Shown: positions 1-64,000 of the stretch, piece after piece | Layout: every line of letters starts with the position of its first letter | Numbering within the stretch: the first letter of the stretch is position 1 | DNA from: Blasia pusilla | Taxonomy: Eukaryota | Length of the DNA stretch: 64,000 nt | Direction: 5' to 3' | Assembly (NCBI GenBank): GCA_050084515.1 | Contig: CM114271.1 | Coordinates: forward strand, 29,698,001-29,762,000 | Notes under the pieces: generated by a model | Database searches by the model: none | What the model was told of the DNA's origin: nothing | What the model saw: the letters and a program-made list of their open reading frames with translations, nothing else | Program-made: the position numbers and the translations under genes

Positions 1-196
1 TTCTTATGGGTTTCCTAAGATCTTTGATGCGTTTGGACCAAATTTGCATAAGCTTTGTAATGCCACCTTACTTGTCCTAAACACATCTTAGGAATAAAAT
101 TTATGGTCCAAAATGTAGTCCAATCCCCAAACGCTAGTCACATTCCAAATCCGGTTCTCATATCTTTGGCAACCTCGCTTCCTAGACTAGAGTCCT

Positions 197-300
197 TGTC
201 GTGCGAATCCACATCATCATACAACATACATCGTTGACATACCATACTCACCTACATACATAACATAGACGAGAGCATCCACAAACACAAGTGTACCACT
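197..300 (-). repeat. LTR segment B, terminal copy (B2)
   Basis: 104-bp direct repeat of 673..776, about 4 mismatches by eye; ends ...GCACGACA on minus, next to the TSD. Confidence 0.9.
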
Positions 301-302
301 AT

Positions 303-670
303 TGAAATCCGTGCAAGACCTACTGTCATAAAACACATATAGAATCACATACAATCGAGCTAAACCCACTCCACAATGGGAGAATCTAGGTCGAAGCTTG
401 CGGGAACCACCATAGCCAATACCTCTACTCACTACCAAGGCTAACTCCCAATGCAACAGGCTCAACTCAAAGAACTAACTGTTCTTTGAGTGCACTCCAC
501 ACTATATCCTCCAACCTAAGAGCGGGCCCTACTGGAAAAGTCACCCTCAACAGAGTAACCCCCAACCTTATGTATGAAACCGCATCTCTACCTAGACACT
601 ACGACCCTACATAAGGTACGGCCTCTACTAGCACACTATACTCTATGACATAATCCAAATGGTCATGACA
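303..670 (-). repeat. LTR segment A, 3' copy (A2)
   Basis: Direct repeat of 9667..10038 (about 29 substitutions plus one 4-bp indel by eye); reads TGTCATGAC...GATTTCA on minus. Confidence 0.92.
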
Positions 671-672
671 AC

Positions 673-776
673 TGTCGTGCGAATCCACATCATCATACAA
701 CATACATCGGTGACATACCATATTCACCTACATACATAACATAGACAAGAGCATCCACAAACACAAGTGTACCACA
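673..776 (-). repeat. LTR segment B, PPT-adjacent copy (B1); B1+A2 (303..776) forms the canonical 3' LTR
   Basis: Starts TGTGGTACAC on minus, 2 nt after the polypurine tract; duplicate of 197..300. Confidence 0.9.
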
Positions 777-778
777 AC

Positions 779-790
779 TCGCCCCCCTAA
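779..790 (-). promoter_or_regulatory. Polypurine tract (plus-strand primer site)
   Basis: Minus strand reads TTAGGGGGGCGA-gt-TG, immediately upstream of LTR segment B1. Confidence 0.8.
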
Positions 791-954
791 CTGGCGGTTA
801 GATCCCTCTAACTCCCAAGTAGCCTTATACATCTACTACATGCTATACACCTTCGTGGGTGCACGAATCATAAGGCCGGGTGCTAGGTTTCCCCATCGTT
901 AGTCGCACATCTGTAATCCATATCATGCAAAGATCAAAACATCTACCCCTCCTA

Positions 955-1092
955 AGTACATCGAGGACAAACCCACCTTCCAGTAGGAACAACATCCATA
1001 TGTGGAGTCAAACACATCATGTGCCAACCCCTAGAACATCGATCACACACCAACATACGGGCTGCGTTACCAGCAAACCCACACAACATACA
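955..1092 (-). other. PHD finger at the C-terminus of the integrase/pol polyprotein
   Basis: CMLC...MLVCDRCSRGWHMMCLTPHMDVVPTGRWVCPRC matches C4HC3 PHD spacing and ends ORF 952..1425. Confidence 0.92.
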
Positions 1093-2249
1093 CCTCAAGC
1101 TAGCACGTATCATGGCTAAGCTTGGGTCAACAGTACCATCCACATTTGGAAGATGACATGGCGCATAATTACGCACATGGTCCTTCCAAAAAACTCCATC
1201 ACGACCCTCCAACATGAGAACTCCAGAAGCTAACACCTCGCGCACTCGTAAAATAGTGCGGCCTGCCATCACATCCAACGTTGTCTGTGCAATCTGCTGC
1301 AAATAGACATAGTCCCCCACATGGAACCTACAAATCGATGGTCGATAACCTCCACCCTGAATGGTTGCATACTGCAACGTATCCCTGTGTTGAGCACTGG
1401 CAAGATTCTCAAAGGCTGTTGGCATAACTCTCCGAAAGAGCTCTGCCTGCTAAGAACACACTCTCATCCACATCTCTGGGTCGTCAAGGTTCACCACCTT
1501 ACCAGACTCCCAACGAATTGTTGCTGGCAAGTTTGGATCTCGGCCGTCTAACAGAAAATAAGGTGAGAAGGAAGCCAAGGATGCTTGGTGGCTGAACCTA
1601 TATCCCATGGCTAACCATGGCAACTGAATATCCCAGTCTCCAAGATGCCCCTTCTGTAGGCCATACTTGCGCAATGCCCTATTCATTGTCTGAACCACAC
1701 ACTCAGCCAAATCATCCGCCTCTTGATGATCTCGAGACGTGGTCCGATGATCAATCAACGCCTTGTCACACAAGACCTGAAACTCACCATGAAACTCTGT
1801 ACCCTGGTGGGTCAGCACTTCAGCTGGTGCACCAAAATGACTAAGCACTCTATCAAGAAATATATACGCCGTTCCCTCACTTGCCTTGTCAGGTAATGCC
1901 ACCAACTCAATCCACTTGGAGAAGTGCTCCACCATCACCAACACATATCGATGATGTCGTACATTCAACGGTAACGGTCCCGCAAAGTCCACACTCCAAC
2001 GGTAACCCAACCCCATAATAGGCAAGGGGTGTAACTGTGGTGTAGGGGCATTGAATGATGCCCTCACCCGGTCACAAACCATACAACGTGACACCAATTG
2101 CTGCACCTGAGTATGCATGCCATGCCACCAAGGAGTAAGCTATACGTACGCTTTACCCCAAAATGTCCCAACTCCTCATGGGCATGTTGCACAATACACT
2201 CTCTCTGAGCCAAATGCGGCACTACTCGTACTCTACCATCCTCCCACAC
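1093..2249 (-). pseudogene. Gypsy integrase (HHCC zinc finger, rve core, C-terminal extension)
   Basis: HAHEELGH...CMVC zinc motif; WSVDFAGP, VLTHQGTEF (catalytic D appears mutated to H), FSPYFLL. Split by a frameshift and a stop. Confidence 0.92.
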
Positions 2250-2270
2250 ATGGAGAATATGTGTTCCCTC

Positions 2271-3974
2271 CTATCGATACCTCTTAGCAAGTTGAAGAAT
2301 ACGGTCTCGCTCCTTGGCACTCACTATGCCTGGCACCCTACTGGTCCGTAGGAACTCCAATACCAACACATCATCATGAATATCTCGCTGATCCGTACCA
2401 CCATCTCCAATCTTAGGATCTGAAGGTTGGCCATCTACTCTCTGACTAGAGTAAGATGTCATGTGGTCCTCCATACTAAAGTCCACCCCTAACCAACATA
2501 AAAAGGCAGATCCATGCCAACCTGGCACCATCTCCTCATCAACCTCGCCATGCCATCTAGCCCCAATTGCATCCTCTTGGCTAGTACATGGGTTCCTACT
2601 CAACCCATCAGCATCAAGGTTGGCAACTCCAGGTCTATGTACCACCTGGAAGTCATACTCCTGTAAGATAAGAGCCCACCGTGCAAGCTTCCCTGTAAGC
2701 TTGTCAGACTCCATCAACCACTTAAGCGGATGGTGATCAGTAACAAGGGTAAACTGTGTGCCAAACAAGTAACAACTAAAGTGTGCCACAGCCCACAATA
2801 CTGCCAAGCACTCTCCCTCATATGAACTATAGCGCGACTCCGCTGCATTATTCGAACGACTTGCATAGGCCACCACAAACTCCATGTGCTCATCATCATG
2901 TTGTATCAACACCGCTCCAAGTCCCAACCTACTCCAATCAGTATGTAATTGAAATGGGCGCCCTCTGATAGGTCTCCTCAAGATAGGCGCCGCCACCAAC
3001 TGGGCCTTGAGCTCCACAAAAGCTCTCTCATGATCATCTCCCCAGTGCCACTCCTGATCTGATTTCAGCAATTGGTTCAAAGGCTTTGCCATAGCACTAA
3101 ATCCCTTCACATACCTCCGATAGTAGTTCGCCAATCCCATGAATGCCCGAACTCTACTCACATCTACCGGACGAGGAATAAGTGCAATAGCCTCCTCCAC
3201 CTTTGCTTGCTGAACTCCCAAACCACCTGGATAGATCACATGACCCACGTACTCAACATCCTCATGGAAGAACTTACACTTTCCTAGATGCTAATGTAGA
3301 CCATGAGCTTTCAACCGCTCAAACACAATTTGCAAATGTATCTGATGTTCCTCCACCGTGTTACTGAACACCAAGATATCATCAATGTAACATCGAACAA
3401 AATCCAACCTTGCTAGGATCGTGTCCATCACTGTCTAAAACTCGGCATGTGCATTCTTCAACCCAAAGGGTAAGAATTTCCACTGGTACAAACAATCCTT
3501 GCCATGAGAGTTGACACCCCAAAATGCTGTCTTGGCCTTGTCACTCTCTCGAATCGGCAATTGATGGTATCTTGCCCGAAGATCCAAAGTACTGAAAATC
3601 TTTGCATGTCCCACCACATGAAAGATTTCCTCAGGTGTAGGCATGGCATACCTATCAGCCTTGGTCTGCCGATTGATAGGACGGTAATCTCCACACATCC
3701 GCCTGTCCGTGTAGTTGCCATGCACATCCTTTTAAGTAGGCATGACGGTGGCTGATGCATACTCTCCATGCGACAACTCCACTAATCCAGCCTCCAAAAG
3801 GTCCAATGTCCTACTCTGAATCAGGTCCCTCTCCATATCACTATATCGGTAGGGACGACGGAAGATTGACGAATCACTAGCCAAATCAATCTGTATATCG
3901 GGTCCAACCAAAGCACCCAACTCCTTCATGCTAAAGGCAAAACAACTCCTATAAGCACGTAGGAACTGTGTCAA
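2271..3974 (-). pseudogene. Gypsy reverse transcriptase and RNase H
   Basis: RRMCGDYRPIN, IFSTLDLRARYHQ, LPFGLKNA, YIDDILVFS (about 3363-3389), RAFMGLANYYRRYV, LHTDWS, VVAYASR, TDHHPLKWL, ADGLSR; internal stops. Confidence 0.96.
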
Positions 3975-4314
3975 GCGTCGTTTCTCACCTCCCGTAAGCT
4001 TGGGCCCAAGTAATGGCTCCTAAGTCTCCTCCATTGGCACACTAGAGGGAGGCGACGCCATTGGTCGCTACATAACCCCCTCACACGATGGTACACCCTT
4101 AGCTACACCATCATCTGAGCAAATAACTCCTCCACCAGCATGAGCAACCAACTCCACATGCCCAGTCATTACATCCCATTTACTCCAAGGATGCAAAATA
4201 CTATTCTCCTCGCCCCCAGCCGATGTCTCTACCGTCCCGGTAGCCATCGAGCTCATCACAAGGGGTGGAAGATCCATAGACATAGTCCAAAGTCGACGCT
4301 GCTCGGCCATACCA

Positions 4315-5270
4315 AGACTCAAAATCCAAGTCAAACAATTCAGGTCCATGGCCTGACCCAACACATGACGTCGTGAAGCCTCGTAAATGGAAGCAACCGT
4401 TGTCACACCAAAGAATAAATCCCATCATCGACTCTCTCTCATCAGTGTTAGGCTCCACCAACTGTCGCATATGAGAATCCCATACAAGCACGTGACCACC
4501 TTCCCTGTAGGCATGTGACGAGGGAAAACTCACAAATGTGGGTAGTGCCATCCTAGGCTGGCCCACACGGTTCACCACTACCATGGGTGATCAATCAATA
4601 ACCCTCACCACTTGAGAAAGTCGCCAAGATATCAAGATATCGCATCCCCTTTGTAAGGCAAGGATCCCGCTGCACTGCATCATATGCTCGACATAGAACC
4701 TCCCTAGGCAACAAGTTTGTCCACCAAAAGCGTGGACGATGTGCACGTGAGCCAACTCATGTTTGCATCAACAACACCGCTGGTCCAATCAAGACCGCAC
4801 CTCATGAACACTCGCCATCATCCGGTCCGAGTGTCACCCAACAATGGAACATTCTCCGAATGTAAGCCGAGCACGCGGCGTGATGAACTGAAGATGTCGT
4901 AACACCCGTAACATCTCCCAAAACAATCAAGACCTAGGGTCATGTAATCCCTCACCACGACCAGCACGCGTATGACCCTGACATGGCCATCCAGCAATCA
5001 CCAAATCCACAGGTTCAACTCTCTCAAGGCCTTACGCCCCCAACAATGCAATGTGTGACGGCAAAGCACGCTGGTACCCACAAATAGCTGATGGCGGCAA
5101 AAACTCAGGATATCTCCGCATCAACTGACCAATATTTCGGGATGAGACTCTTTGGCCGTCTCATCTTGCTCCACATACACGTATCTCCGCACAGGAATAT
5201 CGGCCTGCAACACTGCAGCCAAACCAGTGCTAATCCCACCAAAGAGATCTAACACACAAATGCCCTCCGG
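4315..5270 (-). pseudogene. C5 DNA-cytosine methyltransferase domain embedded in the Gypsy pol region
   Basis: Hand translation across frameshifts gives motif I VLDLFGGISTG (about 5225-5255), IV VDLVIAGWPCQGHTRAG..GLHDPRS*LFWEMLRVL (about 4905-5010), VI ENV (4848-4856), VIII GSRAHRPRFWWTNLLP (about 4705-4755), IX EPNTDERESMMGF, and X RRHVLGQAMD. All are in canonical order. Confidence 0.9.
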
Positions 5271-5705
5271 CGGATACTTCCATACAATGGGTGTAGTATC
5301 CAAAGGAAATAACCCAACTGGACCAGAAGTAGAAGTCCGCCGTGGGGCCTTCTCTTCCTCGTGAGGTATAGCAGCCTCACACCAAGCCTCCTGCACTAGG
5401 CGATCAGCCTCCTGCCGTAGTGCACTGCCTGAACTCCAAAGTGGCACATCCAACAATGAGGATGCCACTACTGCAAAACTAGGGACCTCCTGTACCTCCT
5501 CGTGCATAGGAGAATCCATAGCAGAAAGATTACCCTCCAAAAAGTCTCTTGGCCAAGTGACTACTCCACTAAAACCAGCCACAGATGCTAACACTGTTGG
5601 GGAAGACCCTCCTAGTCGAGCCCCATAAATAAATCTCACAGGAACCTGACTCATACGTCCATCCCCGGACTGCCAACCAGGTCTATAAGATGTTGTCTTA
5701 GTCCA

Positions 5706-6038
5706 TTAGTCCATCTGAAAACCCATCGGGTACAATACTGCTCCTCCAACTAATACATCATACGATTCGGCTGATGTGACCACTGCACGTACTCCCAACC
5801 GGGAGCTATCAGTCGCATGATCTGGTCTCATCTGTACAAACAACTTCTCCCATGTCATGAATTGAGACCTATCATTGGCTCCTCCAAGTGATGTTTGAAT
5901 CTGGAATGGGCAAGGCTCAAGCTCTGACCTCGGAATACCCAAACCAATGCATGCCGCCTTTCCCAACATTAAAGGTTGGGCACCAGAGTCTAACAAGACT
6001 CTATCTAGTCTATACACGTGTCCTGTAGGACTCACCAA
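5706..6038 (-). pseudogene. Retroviral-type aspartic protease
   Basis: VLLDSGA active-site motif and downstream YDVLVG. Confidence 0.85.
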
Positions 6039-6518
6039 TCATAATATCCCACTGCGGTTGTCCAACATACATACACCATGTGTAAGCCTCTCACGATCAA
6101 TGGCTGGCCGAGCTGGTAATGCATCCATCTTTGCCGCTGCTGCCTGCCAAGAAGCACTGTTACTCAATGCTACACCTGACATAGAGGGTCGCTCCACCAC
6201 AACACCTTCATCCACCTCAGCACGTGTAGTAGTAACACCCCCACGTTCACACAACGTGGCTGCTAGCTGAAATACAGGAGCTAAGTCAACTCCTAAAGCC
6301 ATCAGCTCCGTGGTTGAAAACAATGGGGATCCCAACACTAAAGTTGCCATCCGCAATACTGCACTGGATGTTGCATCCGTGTCTACTACACGCAATGTAG
6401 ATGCCTCAGTCCCCAATGTAGGCTCAATAGGCTGCGTAGGAACCATGGATGGAATCCTAAGCACTTCAGACAACAAGAATGACCGGGGAAGCCTAACCTG
6501 CCTCCCAACCTCACCCCT

Positions 6519-8250
6519 CTATGGGTCCAACTCCACAGTAGCACCACGTGGCTGTGACGCTCGAGTGGATCCTCTTGTAACTGCACATGATGCCTCAACT
6601 TGTGCTGCACTCACCATATAAGAGAGATCATCCCTTCCATAAGAGGTGGAAGCCCCTACTCCCGAACCTACTCTATGTTGGATACCAGCCATAGTAGCCA
6701 ACCTCTGCTCCAACTGCTCAATCCTGGTAGCCATAGTTGACTCTATCGTAGTGGTAGGGGTAGCCACCGTAGGCTCTCCAACCGCTAGTCCACCTCTACC
6801 ACCCCTATCACCTCTACCACCTCGGCCTCTCGGAGCTACTCCACCACGGCCGCGGCTTGATCTCAACTCTGGATGAAGATCAAAGCAACGCTCTCGAGGA
6901 TGACGTGGTCTCCGGCAATGATCACACTGAGTTGGGGCCGACTGAGGCCCATCCTCCAAAGTCCGTCTCCCATCCTCTTGGGAACAAAACCTCCTAACAT
7001 GATCACCTCCACATGTCCAACATGACTGTCCTTGCTGCGGGGCAGCAAATGAAGGCAATGGTCTCTGCGCAAGTGTCCCTCTAGGACCTGACTGAGGTCG
7101 TGTGTACCCCCCACAACTCCCACTACTACTACCACCACCACTACTACAAGAGTGTGAGGTGGACTGTTGAACACGAGAAGTAGTAGTTGAATCCCTACAA
7201 AACGCGGATGTCACCACTCTCTCCTCCACCATGTTAAGCTCAATCTTCTCAGATTAGAGCAAATACATGGGCCAATGTGGGTGAATCATCACGCATAAGA
7301 GTAGCATCACGTACCCTGCAGCACAACTCTTAGTCCAAGATCCCATACCAAAACTGGATTGCCTGAGCCTCAGTCACACCCTGGGTAACTGAAATCAAGC
7401 GTCGCATACGAGTGTATGCCTTACGAAGACTCTCACCAGTCTTTCGCTCAAATTCCTGAAGACTCCTCAACTTCTCTATCTTCACTCTCTGATAGTTCTT
7501 CTTCAACCTCTTGAAGAACTCTGCAACCGGCCTGAATGATGTTGGGGCACTAGTACCTCCACTAGTACCCCCACTAGTACCTCCTTGGGTACCTCCATTG
7601 GTACCCCCACTTCGGCTCGTACTCGCACCACTCAATGTCGGGCTGGCTGACACAGTAAGAGCACTACTACCACTACCACCATGGGTGATAGACACATAGC
7701 GCGGAGACCAATATTGTCTCCAAGCCTCAATCTCAGCACCATGGTCCCTCCTAAACTCATGGTAATCATCCATGGGTGGTCCCTCCAAGTGCTGAAATAA
7801 CCCCTTCCAAGCCAAGAAGGGTGTAAACAACGTGGCGTTCCGCAACATTTGCATATCACACCACGTATCAAACTCCTCAATGAAGTCCTCCAACTCAATG
7901 GTGCCCACTGCACCCGAGTATCTTCGTGGGCCCTTCATGGCCCCATATATCTCGTCCATGTCCCAAATCAATGGAGTTGCAACACTCGATAACAACGTAG
8001 AAGACTCGGTGTTTGGAATACCCCCGTCCTCCTCTTCATCAATCGTCGGAAGTGGAAAAGGTAGCCGATACTTCAATCCACTCCGTGTAAAACCACCAAT
8101 GTCCGTACCACGGTCCCCAACCAAACCACCAGAAAGCTCCGTGATGACCAACGCCGATGCCGCACCACCACCAAATCACCACCACTAAGTAACCAAGTGA
8201 CGTCGATGTCGTTGTACTATTTTAGCTCTGCTAGCTATGGGTGTAGGCAA
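6519..8250 (-). pseudogene. gag (capsid-like region plus two CCHC zinc knuckles)
   Basis: ORFs 7330..8151 and 6519..7232; CWTCGGDHVRRFC and CDHCRRPRHPRERC followed by an RGG-rich stretch. The start is approximate. Confidence 0.82.
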
Positions 8251-9652
8251 CCTAACCTATATCACCACAAGAAGCCTCCCACGGTCTACTGGTCATCACT
8301 CCAGCCTCACTACCGGTAGCACACAGGAGTAAAATTACTCTGGAAATCAGCGTCAACCCTAACAATGGGCGCCCAAGCAAGAAGCAACGATGGAGGGGAT
8401 CCAAACACAAGAAGTCCAACGACAACCCTCCAATCGCAAATGGAAATCAAGGTAACACAATCCACCAAACGTGGCGCCCCCTGAATCCACAGAACGCACC
8501 ACACAATTCTAACGCAATAGCTACTCCGCCGCTGGTCGATGACGTGCTAGTTGCACTCGCAGCACCTGAAAATATCACCTGCATGGAGAGGCTACACCGT
8601 ACTATGCGCTAGAGGTCCATCAACCAAAAACCCAAGATGCATAAAGTGCCTAACACATCTCCGAACAGCACCAAATGATCTACACTAGTGTGTACACTAG
8701 CATAGTTAAGAACTCAGCAGTTAAGCGTCTTCAAGGCAGAATAGCCCAAATATGGGTGACCGGTTATGCAACACTCAACTCAAAAATCCTGCAAAAACTG
8801 CCTCACGCCCAAGCAAGCAGCTTGCTTGCTTGGTCCTTGCTCCTTGCTCCTTACTCCGCCTCACGCCCACTCGCCCCGAGCTACCACGAGTTGCCTCAAA
8901 GCCTCAAAACGTCGAGACATGCCCCTATCGCCACGCTTCGCCATGCTTCCCTATGGAGAGAAGCCCAACCAGGGTTCCCCCAATGGGATAGGCATCTCCA
9001 ACAACGGACGAGTCACCAACCGACCAGCCCCTTCGATCTGCTGTCCACCATAGCCAGACCTTGAACTAGTCCGTGAAATTTTGATCAGCAATTACTCCAC
9101 AAATCCTCAACTAAAATTGAATCTATTTCAACCAGAATACAATTGTCCACCATAGTTATCTCTTTACAAAAAATCAGCTACAACCGAGCTTTGTACTCTG
9201 AGCTAAAAATCAGACAAACTTGCTGTCCATACATCTCCAGAATCACAAATCTGACAGCGCTTCCGCCCACATTCATGCACACACAAATCCGCAACGCTCC
9301 ACACACTCAAGCAAATAGCTTCACATGAGATCACAATACAGGTAGCAACAGGAATGTCTCACCCAATCTGGATGAACTTCAACAGAGCTTCCGCACTCCA
9401 AGCTCTCCACATCAGAAAACCGTCGAACACGAACCAGAATCTTCAATCCTTGATAACTTCCAACTCCCTTGACGAAATCCGGCGATCTAAAGCGCGTTGG
9501 AAAGCTCTCAGCAAGGCACTTCTTTCTCAACCAACCTCGCACCAGATTCCTACCTCCAACATAGGCCACAAGCCACGAACATCCACGGCTGAGTACACAA
9601 TCAGCCCTAACCAGATCCTATTGATCCGCGATCGAAGCTACCATCGATCTAC

Positions 9653-9666
9653 GTTAGTTCTTTGAG
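9653..9666 (-). promoter_or_regulatory. Primer-binding site of probable self-priming type
   Basis: CTCAAAGAACTAAC directly follows the LTR end ...TTTCA. It lacks the TGG start of tRNA PBSs and is the reverse complement of LTR-internal GTTAGTTCTTTGAG. Confidence 0.7.
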
Positions 9667-10038
9667 TGAAATCTGTGGAAGACCTACTGTCATAAAACAC
9701 GTATAGAACCACATACAATTGAGCCAAACCCACTCCACGATGGGAGAATCCAGTTCGACGCTTACGGGAACCACCATAGCCAATAGCTCTACTCACTACC
9801 AAGGCTAACTCCCAACGCAACACGCTCAACTTAAAGAACTAACTGTTCTTTGAATGCACTCCACACTATATCCTCCAACCTAAGAGCGGGCCCTACTGGA
9901 AAAGTCACCCTCAATGGAGTAACCCCCAACCCTATGTATAAAACCGCATCTCTACCTAGACACTATGGCCCTCCCTACATAAGATACAACCTCTACTAGC
10001 ACACTATACTCTACAACATAATCCGTATGGTCATGACA
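9667..10038 (-). repeat. 5' LTR, segment A only (A1)
   Basis: Direct repeat of 303..670; TG...CA termini; followed by the PBS; no B segment upstream. Confidence 0.92.
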
Positions 10039-11189
10039 TCCTCTCAAGTCTTGGTTTAGGTTTGGTTCCGGTTTCCTAATCGCAACCATAAACGCATGAA
10101 ACGCTCAACCTTGTTTGCGTCTCATATCTTGTGTCTCCAACGCAAACCATCCTAGCGTGAGCCCACTAAAGTTCTGATGTTCCGCTTAGCGCTTTTTGGT
10201 TATGAGGGTCGCGACACATAGGCTCTGTCCCTTAGTTTTTTCGGAAAGTATTTTGGTTGTGTGGTGTCTAAAAAAATAGAGTCCTTATATAGTTTGGATT
10301 CAAAATATACATCAATCAAATATAAATTTTTAACTCAAAATTGGATTCTGATCCGATATTTTTATTTGGTATTTTCTTAAAATAGTTTCAGATTAACTTT
10401 TATAAAACTCAAAAAAAAGTAGTGGTTATTGAATCAACTCATTTACCTAAAAATGTAGATCTACCTTTAATTTCTCCAAATTGATAAGACAAAATAACAA
10501 ATCTTTGATTTTTTTTATCTTTCTCAACAAAAAGAAAATTTTCTCTTCTATTAAAAATAAATTTTCAATGAAATAAAAAATCTTGATATTTTTAAAAAAA
10601 AATTATTCCTACTTCTTAAATAATATCTTCCATTTTTTTATACAACCATGTAACACAAATAATAATAATTTAGTCACTTTCTTTTGTCTTAATTCTATTA
10701 GGTCAAACAAATAACTATGAAGAATATCTAAATATAAAATTTTAGATGGAATGGGAAATCACAATAATAGAAAAATAAAAATCTCAATTTAGGATTTCTA
10801 TTTTTTATTTATTCTTAAAAATGGTTTCCAATTATTAGGAATACTAATTATTCTCTTTATATCATGAATTATTAGATAGTAATATCTCAAGTCCATCCAA
10901 TGATGCACGATTTTTTTGTGAGAAAACATAATATGATGAAATCACTAAAATGTATTAGAAATCTTGGAGATACAAAGTGGTCGTCCGTGCGCTCACAGAA
11001 GAGCTTCGATGGAACCTAAAAATGGAGATAATCTGACATACGAGAATACGCGACCGTTGCGGCTCCTAAATTTTTCACTACTCGAGAAACTAGGGTTTTT
11101 TACCTATTTTTCTTCATTTCTATTTATAGAAAATTTTGTCATGGGCTTCAATTTTGGATCCCCGCGTCACATTAGAGTGCCCTGTATCC

Positions 11190-12616
11190 TGATGTAATAT
11201 AGGGTTAGATATCCTAGTAATGCTACTCCGGAAACCACCTATGTAATATTACTATAACTCCTTTGATGTCAAAGTCAGAACCATCAATCTAGACTTCTCC
11301 TCATATAAGGGAGCCGATCAGATAGATGGTGTTGAGAGAAGTGGATTTTGAGAATCCAACACCCCCCCTCAATATCCACTCTCATGTGGACTACTGTCTT
11401 GGACCGATGCCAAGATCCTTCAGATGTCGTTGAAGTTTATCTCCGCTCAAGGCTTTGGTGAAGATATCTGCACGGTTAAGCTCTATTAGACAGTAGACTA
11501 ATTTCAAAACCTCTCTCGCGATTAACTCACGAAAAAATGATATTGGATCTCTATGTGCTTTGTACGAGCATGAAACACACAATTATGTGCTATAGCAATG
11601 CAACTCTGATTGTCACATCACATTACAATAGTACTTTTGGTGCTTCTCCTATGTCCTCCAATATCCATCTCAACCATACTGCTTCACAAAATGCAAGAAG
11701 CTTAACAAGCCGCTTTGTACTCTACCTCGATAGAAGAAAGAGCCACTGTAGGTTGCTTCTTGCTGATCCATGATACCACACTTGAGCCTGCCAAGAAGCA
11801 ATAACCCAAAACAAATCTTGAGAATCTGAGTCTCCTACCCAATCCGAGTCACAAAAGGCTATCATTTCAATCCCTGCTCTAGCTGTAGGTAATGCCATAC
11901 TCGATAGTGCCTTTAATGTACTTCAACACATACATCCCTACCTTCCAATGATTCTCACGAGGCTTAGTTGAGAACCTACTCAACACTCCTACAACAAAGT
12001 TAATGTCTGGTCTTGTGTTGCACACAAATATCAAATTGTCCACAAGCTTTCTGTACAACTTTTCATCTACCAATGGCGAAACATCCTCCATTAAGAATTT
12101 CAACTCTACCTCCATTGGCGAGATCACTACCTTATACTCGGTCATCCCGAATGCCTTCAAGATTTCTCTAGCATACTTTTGCTGAGATAGAAAAATAGAA
12201 TACGACTATTGCGAAATCTCCAAGCCTATAAAGTAGTGCAAAAGACCTAAATCTGACATTTCAAACCAAGATTTCAACACTTCCTTCATTTCCTCTATTT
12301 TCTTACTATGGTCTCCTATGATGATAAGATTATCCACATAAAGGACTATCAACATATACATCCCATCTTCTCAAAACACATACAAATTTGCTTCTGACAG
12401 AGTGTTGATGAGACCCCTCTCTCGGAAGAATGTATCTATATGTTGATATCATACCCCTGGGGCTGGCTTCAACCCATACAATGCTCAATGAAGCAAACAC
12501 ACTTTCTCTTCTGATTCGGGTGTCTCAAAACCTGGTGGTTGAGATACATACACCTCCTCCTTGAGACTCCCGTTCAGAAATGCAGACTTTACAAAGTGGA
12601 TGTTGAGAATCCAACA
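11190..12616 (-). mobile_element. Internally deleted Ty1/Copia remnant (RT-RNaseH fragment, PPT, about 170-bp 3' LTR)
   Basis: VKSAFLNG, YVDNLIIIGD, YRKLVDNLIFVCNTRPDINFVVGVLSRF, ADIFTKAL. PPT GAGGGGGGG precedes TGTTGGATTCTC at 11361. The first 21 nt or so of the LTR recur at 12596-12616. Confidence 0.88.
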
Positions 12617-15600
12617 TTTTCCACGTCCAACGGCTTAAATAATGAAGTTCAACGAGAATCGGTATGTTATTATGTATCAAACTTCTTTTCATGGGATTTG
12701 TATCCGTTTAAAATCAACTTGCTTCACCCAATTTCCTTAAACTATATAAGGACATGTAGGCATATCTAGGATTTACCTGAAGCCAAAAAAAATATCTATA
12801 TGTCATGAGTGTGCAGTCAAGATGAGAGAGGGGAGGAGGAATTGTATGAGGTATGAAAATTAAATGCATATGGCAATAATTATACACTAACGTGTAAAAA
12901 AGGAAAAAGAAATCCACCGAAAGAAACGATTTTCTCTTTATATAAAGAAATGAGTATCTCTCCTTGCGACATAACTATTACATTTTTAGGAAAATGGTCG
13001 CATAGCATGCTTCGAGTGGAATGACCCCGACCCCTATTTAAAGGATCTTTAACAGCCCCAATTTATCAACCCACTAATAAGTTGTACGGGAAATACAAAA
13101 GTGTTGGAAGAGTTTTTCTAGTGTGTATTTCGTGAAGGGAAGGGATTAATGATGTTTCACACAAATTCAAATTTTTTTCCTTGCTGTACGTAGCATGTGA
13201 AAGATTTTCTTGTTGCCCAGTTGCCATGTGTTAAACACATAAGTGTTTGCAAATCAAGAACTTACTCTCCCATAATAATATAGATTAATTGGTAATTTTT
13301 ATTTATGTATCATTTATATAATTTAATAATTTAATATTATCCGGAAGGTTTTTTCCACCTTTGCCATTTGCCTTCCGAATTGGTGCAAGAGGTGAAAGAG
13401 ACCTTCCTTCTCATTTAGTTTAGTTAGATGAAACAAAATTATTAGAGGGGATATGTGTTAAGATCATAGACAACCCAAAAGAATAGGTATCGAATAGAGA
13501 TGTTTGTTCCTTAGACCGTGTTGCTAATTCCAAATTTTTTCTTGTTGCCCATAGTATAGAAAATATTTTCATATTGCCCAATTGCCGCATGTGAAGCAGA
13601 CATGTGTTTGCAACTCAAGAAGGCACTTTCCAATAATAGTATAAATGTCAAATTTTGGAAGGGAAGTCAATGAGAGAAGAATTTGAAAATTGAAGGGGCA
13701 ATGATAATCTAAATTCTTATTGGAAATTTTTTTCCATTTTTCAAACTCTTTGATATTTGGCATTCTCAACTATTAGGATTCTTTGAAATTGAATTAAAAT
13801 GATATTTGATAATTTTAAGAGTTCATTATCATTTTGGAAATTTAAACCTATGAATGGCATGTGCTTTAAAGTATAATTTTCATTTTTTTAAATCTTAAAA
13901 GAATAAAAAAATTCCATATTTAAATAATACCTATCTCCCCTAAATAATTTCACTCCTCCGTAAAATTTTGACCATTAATTATTCTTCCATTCTTTCCACC
14001 AAAATAACATTCACTAAAAATATTCTTAGTTAAATTTAATTAAAAAAATTATTTCCATTGAAATTAATTTTCATTTCCCAAAATATCACATGTAAATTAA
14101 TAATATTATTTTAAATAATTATTCATTTAAAATTTTAGATATAATTTCTATTTTATAAAATCTTTGAAGAGTAATTAAATTTCACTCTTCTAAGTAATGA
14201 CACTCCTCCATTCAAATTTAAATGATATCCCAATCCCTTAAGTAATTTTATCCTTCCATAAAATTTAAACAAAATCTAGTCCTTCTCCATTAAAATTTAT
14301 TTTCCCTTTCCATCAAATACAAATTAACGCAAAAATGATAAAATTTTGGTTACTTATCATAGTTATTTCAATTTATTAATATTTATGACCACCTATTATA
14401 ATATTAAATAAATTATTAAATGATTAATCAAAAAAATTAGTCCACTCAAACCCCTATTGGTTTTCTCTATCCCTTTATATTGCTACCCATCTAATATGGC
14501 TTAAACAAAAAAATTCAAACATGTTGCCTATTTTGTCTTATTATGCATATGGAGTTGCCAATTATTATATAGATTGGATCAAATGAGCAAACTTTGACAC
14601 GAGGGGATCATATAGCTACACTAGAGCATTTAATGCAAGAATTATTCTTATGATAAAATGAAGGAAATTTTAAAAATTTTAGGAGATTATATTGAAAGTT
14701 TTCATTATTCTCTATCTTAAGTATTTCTTCTTGCTCTATCTCTCACATCCCCTAAATAATTCCACTTGCTCACACCTTCAAAGTAGACTTGGGGCTCTAC
14801 GCATAATTTTTTATCTATTTTGTAATGTGCAATTAAGCCATCCACCCCTTCATCCCAAAATACTCCTCAAAGATTTATTGCAAATATTGACTCTTCTTGC
14901 TATATGGACTCTTTTCTTTCACATAGATGTTTTCAATCAAAGAGTTGCAGAATATCTTCCATTCCCTACTTTAGCAAATATTTAAGTCTATGTTTTGCCT
15001 CCTTAGTGATTCTAAATATTTCCCTGAATATGGTCATAAATTTCCTCCAAAATCACATTACCGTGAGTGCCATAGTTGAGTTATTTATGATACATAATGA
15101 TGTGTATATGCACAATAGTTCCCATCTTGAGAAAATGGGATAATTGGAGAATTTTACTACAAGAGAGGGGGTCTTACGAAGCTCAAATTTTGTAATTTAG
15201 CCTTCCAAAACATATTTTTTTGAAATATGAATGTGTATATAATTTGGTATCATTCACAATCTTAATTAGAGGGTGGATTGAGCTTGAAGGAGCTTTTATT
15301 AGAAATATATAAGATTCTATAATAATCCCTTAGGTTTATTATAGAATCTTATGTATATTACATGATTGTATGATTTCTAATGTTAAAATTCATGGTTCTT
15401 TATGATTTAAAAAGTTTTTAATTATGTGTATGTTAGCTAGTACCTATAATGTATGTGGTGTAATAATTTGTGTATGTGCAACGTAGACTTCACATACCAC
15501 AAATTTACCTTAGAGCAATCCCTAAAATATCATGTAATTGTTAACTATTAGACAAAATCATTTTTAATGAAAGAAAAAACATTCCTACAGAATGTAAGAT

Positions 15601-17929
15601 TTGACTCACCCTATATCCACAAGTGTATCACTCTACTGCAAGTACCTATTTGAGATATCAAGGATAAATCGTAAGACTAAAAATAAACTGCAATATCATG
15701 GAAGATGAGATACCCTTAGGACCTAAAACAAATTTTTAAAATGCGAAGGGTTTCACAAAATTTCAACCTGATGGCCCTAGGAAAGTACCAACATTATTAT
15801 GAGATGCTCTTGTAGGGACATTCAAAGTCTTCTCTTGTGTAAGAGTCACATGTGTGGCTCATGAGGGTTTTGAAATTTTCAAACATTTCTTATTTAAAAA
15901 GAAATTAAATGAGTATAAAGAGGACAATAGATGGCCGTTATGGCCGTTGCCCATGATGGGGTACTTAAGGAGGTTCCATGTTCCCACCAATTTTCATTTC
16001 TTTAACTTCATACTAGTGTATACTTGTGCGATGTACTTGTAATTGCGTGTGCAATGCACAAGTAATTTTTAATTAGCTCCCAAAATGTTCTTGAAATTTT
16101 TAATCAACTTAAATGATCCTATTGGCAAAGAGGGCCAGATGTCAACATGAAAGAAGTTAGCAAAATGAAGGGGAAACCTCCAATAACAATATAGATTACG
16201 GAACTTCCATAACCATTATTGAGACCAAAATGGAGGGGTTCTCAAAATACTTTATATTCCTTTAGAAGGGTTTTACAACATCATGATTAGTTGAGTGTAC
16301 ATAGTTTGTACAATGCATATGACATTGATATGGAATGGCTAGGACAAACCATCCATGTTTGCCTTGTCCCACGTTGCAAGTTCTTGGTTTTCTTGCATCT
16401 TGAGAATTGGGGGGCAAGGTAGCCAAGGATGGTATCTCACATCCAAAATCATCTCCTTGCATCCAATATTTTTTAGAACCATAACATGACTATGATTATA
16501 TTTTCTAGAAAATGGAAAAGAGGGTGGGATCTTTAAGTCACCCTATCCTTGGGTTTTGAGGCCAAGAACCCATGTGGGAATTTTACCTCAAAGTCCTATA
16601 TTGGAGCATAAGTACAAGATTTCAATGCAAGAAGAAGAAGAAGCCATGTTCGTTGTTGGGTACCACATATGGGGTTATGCCTTCTAGAAGAGAAAATTTG
16701 TCCATGTTCTCCCTCCCATGGATTGTCGTCTCATCTTTAGAATGAAATAAATAAGGATAGTTCAAATAGTTTGAATTAGTAAAGCAATGTTATAACTTTT
16801 TAAGAGCAACCTATGTTGAAGGTAGAGATTGCTCAAATCTCCCTTCATATGGGAATTATATCGGGTACAAAAATCCCAAAAAAATCATCCTATTGAAACC
16901 TTACTACTATGATTTGATGAATGGTAAATGATTGTGGGATGTTTAATCTTTTTCGAAATTGGGTTACTCAAAACTCCTATTATAGGGAAAAATTAGTGGG
17001 AAACTTTTGTGGTATGATAAAAAATTAAATTAAATTTTATTAAAAAAATAAAAAAATAAAAAATATACCAGTTGAAATAGGAAATAATCCTCTTTCTATC
17101 GCGACGAGAAAGATAATGCGGAATGAAGTACCCATGCACATAAGGTCGTTGAATTTTTTGCACCCAAAACTATTGGACACAAAAAATTACCCATGACCTT
17201 GGATAATCGGACCTATCAATCATGTACAATATCTACATACAACTGATGTTTCTTTTCCTCTTAATCTACCTATCAACGTGAATTCAAATCCCAATGCACC
17301 ATCCAAAGGGATCACATGCAGGCTATCAAGTATATAGGAAAGAATGCTCCGTCTCACTAAGGCAAGGTCGGCGTGCTATGCTATGAGCCTTTTCTTTTTC
17401 CGGGCCAATTACGGCTTTTACTTACTCGACTCTTTGAATCCCCCTCTCTTGTACTTCCAGTGGGTTCCCCATCCTCGTTTTGTTTCATGCTTTCTATCTC
17501 ACATAAGATGTTGTCCCTCCTCCTTTCCAACCCTATAATCATTTTACGAAATAATTTTATTTTATATACAATAAAAACATATACGAAATACTCCACGAGC
17601 ACAAAATCGGACAGCGGATGCCACGGCCCCATCGAAAGTCCCTACGCGAACCCATAAAGAGTCCAACGGACGCGCGTAGAGCACGCAGTCCGGCCCAAAG
17701 GTCCGTCGCGATGACGAACCGGCCGAAACGCACGTAACTTACTCCACCCTTCGCGACTCTCGTCATCTTCACACGCACGGCCCCACCGCGAGAGGCAGAC
17801 AGTCGCCGTTTCCGGGCCCACCGATCCAATTGCTTCCTTCGTTCGTTCGCGCAGAAGCCCGAGCGCGGAGGTGAGCTTCCGCTCCAGCGAGCGAGCGCAG
17901 CTCCGATCCACTGAGCACCAGCAGCCGCC

Positions 17930-20900
17930 ATGAGCGAGGAAGACCAGGTAACGTGATGATCAAAAGCCCGATGTTGCTCGCTCTGTTGTTTCGAGGAAGT
18001 GGCAAGCGGGGCAATCGTCGGGGGATGGCGTGCCGTCTGCTATCTACAAAGCGCTGAAGAGTTGGTAGAGCGAATCCAGAAACCTGCGCTCCGTTGCATT
18101 TTTTACCGCCCCGAGAGAGGTCTCCGCTCCGGGAAACCTTGAGCCAACGCAGCAGTCGGAAGTGAGGAACGGGACGATGCGGAGGAATTCACACTGTATT
18201 AGAATGAGTGAAAGAATTTTCGCAGTCGCGGGAGGGGAAATCCACAGCGAGAGACTTCTCGAACAGGCGCCGCGCGTACGAGATGATGGTGAGCTTGCGT
18301 TCGTTCACAAAGCTGTCGCGCCACAGGCATAGGCTTGCTTACCACCCCTCCAGCTGCAAACTCGTGAATGGAGGGAAGGCACCTTATGCTTATGTCACAA
18401 ACCAAGAATACGCGAGATAGTTATTGCAATCAATTCGCAGAGAACACGGACAACACAATGTGGACATCCACGTGGGAAGCGCGGAGAACCAGATACGAAG
18501 TCCTAACTTTGGTTTCCACGCTCGGCCTTCGATTTGCAGACAACGATGGCAGCTGGGGCAGACATGTCTGCTCCTCCCAGTGCCTCGGCCCACGACATAA
18601 GCACCATGTCCGACCTCCCACCAAAGCGAATGAAAACGAAGATGTGGCCGATGTCCCCCATAGAATCGCTCACTCAGGAGGAGGTCCTGGCCATTGCCAC
18701 CAGGGATCAGACGCCGGTGATGATAGCCGTGATGTCAGGGGACACTAGCGGTGAGCAGTATCTCTGCAGCAACAAGAGAGGTAGACGGAAACGTTCACTA
18801 AACCGGCCGACTTCTCTAGCTAACTAAGATAGCGAACTGGCGGCTATATTTTGCTCCGGCAGTAGAATAAAGAGTGAGTAGATTTGGGGCCTTTTTCAAC
18901 GAAGGAGCGATTTTGGGCCACTTTGCCGATGGTTGTAAGCTTTTTTACGGTTTCCCATAAAAAAAGGGAGTTTGATCATGATTTTTTCTTTTCTTCAATC
19001 GATCAATTAAATCATTTGAGTTTGGAACGAATCACTCCGTCTATTGGTTTTCTCGCCGACCCGAATTAGCATAGGCATTCATTCTTGTCTCTCTATGGGT
19101 GTGGAGCGTCGCGAGATATGAATATAGTTTTCGAAATGGAATCGTAATTTTCTTGTTGTGTAAGTTTTTATTTTGGAACTATTCTCGTTTTCTTTCCATA
19201 TTTCTTCTCCTCCTCGGATCTAATGGAAGGCAAGAAAACGTCCCACGTTCGATGAATCCAGTCCCAATCGTAGCGGCGGCGGCATCTTTCGCAGCGGGAA
19301 ACAGTCGCCCAGAGAAGAGCACCGGGCAAACAACAAATATGGAATGAAAACGTGGTTACCCTAGAAGCAGATCGGCTCCAGTGATAGTAATCAATAGCTT
19401 GGGTGGCAGCGCAGGACAATCATTGTGAGTTGTTTTAAGAGGCGGGAAATGACAGCTAAATCTACAGCGTCACAGATCTCATTCTAGTCTCGTGTGACCA
19501 GGTGCATCGTTGCCACCAGAAATAGCCGCTGAAGGATCGTGGGCGCAGAAATATTATCAGCAAGTTGCAGTTCTCACCAATACCGTGAAAGAGTTGAAAG
19601 AAAGCTTTGAACCTGTTTGGGAACTCGCCAAAGTTCGTGGCTCCCCTCCGTTTACTTCCATGCGAAACTCATTTTCACTGGCGCAATTCAATTTTACTCC
19701 ACATGATGTGACGCGGTGCATTACTCTTGTCGTTTTCCACCAATGGTCTTATTGCAATGACATCTGAAGCCACGTCCTTCATTAAGGATACAAACCTCAA
19801 ATATCTCGTTCTCCGTAGACCAGTCAGTTGTCATGAACATGGAACTGACTTAGTCTAAACATCATCTCGGTCTATGCATGGTATGAGGTGCCTCCTTACC
19901 TCATTGGGACAGTTCCCAGTTTAATTATGGGCTTTTGGATGCATCGCAGAGTCAACAAGCACTGCTTGTTTCGGTGGAGATTTTCGACGGGCTCCTGGCG
20001 GTGGCTGACCAGGGAACGCAGCTGGTCTACAGATCCTGGGATATTGAGGATAGGAAATCGATCATTACCGCGGACTGCTATTTCCGGTGATGCAGCAGCA
20101 TACTGTCTCCTGATTTTAATAAAGGCTTTTCCTAGTCCCATGTATTCGGATGGGGTGAACAAACATGAACTCGTAGTCCAGACTCATCTTACGAATTTGC
20201 TTCCCTGAAGCTTACGGATGGGGATGCTATATGTATGGATCTGAATCGGAACGTCTGTGGTGTGCAGCACATACAAGCAAGCCTCTTACTTCTCAATCTT
20301 GAAGAATCATATGATGGGGAATTTCACGTCATTGGACCCACAAAGGAAGGGATGGGTGGAGGACTTGCTGAGGGCGGGAGAGACTTATCTAGTGCGGCAT
20401 GCCAGTTACAACGGTTTTCGGTGTCCTAATGTAAGTGCCATATCTCCAGAACTTCCTTTTAAACCCTGAACAGCGAGAAAAGCGTTGAATCGGCACAAAA
20501 TTGACACCTTCTGACTGGTTCGCTGGATGAATGAAGGATGTACGGGCGTTGTTTGCAGGCTGTATACCTCTCAAGGGAACTCGAAACAAGTATTCTCATC
20601 CTTTGACGCTCGCAAATCGGTCCTTAGCTTCTGCTGTACTGCAGAGACTGAGAGCCTCTATTCTCTCCGGTGAATTCGAGTTCATGAAGGTAATGCACTC
20701 CACACATACCATCCTTCCAATAAGAAGCCGACCTGGTGACAAGCGTACCTGGTTCCAAAGATTCCAATCCAAAACAAATATGTTTTCTATGTGAAAAAAG
20801 CATTTCCTCGGCCTTCACCGTATATAATATTTCAGTCAGTGTGATTCTCTACGCTAACCAAATCAAAGGGCGATGGCAAAAGTTCAGTTTTCCTACGTAT

Positions 20901-21988
20901 ATTGACCATACTCACCTACGAAATAAGAAAAACGTCTAAAAGGGGATTTGAGCATCGAGAAAAAGAATCAGGGGGACTTACTCTTAATGCGGTTGGATCT
21001 TATAACTTCATTTCAGGGAACAAGGAAACTTCTACTACTGGGAACTGACTACGCGGAAACTGTTCTGGCAACTTATGGCAAAGTTCGGGAGAGGCTCTTT
21101 TTAGAGCCGTACAAAAACCCAAACGCAGTTGGTCAGTCACAGCCCAGTCCTCCAGATTCACCTGACGGATCTCCTCGCCCTAGCCTTCAAATTGGAACAC
21201 AGAGCCCGCAAGACTCCGAGCGTCAATTAAGAACCCCACTGATTCTAACTTTCCCGGATTTGTCCCAAAAGTTTGGACACTCTCAACCATCGACACTTGA
21301 AACTCCATCTTCTTCCCAAGACCAAAATCCTGGAACATCTCAAAGCTCTCAAAGTCCTCAAACTCCAAACTCTTCCCGAGCTCCTCAACAACCACAGCCT
21401 TCTTACCAGAGTCCTCAGACACTCCAAAGCTCTCAGAACTCTCAAATTCCAACCTCTTCCCAAGGTCTTCAGCATTATCAAAATCCCAAAGCATTCCAAG
21501 GGTCTCAAAGCAATCAAACTCCATCATCTTCCCAAGCTGGTCAACACACTCAACTTCCTTATCAAAATCGTAAAACAGTCCCAAACTATCAAAGTTCTCA
21601 AGCTCCATACCAGGTCCGTCCCCCTTCCAATCCCAATCCTAACCCATCTGGAAGCCCTCCAAATTCTCAAATTCCTACCTCTTCTAAAACTCCTCGACCT
21701 TATCAGCAAAATCCAAGACCAACCCAAAGCTATCAAAGTTACAAAAAACGAACATCGTCTCAGGCTCCTCAGCCACCTTCTAAAAGTCCTACATACCAAA
21801 TCACTCAAAGTTCTCAAGGTCCAACCACTTCCCAAACTCCTCAAAATCCTCAGATTCAGCAAAATCCCCAGACAACCCAAAGCTCGGGAAGTTCTCAGAG
21901 TACTCATACCTCCCAATATTCCCCAACCTCCGGGTCTCCTCAAAGTTCAGATTCGGGAGAAAAGAATCCAAAAAGACCTAAAATTTAA
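17930..21988 (+). CDS. Predicted 8-exon gene of unknown function with a long Q/S/P-rich C-terminal tail (about 580 aa)
   Basis: GCCGCCATG start. Phase-compatible GT-AG exons: 17930-17947, 18226-18288, 18540-18750, 19502-19632, 19950-20086, 20268-20430, 20645-20689, 21017-21988. The 5' exons are less certain. Confidence 0.65.
21300..21950 (+). repeat. Degenerate coding tandem repeats (about 21-aa units like QNPxTSQSSQSPQTPxSSQ)
   Basis: Recurrent TCTCAAAG/CCTCAAAC/TCTTCCCAAG units inside the last exon. Confidence 0.7.
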
Positions 21989-23386
21989 ATTACCAGACAA
22001 CAATTGCTCAAAAACGTATCAAAGGAACCTCACCATCCAGATTTTTTAATCAAACCAACAGCTGACTCTTGGCAACAAGCCACGTTCGTGATCTGATCAC
22101 CAGCACACTTCCAGCCCAGGTTGATCATCAGAAAAGCCTCCAGCGGCAAAGGTGACAAGCCATGGCAGACAAGGTACGAATTACTTAGTGTGGAGTCTTA
22201 ACCTCACTGTGTAGCAACAGCCAATTTCCTCAGCCTGGAATCTGGAATCATCTCACATTACAGAGATAGTTGTTATGAGTTGCCTTCTCATTGCTGTTGA
22301 TGGGCAGCTGATCACAAACTAAACACAAATTCAGGCATCAACATTGAATCCTTCTTCCAAATAATTTTCCACTACTTTCGATTGACACTCTGGTGGAATC
22401 TGATCAAACCAGACAAGTAGCTTGTCATTAAGTGCGTTACAACCTTTGGAGCGTTGGATGTGCACACGTTTTGGGTGGCACTGACAAAACTGAATAGCTG
22501 GTACAGTAAGCTTTCATAAAGTTGTATCCTCCATAAAAGGTCTGTAACAGACTAAAAACAAATGCCTCCGAGGAGAACCAGCTTCAAAATCAATGCACCC
22601 TGAGACTTAGTATGCAAGAGGCGGGTATTTCTCCATTTAGCCCTTACTGCTAGGCCAACGACTGTTACCACCAACAACAATAACAGAAGGGCTGATTAAT
22701 CATCTTCGAGTACAAACATGGCAAACGATCACCTGATGAGAGAGCTATGTTTTCTGGAATTATTCTTAAGCTTGTACTCCAATTGCTCTGAGTGAAAATT
22801 GGCCCTTCCGACTGACTTCAAGAATTTGTTTCTCACCAAACAAAACACAAGAACAAAGTACTAATACTGAACATAAATCAGCAGATACACTTACAAAACG
22901 AAGAAATGAACATTCTCTCTGGAAACAAATTGACCAATGGCATTACCACCGAATCCTTGCCACCACAAATGCTCATCACACAGAGCACTGTGCATTGCAT
23001 CAACGACATGATCTTTTCTGTTTTATTACACTGAGCAATGAAATGTCAAAGCTCACTATGAATATGTGGAACAGTATCCCCCTAGAACAGGTTCACCTGT
23101 CTTCTGGTGCTGACCGAACACAGGAGCAGCTTCAAAGAGCCAAACAACATGAAACGCCAATTGAGGTCATCTTTCCGATGCTATTTTACAGGGATTCTAT
23201 GATTGGACAAATTTTCTCATATCCTAATTTCTGAAGACATTCTCTATCTGTAGGCGACTGGCAATTTCTGATCCAGAGAGACATCACAGACAACTCACTG
23301 CTAAAATAGGGCTCCATTTACCCCAGAAAGAGGGATGGCAGGCAACAAAAAGGAGGACAGAAAGAAATCCCCAAGGAAGCTGGCTA

Positions 23387-26300
23387 TCATGAATTCGATG
23401 GATTGTTCTCATTAGCTAATTCTTCAAGGCTCTTTGGGGCAAGGGATGGATCGAGTATAGGGGCCAAAACCTGCTTAACCAGTTCGCTCTGAGCATCAAT
23501 CATTTGAGTGACCAACAATTTGGCACTTTTACAGCTCTCCTCATCAGAGAAGGCAAGAGTCCATCTTCCATCCACCAAGCGCTTCACACGAGACCCACCA
23601 GTTCCAAGCTTGCCGGCATCAGCAGATGGCCAGTGAGGTGAACGAATGCGAAGGTGCAGCCACCGTGGGTGATCATCATCCACCCTTGGCTGTAAGAAAT
23701 GAAGCACAAATTTAGTACTTCTAAACCATAGATTGTGAGAAATTACAGGTTATTTACAGCCCTGATTCCAGCAGACTCAACTTGAGCTCTTCCAGCCATG
23801 GACAGAGGACAATATACGAACTACAGTAATTTTGGAAACTACAATCACCGTGATAGTAGTTTCAGTTCATTCAACCCATGGCATGCATCAACACACCTGC
23901 AATCTAGTAGTTCTCTAGTAGTAGATTGCTAGCAAACAAAGTCCATGAAGACCAATGTAAATCTCATCTTCAGATGGACAGAAATTAGGAAAATAAAGTT
24001 GAAACCCACCTTGGAACCTGCAAGGGGAGCAATGACTCGAACAATTCCATGACCATCTTGGGATGTTGAGCCCTCAGCAAGCAGCAGCCAGCTCCCCACA
24101 TCCCTTTCTTTATGCGCCACCAACAAGTAGACCGACCGTTCTTTACCTCTCTCAAAGGCAACTCGGCAGGGTATTGCTTTACCTTCATCTATAAAACTAA
24201 ACGTCAGACATTACAGTACTTGCTCCATTTTTCCCACGGTGGCTCTTCAGCATATTTTTTGAGACAATGCCCGCTCGTGATTATGAACTCACAGACTAAA
24301 CAGTTTTGATTCAAAATGAAGTCTCATAGGTCTTCAGAGGCCAGCTATACAATTTCATCAAAAAGAAGACCAAGCATCTAACAGATTATAGAGTGCTTCC
24401 CTATCAAACTGCCCAATTCAGCAGACATACTCCTCTCAGCAAGAATTATCCAAGCTAAAATATTTAGAGCAACAAGTCTGGAGAGTTTACTCACTTAAAT
24501 CAAGCTCAGTTCCAACTCTAACACTTGAAAGTGTTATTCCCAGTCGTGAGAGAACATTTCCAGCCACTTCCTTGGGCTTCGCTAAAGCTGGAGCCTCTGG
24601 CCGGGTTCCTTTTGCTAGTACATGTTGCATTTGATGGAGAGCCACAAACACCTGCAGCATCCCATCACATTATGAAGAGTAACCCAAAAGCTACTGACTA
24701 AAAGAGTCCTTGAGACTTTGCATAGGCTGTGGTCTGCTCTTTTTGTTCACTTAGGTAGTGTTTGCCATCCTCCCTGCTGGGTACTGATAAAGCTTAGACT
24801 CTTTTTCTTTTGATTCTTTGATCTCTGGTCTTGGTAGATGATAAAGTCCCTTCATAATTTGACAACCAAAATAACCAACTGAAAGTTCATGAGAACAACC
24901 TTCACAGCTGCTCGCATTCTTTCTCCTATAACTGAAGAAGATACTTCACCTGAAGAGAAAATCAGAACCTTGTTAATTTACCTAGTTGTAAGATCAAATG
25001 AAGGCTTTTCCTCGGTGCAGCCTTATGCAACAAGAAAAACTTTCCTAGAGGTAGTGGACAAGAACAGCTAGTACCAGGTTTGACAACGAGAAGATTAAGG
25101 TTCCAGAAACCCACAACTAAATAAGAGACGCCAAAAAGGCAATCGTCTTTAAGAAACACGACGAAAGTAGAGCAGATACAAAGTAATAAAAGATAAGACC
25201 TCCCATTCACTGAATTTGCAGGAATGGACACACCTTCTACTTGAGATTCAAGTGTTCTTGGCAGAAGTACAAAAGAAGAATCCCTTTGCAAAGATGGAGA
25301 TTCCAAGGCTGCCAACATGCAGAAAATGATAGGTGCATATAATGTTAGTCATCTGATCAGGCTAAGTTTACTCCCACACTCCCATATTTCTTTTCTTTTC
25401 ATTCTCAACATCTGAAGAGTACTGATTCTATTGGCTTCTTATGTTAGGACAAACCGCTTTTCCATGCCCACCAGTTTGTCTGCCCGTTCAACCAAACAGA
25501 AAATAACATCCTTGATCCTGCTAAACATCATGATTTGAGTATAACTTGAAAAGAAGGATTGTGAAGGTTCTGTGCGATTGCCAATGAAATAGTCAGAAAG
25601 CACTCAAGCTAAAAAAAAGTAGGCTTTCATTAACTGTGCCATCATTTTGATTAGCAGCCAATAAATATCTAGAGAAAAAACATTCGCATACAATACAGAG
25701 ATAGTCAATAAAAAGCAAGACATCACCTTTTCTACAGACTTTCCATTCATCAGTTACAACTGACGGGATGACATCACACCAGCAGTCTGTCAACTCCTTG
25801 ATAATATCTTCACGAGCAGCTGCATATGCACTCTGATATGACGAACAAATAAGTACTTATGAATAAACAACTCACTGATTAAACACCTCCCTATTGTAAA
25901 CAGCAGCACTAACAACGCACATCACATGCACCGGCAACAAACTCTGTAAACCAACACGGAAAAAGATTTTAGCTGGCTCAAAACATATTCTCCACTATTC
26001 AAGAAAAGGAAACAGGCCTCCTTAGCCGACTCCTTCCTTGGACCTAGCACAAACTCAACAATTTCCTTGATCCTCCAGATTTTCAGAAACTAATTGTAGC
26101 CACTTACATCAAGTAGAGATAGTCTGAAAATGCTTAATTTGTGCTCGTGAAAAGGCAGTAGCTGACGAAGGAGCCACCCAGCATGCCATAAGGCTTCAGC
26201 ACATGGGGGAGGACGTCGGCATAGAAGCTGCATCAGGGCATCTAGCACCTGTACAATGACATTCAACACAATTTAAGAACTGACAAACAACTTTGATAGT

Positions 26301-29300
26301 TAACCCATTGTAGAGATAAGGGACTATACAAATGTAACAAAAACAAATGTCCGTATGAAAATACTTCTGGCCAGATTAGAATGTAAACCTTCTTGATTTC
26401 TGGAACTCACATGATATACAGGGGCCATATGCAACCAAACCATCAGGATTGACAAGTTTAATACCACTTCCAGTGCATTGGGAATAGGCTTACAGAAACT
26501 TAAAACACCTTCTGAGTGTGCATAGCTGACTAGGCAAACAAGAGATTTCCAATAAATACCTCACTCCTGTGTTTGGTTTTCATCCCAGGGCAATCGTCCT
26601 CTCCAGCATACTCAGAATGACCTTTGGGCTGTATATTCTAGTAAATCAATACCACACACAATGATCAGGCTGAGTGGCTTAGAACAGCCCTTGAGATCTT
26701 TCACTTGACCTGACTAGTGGAGAATTATTCCATTCCTACATTTCAAGGATCTGGGTTGATGGATAGTTAACCTGACATCACAGTTCCAGTCGATCTCTAT
26801 CCAACACTAACAATTTAGAGAACGTAATTAGCCCAAAGAACTGGGGGACATACCACAAAGTCAACATAATCTGTGATTTTGAAGTTCCGGAACCCCAATG
26901 CCACATCATCTTCAAAACGTTCTGCAGGATCTGAAAAAAGCTCTGGCTCCTCTTCAGACTGACTGCCCATCAAAGCTTGCTGTCCAAAAGAGAAAAAAAA
27001 CCCAATGCATTGCATGAAAACAGAAGTCTGCAAGCAATTTTCTCAAAGGATCATGGATTTACATAAGGAAATACTGTTCATCTGCATTACTAAGCCACTC
27101 TGGTCGATTTAACAAGCCCAACATATGGACAAGAGCATCCAAGTTTGACCCTAGGCTACTGCCATACAGGCTGACCTAAAGCTGTTCAACCAACTGCACG
27201 TGTGCACTGCCCGACCAGGTCAGGGTCCAGGTCCCGATCAAGGGGCCAGGGCCTACTGGGAAACCACCCCTCCTCACTTGCCTCTTCACCCCGGTTCCAA
27301 CCCCTTCTTGGTCTTTCCTGATGACCTATATATCATGTCTGTTGGTTGTGTGAGGTTGTCTGCCTGATGATACCGGACATCTGACTTGCCTACATCATGT
27401 GAAAACAGTATCTATGAGTGTGATGCCACATACTGCAGTCAATGCAGACTATACCAATAGCATATGCTTATGTTGCTTCAGCCGAGGAAGAATTCCCAGA
27501 GCATCCAAAAGCATGTCGTCCAAAGCTGTGAACCACCAAATTTCTCAAGTCAGTGCCTCCTCTCTGTTTGAAAGGACTGCAGCAGAATCTAATTATTACA
27601 CAAGTGAACATTACGAATAGAACGCAAATAAGTCCTCAAATCATTATTAAGGTGTTTTTCAAGACCCAAAGATCACAATGACGGGTGCAGAAACAAGAAG
27701 TTTTGCCTAACAGCCTTCTGTGCAGTAAAATTTCTGGTTCAGTGACTCAAGTTTAAACTCATAATATTTTCTGATATACTTGCGGATACAAGGTCAGCTT
27801 CTCACACAGAAAAACAAGACAAACAATCCATCATTTCCTTCGAAGCGCTTTATGTTGCTGTTCTGATCATTCATTCTTTCACACATTAGCTGTACCTAAT
27901 TGAGTGAACCACAATTAGGACAGACCAAAGCAACCAGCTCTAGATTCTGGGGAGAACACACCTTCATTTTGTAGAAGAGACACAAGCACACACAGAGATG
28001 CCAACACCAGCTTGTCATCCTCGTGAAGAAGGTATGATAGAAGCGCTTCTCTGAACCAAGTATTGATGGGTATTAGGTACTTCAAGTGGCCAAGTCAACT
28101 GCCATTAAAATCAAAAGATCTGATAGTATCATGCTGTACGACTACCATACCACACAAAAGAACATATCAGAAGCTCTAAAATGGCATGGTTTTGTCCCAG
28201 CATGGCACTTCCTTTGCAATCATTGACCTAAAAAACAAAGTCCACTTGTTCTTCTTTAGTGGATTTTAAAATGACTTTTACTCTCACCCTCTAGATTACT
28301 CTGAGGACCAGAGACTCTGAGGCCGACAACATTTTGACCTTACTCTCATAAATCCACTAAGGTTTTCTTGAACGCTCAAGTTCAATCACTTTTCCAACTT
28401 TAGGAGAAGAAAATCTGACCTTCAAAAGCGAGGAAACTGTGCCTAGAAAAACCATTCATTAAAGGATATCCAGTCACTGCATAAAGCTATACTTTTCAAG
28501 TCTTTCAAAACCCATTCAAACCATTTCACAGCCTACGACCACTCTGCTAGTCATACTAGGATCTCCATCAATGATCCACCATTCAGCCAGAAAAATCAGC
28601 AACATTAATCCCACAACATCTTGTAACTCTTGACCTAATCACCATGAAGTGGCTCAATCAGGTGTGTAATTGCCTACTAACAGCACATACAACAAGAGAT
28701 CATAAGGGCCCTTGAACAGACGTACATAAGTTCAACTACCTTACAAAGAATGGCCTGATTATAGTACATTGCAAGTCACGACACTAGCTTTTGCAGGGCC
28801 TAGATTGGCAAAATCACCTTGGGCTTTCCGCTGGACACTCGCCGTTACTGCACTGAAACAACCCTAGTTTTGCAGGGTGCGATTGGGTTCCAGAGGTCTC
28901 TTCCTTCTCATTGTCACATGGTCTGGGACACTCTTCTCCCTTAAAGGAACCTGGAGGGTTCGTATTCTCATCTTCTTCATTAATTCTCACAGAGCTATCT
29001 ATGCTCTCTGTAGATCCATGAATTTGAGGAGCACCATTCTCCATTTTCGCAGAAGATCCCCATTGAGAGTTTTGGAGAAGACCGGCACTGATGTTATTCA
29101 CCAGGGGTTTCAGTTTGACTATGTGTAACAAACGAGACACCAAGTACATGGAGCAGAGCGCGCTCACATGCTTTATCTGTGAAAACAATTGCCAGATCAC
29201 CATTTAAGTAAGCTAAAGTGAAAGCTTCACTGATCACAAATTATGTTCACCCTCAGCAAGAAACCTGATTGGTTAAATCTTCACTGTGAGTTTCCCATCC

Positions 29301-32300
29301 ATCCATGAGAGTTCAAATGAAGATACATACCCAAAGATAGGTAACAAAATTGCCAGAGAAGTGCAAAACTCATTCTACACCTAGAATTCAGTCATGATTA
29401 TGGCTACTCTACAGAATGTTCAGCATACAAGTTGGAGTTCAAAATATGTACCCCAGTGGTGAAAGCTGAATCAACAACCGGGCAGAGGGCAGGTATCAGC
29501 ACAGGTAGAACCAGTGAATTCATTATGTGTTTGCTCATCAGCTCATTCAGGTTTGGAATGCCTGAACACATTACATCGTTACAGTAGAACAGCAGGTCCC
29601 CAATCTCTGCTATGGCTGCTTCCAATCGGCCTATGGTTGGGGTTGACTGCGGATCCCTACATATGAATAAATACGTGGCAAATAAGCACCCACCCATGTA
29701 CAAAAAATGGCAGAAAGATAACTACATTAAGCCATTCTGATATGCCAGATGTTGCACATCTCTTGCACCCCAGAGAGGGATGAAGCAGCCTGCACCTAGA
29801 TAATACAACTTGACAAAGAACTTCTTCACAAATAAAATCTTATTGTCGGCATCATGAGGTTACGATCAGTCCCATTCCACTCTGTCCTTTCCTCTCCAAG
29901 ATGTAGAGCTGCACTGGTAAATAATGTCCATTGAGGATCCCAATCAGTAAAGTAGATGGTGTGGTGAAGAGTTTCTTGGTTGAATCTTGGAAGCTCCGCA
30001 CAAACACGTTGTTTCGTCAGCACTCACACTATATGAGAGTGTCTCCCTCCTCTCATATGGTACCTTCTTCACTTGCTTCTCTCTCTACACCCATCCCAGT
30101 CTCAAGCACCGTCCAACCAGGGCGCAGGGTCTATGGCCTCAAGGCTACGACAGGCACTACTTAATGAGTACAGTCTCCAAGATGTAGATGACTGAAGGTG
30201 CTGGCACTTATACTTACACACTAACCATCTACAGGAAGTTCGGTAAAGAACAATCTGAGAAAAATAAACTACATCAGTCTTCAACTTGATTATATTCGGC
30301 AAAACGAATCCAAAATAGAAGAGGAACCAAAATAATGGATAGTCAGGAAACACTAAGTCAAGTTCCAGAGTCTCTGAAGGATGATGCGATTGCTTCTTCA
30401 GTGGCTACCAGTGCCAATATTTATGCCCTTGATTTGCTAGGCGTAGAATGTGCAGCAATTCTACATGTTATACAGGTCTTCATTGTGATCTTGAAGAAAC
30501 TAAAAAACCACTATGAACACCAAAAACAAACCTCATGATGCATCCACAGAAAATATTTGCAAACTATAGCGACTATTAAACCACAATCTCTCGCATTGCC
30601 AGTTTTCTATCACCTTCTCAACAGTTTAGCAAGAAGGATAAAGAGAGAGTGACCTTGCAGCTTCAGCTACCAGACGATCAAGATTGAGGCTCTGCTGCCT
30701 GAGGAATGTAACAACTTCCGAAAAATAGCTGACAACCAGGGGGCTCATCACAAACTTTTGGACACTTTCATCCTCAACTGCAACAAAACACAAAGTTTCA
30801 ACTCCCCCAAAACTATTTTCTGGATTTAACCATTCTCGCAAGTCACTGTCAGAGTAGTTGAACACACTGAACATTAAATAAATGTTCCAAAAGACACTAC
30901 ATATACACCCATAACACAATGGTTCCCATAATCTGGCATCAGAACTGTTTTCATCACTTTTTACAAAAGCCTATAACTAGAAGATCAGGCCTAGAATCAA
31001 CTGCAGATTAGAGAAACTTGCAGATTCCATCAAGATGTGAGACAGCTTGAGATTATAACTTACCATTGTAAACATTGAGAGTAAGGGTTCGAACCGCTAT
31101 CCGCACCATACTCTCTTCATGATGGAAGAACTTTACAGCCTCACTATACAAAGGGAAAGATACAACCTCATCCTGCACAAAACCCTAAATTGACTTGATA
31201 AAACTGAACAAAACTTGGAACTGTCTGAAAAAGAATTCATCAACAGTTAACACAGCCACCTTGAGTAATATTATTTTCTCAAAGAGAGAATGTTTCAGAA
31301 ACCAGCTTGGTATATTGTCAATACCAGCTAACAGAGCTGAAGAATATACATACAGGCTCTCTGAACCAAGCAAAGTAGGTCTCTTAACTACACATACACT
31401 AAATTTTGCAAGTATGGACACAACTGCAAATTTATCTTGCGAATCAATCGCCACGTGGCCCAAATTCTGTCAGATGTGCCAACACTCTTAGCATTCTTGG
31501 TCCATGCAGAGACTGGCATATTTTTCATGAGATTGAAAAGAAGGTCAGATTCATTTCAAAACTTCACAAAACCGACTCAGCAGCAGACTGAATTCATCTG
31601 CAAGGTTCTCTTTTCAATTCAAACCAATCACCTGGAAATGATATGAGAAGAAATCCACATACATTATTGGTCTTGATAAAGAAGGAAACAGTTGTCCGAT
31701 CGAGCTTGACACTGATTGTTCTGGGAGTTCACAACAATCACCACAACAAAAGTGAGGAGGATAAATGAAGGACAACATCTTCCCTAACTGCTCACAACCT
31801 TAGTTCTGATCTCAAGTTTTAAAGCGACCTATCAAAAACTACGTCACGCCTCTCAAAGAAAATGACCAAGGTAGCTCCGTTTACCTCAGAAATGAAATGT
31901 AATAAGCAAGTGTTTCTTCATGGCGAAAGTCAAACGGGTAAGTGATGAAGTTGTTGATGTACTCATTGCTAAATAAATAATCTGCCATCAAAACAGTAAC
32001 ATTGAGGTCAAAGCTTCTAATCCTGGTGTGAACTGTTATCCCATCTCTATCTAGGATAGGACAGCTCTCCTTCAGCTCATAATACCAAATTAGGTGCCAC
32101 TGTAATCACTAGTGCGCAATAAAATCTTGACAACCACCTGTATTTACCAAAACAAACAACCCTACGATGTCGTAAAGGAAGTCAACTCCCTCTATACTGT
32201 AACCATATAAGAAGATATGCTCAAGACAATGAGAGGAAGTGGAAGTCCCAGGTACATGGGGCATCACAAGGACTTAATGTGACCTTTCATCTTAAGACAA

Positions 32301-34808
32301 GAAATTATCTACAATTACAGCTTATGTACCTAATAAGGTAACAGTTTGCCATGTGCAGTTGCCAAATTTAGCTTACTTTCATAAGATAAGAATACTCACA
32401 GATAGCGTGCTCGCTGCGGATATTTCCAATTATGATGCTCAGAGTTTGAAGTAACTGCACTGCAACACTACTATTTTTGCTGCTGCCATTCAGAATTCGC
32501 AAGAAGTGCGCCATGATCTGCCTCTCCATAAAATAACTGCACATATTCACGAGTATTTTGGACCAAACCCTGTGAACGTGGCTTGCATCTTAATCACACT
32601 GCAATTTTTTTTTGAGCCATGTTTTTACCATCGTATCCACGTTTCAATCTTAAACCATGATTAACAGGGAAAACACTACAAACAGATGATCACCAGGTAA
32701 ATTGACTTACTCAAAAAATGAGGGATCATGTTGATCACCCCAGATCATGTGCTCTGCAATTGACCTTAAAGTCTCAACGACAAAGTCCTGCACTCCGATC
32801 ATCACAAATGTGCAACTGAGTTGGAGATGCCTACCCGTAACTGAACACCTGAGATGAAACTGTCAAAGCATCTGGAACCCAAACGTTAGCACACATCAAA
32901 AGCCCCACCTTATTAGAGTCATTAATGACTGTGACTTTTTGCAGCTGTTCATGGAGATACCTGCTCCTCAGTACAAGATCACATCAAAGCATACAGAGGT
33001 TAGTCAGTGATGTGAGAGTCCATGGATCCCAGGGTACACATGGAGATCATATAAAAAGATCAAGTCAGAAACTTTCAGGCCAACCTCCTCAACTTAACAA
33101 ATACAAGTCGTCCTTTTGAGTTCCCACTACTGTATACTGTAAGAGCCTAAAATAAATTGCTCTTTCACATTGATTTCAAGTAGAATTTTCTACAAAAAAT
33201 TGGCTAACAGTTTGGCTGGGATACACAACTGAAGAGGATGTTCCAAGTTCTAATTTGAGTTGAAGAATCCACTTACATTCAGTAATGGCAGACACCTTGT
33301 CGGCAAAGTTTCTGATACATGTGACCGTTTGAAATGTTTAAGAGGGGCTGGAAGGCAACTAGGGGATTCTTGTGGGCCTGTGAATTGTGTGACAATGTCC
33401 TCGCCTCAAAACTCTCATTGTTGCAGTACTCGACAAATATCTTTGAGGAAGACTAGTAGCATACACATTCCATTTCCATCTGGACCTGGTCACTTAAGAG
33501 AATGTTTAAGGAAGAAAAGTATATAATGCCTTATTATTATGAAGTCAACACTCCAGAGCCAAAGCGAATATTTAGTTTCACAAACTTAAATATTTGTTGG
33601 ACCCATACATATATTGACAAACACAGCAAACTAAGAAGCGTGTTAAGAGCTTTAGCGAGCAGCTGGAACAGGCTTACTACAGAACGTAGGTTCAGTGTGA
33701 CAAATTGCTGAAGTGTTAAATATTGTCCAGACACAAGGACAACCTTATTGGCTTTATGGGCTTCATACCCAATTTGAGAAGTTTCCTTGCTTCAGTACAA
33801 CATTTAGGGTGAACCCCATGAAAACTGCAACACCTTACAAGATCCCTTCTGTAAAAATTTACCCGCGATTCTTGAGAAGCTTGAAATTTCAGAGGGTCTC
33901 ATGAACAGGAAAGAAGCATAAGTTGTGCTACAGACAAAGCCTTGTCATACCCCTGAGGAGGCATCTCTCCAACGCAGGGACGAGGGGCGTCTAGTGCATC
34001 ACACTAACTACAGTTTGTATCCAAACGAGGAGGTGACTCCACATTTTGTTTTCCACTACATGTTCCCCGTCAATGACAAGCTTGCGAGGAATAAATTGAC
34101 TTACACGGTTTCACTGATTAGTTTACAAGCCCATGCTAAGAAAGTACGAAAACGGTCAGAACGCTACCGCACTAAAAATGGGAGTAGGGCTTCTCTGCTA
34201 ACCACGAGCTGTGGGTTAAACAAAAGGCCCAATTCCGCAGGGTGATGGCGTTTGACACTAAACATTTCCAGACATGTGAGATACGGACCAGTTAAAAGTC
34301 CTCGCCTGGATAATTGGCTTTTAAGTCTGCTATTAGGTCAATTCCTCTTTTCCAATCGAGAAAGCCACACTTCCACTTCGGCTCCATCTTCCTATACCAT
34401 TCTTCCCCGTACAGAGGTTACCTTGTGAATAACCCCTTTCTACCTGCCATCAGTATGCTTACTCCAAAAAAATTTCTCCTACTCATTCTTCGACAGCCCT
34501 TCGATGTATGCGTGATATGCAGGAGCTCTATTGTTTACTCAGCACAAGCGGGGCTTAGGTCGTCTCCACTACTCCCTGGATCTCAATCTTCCGGCTTACC
34601 AATGGCAAAACACGTCAATTCTTCTTCACGTAATTCATTCCCGCATATATTCGGCTGAAAGACTTGCAAAATGGACAAACTCTGTGATCACAAACACTAA
34701 ATTGGTGTTTTCCGGAGGAGAAAAAGTCGGGCCACGGAAGCAGCACGATGATCTGACTTACTTGAGCTCATCCAGGGAGAAGCGCTCCCGGGAACGCCAG
34801 AACCACAT
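23387..34808 (-). CDS. TT9: TRANSPARENT TESTA 9 / GREEN FLUORESCENT SEED 9 (CLEC16A-like, FPL domain), multi-exon
   Basis: Exon 1 [16 protein letters not shown] (ATG 34808); [89 protein letters not shown]; final exon [25 protein letters not shown] with stop at 23387. Not all internal exons were resolved. Confidence 0.93.
29930..30180 (+). mobile_element. 3' end fragment of a LINE inside a TT9 intron
   Basis: [17 protein letters not shown] resembles a LINE ORF2 C-terminus. A 27-nt stretch (GTAAAGTAGATGGTGTGGTGAAGAGTT) is identical to about 61287, and a 3' motif is shared in reverse with about 55745. Confidence 0.55.
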
Positions 34809-35686
34809 GATGAGCCCTGATTGGTCTTAGCTATTCTGGCGCAGGGAAGTCTCCAAGGGTACATTTCAGAGGAGTGCACTCTCCCAGATACATGGTACAA
34901 AACCCTTGTCCTCCTGACAATTCGTCTCTCCTCGCCGCACCAACCCCTTTCGTTTTGAATAAGCCGGAGGTATATCAATCTACACTATCTTCTCCACCCA
35001 GCCCTTCGAAACCGAGGCCGACCTCCTACCTTCGCCACACAATCAAAGGACGGCAATCGATTTCTGGCCACTCTCGATCCGTTCAAGGAGCCCAATCCCA
35101 CCTTCTCCTCCTGCTCAAATAATGTCTCCAGATCTAGCATCTAGACATCCACCCTGTCTTCCACAGCGATCGCTTCATTTATCACAACCAATCCGCCCCC
35201 AATACTTTGTCCATCCCCGCAGTCCGCTTGCTTCATGTTCATGAATGTCATCTCTATTCTCTCTCTTCCTCCCTCCCTCCCTCCTCTCTTTCCCCGCCTT
35301 TGTGTGCCTGTCGGTCCGCTTGGGATCGATGAACCGGGGTGGAAGCATGCCCTAGGCTAAAATGGAGCTAGTCGATCAACCGGACACCGTCCCTCGCGGT
35401 GAAGCCCAAACTCTCGGCCCGACGCAGGAACCGCCGGGGAGAGGGAGCCGCAAAGTGACGTGTCAAGTTGTAACGAGGTATTCGGTGGTCAACCACGTCA
35501 AAAGCGTCGTCACGAGCGGAAGAGTCCGGCGGTTCCAGCGTTCTTGTGGCCAGCCAGTGAAAGAACCAAAGTTACGACAGGGGGGGCTACAGTTCTGTAG
35601 GGGCTGGCAGAGAATGATAGGCTCACTTGACCTGGAAGTGAGGCAGCTGCTGCGGCATGCGAGCGAGCGAGATTGGTGGTGGAGAG
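34809..35686. promoter_or_regulatory. Shared 5'/promoter region between divergent TT9 and PYD3
   Basis: Start codons are about 880 bp apart, head to head; pyrimidine-rich CT tracts near 35250-35300. Confidence 0.5.
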
Positions 35687-38591
35687 ATGGCACAACGCGC
35701 AGACGGGTCCCTGAAAGGCTACGAATCTGTCCATCGCCTGCTGGAGGAGAATTTGCCCGCCCCACTTTTCCAGGTTTGTATAACGCGAGTCGGGACTATC
35801 GCGGATTATAGCTCCATGTACGATTGCACTGACGCAGATGTTGTGCAGAAATTCATTAGTACTCTACTTCTCTCTTCCAATGGCTACAACTCAGGGAAAA
35901 CTGGATCGATAATTGGGACATAACGAACCCGTTCAGATGGAATTGAGTGCTCATTTTACACGCACAGAATATTTTTTCACCCGCGTAGTGGGACTGAAAG
36001 TTTTGAAAGCATTTTGTGAACTGGAAATGTGGGCCGTCACTCTCTCCACCACCTTCTGCATGCGAGATTCGCAATTGGTGCTGCCTGGGACAGCATAGCT
36101 ACCCGATCCAGCAACCAGCACTAGATTTTTGAGAGTGTCTTCACTCACAGGAAAACCAAAGGATTCAGAAGTGATCAGACACAGCTGCAGCTCTCGTATT
36201 TAGGAGTTCAATATTGATTTTTGTAGTCACAACATGCCTGAGGGAAGTCATACATCCGAGCGGTAACAAAAAAATTTGATCGGCGTTTAGTCACCTCCGA
36301 AAACTTTTTTAGTACAGTAGGTCCATTTCCTCGAACAAGTCCGTAGCTGACCGAGAGACATCCCGTTGTGGTGATGCCTTGCTATCGGAAATCCTTGGTG
36401 CTGATACACTCAATCGCCTGTAGGAAGTGAGTAGAATTCTACTTGGGTACAATGGTGGAAAGGCGGTGGAAGCCCTGGCTTTGCCGGAGTCAATTACTGA
36501 AGAGGCTGTGGCACAGAACTTCGACGTACTGGTGAGCGACTACTTCAACGTCAAATTGTGTCGTCGCTTTACATAACGGAACCTTCTTCCAATATCAGAC
36601 GATGCCTCTAAATTGAGCTGAGGCATCTAGAAGAGGGAACATGGTAACTTCTATGTTCAATTGGTCTTGATTTTTAGGGCACAGAAGAGAAATTCAAATC
36701 CATGAGCCCTGCATCCTGAAAAACTCTCACTCTTTGCATCTTTGTTGGACAAGGCTTACCGTTTCTCTGCTACCGAGGAACAACTGCGGAAGCGGAGAAT
36801 TGTTCGTATTGGGTTGATTCAGAACGCCATTGTACTGCCCACGACCACCCTCTTTGTTGATCAAATGAAGGCGTTGAGAGATAGAGTGGGGACAATCATT
36901 CATGCAGCAGGAGTGGCGGGAGCCAATGTTTTATGCCTACAGGTATCCTTGTGCATTTTGGCCCATTCTCTCTGTCAGGGAACAAGAATCCTGTGAGTAA
37001 CAATCCATGGATGATGTTTTGAATTCCGCGCAGGCTTTAGATTTGTGGGCCTACGACGATTGCGTGGCTGGTTGTATCAACGTCGAAGGTGTACCTAGCC
37101 TTTAGATGCCTGCCAGGCAATTCTCTTTGGAATCGTCTCTTACGCATGCAAAACTAACCAACATGGAAACAGGAAGCCTGGACAATGCCGTTTGCGTTTT
37201 GTACTCGGGAGAAAAGCTGGTGCGAGTTTGCAGAAAGTGCCGAGAATGGGCAGTCCACAAAGTTTCTGCAGGAGTTGGCCCGCCGATACAACATGGTGAT
37301 CGTGAGCCCCATCTTGGAACGAGACGAAGCACACGGTGACACTCTTTGGAATACTGCAGTCGTCATTGGCAACCAGGGGAATATAATCGGAAAGCATCGG
37401 AAGGTGAAATGAGCCATGAACGTGCACTCCCTTACGTGTCTAGCTGCAAACCAAAGGTCTATGGATAAGTTTTTTTCAACGAAAAGTATACTTCTCTTAA
37501 ACAATCGTAGCTTAGAGGTACGTCGTATATGCCTGTATTTTGGGCCATAATAATCTTGCAGCCATTCTGATCTCCTTTTGTTTTCTGCTTGCTCAATTCT
37601 CGTCCTTCCAACAAAACTCGGCTCTAAATCGTCAGACTTCAAACGGAGGTAAGCCTTTGACCTCGAATATGGAGGTTAAAACTCGATACTAACGGCGTTG
37701 CAAAAATACATTCCAGAACCATATTCCAAGAGTTGGAGATTTCAACGAGAGCTCTTATTATATGGAAGGCAACACCGGTCACCCTGTCTTTGAGACAGCA
37801 TTTGGGAAAATTGCTGTCAACATCTGCTATGGAAGACATCACGTTCTAAACTGGCAGGCTTTTGGTATGAATGGTGCTGAAATCGTCTTCAATCCGTCGG
37901 CAACAGTCGGAGAATTGAGCGAGCCCATGTGGCCAATTGAGGTGCGTGCGTGTGACATGAACCATCAGAATACAAAAGATGGTCTCTTAGATCTTTTATC
38001 ACGATACGTCTCTGTCCGAGCCACAAGTGAGATTTACTGTGGCATTTGTAGCTGTTGCCCCAGCCAGATGAACTTTGTCAACTATATCAGGCAGCATCTT
38101 CGTTTCTAGACTCCCTGCGCGGCTTACGTATTCCCCTTCGCTTACTCATCTCATCTATCCCAATAATCTCAAACAGGTTTTGTATCATGCTCTAAAGGCC
38201 ATGTTTAATTGGACAGGCTCGGAATGCTGCTATCGCAAACTCTTACTTCGTCGGTGCAATCAACCGGGTCGGCACGGAAACATTCCCGAGGGCTTTCACT
38301 TCGGGAGATGGCAAACCGGAGCATAACGATTTTGGCCATTTTTACGGGTCTAGTTATGTTGCCGCCCCCGATGCCTCCTGCAGTCCAAGCCTCTCCCGTC
38401 ACCGAGATGGCCTCATGTTAGCCGATGTGGACTTGAATTTGTGCCAACAGGTGAAGGATAAGTGGGGCTTCAGGATGACCGCACGGTACGACATCTACGC
38501 CAAGCTCCTTGCTGATTACATCGACCATAGATTCAAGCCTCAAATTGTCAAAGATCCGTCTTTGGATTCCCCGAAGGAAAATGACGAGTGA
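35687..38591 (+). CDS. PYD3: Beta-ureidopropionase (beta-alanine synthase, nitrilase superfamily), 6 exons
   Basis: Exons 35687-35773, 36424-36531, 36754-36942, 37173-37403, 37717-37941, 38217-38591. Catalytic E-K-C motifs [70 protein letters not shown]. An alternative ATG lies at 35657. Confidence 0.96.
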
Positions 38592-41418
38592 GGACATTAA
38601 AGGTCCCGGGTAATAAGTGCTTGGCATGAGGTTGGAAGCTCTTGTCCGCACATGAAGCCCGAGACTACTTACTGCCCATTCCAACTCGAATGGCCTCCAT
38701 GCAAGGACAGGAAATTGCGACCCACTCAAAGCATAGCGCTCTCCGCTGTGTTCCAGTGAACGAAGGATTCCACGATTCTGTCCAAGATTGGTTTCATGGT
38801 ACGGAGCCTTTAACGCCCCAACCGTGTAAACCGAATCTCCTAATATTTTCATTTGCAGTATTACCCATCTCAATATCTGTCTAATCACTCTTGGGCACGG
38901 TGCGAGCATTAGTATTAATTAAATAACCTCGCACGAAAATAGTTACATTGAAAAATCTGAATGATAAGTGGAAATTATGCCGTTATCTTAGTGGGAAATT
39001 TTAGGAATTGAGAAATATGCATATATAAATTAGTCCATGCACACTTAGAAATGATTATCCTAAATTGTGTGACTGAATAATTTAATTTACCTCCAAAACC
39101 AATCCCCCAAGTGATCTAAGATAGATTACAAAATGTGATGATCGGGATGAGTATGACAATATGGATGATCATGTTAATAATATAAACTAGTGGACAGCTC
39201 ATGCCATGCACGAGAGCAAAGAGATTAATGATATTACACACAACTTTTTCTCATTACCTCAAATATGGGGAATATCTATCCGGTTGTCTGGTTATCACAT
39301 GTCAAGCAAATGTGTACTTGTAAATCAAGAAGTCACTCTCCAATAAGAACATAGCTTTTATTGATTTTGTTCTTAAATAAATTTTGTTATGAATTTCAAT
39401 AGTAATTATTGCATAGTATCCTTTGATTTTCAATGAAACATATAAATATCTAACTACAAGAGGCATTTATTGCGTATAATCGGGCAACAAGATTCGGGAT
39501 GGGAAAAAAAATCAATTTCATAAATAAATATCAAAGCCCCTTGCATATCAGCAAATATCAGGGCTAGGCTAGAGGGGCTGGTGGTTTAGTTCGGACAAGG
39601 TAGGTTGGGTTTGGGCCCTACTCCACACAAGAGTTTTGCACTTCGGGAGGGCTAAGCTGCCCCTATAGGCAATGAATGCCTGCAAACGGATGTTAATGGC
39701 TTTTGGATTTTCAAACACCTCTCTTGGTAACAAATGGCATGTTCGGCCTTGTCTTGACTAGTCTGTCCCATGGACGGACAAGTTCTTTTTTTTTGCAACC
39801 ATGGGGGTTTGTTGTATTATGTATCAAATAGTTGTTGGGGATTCAATAAATATCAAATATTACCGTATTATTCTATAAATGTCAAAAAAGTACCAATTTT
39901 AGGGGAAAAAAACTACACATACCTTAATCTTACATGAACTAGTTTTGAAATTTGAAACCTTGTATGAATATTTGTGTGATGCTCTTAATAGCACTTATGA
40001 TGTGTTCACTTTTTTCAATATTAAACAAAAAAACTCATGTGAGAATATCCTCATAAACAATGTCATGTAAACACGCATTCTTGATCACATGTAATCTCAA
40101 TTCCTACTATTCTATGGTCCAAACTCTTAGTATCTACTCTCGATAAGACTATACATAGTTTTCCATGAAATACAGATATTTGTAAGTAAATAATATATCC
40201 ACTATATGTAGTATTTCACTTTTAGACTTATTAATAGTCATGGCCGAAGCAAGATGGGCATGAAATCAAAATCTCATCAAATCAACGGATAAATTGAAGC
40301 TCGACATTATCAAAAGAATTTTTGGAATGAAATCTTGTCTCTAATGTTACTTTGTGTCATGATCTTAGCATCTAAAAAATTTGCAAAAATCTTAGAACCA
40401 CGAATCAAGAGTCGTTTGCTTGAACCTTCAAACCATTCATATTTCTCAATAACTTTATTGGAGCATCAATATCAAGGTAAGACGATAAGGAGGTATTTTG
40501 AATGGAAAACTTGTATGAAAAAACTTTGTAGGGTAAATATGACTCATTCCATCATTTGGAACAAAGTTAGAACTTAAGTAGGTGCGTGATTGCGAATTAA
40601 TGCAAATATTGATCTTTAAGTTAAAATATATCAATAGTATTTTGTAGATTAAATTTATTTAAAATAGGTTGAGGTGCATTCTTACCTCTCCAATGCATGG
40701 TGATATGATTGCAACATTCATTTCATCAACATTTTGTTTCCTAGAGTCAAAATAGCGATATTCCTCACAAAGATGACGTCATTAAAACTTTGTAGATCAT
40801 ACTGATATTATAGTGTCAATGAGGCCACTTATATTATCATCCTTGTAGATAATGTCTAATAGTACTTCACTGGTGTCTTCTACTTAATTGAAATAAATAT
40901 GTCCATTGCGTGCTCCAACTTTCAATAACCAATTTGTAGAATCTTGTTGATGAAAAGACTCATCACCTTTTAAACTCTCATGTTTGCTACTGGTTTCCCA
41001 ACCCTTACATAAGACCATAAATAAGATCAATAAATAATAGCTCATATAATTTCTGGTCATTCTCCATGATGAGTAACAAGAAGGACTCAAAAAAAATCAA
41101 CAAAAAAAACAATCAATTTTCCACCAAATAAAAAATGTTAGAGGAGCTCAAGTCCTATAATGAATCCTCTAAGATCCATGTACCTTTGTCCCTCTAGTCT
41201 TTGTCTATATTTCGGACTCATTCTAGAGAATCGGACGCGCTTCCATCCTAGTGTGAGCCCACTAGATTTATGATGTTCCACTTTTATCCTTGAGACGCCC
41301 AATAAGGCTCGCACTTTATTTAGAGCTAATGTCTTATTCTAGATACTCCGACGTGCTTCCATCCTCGTGTGAGCCCACAAGAGTTTTGATGTTTTGTATT
41401 GTCATATGTTTGGCTATA

Positions 41419-41424
<6 letters not shown>

Positions 41425-41460
<36 letters not shown>

Positions 41461-41477
41461 AAGAAAGAGAAAGAAAG
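41425..41477 (+). repeat. (GA)n microsatellite
   Basis: Run of GA dinucleotides decaying into GAAA. Confidence 0.9.
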
Positions 41478-42099
41478 ATTAAATTCAATATCCGTTACTT
41501 ATGTCAATCCCTAGGACAGACATGTCCGAGTTGGCCTAGGTTTGCTCAACCCACAATTTAGACCCGGGTTTGTCTAGCCCACACCCTTGTCCCGCAACCC
41601 ACCACCTGTTTGTAGCCTGCATTGGCTTATGGCTTGTTTGCGGAAGGCAAGCTCTAGGCCTTCAATGACCCTACGGACCTTGGAGCACGCCAAACGCGAG
41701 CTTCTAGCCTACGCACACTAGCACGATCCCTACTTGTCTCCCTTAATCCGAGCCCGCGCGTGTTCTTGTGTCTAGAGCCTACACGAACAAATGGGGTACC
41801 AAAAAAAGCCATGCGCAATGGTGATCACAACTTAGTCGTATTATGTTTATCCATGGGAAAGCACAAGGGTGCAAATTATGGATATCCCATAATAGGACTA
41901 AGTCGTGATCACAATCCATGCAGAATGAGCAATGGTGATCACGACTTCGTCATATTATGTTTTGGAAGGGCCTTCTATATTGTATCCCTAGGTTTTACAT
42001 TTGACTTTTGGGCAAAGATAAACCCCTATCAACAAGGTTGGAAATTAGATGAAGGATGAGCCAATAAGCTACCAAAGTAGTTTGTAGGGAATCTTGCTC

Positions 42100-43780
42100 A
42101 AAATCTTGATGGCTCATTTCAAGGGTCAACCACAATAATAGCAACTTATAGTGGAGTTTTATGTTGACACGTAGATTTATTGGAGGAGGACGCTATGCAA
42201 TGAATATTCTTTTAGAGAATAGTCTTCATGAGTGGCATGCGATAATGAGCGTGGCTACACTTGTTGGTGATATCTTTTTAGCTTTGTGGGATATAAGATT
42301 CGATTTGTAGAGGAGTGTAAATGATTGTGCAAGGCATGTGTAGGGTAGAGCTTATGCTTTGGAGCAAGATAGGTACCTTGTACTCCAGATCCATGACTAG
42401 ATACTTTGATATCCTTGGACAACACATTGATAGTGTGGTAGTATTCCCATAAGGGTATGCATATAATGGATCCTTTTGGAGAGATTATAACTACATTGGT
42501 TGTAGTGTTGCACGAGGATGCATGTGTGAGTCTAAAAATACTCATATGTTGAGAAAGTTGAGACCACGAGGAATATCTCATTACACCACATGGTGGGGCA
42601 TAGTATCTTGATATCTTGGATCTAGGGCAACTATCTTAGATTTGTTACTTGATTAGCATCATGAAGGTAGTTGTTGGATCATGCTATGGACCAAAACTAT
42701 CTTACTTAGATATTTAGTCTAGGTTTGGTCCAGTAGAGATTACAACTTTGATGAGAATTCATTTTCTTTAATTATGTAGGTCATAATGGTATGCATAGTG
42801 TCGGTGCTCGAGTTGGGAGAGTAGATGAGTATTATTCCAAAGATTGTAGATTAGCAACCATCACCCTGCTAGTCTACAAAGGTTATGAGAGAGACTTGGG
42901 AGCCTTTGATTGATCCTAGTTTGACATAATCGAAGAGGAGATGATTGTTAAAGTTCTCATGGAGTTAGAGGGATTGCTTTGCAGTCAATATGCATGATTT
43001 GGGTACATTGAAGGATCTAGATATTTGGATGAAGTTGGCTAGTGATACACCTACTTTTCAACGATCCAAAATATATTTCATCATAGACCAAGTCTTGATT
43101 TAGAGTAGGAGTTAAGACTTCTAAAGGTTGATGTTGGATTGGTGGAGAGATTTCTGTGAGAATATGAGTTAGCCATAATTATATTTGCAGAGAAGGACAT
43201 GCATAGCGAGTGGACCAATAGATGGAATCTACTAGATGAGTTGAGAATACCATCATATCAATCATCATACAAAGGCCTATTGCTATGCTATGCCTATTGC
43301 CAAGAAGATCTTTGATGCGGTAAGGCACGGGAAGGTCCTCGGAAGTTTGGATTCCTACACGTAGTAGATGTCATAAGTTACTCATATGTGTGGAAGATAA
43401 GTACAAGACAACATTTTAAGGATTCATCCTTTCCAGGATGATAATTTCTACCAAGGTTAGTTTTTCTTATTTGGGTTGAAGAATGCCCCTATGGAGTTTT
43501 AGCTTGTTATGCAAAGGAATTCTGTTGGTTAGGATTTTGCAAGGTGTTATATGGATGACATGATGGTCTTAAGTACCACAATTAAGGAGCATGGGTAATG
43601 TCTAGGGGAGATGCTTCAACAGTTATAATTACATGGGCTAAAGTTGCATCAAAATATTCTTTAATGATCCTATTGAATATCTTGAATGCATAATTTGTCC
43701 AGGGGTATTGGAGTTTAGAAGATAAAGGTAGAAGCCATAGTGCGTATTTCTTGTCCTATAAATGGAAGTTGATTCCAAAC
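42100..43780 (+). mobile_element. Highly degraded relic of a Gypsy element related to 197..10038 (MTase start, pre-RT spacer, RT)
   Basis: SLDNTLIVW*YSHKGMHIMDPFGEIITTLVVVLHED (from 42412) aligns to PLDTTPIVWKYPPEGICVLDLFGGISTGLAAVLQAD. CFAVNMHDLGTL..LASD aligns to CFAFSMKELGAL..LASD. Also YAMPI..IFDAV, FGLKNAP and CYMDDMMVL. Confidence 0.75.
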
Positions 43781-45149
43781 TTCCATGGAATCAACGAAGG
43801 TCTTTAAAAGAAGAAAATGGGGTATCATATCACCTCTGTTGGAAAGAAAATGAACAAAGTTAGTAAGTTCCATATGATTACCTAAGTGGCCATGTAGTAT
43901 TTTCATCTATTTTGTAATGGAAAGAATAGAGGTTGCGTGATCAATATACTAAAAACAATATTTTAGAATAAGCAAGACTTCATGCTAGTTTATAGTATAT
44001 CATTGTAAAATAATGAGGTGTTTCTTGCCTTGCATAAAGTTGGGATATTAATAATGTACAGTAAAACACTCTTTTCTTAAAAGGAAAATTTCAGAAATTT
44101 CAAAATTTGGAAATATATCTACCATGCTCAAAACTTAACATGTGTAAATGGGATGCCAATGCATCATTCAAGCATTCTTGTTGGAGTAATTTAATGACTC
44201 CCATCATTTTCTTTGTGGCTTCTAAGGATGAGGTGATATTATAGATCTTGTGGAGAGGAAATTAAATGAAGTGAATTGCCAAGTCGCATGATGATATATA
44301 TAAACTAGTTTGGCTCCTTTATTATTCAAGAAGTTGTAGTAGCATATCTAAAATAATATGCTAAAATTTCCAAGTGTTCAATTCAAATATAATTGTATGT
44401 AATTCGATAACGTTCATTTTTTACTTTCCATAAGAGGTAATATGTTAGCTCATATTTCTCCTTTAAAAAGAAATTTTAATTCGTTCAGAAATTAGAAGAG
44501 AGTTTCTTCACATGATAAGCCCCAACCCCCCAATCTTCCTCATTTGATAATATAGATGACACTAGTAAGACACTCATCTATACTATTATGGGCGAGTGCC
44601 TTCTCATTTCGCAAACAGTCCAGCTTGTGATATTTCACATTTTGGGCCATTATCACATCTAAGTAGCTGATAGGCCGAGATCTATCATGGATAGGGCGTA
44701 GGAGCCAGCAGACTATCTTGAGTGTAACTTTGTCCCACGGTGTCAGATGAGGTTGAGGATAGGTCCATTGTGTCACGAACATCGTTTCTGACAACTAATC
44801 TGTTGAGGTCTTTCACAACCGGGTGACTTGTTGACCAAGTCACCCGCCCCTAGTAGCCTGTGCGTTGTCAAAGCAAACAACGATACACAAAGGTGGAACT
44901 TCGCATTTAATTGTTGTACATAATCTTAAACCATAATGCATTGAAGATCTCTTTGAAACTATAGAAAGGGTAGGGATAACAAAATAATGGAGCGGAAGAA
45001 AACCAAATCTGAGAGAGTTGTTGCTTTAGGGTTTTTAGATGGCAAGCAGCGTTTTGATTCATTTGCCTTCTTGACTATCACACAACAACAATATTTATAA
45101 GAAACTAAAAGAATCTGCACTTACAAAGGATATAATTTTTATAAACCCA

Positions 45150-48100
45150 ATTAGGATTTTCTAAACTCAATACTTACGAGCTCGAGTCCCTTCAGTTTGC
45201 CCATCCAAGTCCCTTGATACCTCCTTATGAGCATCCAAAACATCTACTCCAATCTTTGAAGGGCCATCCTTGACACGAGCAAGATCTGCCATGTAATTTC
45301 AGAGGAAAATTTATCAATTTCTAATAACTACACCAATGCTTGAAAAGAAACTAACTTGAGAGAGGCCTCTTACCTTCTTGCTGACTCATAATATGAGTCT
45401 TAGAAGGACCACATGTATTCACTTTAGGTCTCTTCTTCTCTGAAAGCTTGTTGATCATATCAACAAGCATGGAAAAGGCGCGCCTCTTTTTGTTCTTTCT
45501 GGTTTTTTTCCAACTTCTCCTCAATCAGGGATTGGTTGATTGACATCTTCTTCTCCAAGAGGAGTTGGTTCCTCCCTAATTTTTGCTCAAGATCACCCTT
45601 GATGATACCCATATCTGCAGTCCATTTCTTCTCTACCTTCAGAAGTTGAGTGGTTATGCTTGACTCCGCACTCATCTGAAAAATAAAATGATATCCATAT
45701 AGTTAGTATGTTCCCTCCAAATATGTAGCTCCAAATCCAGGCTATATCAGTCTTTGTATGAAGATAAATCAAGCACTTTCATAAGTCACATTTAACTCGG
45801 TAGCATTATACTCACTTGGGAACCTCCAGTGTAAAGGCTATCACTCGCTGCTGGTGTTTGCTCTTCAGGTTCTTTCATGGTCAAGGGTACTGTCGCACCT
45901 CCTTCCTATTGGTAAGATTGCATACAAACCAATGAAAGTGAATATATCAGGTGGTGAAAAATCTATAATGTATTTACAAACCTCACAATAGACGGGAAAC
46001 AATTCATACATAATTATAGCTAACTTACAAGACTCTCTTATTGTGGAATTGATCCATTGTCAATAACACCTACATTCCTTCGTGTGGTTGATCCACCTCT
46101 ACCCTATACATGGAGAAACCCAACAATACGATTAGAATCACTAACATTGACAAACATTAACAATCTCAACACCAAAGTGCAGAAATCATAAATATAAAAG
46201 AAATGAAAGCTAAGGATAACTTATAGAAAACCCCTCTAAACCTCTGCGTCCGTTGTGATTTAAAGTCATAACCTTTGATCTTGCGTTCACCATCTTTTGG
46301 GCCTTCAACATACCCTCTTCAGAAAGCCAATAATCTACCAAACGTCCCCATGCATCTTCTTTAGCATCAGGGTGGCAAGAGACATCAACATGAGCCCCAT
46401 TGGCCACCCAATATGCTTTCATCGTGGACCGTTTTTTTTTTAGTAATTGTGCATATTTCTTCTTCAAAAAGTCCAAATATAAAGATGGTGCCCCAACATA
46501 TGTGTAGGCACTCTCAATGTGCTTGCAAACTGTTGCCACATTAATAGCCTCTTGCCTACTCATCTCGACACATGATAAGTCAAGAGAGCGTAGGGTCCAT
46601 ACCTTTAGGTCATTCAACCATGGCTCATAATCGGGCACCTTCGTCTTTGGAACCCCAATAGGCAAAATTTCACATCTAGGCAGTAGGTTTTGGTCCTTGC
46701 GTTGAGCCACGTCACGGTTCCATAAATCTCTCTTGGTCCTACTTCTCCTCGTACTTGCCCTATCACCTGAAGAAATGAAAGGCGCAAGAAAATCAATTTA
46801 GACATGCACATGTTACAAGATGCAGGGAATAAAAGACTAGATCACTAACCAATTATACCCAACATTCTTGGTCGACATTTAGACCATGCCTCAAAAGTGG
46901 CTACATGTGGACATACCCCCACTTTTATTTCTGGGTTTGGAGAGACTAGGGGCCATAAAAGACTTACTGTCACTCTGCTGCGAATGTACACTCGTCCCAA
47001 CAAATCCCGATGGCCCATCAAAAAATGTTGAGTCAGAACCTTCTCGTGCAGTTGGATAAGGGGGCGGAGGGCATGGTGCTCCATCTTGTCCACACATGGA
47101 GATAGCACTCTTACATCCTTCATCAACACTATAGACAAGAAATCAGGACTTCACAATCTGAAAAAACACATCGAACCAAGAAAGGATAATGGCCACTTTT
47201 CGAGTCATCATGAGAAGATCAAGAGTTAAAGAGTTATCATTCCTTAAAAATAGAGAATTTGATCACAAATACACAATGTGGAAAGAAGGTTACACTTGGC
47301 GGTGCCCATGGTTGGCCTGAAAAACCAGGTTGAATGGGTCCCCATTGTTGTTGACTCCGCGTCGGAGTAAAAGTTTGTGTATGAGGACCCCATTCGGCGT
47401 GAGATCCAGATGGTAGAGATGGCTGGGTATTGCCTACCCAGGGGCGTTCTACAACTCCAGATTGTGACCAAGACATGCTTCCAGGCCATTGGCCTTGAGC
47501 GGTCATGTGTCCAGCCATAGGAGTTTGTTGACCTCATTGTGGTCGGGGGGAAGGGTTTAGGGGCAAGCCATAAGAGCTATGTGGGCTATGATTCAACATC
47601 GGCGGCTTGCGCTCATGAGTGTGCCACCTTGCACCCATTGGTCCACCCCAGTATTGGCTACCACTCTCTGGCCATGGGGGATATTGACAACCCATTTCTG
47701 ATCTCCCACTTTGGCCTGAATCATGTGCCTTATAACTGGCATGAGATTTGTGGAATTCTCTCCATCCAATACCCTAAGCATATGAAAGAGAAATAAAAGT
47801 TAGTGTACTATAATAAATAAACACAGAGATTGGAAGAATCATGTATCCCACACAAAATCTTACTGAAGATGGTATATAACATATCATTGTAGTTACCCTT
47901 TTGACTTGGATCGGATGGAATGTCGGCCCAGTATCCTTATTCACGAATGGAGGATCAGGTGCATCTTCCTCATCATCATTCTGGTATTCTGAATCTTCAG
48001 TTGGCACATAATATGGATCTTTCATTTTATTATCCTTAAGACTTTCAAGGATTGAAGGACCTGGTAAGCTCTCCAAGACCTTTGATGTCAATCTCAAACT

Positions 48101-49176
48101 TCGTCGCTTTTCCACTACCTCTGCCACTATTGCTCTACAACATGAGGCTTTCTTGGATGCCTTTGCTGGTCTCAGCCTTTCCAAACAATGATTTCATCAT
48201 CAATCACCTATGTAAGATCATGTAAGTCTCATTTTCTACGAATAAGGAAACTACATGCAAGAAGGAAGGGAAAACCATGCAATATTATTGCAATTCACAT
48301 CTCATGCTGGGTAGTGAACTACTTACTGTGAGGGAATAGCACCAAGAATTTTTTCTGCTCTTCTTTTGTTTTCCCTTACCTTCCGTGCCCGTTCTTGTTC
48401 AATTTGGAGTAGAGCATGAAGGTCCTTATCCAGTAGGTCTGGACTCTCAAATCCATCACCAATACGCCCACCAACTCCAAGTTTGAAGAGTTGGTGGACG
48501 TATTAGGATGTCTAAAGTTGTCATTACCTTGACCATCTGAGTCCATTGTAATGTGCAGAGGTGATATTTCTCTCTCATGAGTCATTTCCTCTCTTTCAAA
48601 ATCCTTAGATGTTTCTTGCCCCTCTATACTCAAATCAGAAGCCACCATATTTTTGCTAAGATCAATCCGCTCCATGGTTGCACTCAAATATGAAAGGTCC
48701 CCTATAGAATCGGGTCTACACACACTTGACGTGTTACTACTCTCTCTGAATGTAGATGCAGTGGAAATCCTATTTTGCATCTTGTAATTCTTTTCCTGGC
48801 CTTGGTCAAGTTCCCTTGTCAGCCTTATCTTATCCTCTTGTTCATATGCATTTGCACATTTCATTTCACCATTAGAAACAATGCTTTCATCACCCTTGAT
48901 ATTATCCTCTCTAGGGACATTCTCTACATCACTCGGCAAGGGCCCCCATCTCTCATCAATAAGATCATCATACACCACGAAATGATACACACATATCTCA
49001 CTCTTGTTCTTGTGACGTCTCCACTTCAAGGCCCAAGCCTGATGATTCAGCCCATCAGGAAGTTCCCCACTTGAATCACGTAGGCCTTCCGAAGCAAGAA
49101 TACCCTCAAGGTCTGATCGAGTTCCCCCCTTAACACCTATTGTACTACCTTGGAGGGCATATGAATGGCCCTCCAT
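45150..49176 (-). pseudogene. CACTA accessory (TnpA/PTTA-like) multi-exon gene
   Basis: AWGRLVDYWLSEEGMLKAQKMVNARSKVMTLNHNGRRG (46210..46710) resembles the plant Transposase_24 signature. It lies downstream of the transposase. The exon structure is approximate. Confidence 0.6.
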
Positions 49177-49344
49177 TCTGAAAAGTTCTGTTGAAAAATG
49201 TCGTCAAGGAGTTGAATCAAGAGAGTTATCATGCATGATTGACAAATGCAAGCATCTCACACAAAGGTTAAACCATAAACATGACTTTTGACTCACTTCT
49301 CAAAGCAAACCGCATGTATGTCAAATATTTGAACAAAAGGAAAA

Positions 49345-52300
49345 TTAAATCTCTACATCCTCTTCGGAGCTCTCTTCTTCATAAAGCACTTGTGTGGACA
49401 CGTGGATGATAGGGATATTATTACAATCTCTATTTGCAGTCACCACGTCTTCAGCACTAAGCTCTACAACACCTAGAGTGTTAGCTAGTGGCACTCTTCC
49501 CGATGGCATTTCCATCTGGTCAATTGCAACAAAATGTCCTTCATCTAGGTTTCCACCATCATAGATATCCAAAATTACTCGACGGGATCTTGCTTCTTTT
49601 CTCAAAACAACCTTCCATCCACTTCCTTCGTTCGCATCTCCAAAAAAAACTTGTTCCACTTGAGATGGAAACACAAAGGGTTGATGGTTGATAGCTTCAC
49701 AAGATCTAAGGTTTACAAGTACGAAGCCTTCACGGTCTCGCTTCATGGATGGCATCCGTGATTTCCAGTCACGGATGCCATCACCCACCTCGCTCTCATC
49801 AATATTACAAGTTGATAAAAAATCCCGTAATCAAGCGTAATTGTATCGACCAGAACTCCCACATATGAATAAGAAAAATTATGATCATCATTACCCTCAT
49901 CCAAAAATTTTGCTCCAATTCCACTATCGTAAGTGGACTATGCATTATATCCACCCTCTCCCTCTACCCTATAGTGATTTCCATAAGCCTTCATAAACTT
50001 GTATGAGAGAACTTTTGCTTGTGGAGGAATTGACAAAGCCAACAACTCTTCATCCACCTTCCCATCTTTTTCCCTAGAATCTCGAAGGATAGTTGGTTGA
50101 ATCCACTCTTCAAAAGAAACTGATGCATTCTCAGCCTCAAATTTCCTAGTAGAAAGAAAGAACATCACCAAGGAATAAGGTGACGTGGAAGATGAAACAA
50201 ACATGTAAGATTCAGAAGATCAAGTTCAGGGTTTCCATACATTGAATTCATTGAATATAGTTGAAATTTATGTGCGCCACATGACCATACACTCCATATT
50301 GTGTAGGACATAGTGATGTGCCAAGGTAGTCATTTCTCGGGATAATCTGATTTCACGTCCTGCATCTTCCAACTCCTCCCCTACGACCCCTTTTTTCTTC
50401 GCCATCATCCCATATTCGTGTCCTCACATCCTCAAATATTTTCATATACTCTGTCACAAATCCCAACGCCTCATCTTTGGTATACCCCTCCGCCATACAT
50501 CCCTCTGGGCGAGCTTTAGATCTAACATGTTTTTTCAGAGTACCCATGTATCTTTCCATTGGATACATCCATTGGCAAGCTAAAGGCCCACATATATCCA
50601 ATTCTTGGACAATGTGGATAAGAAGATGTGTCATCATATCAAAAAATGATGGTGGAAAATGCATCTCCAATAGGCAAAGGATAATTGATACATCCTTATG
50701 TAGTTGTTCATAGCATGTAGGATCATACACTTTACAACAACACAATAACCTAAATATCTTACTCAAACGCATGATTGATGAGCGAATTGGATCCTTCATT
50801 AGCCCACGAAGGGCAAAGGGAAGGATTTGGTGAATCAACACATGATAATCATGTGACTTCATGGATCCCAATTTCTTCCTCGTCCTTCTTCAACTCCGCA
50901 CTATATCCTATAGGCACTTTTGTGGACTCTATCCTAGCTAGGAAAATGGATATTTCATGAGGTGATAAAACATAATCACATTGAGGTTTCACTAGCCCTG
51001 TTGCTTATGGTTGTAACCATAAGTGAGGTCGAATTCCACGAGCATCCATATCTCTTCTAACCTTCACTGTATCCTTCATCCCAAATAGGGTTTTAACTAG
51101 ATTCTCAGATATATTCTTCTCCACATGCATAACATCTAGGGTGTGTCGTATCAGGAGATGCTACGTTGAGGTCAAGGGAAAATATATGCATATTCATGGT
51201 TGACAAGAGATAAGTAACTATATCACCTATCACAACAAAAATTTGAAAATAATTAGATGTTTGTTGGATATTTTCCAGTATGGCAAATCAAGAGTATACT
51301 TCGCCGCTTCACCCCTCTCCTCTTGTATGGATCAGTAGGAGCATCCTCTCGACCACCTCCATCATCATATATTTTTTTCTCTTCAGCCCATTCCAGAATT
51401 TCATCTAATGTAATCCTTGGCGGTGGTGGTCTAGACTCACTCTCACCATTGAATCGAGGGCCATAAGGTCGCCCTCTCCAAACATGGTCTAGTGGAAGAT
51501 ATCTTCTATGACCGCCAAATATGGGTTTTCCACATTCCACATTGTTTGGAGAAATTTGAATCCACATACGATCCACATACGGTACATGCAAATTTTCCAC
51601 CATGGCTTTGCCTTGAGATTGTGTCATAGGCTGGATAATCATTTATAGTCCATAAGATCATGGCTCTAAATTTGAACCTATGTGGTCTTTTCACATCGTG
51701 GAATTCAATTTCATTCCACAACTCCCTAAACTCCTCTATCAAGGGGGCCAAGAAGGTATTGATATTCTCTCCATTCACACTCTCCTTACTAGGTATTATA
51801 AGCGCCAACATGACAAAATACTTTTTTTTTGAAGCCAAGGTGGAAAATTATAGTTAACCAATAGTATTGGCCATGTTGACCATGAGCTTGCCTTATCAGA
51901 GTATGGATTAACTTCGTCAAGTGTTAAACCAAACCTATAATTTCTACCCTCTATAGCAAAATCTGGGTACAAACGATCAATATGATTCCAAGCCTTGTTT
52001 TCCCCTACATGTCTTACCATGCCATCCTTACTTTTGTTCTCAGAAGACCAACTCAATAACTCTGACAAGGCCCTACACCTATACATACGCTCGATCCGCG
52101 GGATTACAGGGAAGTGTCTCAATACGTTGTTTGGTACTAAAGACTTCCCGACTTGCTTGAACCTAGCATTCCCGCACTTCGGGAAAATTTCTACACCTTC
52201 CAAGTCCCCTCTAAATAGAAAACAACCTTTAGGGCAGGCATGGATAGAGTTGTAGCTCATACCAAGTTTACTAATGAGTTTATTTGCTGCATAGTATGAT

Positions 52301-52986
52301 GGTGGGACAAGATTTTCATATGGGAGTACCATCTTACATGGGAGTTTCAATATCTCATCAATTACAATATTAGGGACCCCATGGGTCGTACCAATATTGA
52401 AAAGGAGCATAAAAAATGCTAGTAAAGAAGTCTTGGCTCCAGGGAAGAGTGGCTTGCATCCTGCGGTAAGCTCATGAAAATCTGATGGAATATTTGGATC
52501 ATTGGTTTCATTGAGGTTCCAGTTCTCTGTCCCACTTTCATCAACAGCCATATCCTCATCATGGAGATGATCATATTCTCTAAAAATATGATTCAGCATG
52601 TGGAGAACATCAATATCAACATCCAAATCAGGATTCTCTGGATGTGAGATTTCAAGTCTAACATAGAATTGCATAATGTGCTCACGTTGCTCCTTGTCAT
52701 TAACCTCTTGTTGTGTCAGCCACTCCTCATCTGAAGAGTCCCACTCCTCCATACTTTTTGGAACTCGAAAAAGATGAGATCGACCATTTTTCCTCAGATG
52801 GTCTTCTACCTTTGCTAGTCCCAAGGTAGCTCCGCCCTTGCACTCTGTACAAGGGCATCTTGCCCTCTTCCTCCCCAATTTATGAGACCTATCGCACTCC
52901 CTTTGCCACAACTTATAGTCAGGTGCTTGGATTCTATGAGGATGTGTCAAATCCAACCGGACGTGAGCAGTCCTTTGTGGTATCAT
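49345..52986 (-). pseudogene. CACTA TnpD/Tnp2-like transposase, frameshifted
   Basis: CPCTECK..HL, IHACPKGCFLF, LRHFPVIPRIERMY, WSTWPILLVNYNFPPWL, LIRHTLDVMHVEKN, MKSHDYHVL, FPPSFFDMMTHL, WMYPMERYM, PEGCMAEGY, QPFVFPSQVEQVFF. Confidence 0.93.
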
Positions 52987-54095
52987 CGCCCCTACGTCAA
53001 GTTAATAAGAACAGAGGTAAATGAATGAAGGAAATTATGGCATCCCATTGTTCCTAACATTGTAAACATGGAAGTGAAAATGTTTCAGTATGGTGGATAT
53101 CTATTGGAGCAGAATATGTTGATTTCAATATAAATGAAGGGAGAATCCGTAATTATCCACGTACCTTGAGTATATCAGGTATATCCCTCCGGGAAATATA
53201 AACCTCTCGTCGATATCCTTCCCTGATAGTGATAATTTGATTCTCTACAATCCGCAAATAAACTTTGACACACACCTTCACAATATGACACATGCAGATG
53301 TCTTAAGTATATGCATAGAGATTGTATCACGTGAATGATCATATATAAATACATCAATACAGTTTGAATACTATAAGGTGGTATAAGATTTATTTTACCC
53401 AAAGTCTATGTGCACTTCAAGTGATGATTTATCTATGATTTCAGAATTTCATACCATTTCCATGTCAAGTGCCTTATCCTTAGGTTGTCTGTTTGAAGGG
53501 TAGGGTTATTTCTCCTATATTTCTTCATGTAAACATTTTAGCTTTAAGTTTTTTTTGGGCAAATTATGCATTAAAAGAAAACCACAGAGTCAGAGGATTA
53601 GCCCTCATCGCTATATAACAAAATCCGGTTCAATTTTTAGCTACATCACAGCTCCACAAACACTTTGCTGCCCTAAGTTTTTTGTCATCCAGAATACTGC
53701 ATTTTGTGGTAGATTTTGTGTGATATTGCATTCTATGTTGATGCTATGGTAAGATATAGAAAATCAAACCACTTGGCCTATCCATTCATGCAAAAATTGA
53801 AATCATCTGCATTTACATCAACTGGATAATGGCTTTCTATCCGAGGTTGTTGGTCATTATAAACCAGTTTAAATCAAAAGTTAGTGTTCCAATAAATAGG
53901 CCCACTTTCTCTACTAGCTCCCTCTTACTTCATCTCAAAATCTGGTATATATCCAAAATTCCAACTGTAGTCACTGGTGAAATGGTTTCTCTATCATTTG
54001 TAATGCACGAGTTCCTTAAAACCATCCTTTTCTGCCTTTTTAACAAAATGTAGTCAATCTCACTAAAAAAGTTATAGAGTTTGAAAGTTCCAAAC

Positions 54096-54684
54096 CTACC
54101 AAGTTGCTCTCTTGGAACGCCACCAAATAGGGCCACAACAAAAATGAGCACAACATGGGCAAAGATGACTACTCAAGTTTTCCCAACGATAACCAATTGC
54201 ATTGCATATTCTCTCACCAGATAGTCTCTCCATTCTCAAAGAAGAGTACTCAAATCTGATTATACATGGTTTCCCAGAACATACAATAGTTGCATGGATA
54301 AGAGCCAACGCCTTCCTGAAAATGGGTGAAGAGTCCTCACCGACGACCATGCCATCAGAATCATGACAGATATGAAGGGTCATGATCTCTGCAACACCCA
54401 TCATCAACCAAAGAAGGATGCAATATCGATCCTCTTGCCTAGACACGAAATCAGAGACCGTCACATATAGATGGCGTGCTTTTGAATGAAAGCGCCAATT
54501 TCTCAATTCGTTCATGCCAGATCCAATACCAATATTGATGTGAGTGTAAAGAACAAATCATCACTTGAACTTCAGTAGGTAGACTTTGGATGCGTTGAAC
54601 CAAGGAAGGTTGTCTTTGATGTAGTCGTAGGCTACCATGAAGTTCAATTTGTACATCAAGTGGTGGTTGGTCATATGGATTCAT
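54096..54684 (-). other. Two overlapping ORFs, possibly one frameshifted gene with an F-box-like start
   Basis: IQSLPTEVQVMIC resembles the F-box LPxE motif; ORFs 54451..54684 and 54096..54515 overlap by one frameshift. Confidence 0.3.
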
Positions 54685-55419
54685 CCTTTAGGGTAAAGTA
54701 GTGGTCCTCTGAAAAATACCTTGGCTTTTCTTTTCGTTAACTTAGTCGAGTTACAGGTCCACTTCAAGCCGCTACCTCTTGCCTCCTTCCAATGTACGCC
54801 AAAAAGACCAACTTAATCACTAACTCCGCAACAACCACAATGAGATGAACCTGAATAGGCTAGGACATTGCAAGTATGCCATGTTTATACTTTATGCAAT
54901 TAAAGTTGACACGTTTGGTGGGTTTTATTAAGTCCTATGCTGCTGCACATAGATGGTTCGTTCTAGGGTTGCAGAAAGTTGGTTCATCATTGTAAGTTAC
55001 TATCCATTGGGGTCGAAGATAATTGGGTTTCAATTCACTTTGTGGCTGAAAGCCACAAACAAAGCCATGATCTATACCCTTACAAATCAATTGGAAACAT
55101 GTTTTTTGTTTTATTGGAGAATGATGACACATGTGTATATGAGAAACTTTTGAGAAAAGTTCAGGGTTTTGAAAGAGGTTTGCATCAGTGCTAAAAATCT
55201 AACCTACTTATATTAGAGGAGAGATGTGGTTATTCCACTTCAACACTATTCCAACAACTTCCAAATCCTTCTTGTGCAAGCCATGCAAAGAGATTCCCAC
55301 CAGTGCAAATTAATCAATCACTCAATCCAAAAATGCACTACAAGTAAGACAGAATTTCAAATCATACCTACGTGGCCAAGCCTCAGTGTAGGTAGGAAAG
55401 GTTCAACCATTCCCTTCCT

Positions 55420-56610
55420 CAATTGCCCCAGGCTTGAACTTGAACTTCAGCCGGGTTCCCAAGCAAGGGGTTCCCCGCAAATAGTTCTTCAATTGTGCCT
55501 TCTCAGGATATACTGTCAAAAGAGAGAGTCAGAAATTTTCATCGCTTCCTCTATGCTATTCTGTTGTGATTGTTTGCCCATTGTTTGGGTTATGGAGTGA
55601 AACAAGAAAATATAAGCATGAGCTTTTGGAAATGCATGTGATATCCAATTCTGGTGCTACCAGCTTAGCAATATCAGCATATGCTATATATGTGTGTGTT
55701 GTGGATGTTGTCAGGACACCACACGGAGAGCTCTTGGGCTAGAGTCTGTACTCATTAGGTAGTAGCCTTCAAGGGGGTAGAGAAAGTGAGGGAGTGGGTG
55801 AGTGAGAGAACATTACTTACCATTGCAGCAGCTTTGGGCAATGAAACTAGGCTATAAAATGTGTTGAACAATGCAAGTGTTACCAACTTAGCAATATCGG
55901 CATGTGCTCTCTATGTGTGTGTTGTGAATTCTGGCAGGAGTCCGGAGGATGGCACAGTTGTGTTACCATCCTGCTTTTCTTATGGTTCAAGGGGATTGCC
56001 CCCGTTTTGAACTTGAACTTGAGCTGGGTTCCCAAGCAAGGGGTTCCCTGCAAATAGTTCTTCAGTTTTGCCTTCTCGGGATATACCGTCAAAAGGGAGA
56101 GGTCAGACATTTTCATGGCTTCCTCCATCTTTCTCTTTGTGAGCGTTTACCCACTGCTTTGGTTATGGTATCCACAAATGCTTTCTCATCTTACTCCCAC
56201 AGTTCAGGCCCTGCTGGGAGCTTGGATGCTTGCACAATCTCTTGAACCTTTTTCATCCAAAATTTGGCCTGCTTTACGGGTCTTCTTGGCGTCCAGGTTT
56301 TCCCCATCACCTCTTTAGGATAGCTATGGAAGTCCATTATCTTCAGCTGCCTCCGCCATTTCAACTTGGCGATGTCATGTCTATCCTCCAAGGGTTCCAC
56401 ACCTAGTTCTGATCTCATACCAACTCGGGCTGTTTGTGATGAAGTTGACATCATACCCTGAAACGCCTTGAGCTACACAACTTCAAGCCTATCCCTTTGT
56501 TTGGTGTTGGCATCCCATACTGCTGCCCCGTATTGTAGCGAGGGACAAATGGTATGCAAAATGACATAGCGCTTTACTTTTGATGTGATATCCCGATAGT
56601 GTAGGAATCT
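55420..56610 (-). mobile_element. Rearranged LINE ORF2 3' fragments (two partial copies)
   Basis: PSLQYGAAVWD, GMRSELGVEPLEDR..AKLKW, LKFKFKTG; 55430-55560 duplicates 56005-56140. Confidence 0.7.
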
Positions 56611-57380
56611 AGACAGACCGAAGAGAGGGGGAGAGAGAGAGAGAGACAACAAAATCCAGTTGCGGATCCAACAAAATGCGCGCGAGAGTGTATCAACCAA
56701 GACTCTTCAAATGTGCCATCGACAATAGAAACCAACGATGATCCGCATGTCCCGTTAGCCACAACAGAAACTACTCCGCCCACCCCGCCTCGTTCAATTG
56801 ATCGATCAACCAACTAGCTCCAACCGACTTCATTTCATCTGCTCCCACGTATGTGCGAGCCTCCTGCTCCATGGAAATACACAGAAGCACAAAAAACAAA
56901 GCTCCGCGGAAGCAGCACACAATCACAACACCATCAAAACTCCCTCCATACCTACCCAACGATCAATTCCAACCGAAATCACTAAATCAGCTCCCACATG
57001 GCACTTTTGCAACTCTCCTCGGCTGAATGCGCACAGGCGTTGGAAATAGAACTCCATGGAGCACGGGGCAAGAAAAAACGGAGAGGAAGCAATCTTCGCA
57101 CGACAACAAGGAGGCCAGGAGAGATAAAAGCGCCAAAAACAAAGCTCCGCGCAAGCAGCACACAGTCACAACACCATCAGAACTCTCGCAAGATGGAAAG
57201 AACGTAGTAGGGAGGCGGCGCAGAGCGAGAGAGAGCCCTTCCCTGAGCCTCGTAAAAATTCTGGAAACTCTGGCCCCTTTTGCTCATGCTCACACTCCCT
57301 TGCTCGTTTCTCCCCAATCGGTAGCTCCTTCTTTGCTTGTGCGCCATGCACTAGAAGGAATATGACGAATTTAGCACTAA

Positions 57381-57820
57381 GTCACTTACAACTAAAGTCC
57401 AATACAACTAAAATACAACTACATGTAACTAAAGAGCCATAGATGGAAAAATATAGTATTAATTAGTTACTAAGAATGACTAGAGAATATGACATGGAAT
57501 TTTCTTTCTATATTTTTAAAATATTTTAAAAAATAATAATTACAAAGTAATGACATGTTATTATCAATGACTAGATTAGTGCATAAAGGACGTGGACATG
57601 GCTTGTTAGTCGCTTACAATTGAAGTCCAATACAACTACATGTAACTAGAGAGGTCTAGGTGCCATACTATAGTATTAATTAGTTACTAAAAATGACTAT
57701 AGGATGTGACATGGAAATTTATTATCTAAGTAAATTTTTTTAATATAATTACGATAAATTAATGGCATGTCATTAGGAAAGACTAGATTATTGCAAAAAG
57801 GACTTAGACATGGAATTTCT
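57381..57820. repeat. AT-rich tandem duplication, about 230 bp x2
   Basis: AGTCCAATACAACTA..CATGTAACTA..TATAGTATTAATTAGTTACTAA..GACATGG occurs at about 57395 and about 57625. Confidence 0.75.
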
Positions 57821-59999
57821 TATGAATTAATTAAAAGTTAATTCATAACATGACATGTAAAAATAAGACTAGATAGAACTGGTAGGATTAAAAAAACTTC
57901 CATCCAATTTTTAAAATAGTTGGTACATTAAAATTATTGCCAAGTTGGCAAATAAGATCCTAATAAAATAAAGCCACATCAGTTTATTTAGACCCTCTTT
58001 TGAGTTTTGAGACGCTAAGTACTTTCCCGCACTCCTAGAACTTTCCCACACTCTTGGAGCTTGCGTTCCGCAGCCGCGCATGTGCTTTAGGTTGAAAGTT
58101 TGAGAAAGCTCTAAGTTGGAAGTTTAAGAACTCGAGATCATCGCATCGATCCTCAATCTGTATCTGTTTTTTGAAGAGTGTGGATTCATCATTGGACAAG
58201 TAGGGATCAGCACGAAGAAAGGGTAAACAAAGCATCTGTGACTCAGGCTAGGAAGAGGACCATGAAGAAATATCTACCGCATCTGTGACTCTGGCTAGAA
58301 AGGTCGCATCAAAGCTTTTGAATGGGTGGGACGAAGGGCCTTTAGCTGCCAATGCCTGCCATAAGCACGAAGTGCGTATTTGGGGAAGGAGAGGTGTAGC
58401 ACATTTCTCTTTTTGTAAAGAAAGGATGTGCATCCACCCACCGGTCAAGCCCTCAAAGATTGGAAATGATCCCTCGGGTCCTGAGTCTTGAAGGTGCCCT
58501 TTCTCTCTTTTACCCATTTTTCTTTTCTACCCATTTGATCACTTTCTCTCCCGAGCTAGGAGGTGGAAGGACACCTCATGCGTCTTTCCAACTCCTCCCC
58601 GTCAGGGAGAGAGAAACCATATTGCGTGAGTTGGATCATTATTTGGTTCGGACTGCGGACCATGCACTGCAAGCCCTTACTTACCTCCTTCCTTCCTTCT
58701 CTCTCTCTCTGAATCTACTCCGAGGTGCACAACTCAAGGACGCTACTTACAAATACTACCCTAGTTCAGAATGCCCCTCGCTTCCCTACCCCATAAATCC
58801 AAGTGAGGATGAGCGTGCTGCGGAGAAGCTGAAGAGTCATATTTGGAGCCCAAAAGTTAATATTTGGAGTCCAAAAGTTAAGTTATTTCTTCAGATGCGA
58901 TAGAGTTTCTATTGAACCAATGCGGCCCATGTCTTTTGTCTCTTACAAATATCGTGGATTTTATTCCACTATGAGCTCTCGTTGGGCTTGACAAGCATTT
59001 TTCGGTTCAAGGCACTAAGGTTGTAATAAGTCCCAGATTGAGATCAACCACACTTCCAGAGCGTTAACACTTGGGACCATAGCTCTCATAGATGTCTTGT
59101 TGGCTTGCGGATGTAGAATTTAGTTTGCTGCACTTACAGTCCTGCACCCTCTTTGGCTTGGTGTCCCCCGACATGCTGTCTCCCGAGTTCACACCTTCAC
59201 ATTATGAGGTTTGTCCGACCTCTACTTTCTTTCTTTTTCTCAATCTTAACTCCCTCCCAACGCGCCCTAGCTACTTCGACTCGTGCGTATGCAAGAACAC
59301 GAGTCACGAAGAGTGTGTGCTTGTTTTTTTGTTTCCAATTTGTGTTATGTGAACCCAATTCTTGACAGACATCCTTCAATGCAGGCGGTAAGATTTGTAG
59401 TGTTTCAAGACATTATGCAATGATAGCCAAGTGCTGTATCAAAATTGAAGCTCGGATGTTCGCCGAGTTGACGTTGCATTTGATTCCAGGTACTCCCTTG
59501 CCAAGTATGAACGCACCATGTGTGTACTAGTCTGCTAGCTGCTCGCCATTGCTCCCCTGCAAGGAACGGATGTAGTCTACTACTATGTAGACTCTTGTTG
59601 ATTACATGGAGTGAACGGCCTTGGTCCCCAACAATGATAGAACGCAGTCTACTAGTATGTAACATTAGCATCCTGAATTGAGGATCTATATTCTAACCTG
59701 AATTTGTAGTTGTTGAATGTGTTGTGATACAAAGAATGTCTGCAAGTAAATGTCAAATCCAGCTTATATATTTTGTAGCCTCTATATTCATCTTATGTAT
59801 TACACTGTGTAGTAACTGTCTGCCCAATTCATGAGCATGTTTGAGATGCAAACAACCAAACATTGGCTAAGGTCTTTGAAGGATGTTAATCAATTAGTCC
59901 CGAAATACCTTTCTCATCAATTAGGGCAGCTGGAAATCATGCCATTGAATCATTTAGACAGAAATAGTTCCATTTTTGGCAGCTTAATGAGTGAAGAAG

Positions 60000-60370
60000 G
60001 AAAAACTTGATTGGAAGATCTTGAATCTTACAGCATTCCCTTCACATGTCATCGAAATAAGAAGAGATTGAATCCAACAGACACTACATCCCCTACCATT
60101 GGCGTTTGATGTTGCAAAACCATATGCAAGCTTGTCATCTGGGCTACGGGCACTTCTAACACTACCAATAGCAATTGATCCCAGAGTCCTTGAGGCTCAA
60201 TGTACTGCGCCTCCTTTCGAATAGATGTACATTGGCAGCATATGTGGATGACTTGCACTTTTTAGGATTTGTTACTAGAGTCCGGCTTCTATTTTTGTGG
60301 AAAGACGCAATTTCAGATTGTGTAGCTGTTTGCCATTCATGAGTGTCTGCTCTAGAGAGGACATATTTGG
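60000..60370 (-). mobile_element. Degenerate Copia RT fragment
   Basis: EWQTATQSEIASFHKNRSRTLV and PVAQMTSLHMVL resemble Copia RT N-terminal motifs. Confidence 0.45.
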
Positions 60371-60657
60371 ACCAGATTGGATACAAAATGAATAAAGATT
60401 TTTTGAGCCAGCAACATCATAACTATGTTTTGGTCTAGATGTTTATGAAGACTTCCTTTCATGAGAAAAAGTGGGCAGATGTATCGTGGGTTTTTCCTTA
60501 GTAACAACAATTGCTTTTTTTTAAGGATCTCCCACTTTTTCCAAACTTTATTGATACAATGTCTAGTTGGGGGCCTCCCACCTGTCTGATGAGCGATTCC
60601 GTGGCTTGAGCCTACCCAACATATACCGTGATGGTGAATCAGAAGCTTGACTGCGAA

Positions 60658-60785
60658 AATAGCGTAATAGAGCAGTTCAGGTATTGTTGCTTTAGACACC
60701 CTTCATCCCACACTGGAATATTGCGTAATAGAGAAGTTTAGGTACTGCTGGTGTAGAAAACCCTTCATCCCACACTAGAATATGG
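60658..60785. repeat. Tandem repeat, about 61 bp x2
   Basis: GCGTAATAGAG..AGGTA..ACCCTTCATCCCACACTRGAATA occurs twice in a row. Confidence 0.7.
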
Positions 60786-61320
60786 CAAAACCTTGGCCAA
60801 AACATGTTTAAGACATTGTGCACGCAACCAAGCTCCCTGCATAGCCTGAACTATGGGAGCAAGATGAGAAAGCATTTGTGGATACCATAACCAAAGCAGT
60901 GGGCAATTGATCATAGTAGAACAACACAGAGGAATACGTGAACCCTTGACGGTATATCCTGAACAAGCAGAACTGAAGAAATATTTTTGGGGAACCCCTT
61001 GCTTGAGACCCCGGCTTAAGTTCAAGTTTAGGAATGGGACAATCCACTTAAACTATAAGAACAACAGGTTAGGAACACAACTGAAGTCTTGGGCCTTGTA
61101 TGATGATGGGGATGAAACCTTTCATCACCATCATCGTGAACCTCTAGTCACTACTTGGTCTCCTGCACAACATTCATAACACACAGAGCAAGAGCATATG
61201 TTGATATTGCTAAGCTGGTAACAGAATTGTTCAACACATTCAGTAGCCTAGATTCTTTGCCCAGATAAATATCAGACCTTGATCATGTAAAGTAGATGGT
61301 GTGGTGAAGAGTTCCATGAC
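60786..61320 (+). mobile_element. LINE ORF2 3' fragment, same family as 55830..56270, opposite orientation
   Basis: LTVYPEQAELKKYFWGTPCLRPRLKFKFRNG versus LTVYPEKAKLKNYLQGTPCLGTQLKFKFKTG. Confidence 0.75.
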
Positions 61321-61693
61321 GTATGAGGTAGGAGCATAGGGCCCTTCTCTTCAAGCCAGCCTCTCAACCTGATCAACCTATATTATAAATAATGTTCCAC
61401 ATTCTACTTATAAGATGGTTTTTGGATCCATGATGCAGGTGATAGAAAAAATCTTTGAATAGGGGAGGCAAGGAGAATCAATACTTTGTTGTAATCAGTG
61501 ATTTGACCAGTAAGTACCTAAAGAGAAGAAATCTTAATAAGTTATTTTGGTTGATATCTTCTTAGACTATTGATAGAACATGGATGTGACGTGAACTCCT
61601 ATCACCCGTTAGAACACATAATTAATATAAGTGAATGAAGGAGAATTCTATGTTATGTAGCCCATTTTTACACATATTGTTTGGTCTATTAGA

Positions 61694-64000
61694 ATGCAGA
61701 GAACGAGGCAATTTAAAAGAGCTAGGCCAGGTCTAAGTGATGTTGGGAGGATTGCTTCCCATGACGAAAAGATCTGGCGTAGAGAGAAGGAAGCAGCAAG
61801 AGTTCTTGGGTTAAAGAAACTAAGGTGCCTATGTAGTGAATGCAAAGGGATAAAATTGAGATTAGTACACATTGTAGAAAAGCACCTCATTAAAAATAAG
61901 AGATATCCTCCGAAATAAATCTGGGTAAATCCTAATGATTATGATTCATCAGACGAGGAGTGGAAATCAAATGAAGGCCACCATGGTGATAATCACGTTA
62001 CTCTAGATCATAGTGATGTTAGAACTGATTTAAATCAGTCATGTAGTGATCCACCGTTGGAAATTGACAAAACGTTAGATATCCATCGGATGATCAACGA
62101 GGCTTTCCATACCTTTGACATGGGACAAGTCCAAGATCTGCCAACAGAGATACAATTAGATGCTAGAATCGAAGATGAGGATCAAGTGCCATTTGAGATG
62201 GGGTTAGACGAATCTGAAAGGGGAGGTGGTGAGGAGGAATAGGCTACACAGTCTAAGGTGTTAAGGGATGCTTGTCAACCCTTATTTACGGGTTCTAAAA
62301 CTAGCAAACTTGCATTCACCATGTTGTTCTTAAACATATGTGGTACTCATAATGTCTCAAATATTGATGTGGATGAGATCCTAAAATTCTTGGCAGTGCA
62401 AGTCATGCCCAATGAGAATGTGGTTCCAAGAAACCACTATGATGCCAAAACATTGATCAATAAGTTGGGTTTGAATTATATTCAAATTCATTGTTGTCCC
62501 AATGGTTGTATGCTCTTCAATGGAGAGCATAAGGACTTGTTGAATTGCTCAAAGTGCAACTCCCCTCGATATAAGGTGCAAGGGAAAACAAAGATTGCTA
62601 TAAAGGTTCTCAGACACTTTCCAATTATCCCACGGTTAAAACGTATGTATAGATGTAAGACCATAGCTGAACTAATGAAATGGACATCAGAAAACAAAAG
62701 TAGCAATGGTAAAGTGCGTCATGCTGGAGATTTTGGACAGTGGAAAGATATAGATGAGCGTTGGCTAGAGTTCATGAACGAGCCTCGTAACTGTCGATTA
62801 GGGCTTGCTTTAGATGGAGTAAATCATTTTAGGGACAAGAGTTTAGTTTGGTCAACTTGGCATGTTATTTTCGTGAACTACAATCTTCCACCATGGTTGT
62901 GTACAAAGAAATTCTTTCTCCAATTGGCTTTGATCATTCTTGGTAAGGAGTCAGTGTCTTCTCATAACTTAGATGTGTATTTAGCTCCACTTGTAAACGA
63001 GTTTCAACTACTTTGGAAAGGAGTTGTTGCATATGATAGTTTTCTTCCTGAAGGCCAAGATAAGTTCCTTCTTAGAGCCATGATCATATGGACTATTAGT
63101 GACTATCCTGGGCTAGGTGTGGTCTCTGGCCAATGTACCAAGGGAAAACTTGTATGCGTAGTGTGTGGACCACAAGTAAATTCATATTATTCTGAACCTT
63201 TGCATAAGCCAACATTTCAAGGCCACCGACGGTATAAAGATAGGAATCATCCTTACATGAAGATCCAATTTGCGCATCTTTTCAATCGACAGATTGAAAA
63301 TTGTCGAACGCCCAAGCGCGTGACCAATCATGACATATTGAGATGGGCTGAAATGAAGAAGATATTTGATGAAACGCCAAGACCTAGGCACAAGAGGTGT
63401 GAGCAGGTTCTGTTTGATCCCTACAAAGTGTATGGGGTCCAACGAAAGAGCATTCTATTCGAACTGCCTTATTGGAACGTGAGTAAAACCTATTGAAGAT
63501 GCTTGCATTTTTCCATACTTGTCCACACTTTCCATTTCTTATGGTAATTGTGTTGGTTCGATCACCTACTAGTTTCTTTTTTGAGTGCATGGATGAACCC
63601 GAAATTCACATTATTCCTTCTTGATAATTTTTCAGGATTTATTGATCCGTCATACCCTTGACATTATGCATTGTGAAAAAAAATATTGCGGAAAATATGT
63701 TGAAAACCTTGTTTGGTATGAAAAACAAGGACTCGGTTCAAGTTAAGCAAGACATTCAGGTTAGGGGAATTAGACGTCACTTGTGGCTTCAAGCGCATCC
63801 TAGTAGAGCATCTATCAAGTTAAAACCAAAGGCAGATTACCTGCTTACCCCTGAGGAGGTTAAGATATTTGACGCTAGGGTACAAAGTCTAAAAGTTCCT
63901 AGCAGTTATGCTGGCGCTTTACAAAATCATCTGCTACGGAAGAATGTGGGTGCATTTACCATGACCATCATATTTTTATGCAACAACTCTTACCATTCTT
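61694..64000 (+). pseudogene. Second CACTA TnpD-like transposase, runs off the window end
   Basis: CLCSECK..HL, IHCCPNGCMLF, LRHFPIIPRLKRMY, GLALDGVN, NYNLPPWLC, WTISDYPG, FELPYW|intron|DLLIRHTLDIMHCEK. In-frame stops at 61918 and 62242. Confidence 0.93.

Follow-up and report, generated by a model that had tools for sequence, protein, structure and literature searches.

A Gypsy-type retrotransposon family with split terminal repeats probably integrates through a palindrome inside its LTR

The window (the whole 64,000-nucleotide stretch of Blasia pusilla DNA analysed) contains a retrotransposon copy whose physical ends coincide with a conserved CA-NN-TG palindrome at the B/A boundary of its LTR, as the initial annotation had proposed. 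We consider it probable (roughly 65%) that the family integrates via this palindrome inside the LTR and not via the termini produced by reverse transcription. Use of the internal palindrome for integration is itself well supported. In textbook LTR retrotransposons and retroviruses, a linear cDNA is integrated by both of its termini, whereas a circle with joined LTRs is regarded as a dead end. Across the whole family, chromosomal copies are not of a kind that textbook terminus integration can make. The duplicated target adjoins the conserved LTR-internal palindrome, and the cDNA termini are joined within the element.

On the minus strand, the parts of the element follow the order A1-PBS-leader-gag-PR-DNMT-RT-RNaseH-IN-PHD-PPT-gt-B1-gt-A2-at-B2 (Table 1). 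Every coordinate given in the initial annotation was reproduced, as were the spacers, the TCCT flanks and the palindrome. A1 and A2 show 93% identity across 300 nt and 89% across a further 66 nt, and B1 and B2 are 97% identical over 103 nt. The physical ends do not consist of two complete identical LTRs; the 5' end is A alone and the 3' end is B-A-B, and no second A or B copy was found elsewhere within the window. The ends TGTCATG...CACGACA form an inverted repeat (6/7 bases), from which the 2-nt spacer of the B1/A2 palindrome is absent. The target duplication adjoins the B/A boundary, not the termini that PPT and PBS assign to the LTR.

Table 1. Features of the integrated element, in positions of the window.
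Feature	Position	Strand	Remarks
Whole integrated element	197..10038	-	9,842 bp; degraded, many in-frame stops and frameshifts
A1, 5' terminal repeat	9667..10038	-	372 nt; starts TGTCATG, ends TTTCA; without preceding B
A2	303..670	-	368 nt; contains hairpin 490-466
B1, internal B copy	673..776	-	starts TGTGGTAC, ends CACGACA; transcribed
B2, terminal extra B copy	197..300	-	CACGACA end adjoins target duplication; almost no RNA cover
"gt" spacer between B1 and A2	671..672	-
"at" joint, A2 end (..TTTCA) to B2	301..302	-	in relatives mostly GT, equal to the two bases after the PPT
Upstream target-site duplication, AGGA (TCCT on +)	10039..10042	-	4 bp
Downstream target-site duplication, AGGA (TCCT on +)	193..196	-	4 bp
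Palindrome CACGACA-gt-TGTCATG at B1/A2 boundary	664..679	-	halves equal the element's two physical ends
Polypurine tract (PPT) AGGGGGGCGA	779..788	-	followed by GT (778-777), then B1
PBS-like 14-mer CTCAAAGAACTAAC	9653..9666	-	directly after A1; candidate self-priming site
gag region	6519..8175	-	weak Retrotrans_gag match; CCHC knuckle in 6519-7253
Aspartic protease (PR) region (LLDSGAQ)	5706..6038	-	placed via homology to L035 ORF1
C5 cytosine DNA methyltransferase (DNMT) remnant, between PR and RT	4296..5275	-	motif I is VLDLFGGISTGLAA; frameshift-broken
Reverse transcriptase (RT)	about 3291-4100	-	scattered across several frames
RNase H	2271-3290	-
Integrase (IN): H2C2 zinc finger and rve (DDE) core	1450..2139	-
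PHD finger, C-terminus of integrase ORF	958..1092	-	PF00628, E 4.9e-10; stop codon 952-954

Judged by its coding sequence, the element is a decayed Ty3/gypsy copy from a lineage in which a C5 DNA methyltransferase lies between protease and reverse transcriptase and the integrase is followed by a PHD finger. The window ORFs match the profiles RT_RNaseH (E 2e-35), rve (E 3.7e-11) and Integrase_H2C2. An intact relative, L035, carries Asp_protease, RVT_1, RT_RNaseH, H2C2 and rve in the order of a Ty3/gypsy pol, and its domains were placed onto the window element by tblastn. L035 ORF1 matches the C5 methyltransferase profile PF00145 (E 1.8e-13), and the L035 PHD finger matches PF00628 (E 2.6e-10). 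The same methyltransferase fusion is found in Marchantia proteins, and the closest named proteins among the matches listed are from liverworts. The DDE integrase assumed in the initial annotation is borne out by the rve match, and neither the window ORFs nor the two ORFs filling L035 gave a match to a tyrosine recombinase (Phage_integrase). Neither the window nor L035 has a chromodomain match; the C-terminal domain of the integrase is the PHD finger, which is likely a targeting module. No close copy contains an ORF of at least 500 aa, and all are degraded.

The split layout is a trait of the family. Comparisons covered 63 related loci on metagenome contigs, and 3' ends were scored in 36 rows (35 loci and the window). 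The arrangement PPT-gt-B-NN-A-B was found in 12 rows representing 10 independent insertions, and in one additional row the contig stops after B-NN-A. Nineteen rows represent 17 independent 5' ends; none of these has B in front of A, and all begin T(G/A)TCATGAC and are preceded by unrelated DNA. Among the 11 insertions with both ends seen, 4-bp duplications are perfect in eight (ATTA, TACA, TCTC, TACA, ATGC, AAGG, TTCA and AGGA), match at three of four bases in two and are lacking in one. The duplications adjoin the TGTCATG...CACGACA ends, and their shortness is a Ty3/gypsy trait as expected from staggered strand transfer. Relatives thus supply the recurrent A-int-B-A-B copies with such ends and duplications that the initial annotation had named as a check. 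Normal B+A LTRs at both ends, which it had set against its own proposal, do not occur among the 17 independent 5' ends.

The sites that matter for replication and integration are conserved as well. The PPT is present in 36/36 rows and is followed by GT-TG in 34. The B/A spacer measures 2 nt in all 13 rows (gc in six, ac in four, gt in two, at in one), and L035 and L039 retain the core CACGACA-NN-TGTCA(T/C)G at an RT-RNaseH protein identity of only 58-60%. The A2/B2 joint is CA-GT-TG or the transition CA-AT in 8/10 insertions. Two insertions have imprecise joints (one extra nucleotide; a 20-nt filler), as expected where the joint is made anew. No alignment column differs consistently between the B1 and B2 sets across copies, nor between the A1 and A2 sets (0/398 columns), which argues that the repeats are remade from one template in each cycle. 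A single B at the flank (A-int-B) was found in 16/36 rows, corresponding to 12 insertions, with two ambiguous (L007 and L058); such numerous copies were not foreseen in the initial annotation. A single-B copy cannot replicate and may represent a primary product, a B1/B2 deletion or the collapse of a short-read assembly; an age test gave p = 0.17.

RNA reads carrying the same species label cover the PPT, B1 and A2 at a depth of 90-220 and B2 at a depth of 3-6, a drop of about 20- to 40-fold at the A2/B2 border. The family is transcribed in sense across PPT-B1-A2. Coverage of B1 and A2 but not B2 indicates that the LTR of reverse transcription is B+A and that the integrated form is its circular permutation; PBS, PPT and RNA coverage agree on this LTR, which had been defined from the first two only. 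From the end of A, 25 reads of run X21 continue into the PBS leader. The PBS-like 14-mer is exactly complementary to 479-466 in A2, the 3' arm of the hairpin, and the pairing stretch is located about 165-190 nt into A. Complementarity is 14/14 in the window as well as in L052, and two compensatory changes separate these sequences. RNA reads also pile up at 509, and a back-joint 637>349 is supported by 3 + 7 reads.

The reverse-transcription signals predict a linear cDNA of the form gt-B-NN-A-PBS...PPT-gt-B-NN-A, with B+A as LTR. The chromosomal form is always a circular permutation of it, A-PBS...PPT-gt-B-NN-A-gt-B, or a shorter A...B. As to cleavage chemistry and intermediate, we infer that the DDE integrase would act on the two halves of the conserved CA-NN-TG palindrome, which resembles a pre-joined end pair. 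Nicks would fall after CA on both strands, the 3' ends would be joined to target positions 4 bp apart, and the 2-nt spacer would be lost. Head-to-tail joining of the reverse-transcription termini would create A2-GT-B2. One candidate intermediate is a 2-LTR circle, as the initial annotation had suggested, and the A2/B2 joint indeed matches abutted cDNA ends, including the GT after the PPT. However, such a circle contains the identical palindrome twice, and cutting at the PPT-proximal site should also yield A-B-A-int-B copies. None occurs among the 17 independent 5' ends, which argues against a randomly cut circle, and an extra asymmetry must be assumed if the circle is to be kept. Alternatively, a linear or open-circular cDNA might be cut at the PBS-proximal palindrome and its ends joined later, by host end-joining or by an end-to-end jump of the reverse transcriptase. 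Sources of A-int-B copies could be a one-LTR intermediate, cuts at the palindromes of both LTRs or a subsequent B1/B2 deletion.

A replication cycle similar to that of DIRS or PAT elements would account for the layout differently. The A2-B2 joint would be copied from read-through RNA and not formed by joining cDNA ends, template jumps between split repeats would produce cDNA that is circular or terminally redundant, and insertion of this cDNA at the B/A boundary would fall to the integrase. According to PMC4157794 and the figure legends of PMC5890265, PAT, Ngaro and other tyrosine-recombinase retrotransposons related to them have the layout A1-int-B1-A2-B2, and some RNA does extend to B2. The steep loss of RNA at the A2/B2 border speaks against such templating, and so does the imprecision of two in ten A2/B2 joints when the templated B1/A2 spacer is invariant in length. 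A PPT directly 5' of B1 and a PBS-like site directly 3' of A1 point to ordinary LTR-type synthesis. Given also the 4-bp duplications and the lack of a tyrosine recombinase match, we regard this cycle as unlikely.

Movement purely at the DNA level appears very improbable. Integrases serve as transposases in Ginger-type DNA transposons, and here an integrase might likewise mobilize chromosomal copies with TGTCATG...CACGACA ends, without reverse transcription in each cycle. The terminal inverted repeats with 4-bp duplications would suit such a mechanism, as would the identical end motifs that flank A-int-B and A-B units alike. Yet the lack of any fixed B1/B2 or A1/A2 difference fits remaking from one template and not the copying of whole units as DNA. 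Sense transcription over PPT-B1-A2, the conserved PPT and a PBS kept through compensatory changes also count against it. An ordinary Gypsy element altered by a one-off rearrangement or an assembly artefact, with a chance match of the flanks, had been entertained in the initial annotation as well. The window holds one copy only, and the probability that one pair of 4-bp flanks agrees by chance is 1/256. This explanation is refuted: the layout recurs in 10 further independent insertions from other assemblies, perfect duplications occur in 8/11 insertions, the palindrome is conserved in relatives as distant as L035 and L039, and canonical B-A 5' LTRs are absent among the 17 independent 5' ends. 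Moreover, nine DNA contigs from run X4 cease to match at 196/197, with dissimilar flanks.

Several known systems resemble the window element in part. In KnitGypsy-Dnmt3 of Klebsormidium nitens (de Mendoza et al. 2018, PMC5890265), a cytosine DNA methyltransferase forms part of a Gypsy-type pol, and the legend of Fig. 4c describes its repeats as DIRS-like (A-coding-B-A-B) and its domains as typical Gypsy. By description, it shares with the window element both a C5 methyltransferase in the polyprotein and the A-coding-B-A-B order. The hosts differ, a charophyte alga on one side and, on the other, a genome whose element has liverwort-related proteins; no Klebsormidium sequence is named among the matches listed in the protein searches. 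The layout is thus not new in a Gypsy-DNMT element, a precedent that the initial annotation does not mention. The main text of PMC5890265 is silent on duplications, palindrome, PBS/PPT and mechanism and does not contain the word "PHD".

PAT-like, Ngaro, TOC and kangaroo elements have split direct repeats A1-internal-B1-A2-B2 with abutting internal B1A2, and they encode a tyrosine recombinase, with no DDE integrase in their description (PMC4157794). The window element shares their repeat order but differs in its rve integrase, its lack of a recombinase match and its 4-bp duplications. To our knowledge, tyrosine-recombinase elements make no target duplication. Retroviral integrases (foamy virus, HIV-1) cleave the palindromic LTR-LTR junction of 2-LTR circles, where nicking a CA...TG palindrome after CA on both strands likewise produces two processed ends. 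In retroviruses the palindrome arises by joining of the LTR termini, in a circle that is mainly a by-product, whereas in the window family it lies inside the LTR, is inherited with a 2-nt spacer and is apparently the sole site used. Insertion sequences of the IS3/IS30 type integrate from a circle with abutted ends, and their DDE enzyme similarly acts on a pair of ends separated by a few base pairs. They are bacterial DNA elements without reverse transcription, and we claim no sequence relation. In self-priming Gypsy elements, such as Tf1/Sushi and plant Tcn1 (Neumann et al. 2019, PMC6317226), the PBS is complementary to the element's own LTR and not to the 3' end of a tRNA. The window element resembles them in this complementarity, and its lineage differs from chromoviruses in having a PHD finger in place of the chromodomain.

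If the integrase acts on internal pre-joined ends, the known natural repertoire of DDE integrases would widen, junction cleavage could be studied in a simple system, and the split direct repeats of tyrosine-recombinase elements would gain a concrete, testable origin. We tentatively suggest, at slightly less than even odds, that a lineage of DDE-integrase LTR retrotransposons in liverworts, possibly identical to that of the Klebsormidium Gypsy-DNMT elements, obligatorily integrates via an inherited CA-NN-TG palindrome inside the LTR, with the reverse-transcription termini joined head to tail before or after. Such a lineage would represent a natural, productive version of the long-discarded integration of retroviral circle junctions. 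PAT and Ngaro share the A-int-B-A-B layout that would result from the palindrome route, so split repeats would either predate the tyrosine recombinase or be independent of it, and the lineage would be a living link from Gypsy to DIRS-like retrotransposons. DNMT-carrying Gypsy elements, previously described from a charophyte, are now extended to land plants. In genome annotation, standard LTR finders will place the boundaries of this family wrongly, and A-int-B copies will appear truncated.

The split-repeat layout is confirmed in the window and is general to a family of elements. Minus-strand reading together with a repeat finder reproduced all coordinates of the order A1, PBS, genes, PPT, B1, A2, B2 proposed in the initial annotation, where A and B are the two parts of the split LTR. 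According to the repeat finder, A1 and A2 are 93% alike across 300 nt and 89% across 66 nt, while B1 and B2 are 97% alike. On the minus strand, the element termini are TGTCATG...CACGACA and the B1-A2 boundary reads CACGACA-gt-TGTCATG. No further copies of A or B occur elsewhere in the 64-kb window. When both flanks were used to look in the window for an empty paralogous site, the sole match was a short, unrelated repeat at 41.2 kb. A 61-nt sequence shared by the 5' flank of the element (10121-10181) and by 41217-41277 and 41333-41393 at 61-85% likeness is probably a small dispersed repeat. Strand asymmetry is strong along the entire element: plus-strand skews over positions 1-10000 (GC -0.23 to -0.31, AT +0.06 to +0.21) differ from those of the flanks and imply a G- and T-rich, C-poor sense strand.

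Features of the window copy and 3' end classes among related loci (NN, 2-nt spacer)
Feature	Position in window, or rows	Strand	Basis or remark
A1	10038-9667	minus	strand reading and repeat finder
A2	670-303	minus	strand reading and repeat finder
B1	776-673	minus	strand reading and repeat finder
B2	300-197	minus	strand reading and repeat finder
B1-A2 spacer, gt	672-671	minus	
A2-B2 joint, at	302-301	minus	
AGGA flanks, both sides	10042-10039 and 196-193	minus	
Purine tract AGGGGGGCGA, then GT, then B1	788-779	minus	
CTCAAAGAACTAAC directly after A1	9666-9653	minus	
C5 cytosine DNA methyltransferase domain between protease and RT	~4296-5275	minus	tblastn
PHD finger, integrase C-terminus	958-1092	minus	
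3' end PPT-gt-B-NN-A-(g/a)t-B	12/36 rows		10 insertions once L006=L041 and L033=L034 are merged
3' end B-NN-A, reaching contig end	1/36 rows		L059
3' end single B, then unrelated DNA at once	16/36 rows		12 insertions
3' end with interrupted B or contig end	7/36 rows		left unclassified

A protein-guided scan of metagenome contigs yielded 63 related loci, 35 of which contain the stretch just before the PPT and, together with the window, form the 36 rows compared. The recurrence of A...B-A-B expected from the initial annotation was borne out by 10 insertions, with B2 shortened in L033/34. Where the 5' terminus is visible (19 rows, 17 insertions), all copies begin with T(G/A)TCATGAC immediately after unrelated DNA, and none of the 17 insertions has a B-like match upstream of A. 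A perfect 4-bp duplication flanks 8 of the 11 insertions with both ends visible (L001 ATTA, L005 TACA, L006 TCTC, L015 TACA, L049 ATGC, L052 AAGG, L061 TTCA and the window copy AGGA); it is matched at three of four positions in L030 and L042 and missing from L055. Among copies with a single B, the duplication adjoining B is perfect in five cases and matched at three of four positions in two. The 5' starts, 3' ends and duplications together indicate that the permuted ends are the true integration ends of the family. The reading in which A alone (TG...CA) is the LTR and B belongs to the 3' UTR was rejected, as the duplications flank A1 and B2 rather than A1 and A2.

The unit made by reverse transcription is gt-B-NN-A, as judged from the PPT, the PBS-like site and RNA coverage, and the B+A LTR of the initial annotation thus holds. 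GT-TG directly follows the PPT in 34 of the 36 rows. The site after A1 lacks a TGG start, and a tRNA-type PBS was rejected. The 14-mer at this site is instead the exact complement of A2 positions 479-466 in the window, and an exact complement within A is also found in L052. Two compensatory changes in this pairing distinguish the window and L052 lineages, which suggests Tf1-like self-priming. The pattern fits that of Tf1/Sushi, for which self-priming is described, and of plant Tcn1, for which it is predicted, in the available text of PMC6317226. A contains a hairpin at 466-490 (minus), whose 3' arm complements the PBS-like 14-mer (9653-9666) and whose 5' arm is identical to the initial 10 bases of that 14-mer; the arrangement was noted in L052 and further loci as well.

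Raw RNA reads came from two sequencing runs, X21 and X22, carrying the same species label as the best-matching DNA source, and were matched at 85% likeness, so that the whole family is sampled rather than the window copy alone. Sense RNA depth is 91-156 (X21) and 170-221 (X22) from the PPT through B1 to where A2 begins, falls towards the end of A2, and is only 0.7-6 over B2 in the two runs. In X21, 25 reads cross from the last bases of A to the PBS leader. This profile implies that B1 belongs to the transcribed U3, and that there is essentially no transcription of B2. An A+B unit as the LTR of reverse transcription was rejected, with no 5' copy carrying B after A and no RNA cover of B2. Two RNA features of X21 and X22 are absent from the DNA contigs compared: a back-join from A ~321 to A ~33 that goes back 289 (window 349 and 637; 3 + 7 reads) and 31 molecule ends piled at window 509. 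A few reads omit 98 nt that take in the PPT and the first part of B1, and gain one A (window 727-826, 251-826), and loose ends at 779 run into diverged B-like sequence. Both probably reflect expression of a subfamily whose B differs.

The boundary between B and A is strongly conserved. The spacer is 2 nt long in all 13 rows showing the boundary (gc 6, ac 4, gt 2, at 1). Each variant is a transition of GC within CAG/CTG, and the core ACA-NN-TGTCA is preserved. In L035 and L039, distant relatives 58-60% identical in RT-RNaseH protein, the boundary reads CACGACA-g(t/c)-TGTCACG, and the remainder of A is unalignable with the window family. The contigs of both relatives break inside A, which underlies the lack of terminal repeats in their self-repeat search. 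The B1-A2 spacer is templated and of constant length, unlike the A2-B2 joint. The latter reads CA-GT-TG or CA-AT-TG in 8 of the 10 insertions, which corresponds to the end of A abutting the dinucleotide found next to the PPT and then B. The two imprecise joints, with 1 additional nt in L004 (~3050) and a 20-nt filler in L006/L041 (10838-10859), look like end-joining scars. The L006/L041 filler in part repeats the end of A and finishes like the PPT. The A2-B2 joint fits creation anew at each insertion by the joining of two cDNA termini.

Comparative sequence evidence supports well an integration through the LTR-internal palindrome combined with head-to-tail joining of cDNA ends. In the simplest reading, reverse transcription would first produce BA-int-BA, with int the internal region. 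The integrase would then recognize the back-to-back inverted half-sites TGTC(A/G)TG inside an LTR and nick after CA on both strands. The resulting recessed CA-3'OH with 2-nt 5' overhangs, exactly as in processed retroviral ends, would be inserted 4 bp apart, and the termini made by RT would become ligated to one another. Retroviral integrases are able to cut LTR-LTR junctions, circles serve as the integrating form of IS3-type elements, and Ginger transposons combine TGT termini with 4-bp duplications. Transposition of the whole unit at the DNA level is argued against by the repeats themselves. No column consistently distinguishes B1 from B2 or A1 from A2 across copies (0/398 columns for A), which implies that both repeat copies are remade from one template every cycle. 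In a star-like tree built on the short B, B1 is not closest to its own B2.

The initial annotation had proposed a 2-LTR circle integrating at the internal palindrome. Such a circle is one possible route, but the same palindrome is present in it twice, and cleavage of the PPT-proximal copy would yield A-B-A-int-B. A random choice of palindrome in the circle is unlikely given 10 B-A-B insertions against zero A-B-A among 17 5' ends, and the circle is only one candidate intermediate. Timing could produce the bias if the PBS-proximal LTR became double-stranded first, during plus-strand transfer, and the integrase committed to its palindrome. The natural termini might then be joined later through circle formation, an end-to-end jump of RT, or host end-joining after strand transfer. 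Insertions with a single B might derive from a one-LTR intermediate, cuts in both LTR palindromes of a linear cDNA, later deletion between B1 and B2, or assembly collapse. Two of the 12 are ambiguous: L007 equals the L004 locus up to the end of B1 with the spacer kept, and L058 appears similar. Terminal branch lengths, taken as a measure of age in 12 single-B and 9 B-A-B copies, do not discriminate between these origins, with medians of 0.067 versus 0.045 (Mann-Whitney p = 0.17; FastTree on the 2 kb before the PPT, with L007 and L058 included and one row per duplicated insertion).

Split direct repeats of the form A1-B1-A2-B2 are given as a hallmark of the tyrosine-recombinase elements PAT and Ngaro in the available text of PMC4157794. 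No tyrosine recombinase was found in the element. An element of a related kind has already been published with this architecture, and the window copy is a liverwort representative. De Mendoza et al. 2018 (PMC5890265) described KnitGypsy-Dnmt3 of Klebsormidium, and their Fig. 4c legend assigns it the DIRS repeat structure A-coding-B-A-B together with domains typical of Gypsy; the main text reports no duplications, palindrome or mechanism. In the literature searched, which covers few subscription journals, this was the sole paper naming that element, and nothing beyond its figure legend turned up on an integrase mechanism for such repeats. How these elements integrate has a bearing on how DIRS-like repeat structures arose.

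The minus-strand ORFs in the window are pieces of one gag-pol interrupted by stops and frameshifts, with Pfam matches to RNase H, to the rve core and H2C2 finger of an integrase and, at the extreme C-terminus, to a PHD finger. Chromoviruses carry a chromodomain at the place of this PHD finger, which is possibly a chromatin-reading module for targeting. The available text of PMC6673714 mentions PHD fingers in retrotransposons as widespread. The nature of the protease-RT interval (~1.7 kb), beginning with VLDLFGGISTGLAA, is revealed by the intact, more distant relative L035, in which ORF1 encodes gag-protease-C5 DNA methylase (PF00145, E 1.8e-13) and ORF2 encodes RT-RNaseH-H2C2-rve-PHD. The methyltransferase domain is broken in the window and intact in L035 ORF1 residues 940-1086 (motifs LFAGIG, PCQ and ENV). 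The same fusion occurs in Marchantia polymorpha proteins annotated merely as hypothetical. A scan of viral_contigs with L035 ORF2 returned no relative, and the nearest named proteins belong to the liverworts Marchantia, Calypogeia and Riccia. Within gag, window positions 7541-7611 contain five 12-nt tandem units coding for a GGTS-type repeat.

What the first reader, a model, noticed from the sequence alone, without database searches (positions are those of the whole stretch)
4315..5270. Gypsy retrotransposon encoding its own DNA cytosine methyltransferase inside pol
Seen: between the protease (LLDSGA) and RT, on the same strand, lie the catalytic C5-MTase motifs in order: FGG, GWPCQ (catalytic Cys intact), ENV, AHRPRFWWTNLLP, and motifs IX and X. 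The ORF track misses motifs IV-VIII because of stops and frameshifts. Motif VIII resembles DNMT3 (AHRARYFWGNLP), while PCQ and DPRSxLF look bacterial. Established, from recollection: MTase-bearing retrotransposons have been reported in Symbiodinium and the charophyte Klebsormidium; I am not aware of this as a standard land-plant Gypsy architecture. Inference: the MTase would be cleaved from the polyprotein and packaged in the particle, where it could methylate the cDNA or the insertion site. With the integrase PHD finger, this would make a self-contained chromatin reader-writer retroelement.
Basis: partly seen in the sequence, partly recalled or inferred. Interest (0 to 1): 0.92.

Follow-up and report, generated by a model that had tools for sequence, protein, structure and literature searches.

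The report
Dead Gypsy retrotransposon carrying a DNA methyltransferase
This is a decayed copy of a plant jumping gene whose family carries its own DNA-methylating enzyme, a kind first described in a green alga and shown here to be common in mosses and liverworts.

Summary
On the minus strand, between protease and reverse transcriptase, window 5306-4260 encodes a complete, non-permuted C5 cytosine methyltransferase domain. It passes Pfam PF00145 and all catalytic motifs are present, but it is broken by 6 frameshifts and 4 stops. The rest of the element (10038-197) is also broken, so this copy is dead.

It is not a one-off capture. The same domain sits at the same place in relatives from Marchantia, Calypogeia, Sphagnum and many unnamed assemblies. 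Some of these copies are open, and dN/dS between lineages is 0.14-0.17. By sequence and by fold its nearest solved relatives are DNMT3A/B/C.

The kind is already published as KnitGypsy-Dnmt3 of the charophyte Klebsormidium (de Mendoza 2018). This element also shares that element's odd A-coding-B-A-B repeat layout. Ten literature searches found no description in land plants.

New details found here:
- A conserved in-frame UAG-CAR stop separates gag-PR-DNMT from RT-RH-INT-PHD.
- Each element carries a self-priming-like complement at the primer site.
- A sister clade, including chlorophyte algae, has the domain between RNase H and integrase instead.

Enzyme activity and biological role remain untested.

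The parts
10039..10042 (-). target-site duplication AGGA, 5' side
   Evidence: the same four letters lie next to the B2 end at 196-193. Relatives L049 (AAGG) and L061 (AATC) have matching 4-letter duplications at the same two borders; L042 shows none clearly (3 of 4).
9667..10038 (-). repeat A1 (5' LTR-like, TG...CA ends, 372 nt)
   Evidence: 91% identical to A2 (670-303).
9653..9666 (-). primer-site sequence CTCAAAGAACTAAC directly after A1
   Evidence: its exact 14-letter complement lies inside A2 (479-466), and 11 letters of it lie inside A1 (9843-9833). The same relation holds with other letters in L049 (14), L061 (10) and L042 (9).
6519..8175 (-). gag region with zinc knuckles (7022-6984, 6926-6885); broken
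   Evidence: tblastn to Marchantia P0002 changes frame near 7254; weak Retrotrans_gag hit; stop at 6519-6521.
5706..6038 (-). aspartic protease (LLDSGA 5996-5979)
   Evidence: 69% identical over PR plus linker to Marchantia polyproteins; flanked by stops at 6039-6041 and 5706-5708.
4260..5306 (-). DNMT3-like C5 cytosine methyltransferase domain, 7 pieces, 6 frameshifts, 4 stops
   Evidence: Pieces: 5306-5154, 5151-4882, 4877-4827, 4824-4792, 4789-4652, 4647-4417, 4409-4260.
4068..4070 (-). family's conserved in-frame UAG between the DNMT and RT frames (here TAG CGA CCA)
   Evidence: at the same site 36 of 44 listed rows have TAG or TAA followed by CAA or CAG.
2271..4019 (-). reverse transcriptase and RNase H, with premature stops
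   Evidence: RVT_1 30.4 and 48 bits, RT_RNaseH 121 bits; stops at 4020, 3732, 3435, 3291 and 2271.
1450..2270 (-). integrase (H2C2 zinc site plus rve core), with a frameshift near 2100
   Evidence: rve 43.6 bits, Integrase_H2C2 22.8 and 20.2 bits in two frames.
958..1092 (-). PHD finger at the C-terminal end of the integrase frame
   Evidence: PF00628 39.7 bits (cut-off 24); C4HC3 ligands all present.
782..788 (-). polypurine tract AGGGGGG just upstream of B1
   Evidence: the same tract lies before B1 in L049, L061 and L042 (4 of 4).
673..775 (-). repeat B1 (103 nt)
   Evidence: 97% identical to B2; ends ...ACA, then GT, then A2.
303..670 (-). repeat A2 (3' LTR-like)
197..299 (-). repeat B2, the true 3' end of the inserted unit
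193..196 (-). target-site duplication AGGA, 3' side
41919..43811 (+). second, far more decayed relative; DNMT remnant 42415-42745 lacks profile positions about 61-309
   Evidence: collinear weak profile matches (positions 2-35, 36-60, 310-339), with PR and RT at about 30% identity to P0007. No terminal repeats were found.

Best explanation
Window 10038-197 (minus strand) is a dead, transition-decayed insertion of a Ty3/Gypsy-type retrotransposon family. A DNMT3-like C5 cytosine methyltransferase is a conserved coding part of that family. It is the same kind as KnitGypsy-Dnmt3 of Klebsormidium, here in a bryophyte-type host.

Shown:
- The domain's identity and its place after the protease.
- The breaks in this copy.
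- Family-wide conservation, and the nearness of the domain to DNMT3.
- The A-coding-B-A-B repeats with 4-letter target duplications.
- The conserved UAG-CAR stop after the domain.

Inferred working of intact members:
- ORF1 (gag-PR-DNMT) is translated in bulk, and RT-RH-INT-PHD is made only by stop-codon readthrough. The methyltransferase would then be produced in Gag-like amounts.
- Reverse transcription is self-primed from a segment inside repeat A.
- The enzyme most likely methylates the element's own newly made DNA before or at integration. I put about 0.35 on this step, which follows the published hypothesis.
- The PHD finger guides the integrase to chromatin.

This particular copy does none of it.
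For: Identity of the domain:
- PF00145 is passed by the window and by relatives at 35-47 bits.
- A profile of relatives covers positions 1-349 in the window.
- The best solved relatives are DNMT3A at E 3.8e-18, against DRM 2.3e-9 and HaeIII 1.1e-7.
- The fold model (pTM 0.74, pLDDT 63.6) matches DNMT3A/B/C first in all listed ranks (E 4e-16).

Family trait:
- 35 of 42 relatives of the PR-linker query hold the domain. Named hosts are Marchantia polymorpha, Calypogeia fissa and two Sphagnum species.
- A whole-library profile search found 440 cluster representatives at E<=1e-30.
- 65 of 76 metagenome loci are family members.

Selection:
- The catalytic Cys is kept in 165 of 168, the ENV Glu in 167, RxR in 164, motif I in 164 and the motif X Gly in 163.
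- NG86 dN/dS is 0.14 for L039-L040 (dS 0.26) and 0.16-0.17 for L005/L007 against L018 (dS about 1.8).
- The window's DNMT is 45.7% identical to P0031, against 36% for its PR-linker.

Link to KnitGypsy-Dnmt3:
- The paper describes an A-coding-B-A-B repeat layout in an element with Gypsy domains (PMC5890265, legend of Fig. 4 in section 9).
- The same layout is found here and in L049, L061 and L042/L045. B pairs are also found in L009, L057 and L043, giving 7 of 14 loci with enough flank.

Readthrough:
- 25 of 32 loci have DNMT and RT in the same frame.
- The 4 loci that have an open DNMT and also appear each show exactly one stop between the two domains.
- The sites are TAG CAA CCC x22, TAA CAA CCC x8, TAG CAG TTA x2, TAG CAA CCA and TAG CAA TCA.
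- UAG_CAR_YYA is the tobamovirus readthrough motif (PMC3542737, passage).

Decay of this copy. In 3 of 4 runs, other copies carry C/G where the window has T/A 2.3-3 times as often as the reverse.
Against: - No enzyme activity is shown for any member. The yeast assay of the Klebsormidium domain gave no methylation, and the authors call it inconclusive (PMC5890265, section 10).
- No Klebsormidium sequence was available, and none appeared by name, so shared descent with KnitGypsy-Dnmt3 rests on architecture alone.
- Most copies are broken. Only 6 of 31 metagenome loci with a complete single-frame domain lack stops. The median pairwise dN/dS over 269 pairs is 0.49, and L005-L007 give 0.90, as expected for post-insertion decay but not proof of selection in itself.
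- The commonest context, TAG CAA CCC, does not end in A as the published motif does.
- The proline of the PCQ motif is glutamate in many relatives, 43 of 84 in the algal-type clade, which could mean altered chemistry.
- The fold model is of middling confidence, and the stretch between motifs VIII and IX is below pLDDT 50.
- With the polypurine tract before B1, textbook reverse transcription predicts B-A...B-A, not the A...B-A-B seen in genomes. The replication scheme is therefore not understood.
Confidence: 0.85

Rival explanations
1. One-off capture: a host DNMT gene or pseudogene landed in this single Gypsy copy and decays neutrally.
For: This copy's domain is full of frameshifts and stops. 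A second relative in the window has lost most of the domain.
Against: The domain sits at the same place in relatives from three named bryophyte genera and in 65 metagenome loci. Five type A copies and one algal-type copy are open. dN/dS between lineages is 0.14-0.17 and the catalytic residues are kept in 163-167 of 168. The breaks affect gag, RT and integrase as well, so the decay is that of the whole copy.
Confidence: 0.02
2. The domain is conserved but is not a DNA methyltransferase for the element's own cDNA. It could methylate RNA, or serve as a DNA- or SAM-binding module that helps assembly, priming or targeting.
For: The Klebsormidium domain gave no DNA methylation in yeast (PMC5890265, section 10, which the authors call inconclusive). 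The authors raise RNA methylation for the LINE-borne enzyme (section 11). The PCQ proline is replaced by Glu in 43 of 84 algal-type and 11 of 55 bryophyte-type sequences. The stretch between motifs VIII and IX is long and poorly modelled.
Against: All residues needed for C5 transfer are kept. The nearest relatives by sequence and fold are de novo DNA methyltransferases, while tRNA-methylating DNMT2 scores far lower (E 9e-3; 4.7e-5). The related DIRS-borne DNMT3 of Symbiodinium does methylate CG in yeast (PMC5890265, section 10).
Confidence: 0.2
3. The enzyme acts in trans on host chromatin around the insertion site, or genome-wide, rather than on the element's cDNA. It would work together with the PHD finger as a reader-writer pair.
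For: The PHD finger is conserved with the domain in both architectures. Synthesis in Gag-like amounts would give plenty of free enzyme.
Against: In the bryophyte type the PHD finger and the DNMT lie in different translation products unless readthrough occurs, and protease cleavage would part them. There are no methylome data for the host. The paper found an ordinary plant-like methylome in Klebsormidium (PMC5890265, sections 9 and 11).
Confidence: 0.2
4. The bryophyte sequences are domesticated host genes (Marchantia gene models named as methyltransferase) and not mobile elements. The window copy would then be a pseudogene of such a gene.
For: Several hits are annotated gene models, and one is named DNA (cytosine-5-)-methyltransferase by UniRef.
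Against: They carry gag, protease, RT, RNase H, integrase and PHD. The elements have terminal repeats and target-site duplications at different sites. Run X1 yields 37,509 contig pieces at 80% likeness or more on a 2.1-kb stretch.
Confidence: 0.03

Closest known systems
KnitGypsy-Dnmt3 of Klebsormidium nitens (de Mendoza et al. 2018, PMC5890265; later called 'streptophytes (Gypsy-DNMT3)' in bioRxiv 10.64898/2026.05.21.726589, passage)
   Same: A non-rearranged DNMT3-type domain inside the coding region of an element with Gypsy domains. The A-coding-B-A-B repeat layout. Ka/Ks below 0.2 between copies.
   Different: The host here is a land-plant (bryophyte) lineage, not a charophyte. I could not compare sequences or the position of the domain, because no Klebsormidium sequence was on hand and the paper's main text, as read, gives no domain order. 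The readthrough stop, the self-priming complement and the PHD finger are not mentioned in the parts of the paper I read ('PHD': 0 occurrences).
SymbioDIRS-Dnmt3 and SymbioLINE-Dnmt of Symbiodinium (same paper)
   Same: Retrotransposon-borne DNMT under purifying selection. The DIRS ones are DNMT3-like, have split repeats, and exist in two domain orders.
   Different: Those use a tyrosine recombinase or an endonuclease. This element has a DDE integrase (rve) and makes 4-letter target duplications.
Host DNMT3A/3B/3C (solved structures)
   Same: Best sequence and fold match; same motif order; catalytic Cys, ENV and RxR present.
   Different: About 22-24% identity. No PWWP or ADD domains were found. 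Motif IV is PCQ followed by DPRS, as in bacterial enzymes. The stretch between motifs VIII and IX is longer.
Sister clade with the order RT-RNaseH-DNMT-integrase-PHD; named members are all from chlorophyte algae (Haematococcus, Chromochloris, Cymbomonas; found here)
   Same: Homologous DNMT domain (mean 36% identity). RT and integrase are about equally alike (37-45%). A PHD finger follows the integrase.
   Different: The domain lies after RNase H, not after the protease. It forms one long open frame without the UAG (L058, L059, L062). It is a separate pure clade in the domain tree.
Tf1/sushi and plant Tcn1 chromoviruses (self-priming; PMC6317226, passages)
   Same: No tRNA-type primer site. 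Instead, a stretch inside the LTR-like repeat is complementary to the sequence just after it.
   Different: This element has a PHD finger where chromoviruses have a chromodomain. RT relatedness was not tested. Priming itself is inferred, not shown.
Tobamovirus-type stop-codon readthrough (UAG_CAR_YYA; PMC3542737, passage). I also recall the gag-UAG-pol of gammaretroviruses; that is from memory, not from a call.
   Same: A single in-frame UAG followed by CAA or CAG ahead of the polymerase frame.
   Different: The site lies after the protease and the DNMT, not after gag. The commonest third codon is CCC, not YYA. No readthrough was measured.

Membership tests
C5 cytosine DNA methyltransferase (Pfam PF00145) | profile match above the curated cut-off | tested here: met
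   Window frame with X at stops: 29 bits against 22. Relatives: 24.7-47 bits.
C5 cytosine DNA methyltransferase (Pfam PF00145) | motifs I, IV (catalytic Cys), VI (ENV), VIII (RxR), IX and X, in this order | tested here: met
   All key residues are present in the window's reading; they are kept in 163-167 of 168 relatives.
C5 cytosine DNA methyltransferase (Pfam PF00145) | an open reading frame able to give the enzyme in this copy | tested here: not met
   6 frameshifts and 4 stops within 5306-4260.
C5 cytosine DNA methyltransferase (Pfam PF00145) | methyl transfer to DNA | not testable with these tools
   The only related assay (Klebsormidium domain in yeast) was inconclusive (PMC5890265, section 10).
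DNMT3 subfamily | nearer to DNMT3 than to DRM, DNMT1/2 or bacterial enzymes | tested here: met
   Among solved structures only: DNMT3A 3.8e-18, DRM 2.3e-9, HaeIII 1.1e-7. Foldseek ranks 1-50 as listed are all DNMT3A/B/C. No rooted tree with host DNMT3 could be made.
DNMT3 subfamily | PWWP and/or ADD reader domains of host enzymes | tested here: not met
   No such Pfam hits in 10 relatives scanned. It is a DNMT3-like catalytic domain, not a host-type DNMT3 protein.
Ty3/Gypsy LTR retrotransposon | order PR-RT-RNaseH-integrase with a DDE (rve) integrase | tested here: met
   window; P0048.
Ty3/Gypsy LTR retrotransposon | two identical LTRs as the outer ends, with a short target duplication | tested here: inconclusive
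   A1/A2 behave as LTRs (TG...CA, 91%). The 3' end, however, is B2, a copy of the 103 nt before A2, and the 4-letter duplication flanks A1 and B2.
Ty3/Gypsy LTR retrotransposon | tRNA-complementary primer-binding site | tested here: not met
   The sequence after A1 does not begin with TGG. Instead it is complementary to the inside of A. No tRNA set was compared.
Gypsy-DNMT3 of streptophytes (KnitGypsy-Dnmt3) | DNMT3-type domain within the coding region of a Gypsy element | tested here: met
Gypsy-DNMT3 of streptophytes (KnitGypsy-Dnmt3) | A-coding-B-A-B repeat layout | tested here: met
   Window; L049, L061, L042/L045.
Gypsy-DNMT3 of streptophytes (KnitGypsy-Dnmt3) | purifying selection on the domain (Ka/Ks < 0.2) | tested here: met
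   0.14 and 0.16-0.17 between lineages, but 0.90 for one young pair and a median of 0.49 over all pairs.
Gypsy-DNMT3 of streptophytes (KnitGypsy-Dnmt3) | sequence relatedness to the Klebsormidium copies (same clade) | not tested
   No Klebsormidium sequence was returned by name. The paper's supplements are closed.
DIRS/Ngaro elements | split direct repeats | tested here: met
DIRS/Ngaro elements | tyrosine recombinase instead of a DDE integrase | tested here: not met
   rve and Integrase_H2C2 are present, and no recombinase hit was found. It is not a DIRS element.

The most novel reading that the evidence does not exclude
A lineage of PHD-integrase Gypsy elements spanning green plants, from bryophytes to chlorophyte algae, has kept a DNMT3-like enzyme for a very long time and has moved it within its coding region. 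In the bryophyte branch the enzyme is made as the tail of Gag-PR in Gag-like amounts. It methylates the element's own cDNA before integration, so that new insertions arrive already marked. These elements replicate by self-priming. They integrate a form that is permuted relative to the textbook LTR product, equal to a two-LTR circle of (B-A)...(B-A) opened at a B|A junction. That would be a new route for a DDE-integrase retroelement.
Probability: 0.2. Interest if true: 0.85.

Novelty: new member of a known kind. Interest (0 to 1): 0.58.

Why it matters
What retrotransposon-borne cytosine methyltransferases do is an open question. The only assay of a Gypsy-borne one, from Klebsormidium, was inconclusive.

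Finding the same kind of element in bryophytes, including the transformable model Marchantia polymorpha where open copies are annotated as genes, makes the question testable in a land plant with good genetics and methylome methods.

The conserved UAG after the domain predicts that the enzyme is made in Gag-like amounts. The permuted repeat layout with clean target duplications also poses a concrete puzzle about how a DDE-integrase element replicates.

For genome annotation, these polyprotein pieces should not be counted as host DNA methyltransferase genes.

Tried and rejected
- **Pfam on ORF pieces.** Nine separate stop-to-stop pieces gave nothing. Only the read-through frame did.
- **Host names.** The listing of cluster members on ten top representatives returned no organism names. 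The Atlas search gave only generic methylase clusters plus DNMT3A by structure, so I used it as a lead only.
- **Sequencing runs.** No RNA holder was listed, so nothing can be said on expression.
- **Host identity.** The tree places the window next to a Sphagnum fallax protein, but on only 97 shared positions. I do not name the host beyond 'bryophyte-like'.
- **Depth as copy number.** Depths are not copy numbers and I did not use them as such.
- **Klebsormidium.** I looked for Klebsormidium by name in three protein searches and found none. The word prefilter and the 2000-residue ceiling make this weak evidence.
- **Second relative at 41.9-43.8 kb.** I looked for terminal repeats and found none.
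- **Algal-type loci L058, L059 and L062.** No repeats were found on these short contigs.
- **Alternative LTR definitions.** I considered LTR = A+B or B+A with a lost copy. I rejected both because neither side of A1 carries B in 4 of 4 elements, and the target duplications flank A1 and B2.
- **Chance.** I considered a chance cluster of motifs and rejected it on the profile scores.
- **Not used.** Complex prediction was not used, because no binding claim is made.
Full report
**Observation**

The element lies on the minus strand. Stop-to-stop ORFs and three-frame translation give this order: gag with zinc knuckles (7022-6984, 6926-6885), protease (LLDSGA, 5996-5979), a methyltransferase-like stretch, RT (YIDD, 3389-3366), RNase H, integrase, and a PHD finger (1092-958).

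Pfam confirms RVT_1, RT_RNaseH, rve, Integrase_H2C2 and PHD.

Nine single ORF pieces gave no Pfam hit. The frame holding motif IV, read with X at stops, passes PF00145 at 29 bits against a cut-off of 22.

A profile of seven intact relatives (A1) matches the window collinearly over profile positions 1-349.

The reading path needs seven pieces: 5306-5154, 5151-4882, 4877-4827, 4824-4792, 4789-4652, 4647-4417 and 4409-4260. That is six frameshifts, with four stops on the path.

Outside the domain there are further premature stops, at 6519, 6039, 5706, 4020, 3732, 3435, 3291, 2271, 2064 and 1450. There are frame changes near 7254 and 2100. The copy is dead.

**It is a family trait**

A search with protease, linker and motif I (306 aa, longer proteins only) gave 42 hits. 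The best are Marchantia polymorpha gene models at 69% identity, followed by Sphagnum, Calypogeia and unnamed assemblies. Of the 42, 35 hold at least part of the domain.

Intact examples show gag-PR-DNMT (P0002) and PR-DNMT-RT-RNaseH (P0007).

The profile search of 1.84 billion representatives gave 10,545 hits at E<=1e-3 and 440 at E<=1e-30. The best 150 all score above 222 bits and are mostly long polyproteins. No names could be obtained for ten of them.

A metagenome scan gave 76 loci, of which 65 are family members. Of 31 loci with a complete single-frame domain, 6 have no stop: L005, L007, L018, L039, L040 and the algal-type L062. The others carry 1-10 stops.

In the host's own sequencing runs, 37,509 contig pieces of run X1 lay on the 2.1-kb stretch at 80% likeness or more. 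Three other runs, of the same and of two other coded organisms, hold similar copies, for example a 2.7-kb contig with 56 differences over 1,124 bases. Depth there is not a copy number.

Between 4768 and 4876, where three of the window's frame changes lie, contigs of other copies differ from the window by single-letter length differences. This fits breaks private to this copy.

In three of four runs the other copies have C or G where the window has T or A 2.3-3 times as often as the reverse. That is the pattern of C-to-T decay.

**Selection**

Over 168 relatives with near-complete domains, the following are kept:
- the catalytic Cys in 165;
- the Glu of ENV in 167;
- RxR in 164;
- motif I in 164;
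- the Gly of motif X in 163.

Proteins whose match did not span profile positions 30-320 were left out, except P0015 and P0018.

The proline before the Cys is often glutamate: 43 of 84 in one clade and 11 of 55 in the other.

NG86 dN/dS results:

| Comparison | dN/dS | dS |
|---|---|---|
| L039-L040 | 0.14 | 0.26 |
| L005/L007 against L018 | 0.16-0.17 | about 1.8, near saturation |
| L005-L007 (young pair) | 0.90 | 0.06 |
| All 269 usable DNMT pairs (median) | 0.49 | 0.20 (median) |
| RT, 44 pairs (median) | 0.34 | 0.18 (median) |

Selection is thus seen between lineages, and neutral decay within them.

**What kind of methyltransferase**

A Calypogeia relative hits DNMT3A best among solved structures (8e-11), then DNMT3B, DRM (4e-7), HaeIII (4e-4) and DNMT2 (9e-3).

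The profile gives DNMT3A 3.8e-18, DRM 2.3e-9 and HaeIII 1.1e-7.

An AlphaFold model (pTM 0.74, mean pLDDT 63.6, low between motifs VIII and IX) matches DNMT3A/B/C in every listed rank.

The motif IV frame of the window alone hits HaeIII and HhaI best.

The motif order is not rearranged, unlike DRM.

**Known precedent**

De Mendoza et al. 2018 (PMC5890265; sections 9, 10 and 11 read, other passages by search) describe DNMT3-related domains inside the Pol frame of a Gypsy element of Klebsormidium nitens. Ka/Ks is below 0.2. The repeat layout is 'the same as that of a DIRS retrotransposon', given elsewhere in the paper as A-coding region-B-A-B. The yeast assay was inconclusive.

The paper does not mention Marchantia, Physcomitrella or PHD.

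Two later papers refer only to 'streptophytes' (passages). The plant LTR survey PMC6317226 has no mention of methyltransferase, PHD or Marchantia in its main text.

Ten full-text searches found no description of such elements in land plants. Supplements were closed and may hold some.

**Terminal structure**

The window has:
- A1 at 10038-9667 and A2 at 670-303 (91% identical, TG...CA ends);
- a 103-nt repeat B on both sides of A2, at 775-673 and 299-197 (97% identical);
- no B next to A1.

The four letters AGGA flank A1 and B2.

The same layout recurs in L049 (duplication AAGG), L061 (AATC) and L042/L045 (no clear duplication). B pairs around an A-sized gap are also found in L009, L057 and L043. 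That makes 7 of 14 loci with at least 5.2 kb after the domain start.

A G-rich polypurine tract lies just before B1 in 4 of 4 elements.

The B1|A2 junction reads ...ACA, two letters, TGT..., like two element ends abutted.

With that tract, textbook reverse transcription would give B-A...B-A. The genomic form equals that product closed into a circle and opened at a B|A junction. This is my inference and is untested.

**Priming**

The 14 letters after A1 (9666-9653) have an exact complement inside A2 (479-466), and 11 of them have one inside A1.
- L049 has a 14-letter pair with two compensating differences.
- L061 has 10 letters.
- The distant L042 has 9 letters of a different sequence.

This covariation suggests self-priming, as described for Tf1/sushi and plant Tcn1 elements (PMC6317226, passages).

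**Expression layout**

In 25 of 32 bryophyte-type loci the DNMT and RT are in the same frame. The 4 loci that have an open DNMT and also appear (L007, L018, L039, L040) have exactly one stop between the two domains.

Codons at that site, over the 44 rows listed:

| Codons at the site | Rows |
|---|---|
| TAG CAA CCC | 22 |
| TAA CAA CCC | 8 |
| TAG CAG TTA | 2 |
| TAG CAA CCA | 1 |
| TAG CAA CTC | 1 |
| TAG CAA CCT | 1 |
| TAG CAA TCA | 1 |
| Variants at the same site, including the window's TAG CGA CCA at 4070-4068 | 3 |
| Other places | 5 |

UAG_CAR_YYA is the tobamovirus readthrough motif (PMC3542737, passage).

Predicted proteins of Marchantia and of the unnamed group end 60-110 residues after the domain. 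So ORF1 is gag-PR-DNMT, and RT-RH-INT-PHD is reached by presumed readthrough. Some members have one long frame instead (P0048).

**A second architecture**

Among 235 proteins gathered, 81 have the domain after the protease or before RT. Another 91 have it after RT/RNase H or before the integrase, usually with a PHD finger at the end (Pfam on P0218, P0220 and P0225; DNA loci L058, L059 and L062).

A FastTree of 168 domains plus the window, midpoint-rooted, splits them into two pure clades: 63 sequences (support 0.985) and 106 sequences (support 0.7).

Named members of the second clade come from Haematococcus, Chromochloris and Cymbomonas.

RT and integrase are about as alike between the two types (37-45%) as the DNMT is (31-40%). 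This suggests one element lineage in which the domain changed place, but no outgroup was available.

**Verdict**

This copy is a wreck, and the kind is published.

What is new is its presence and abundance in bryophyte-type genomes, together with the anatomical details above. The function remains inferred.

Noticed in passing
window 41919-43811 (+), DNMT remnant 42415-42745: A second, much older relative of the same family. Its methyltransferase domain keeps only profile positions about 2-60 and 310-339, so most of the domain is deleted. No terminal repeats were detectable.
   Followed up: partly
relatives: The proline of the catalytic PCQ motif is glutamate (ECQ) in 43 of 84 algal-type and 11 of 55 bryophyte-type domains, while the Cys is nearly invariant. 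This is an unusual variant of motif IV.
   Followed up: no
domain tree: Within the bryophyte clade the two Sphagnum (moss) sequences and the window sit between Marchantia and Calypogeia (both liverworts). Element and host trees therefore may disagree, through old paralogous lineages or horizontal transfer. The Sphagnum rows are partial, so the evidence is weak.
   Followed up: no
loci L001-L057: Metagenome contigs hold elements 77-80% identical in DNA to the window's element over nearly its whole length, ends included.
   Followed up: partly
window 4000-6100: Where other copies differ from the window, they more often have C or G where the window has T or A (51:22, 52:17 and 56:19 in three runs; 57:48 in the fourth). 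This is the signature of deamination decay in this copy. CpG observed/expected is 0.6 for the element.
   Followed up: partly
window about 11390-12205 (-): ORFs that look like the RT/RNase H end of a Copia-type element, in AT-rich flanking DNA (GC 0.29-0.35) directly beside the GC-richer Gypsy copy.
   Followed up: no
window about 41390-41460 (+): A GA-rich simple repeat, read as ERERERER in translation, lies just upstream of the second Gypsy remnant. A 61-nt direct repeat pair lies at 41217-41277 and 41333-41393.
   Followed up: no
loci L011 and L010: These two relatives carry insertions of about 0.8-1 kb between the DNMT and RT regions, with a partial repeat of neighbouring sequence in L011.
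   Followed up: no
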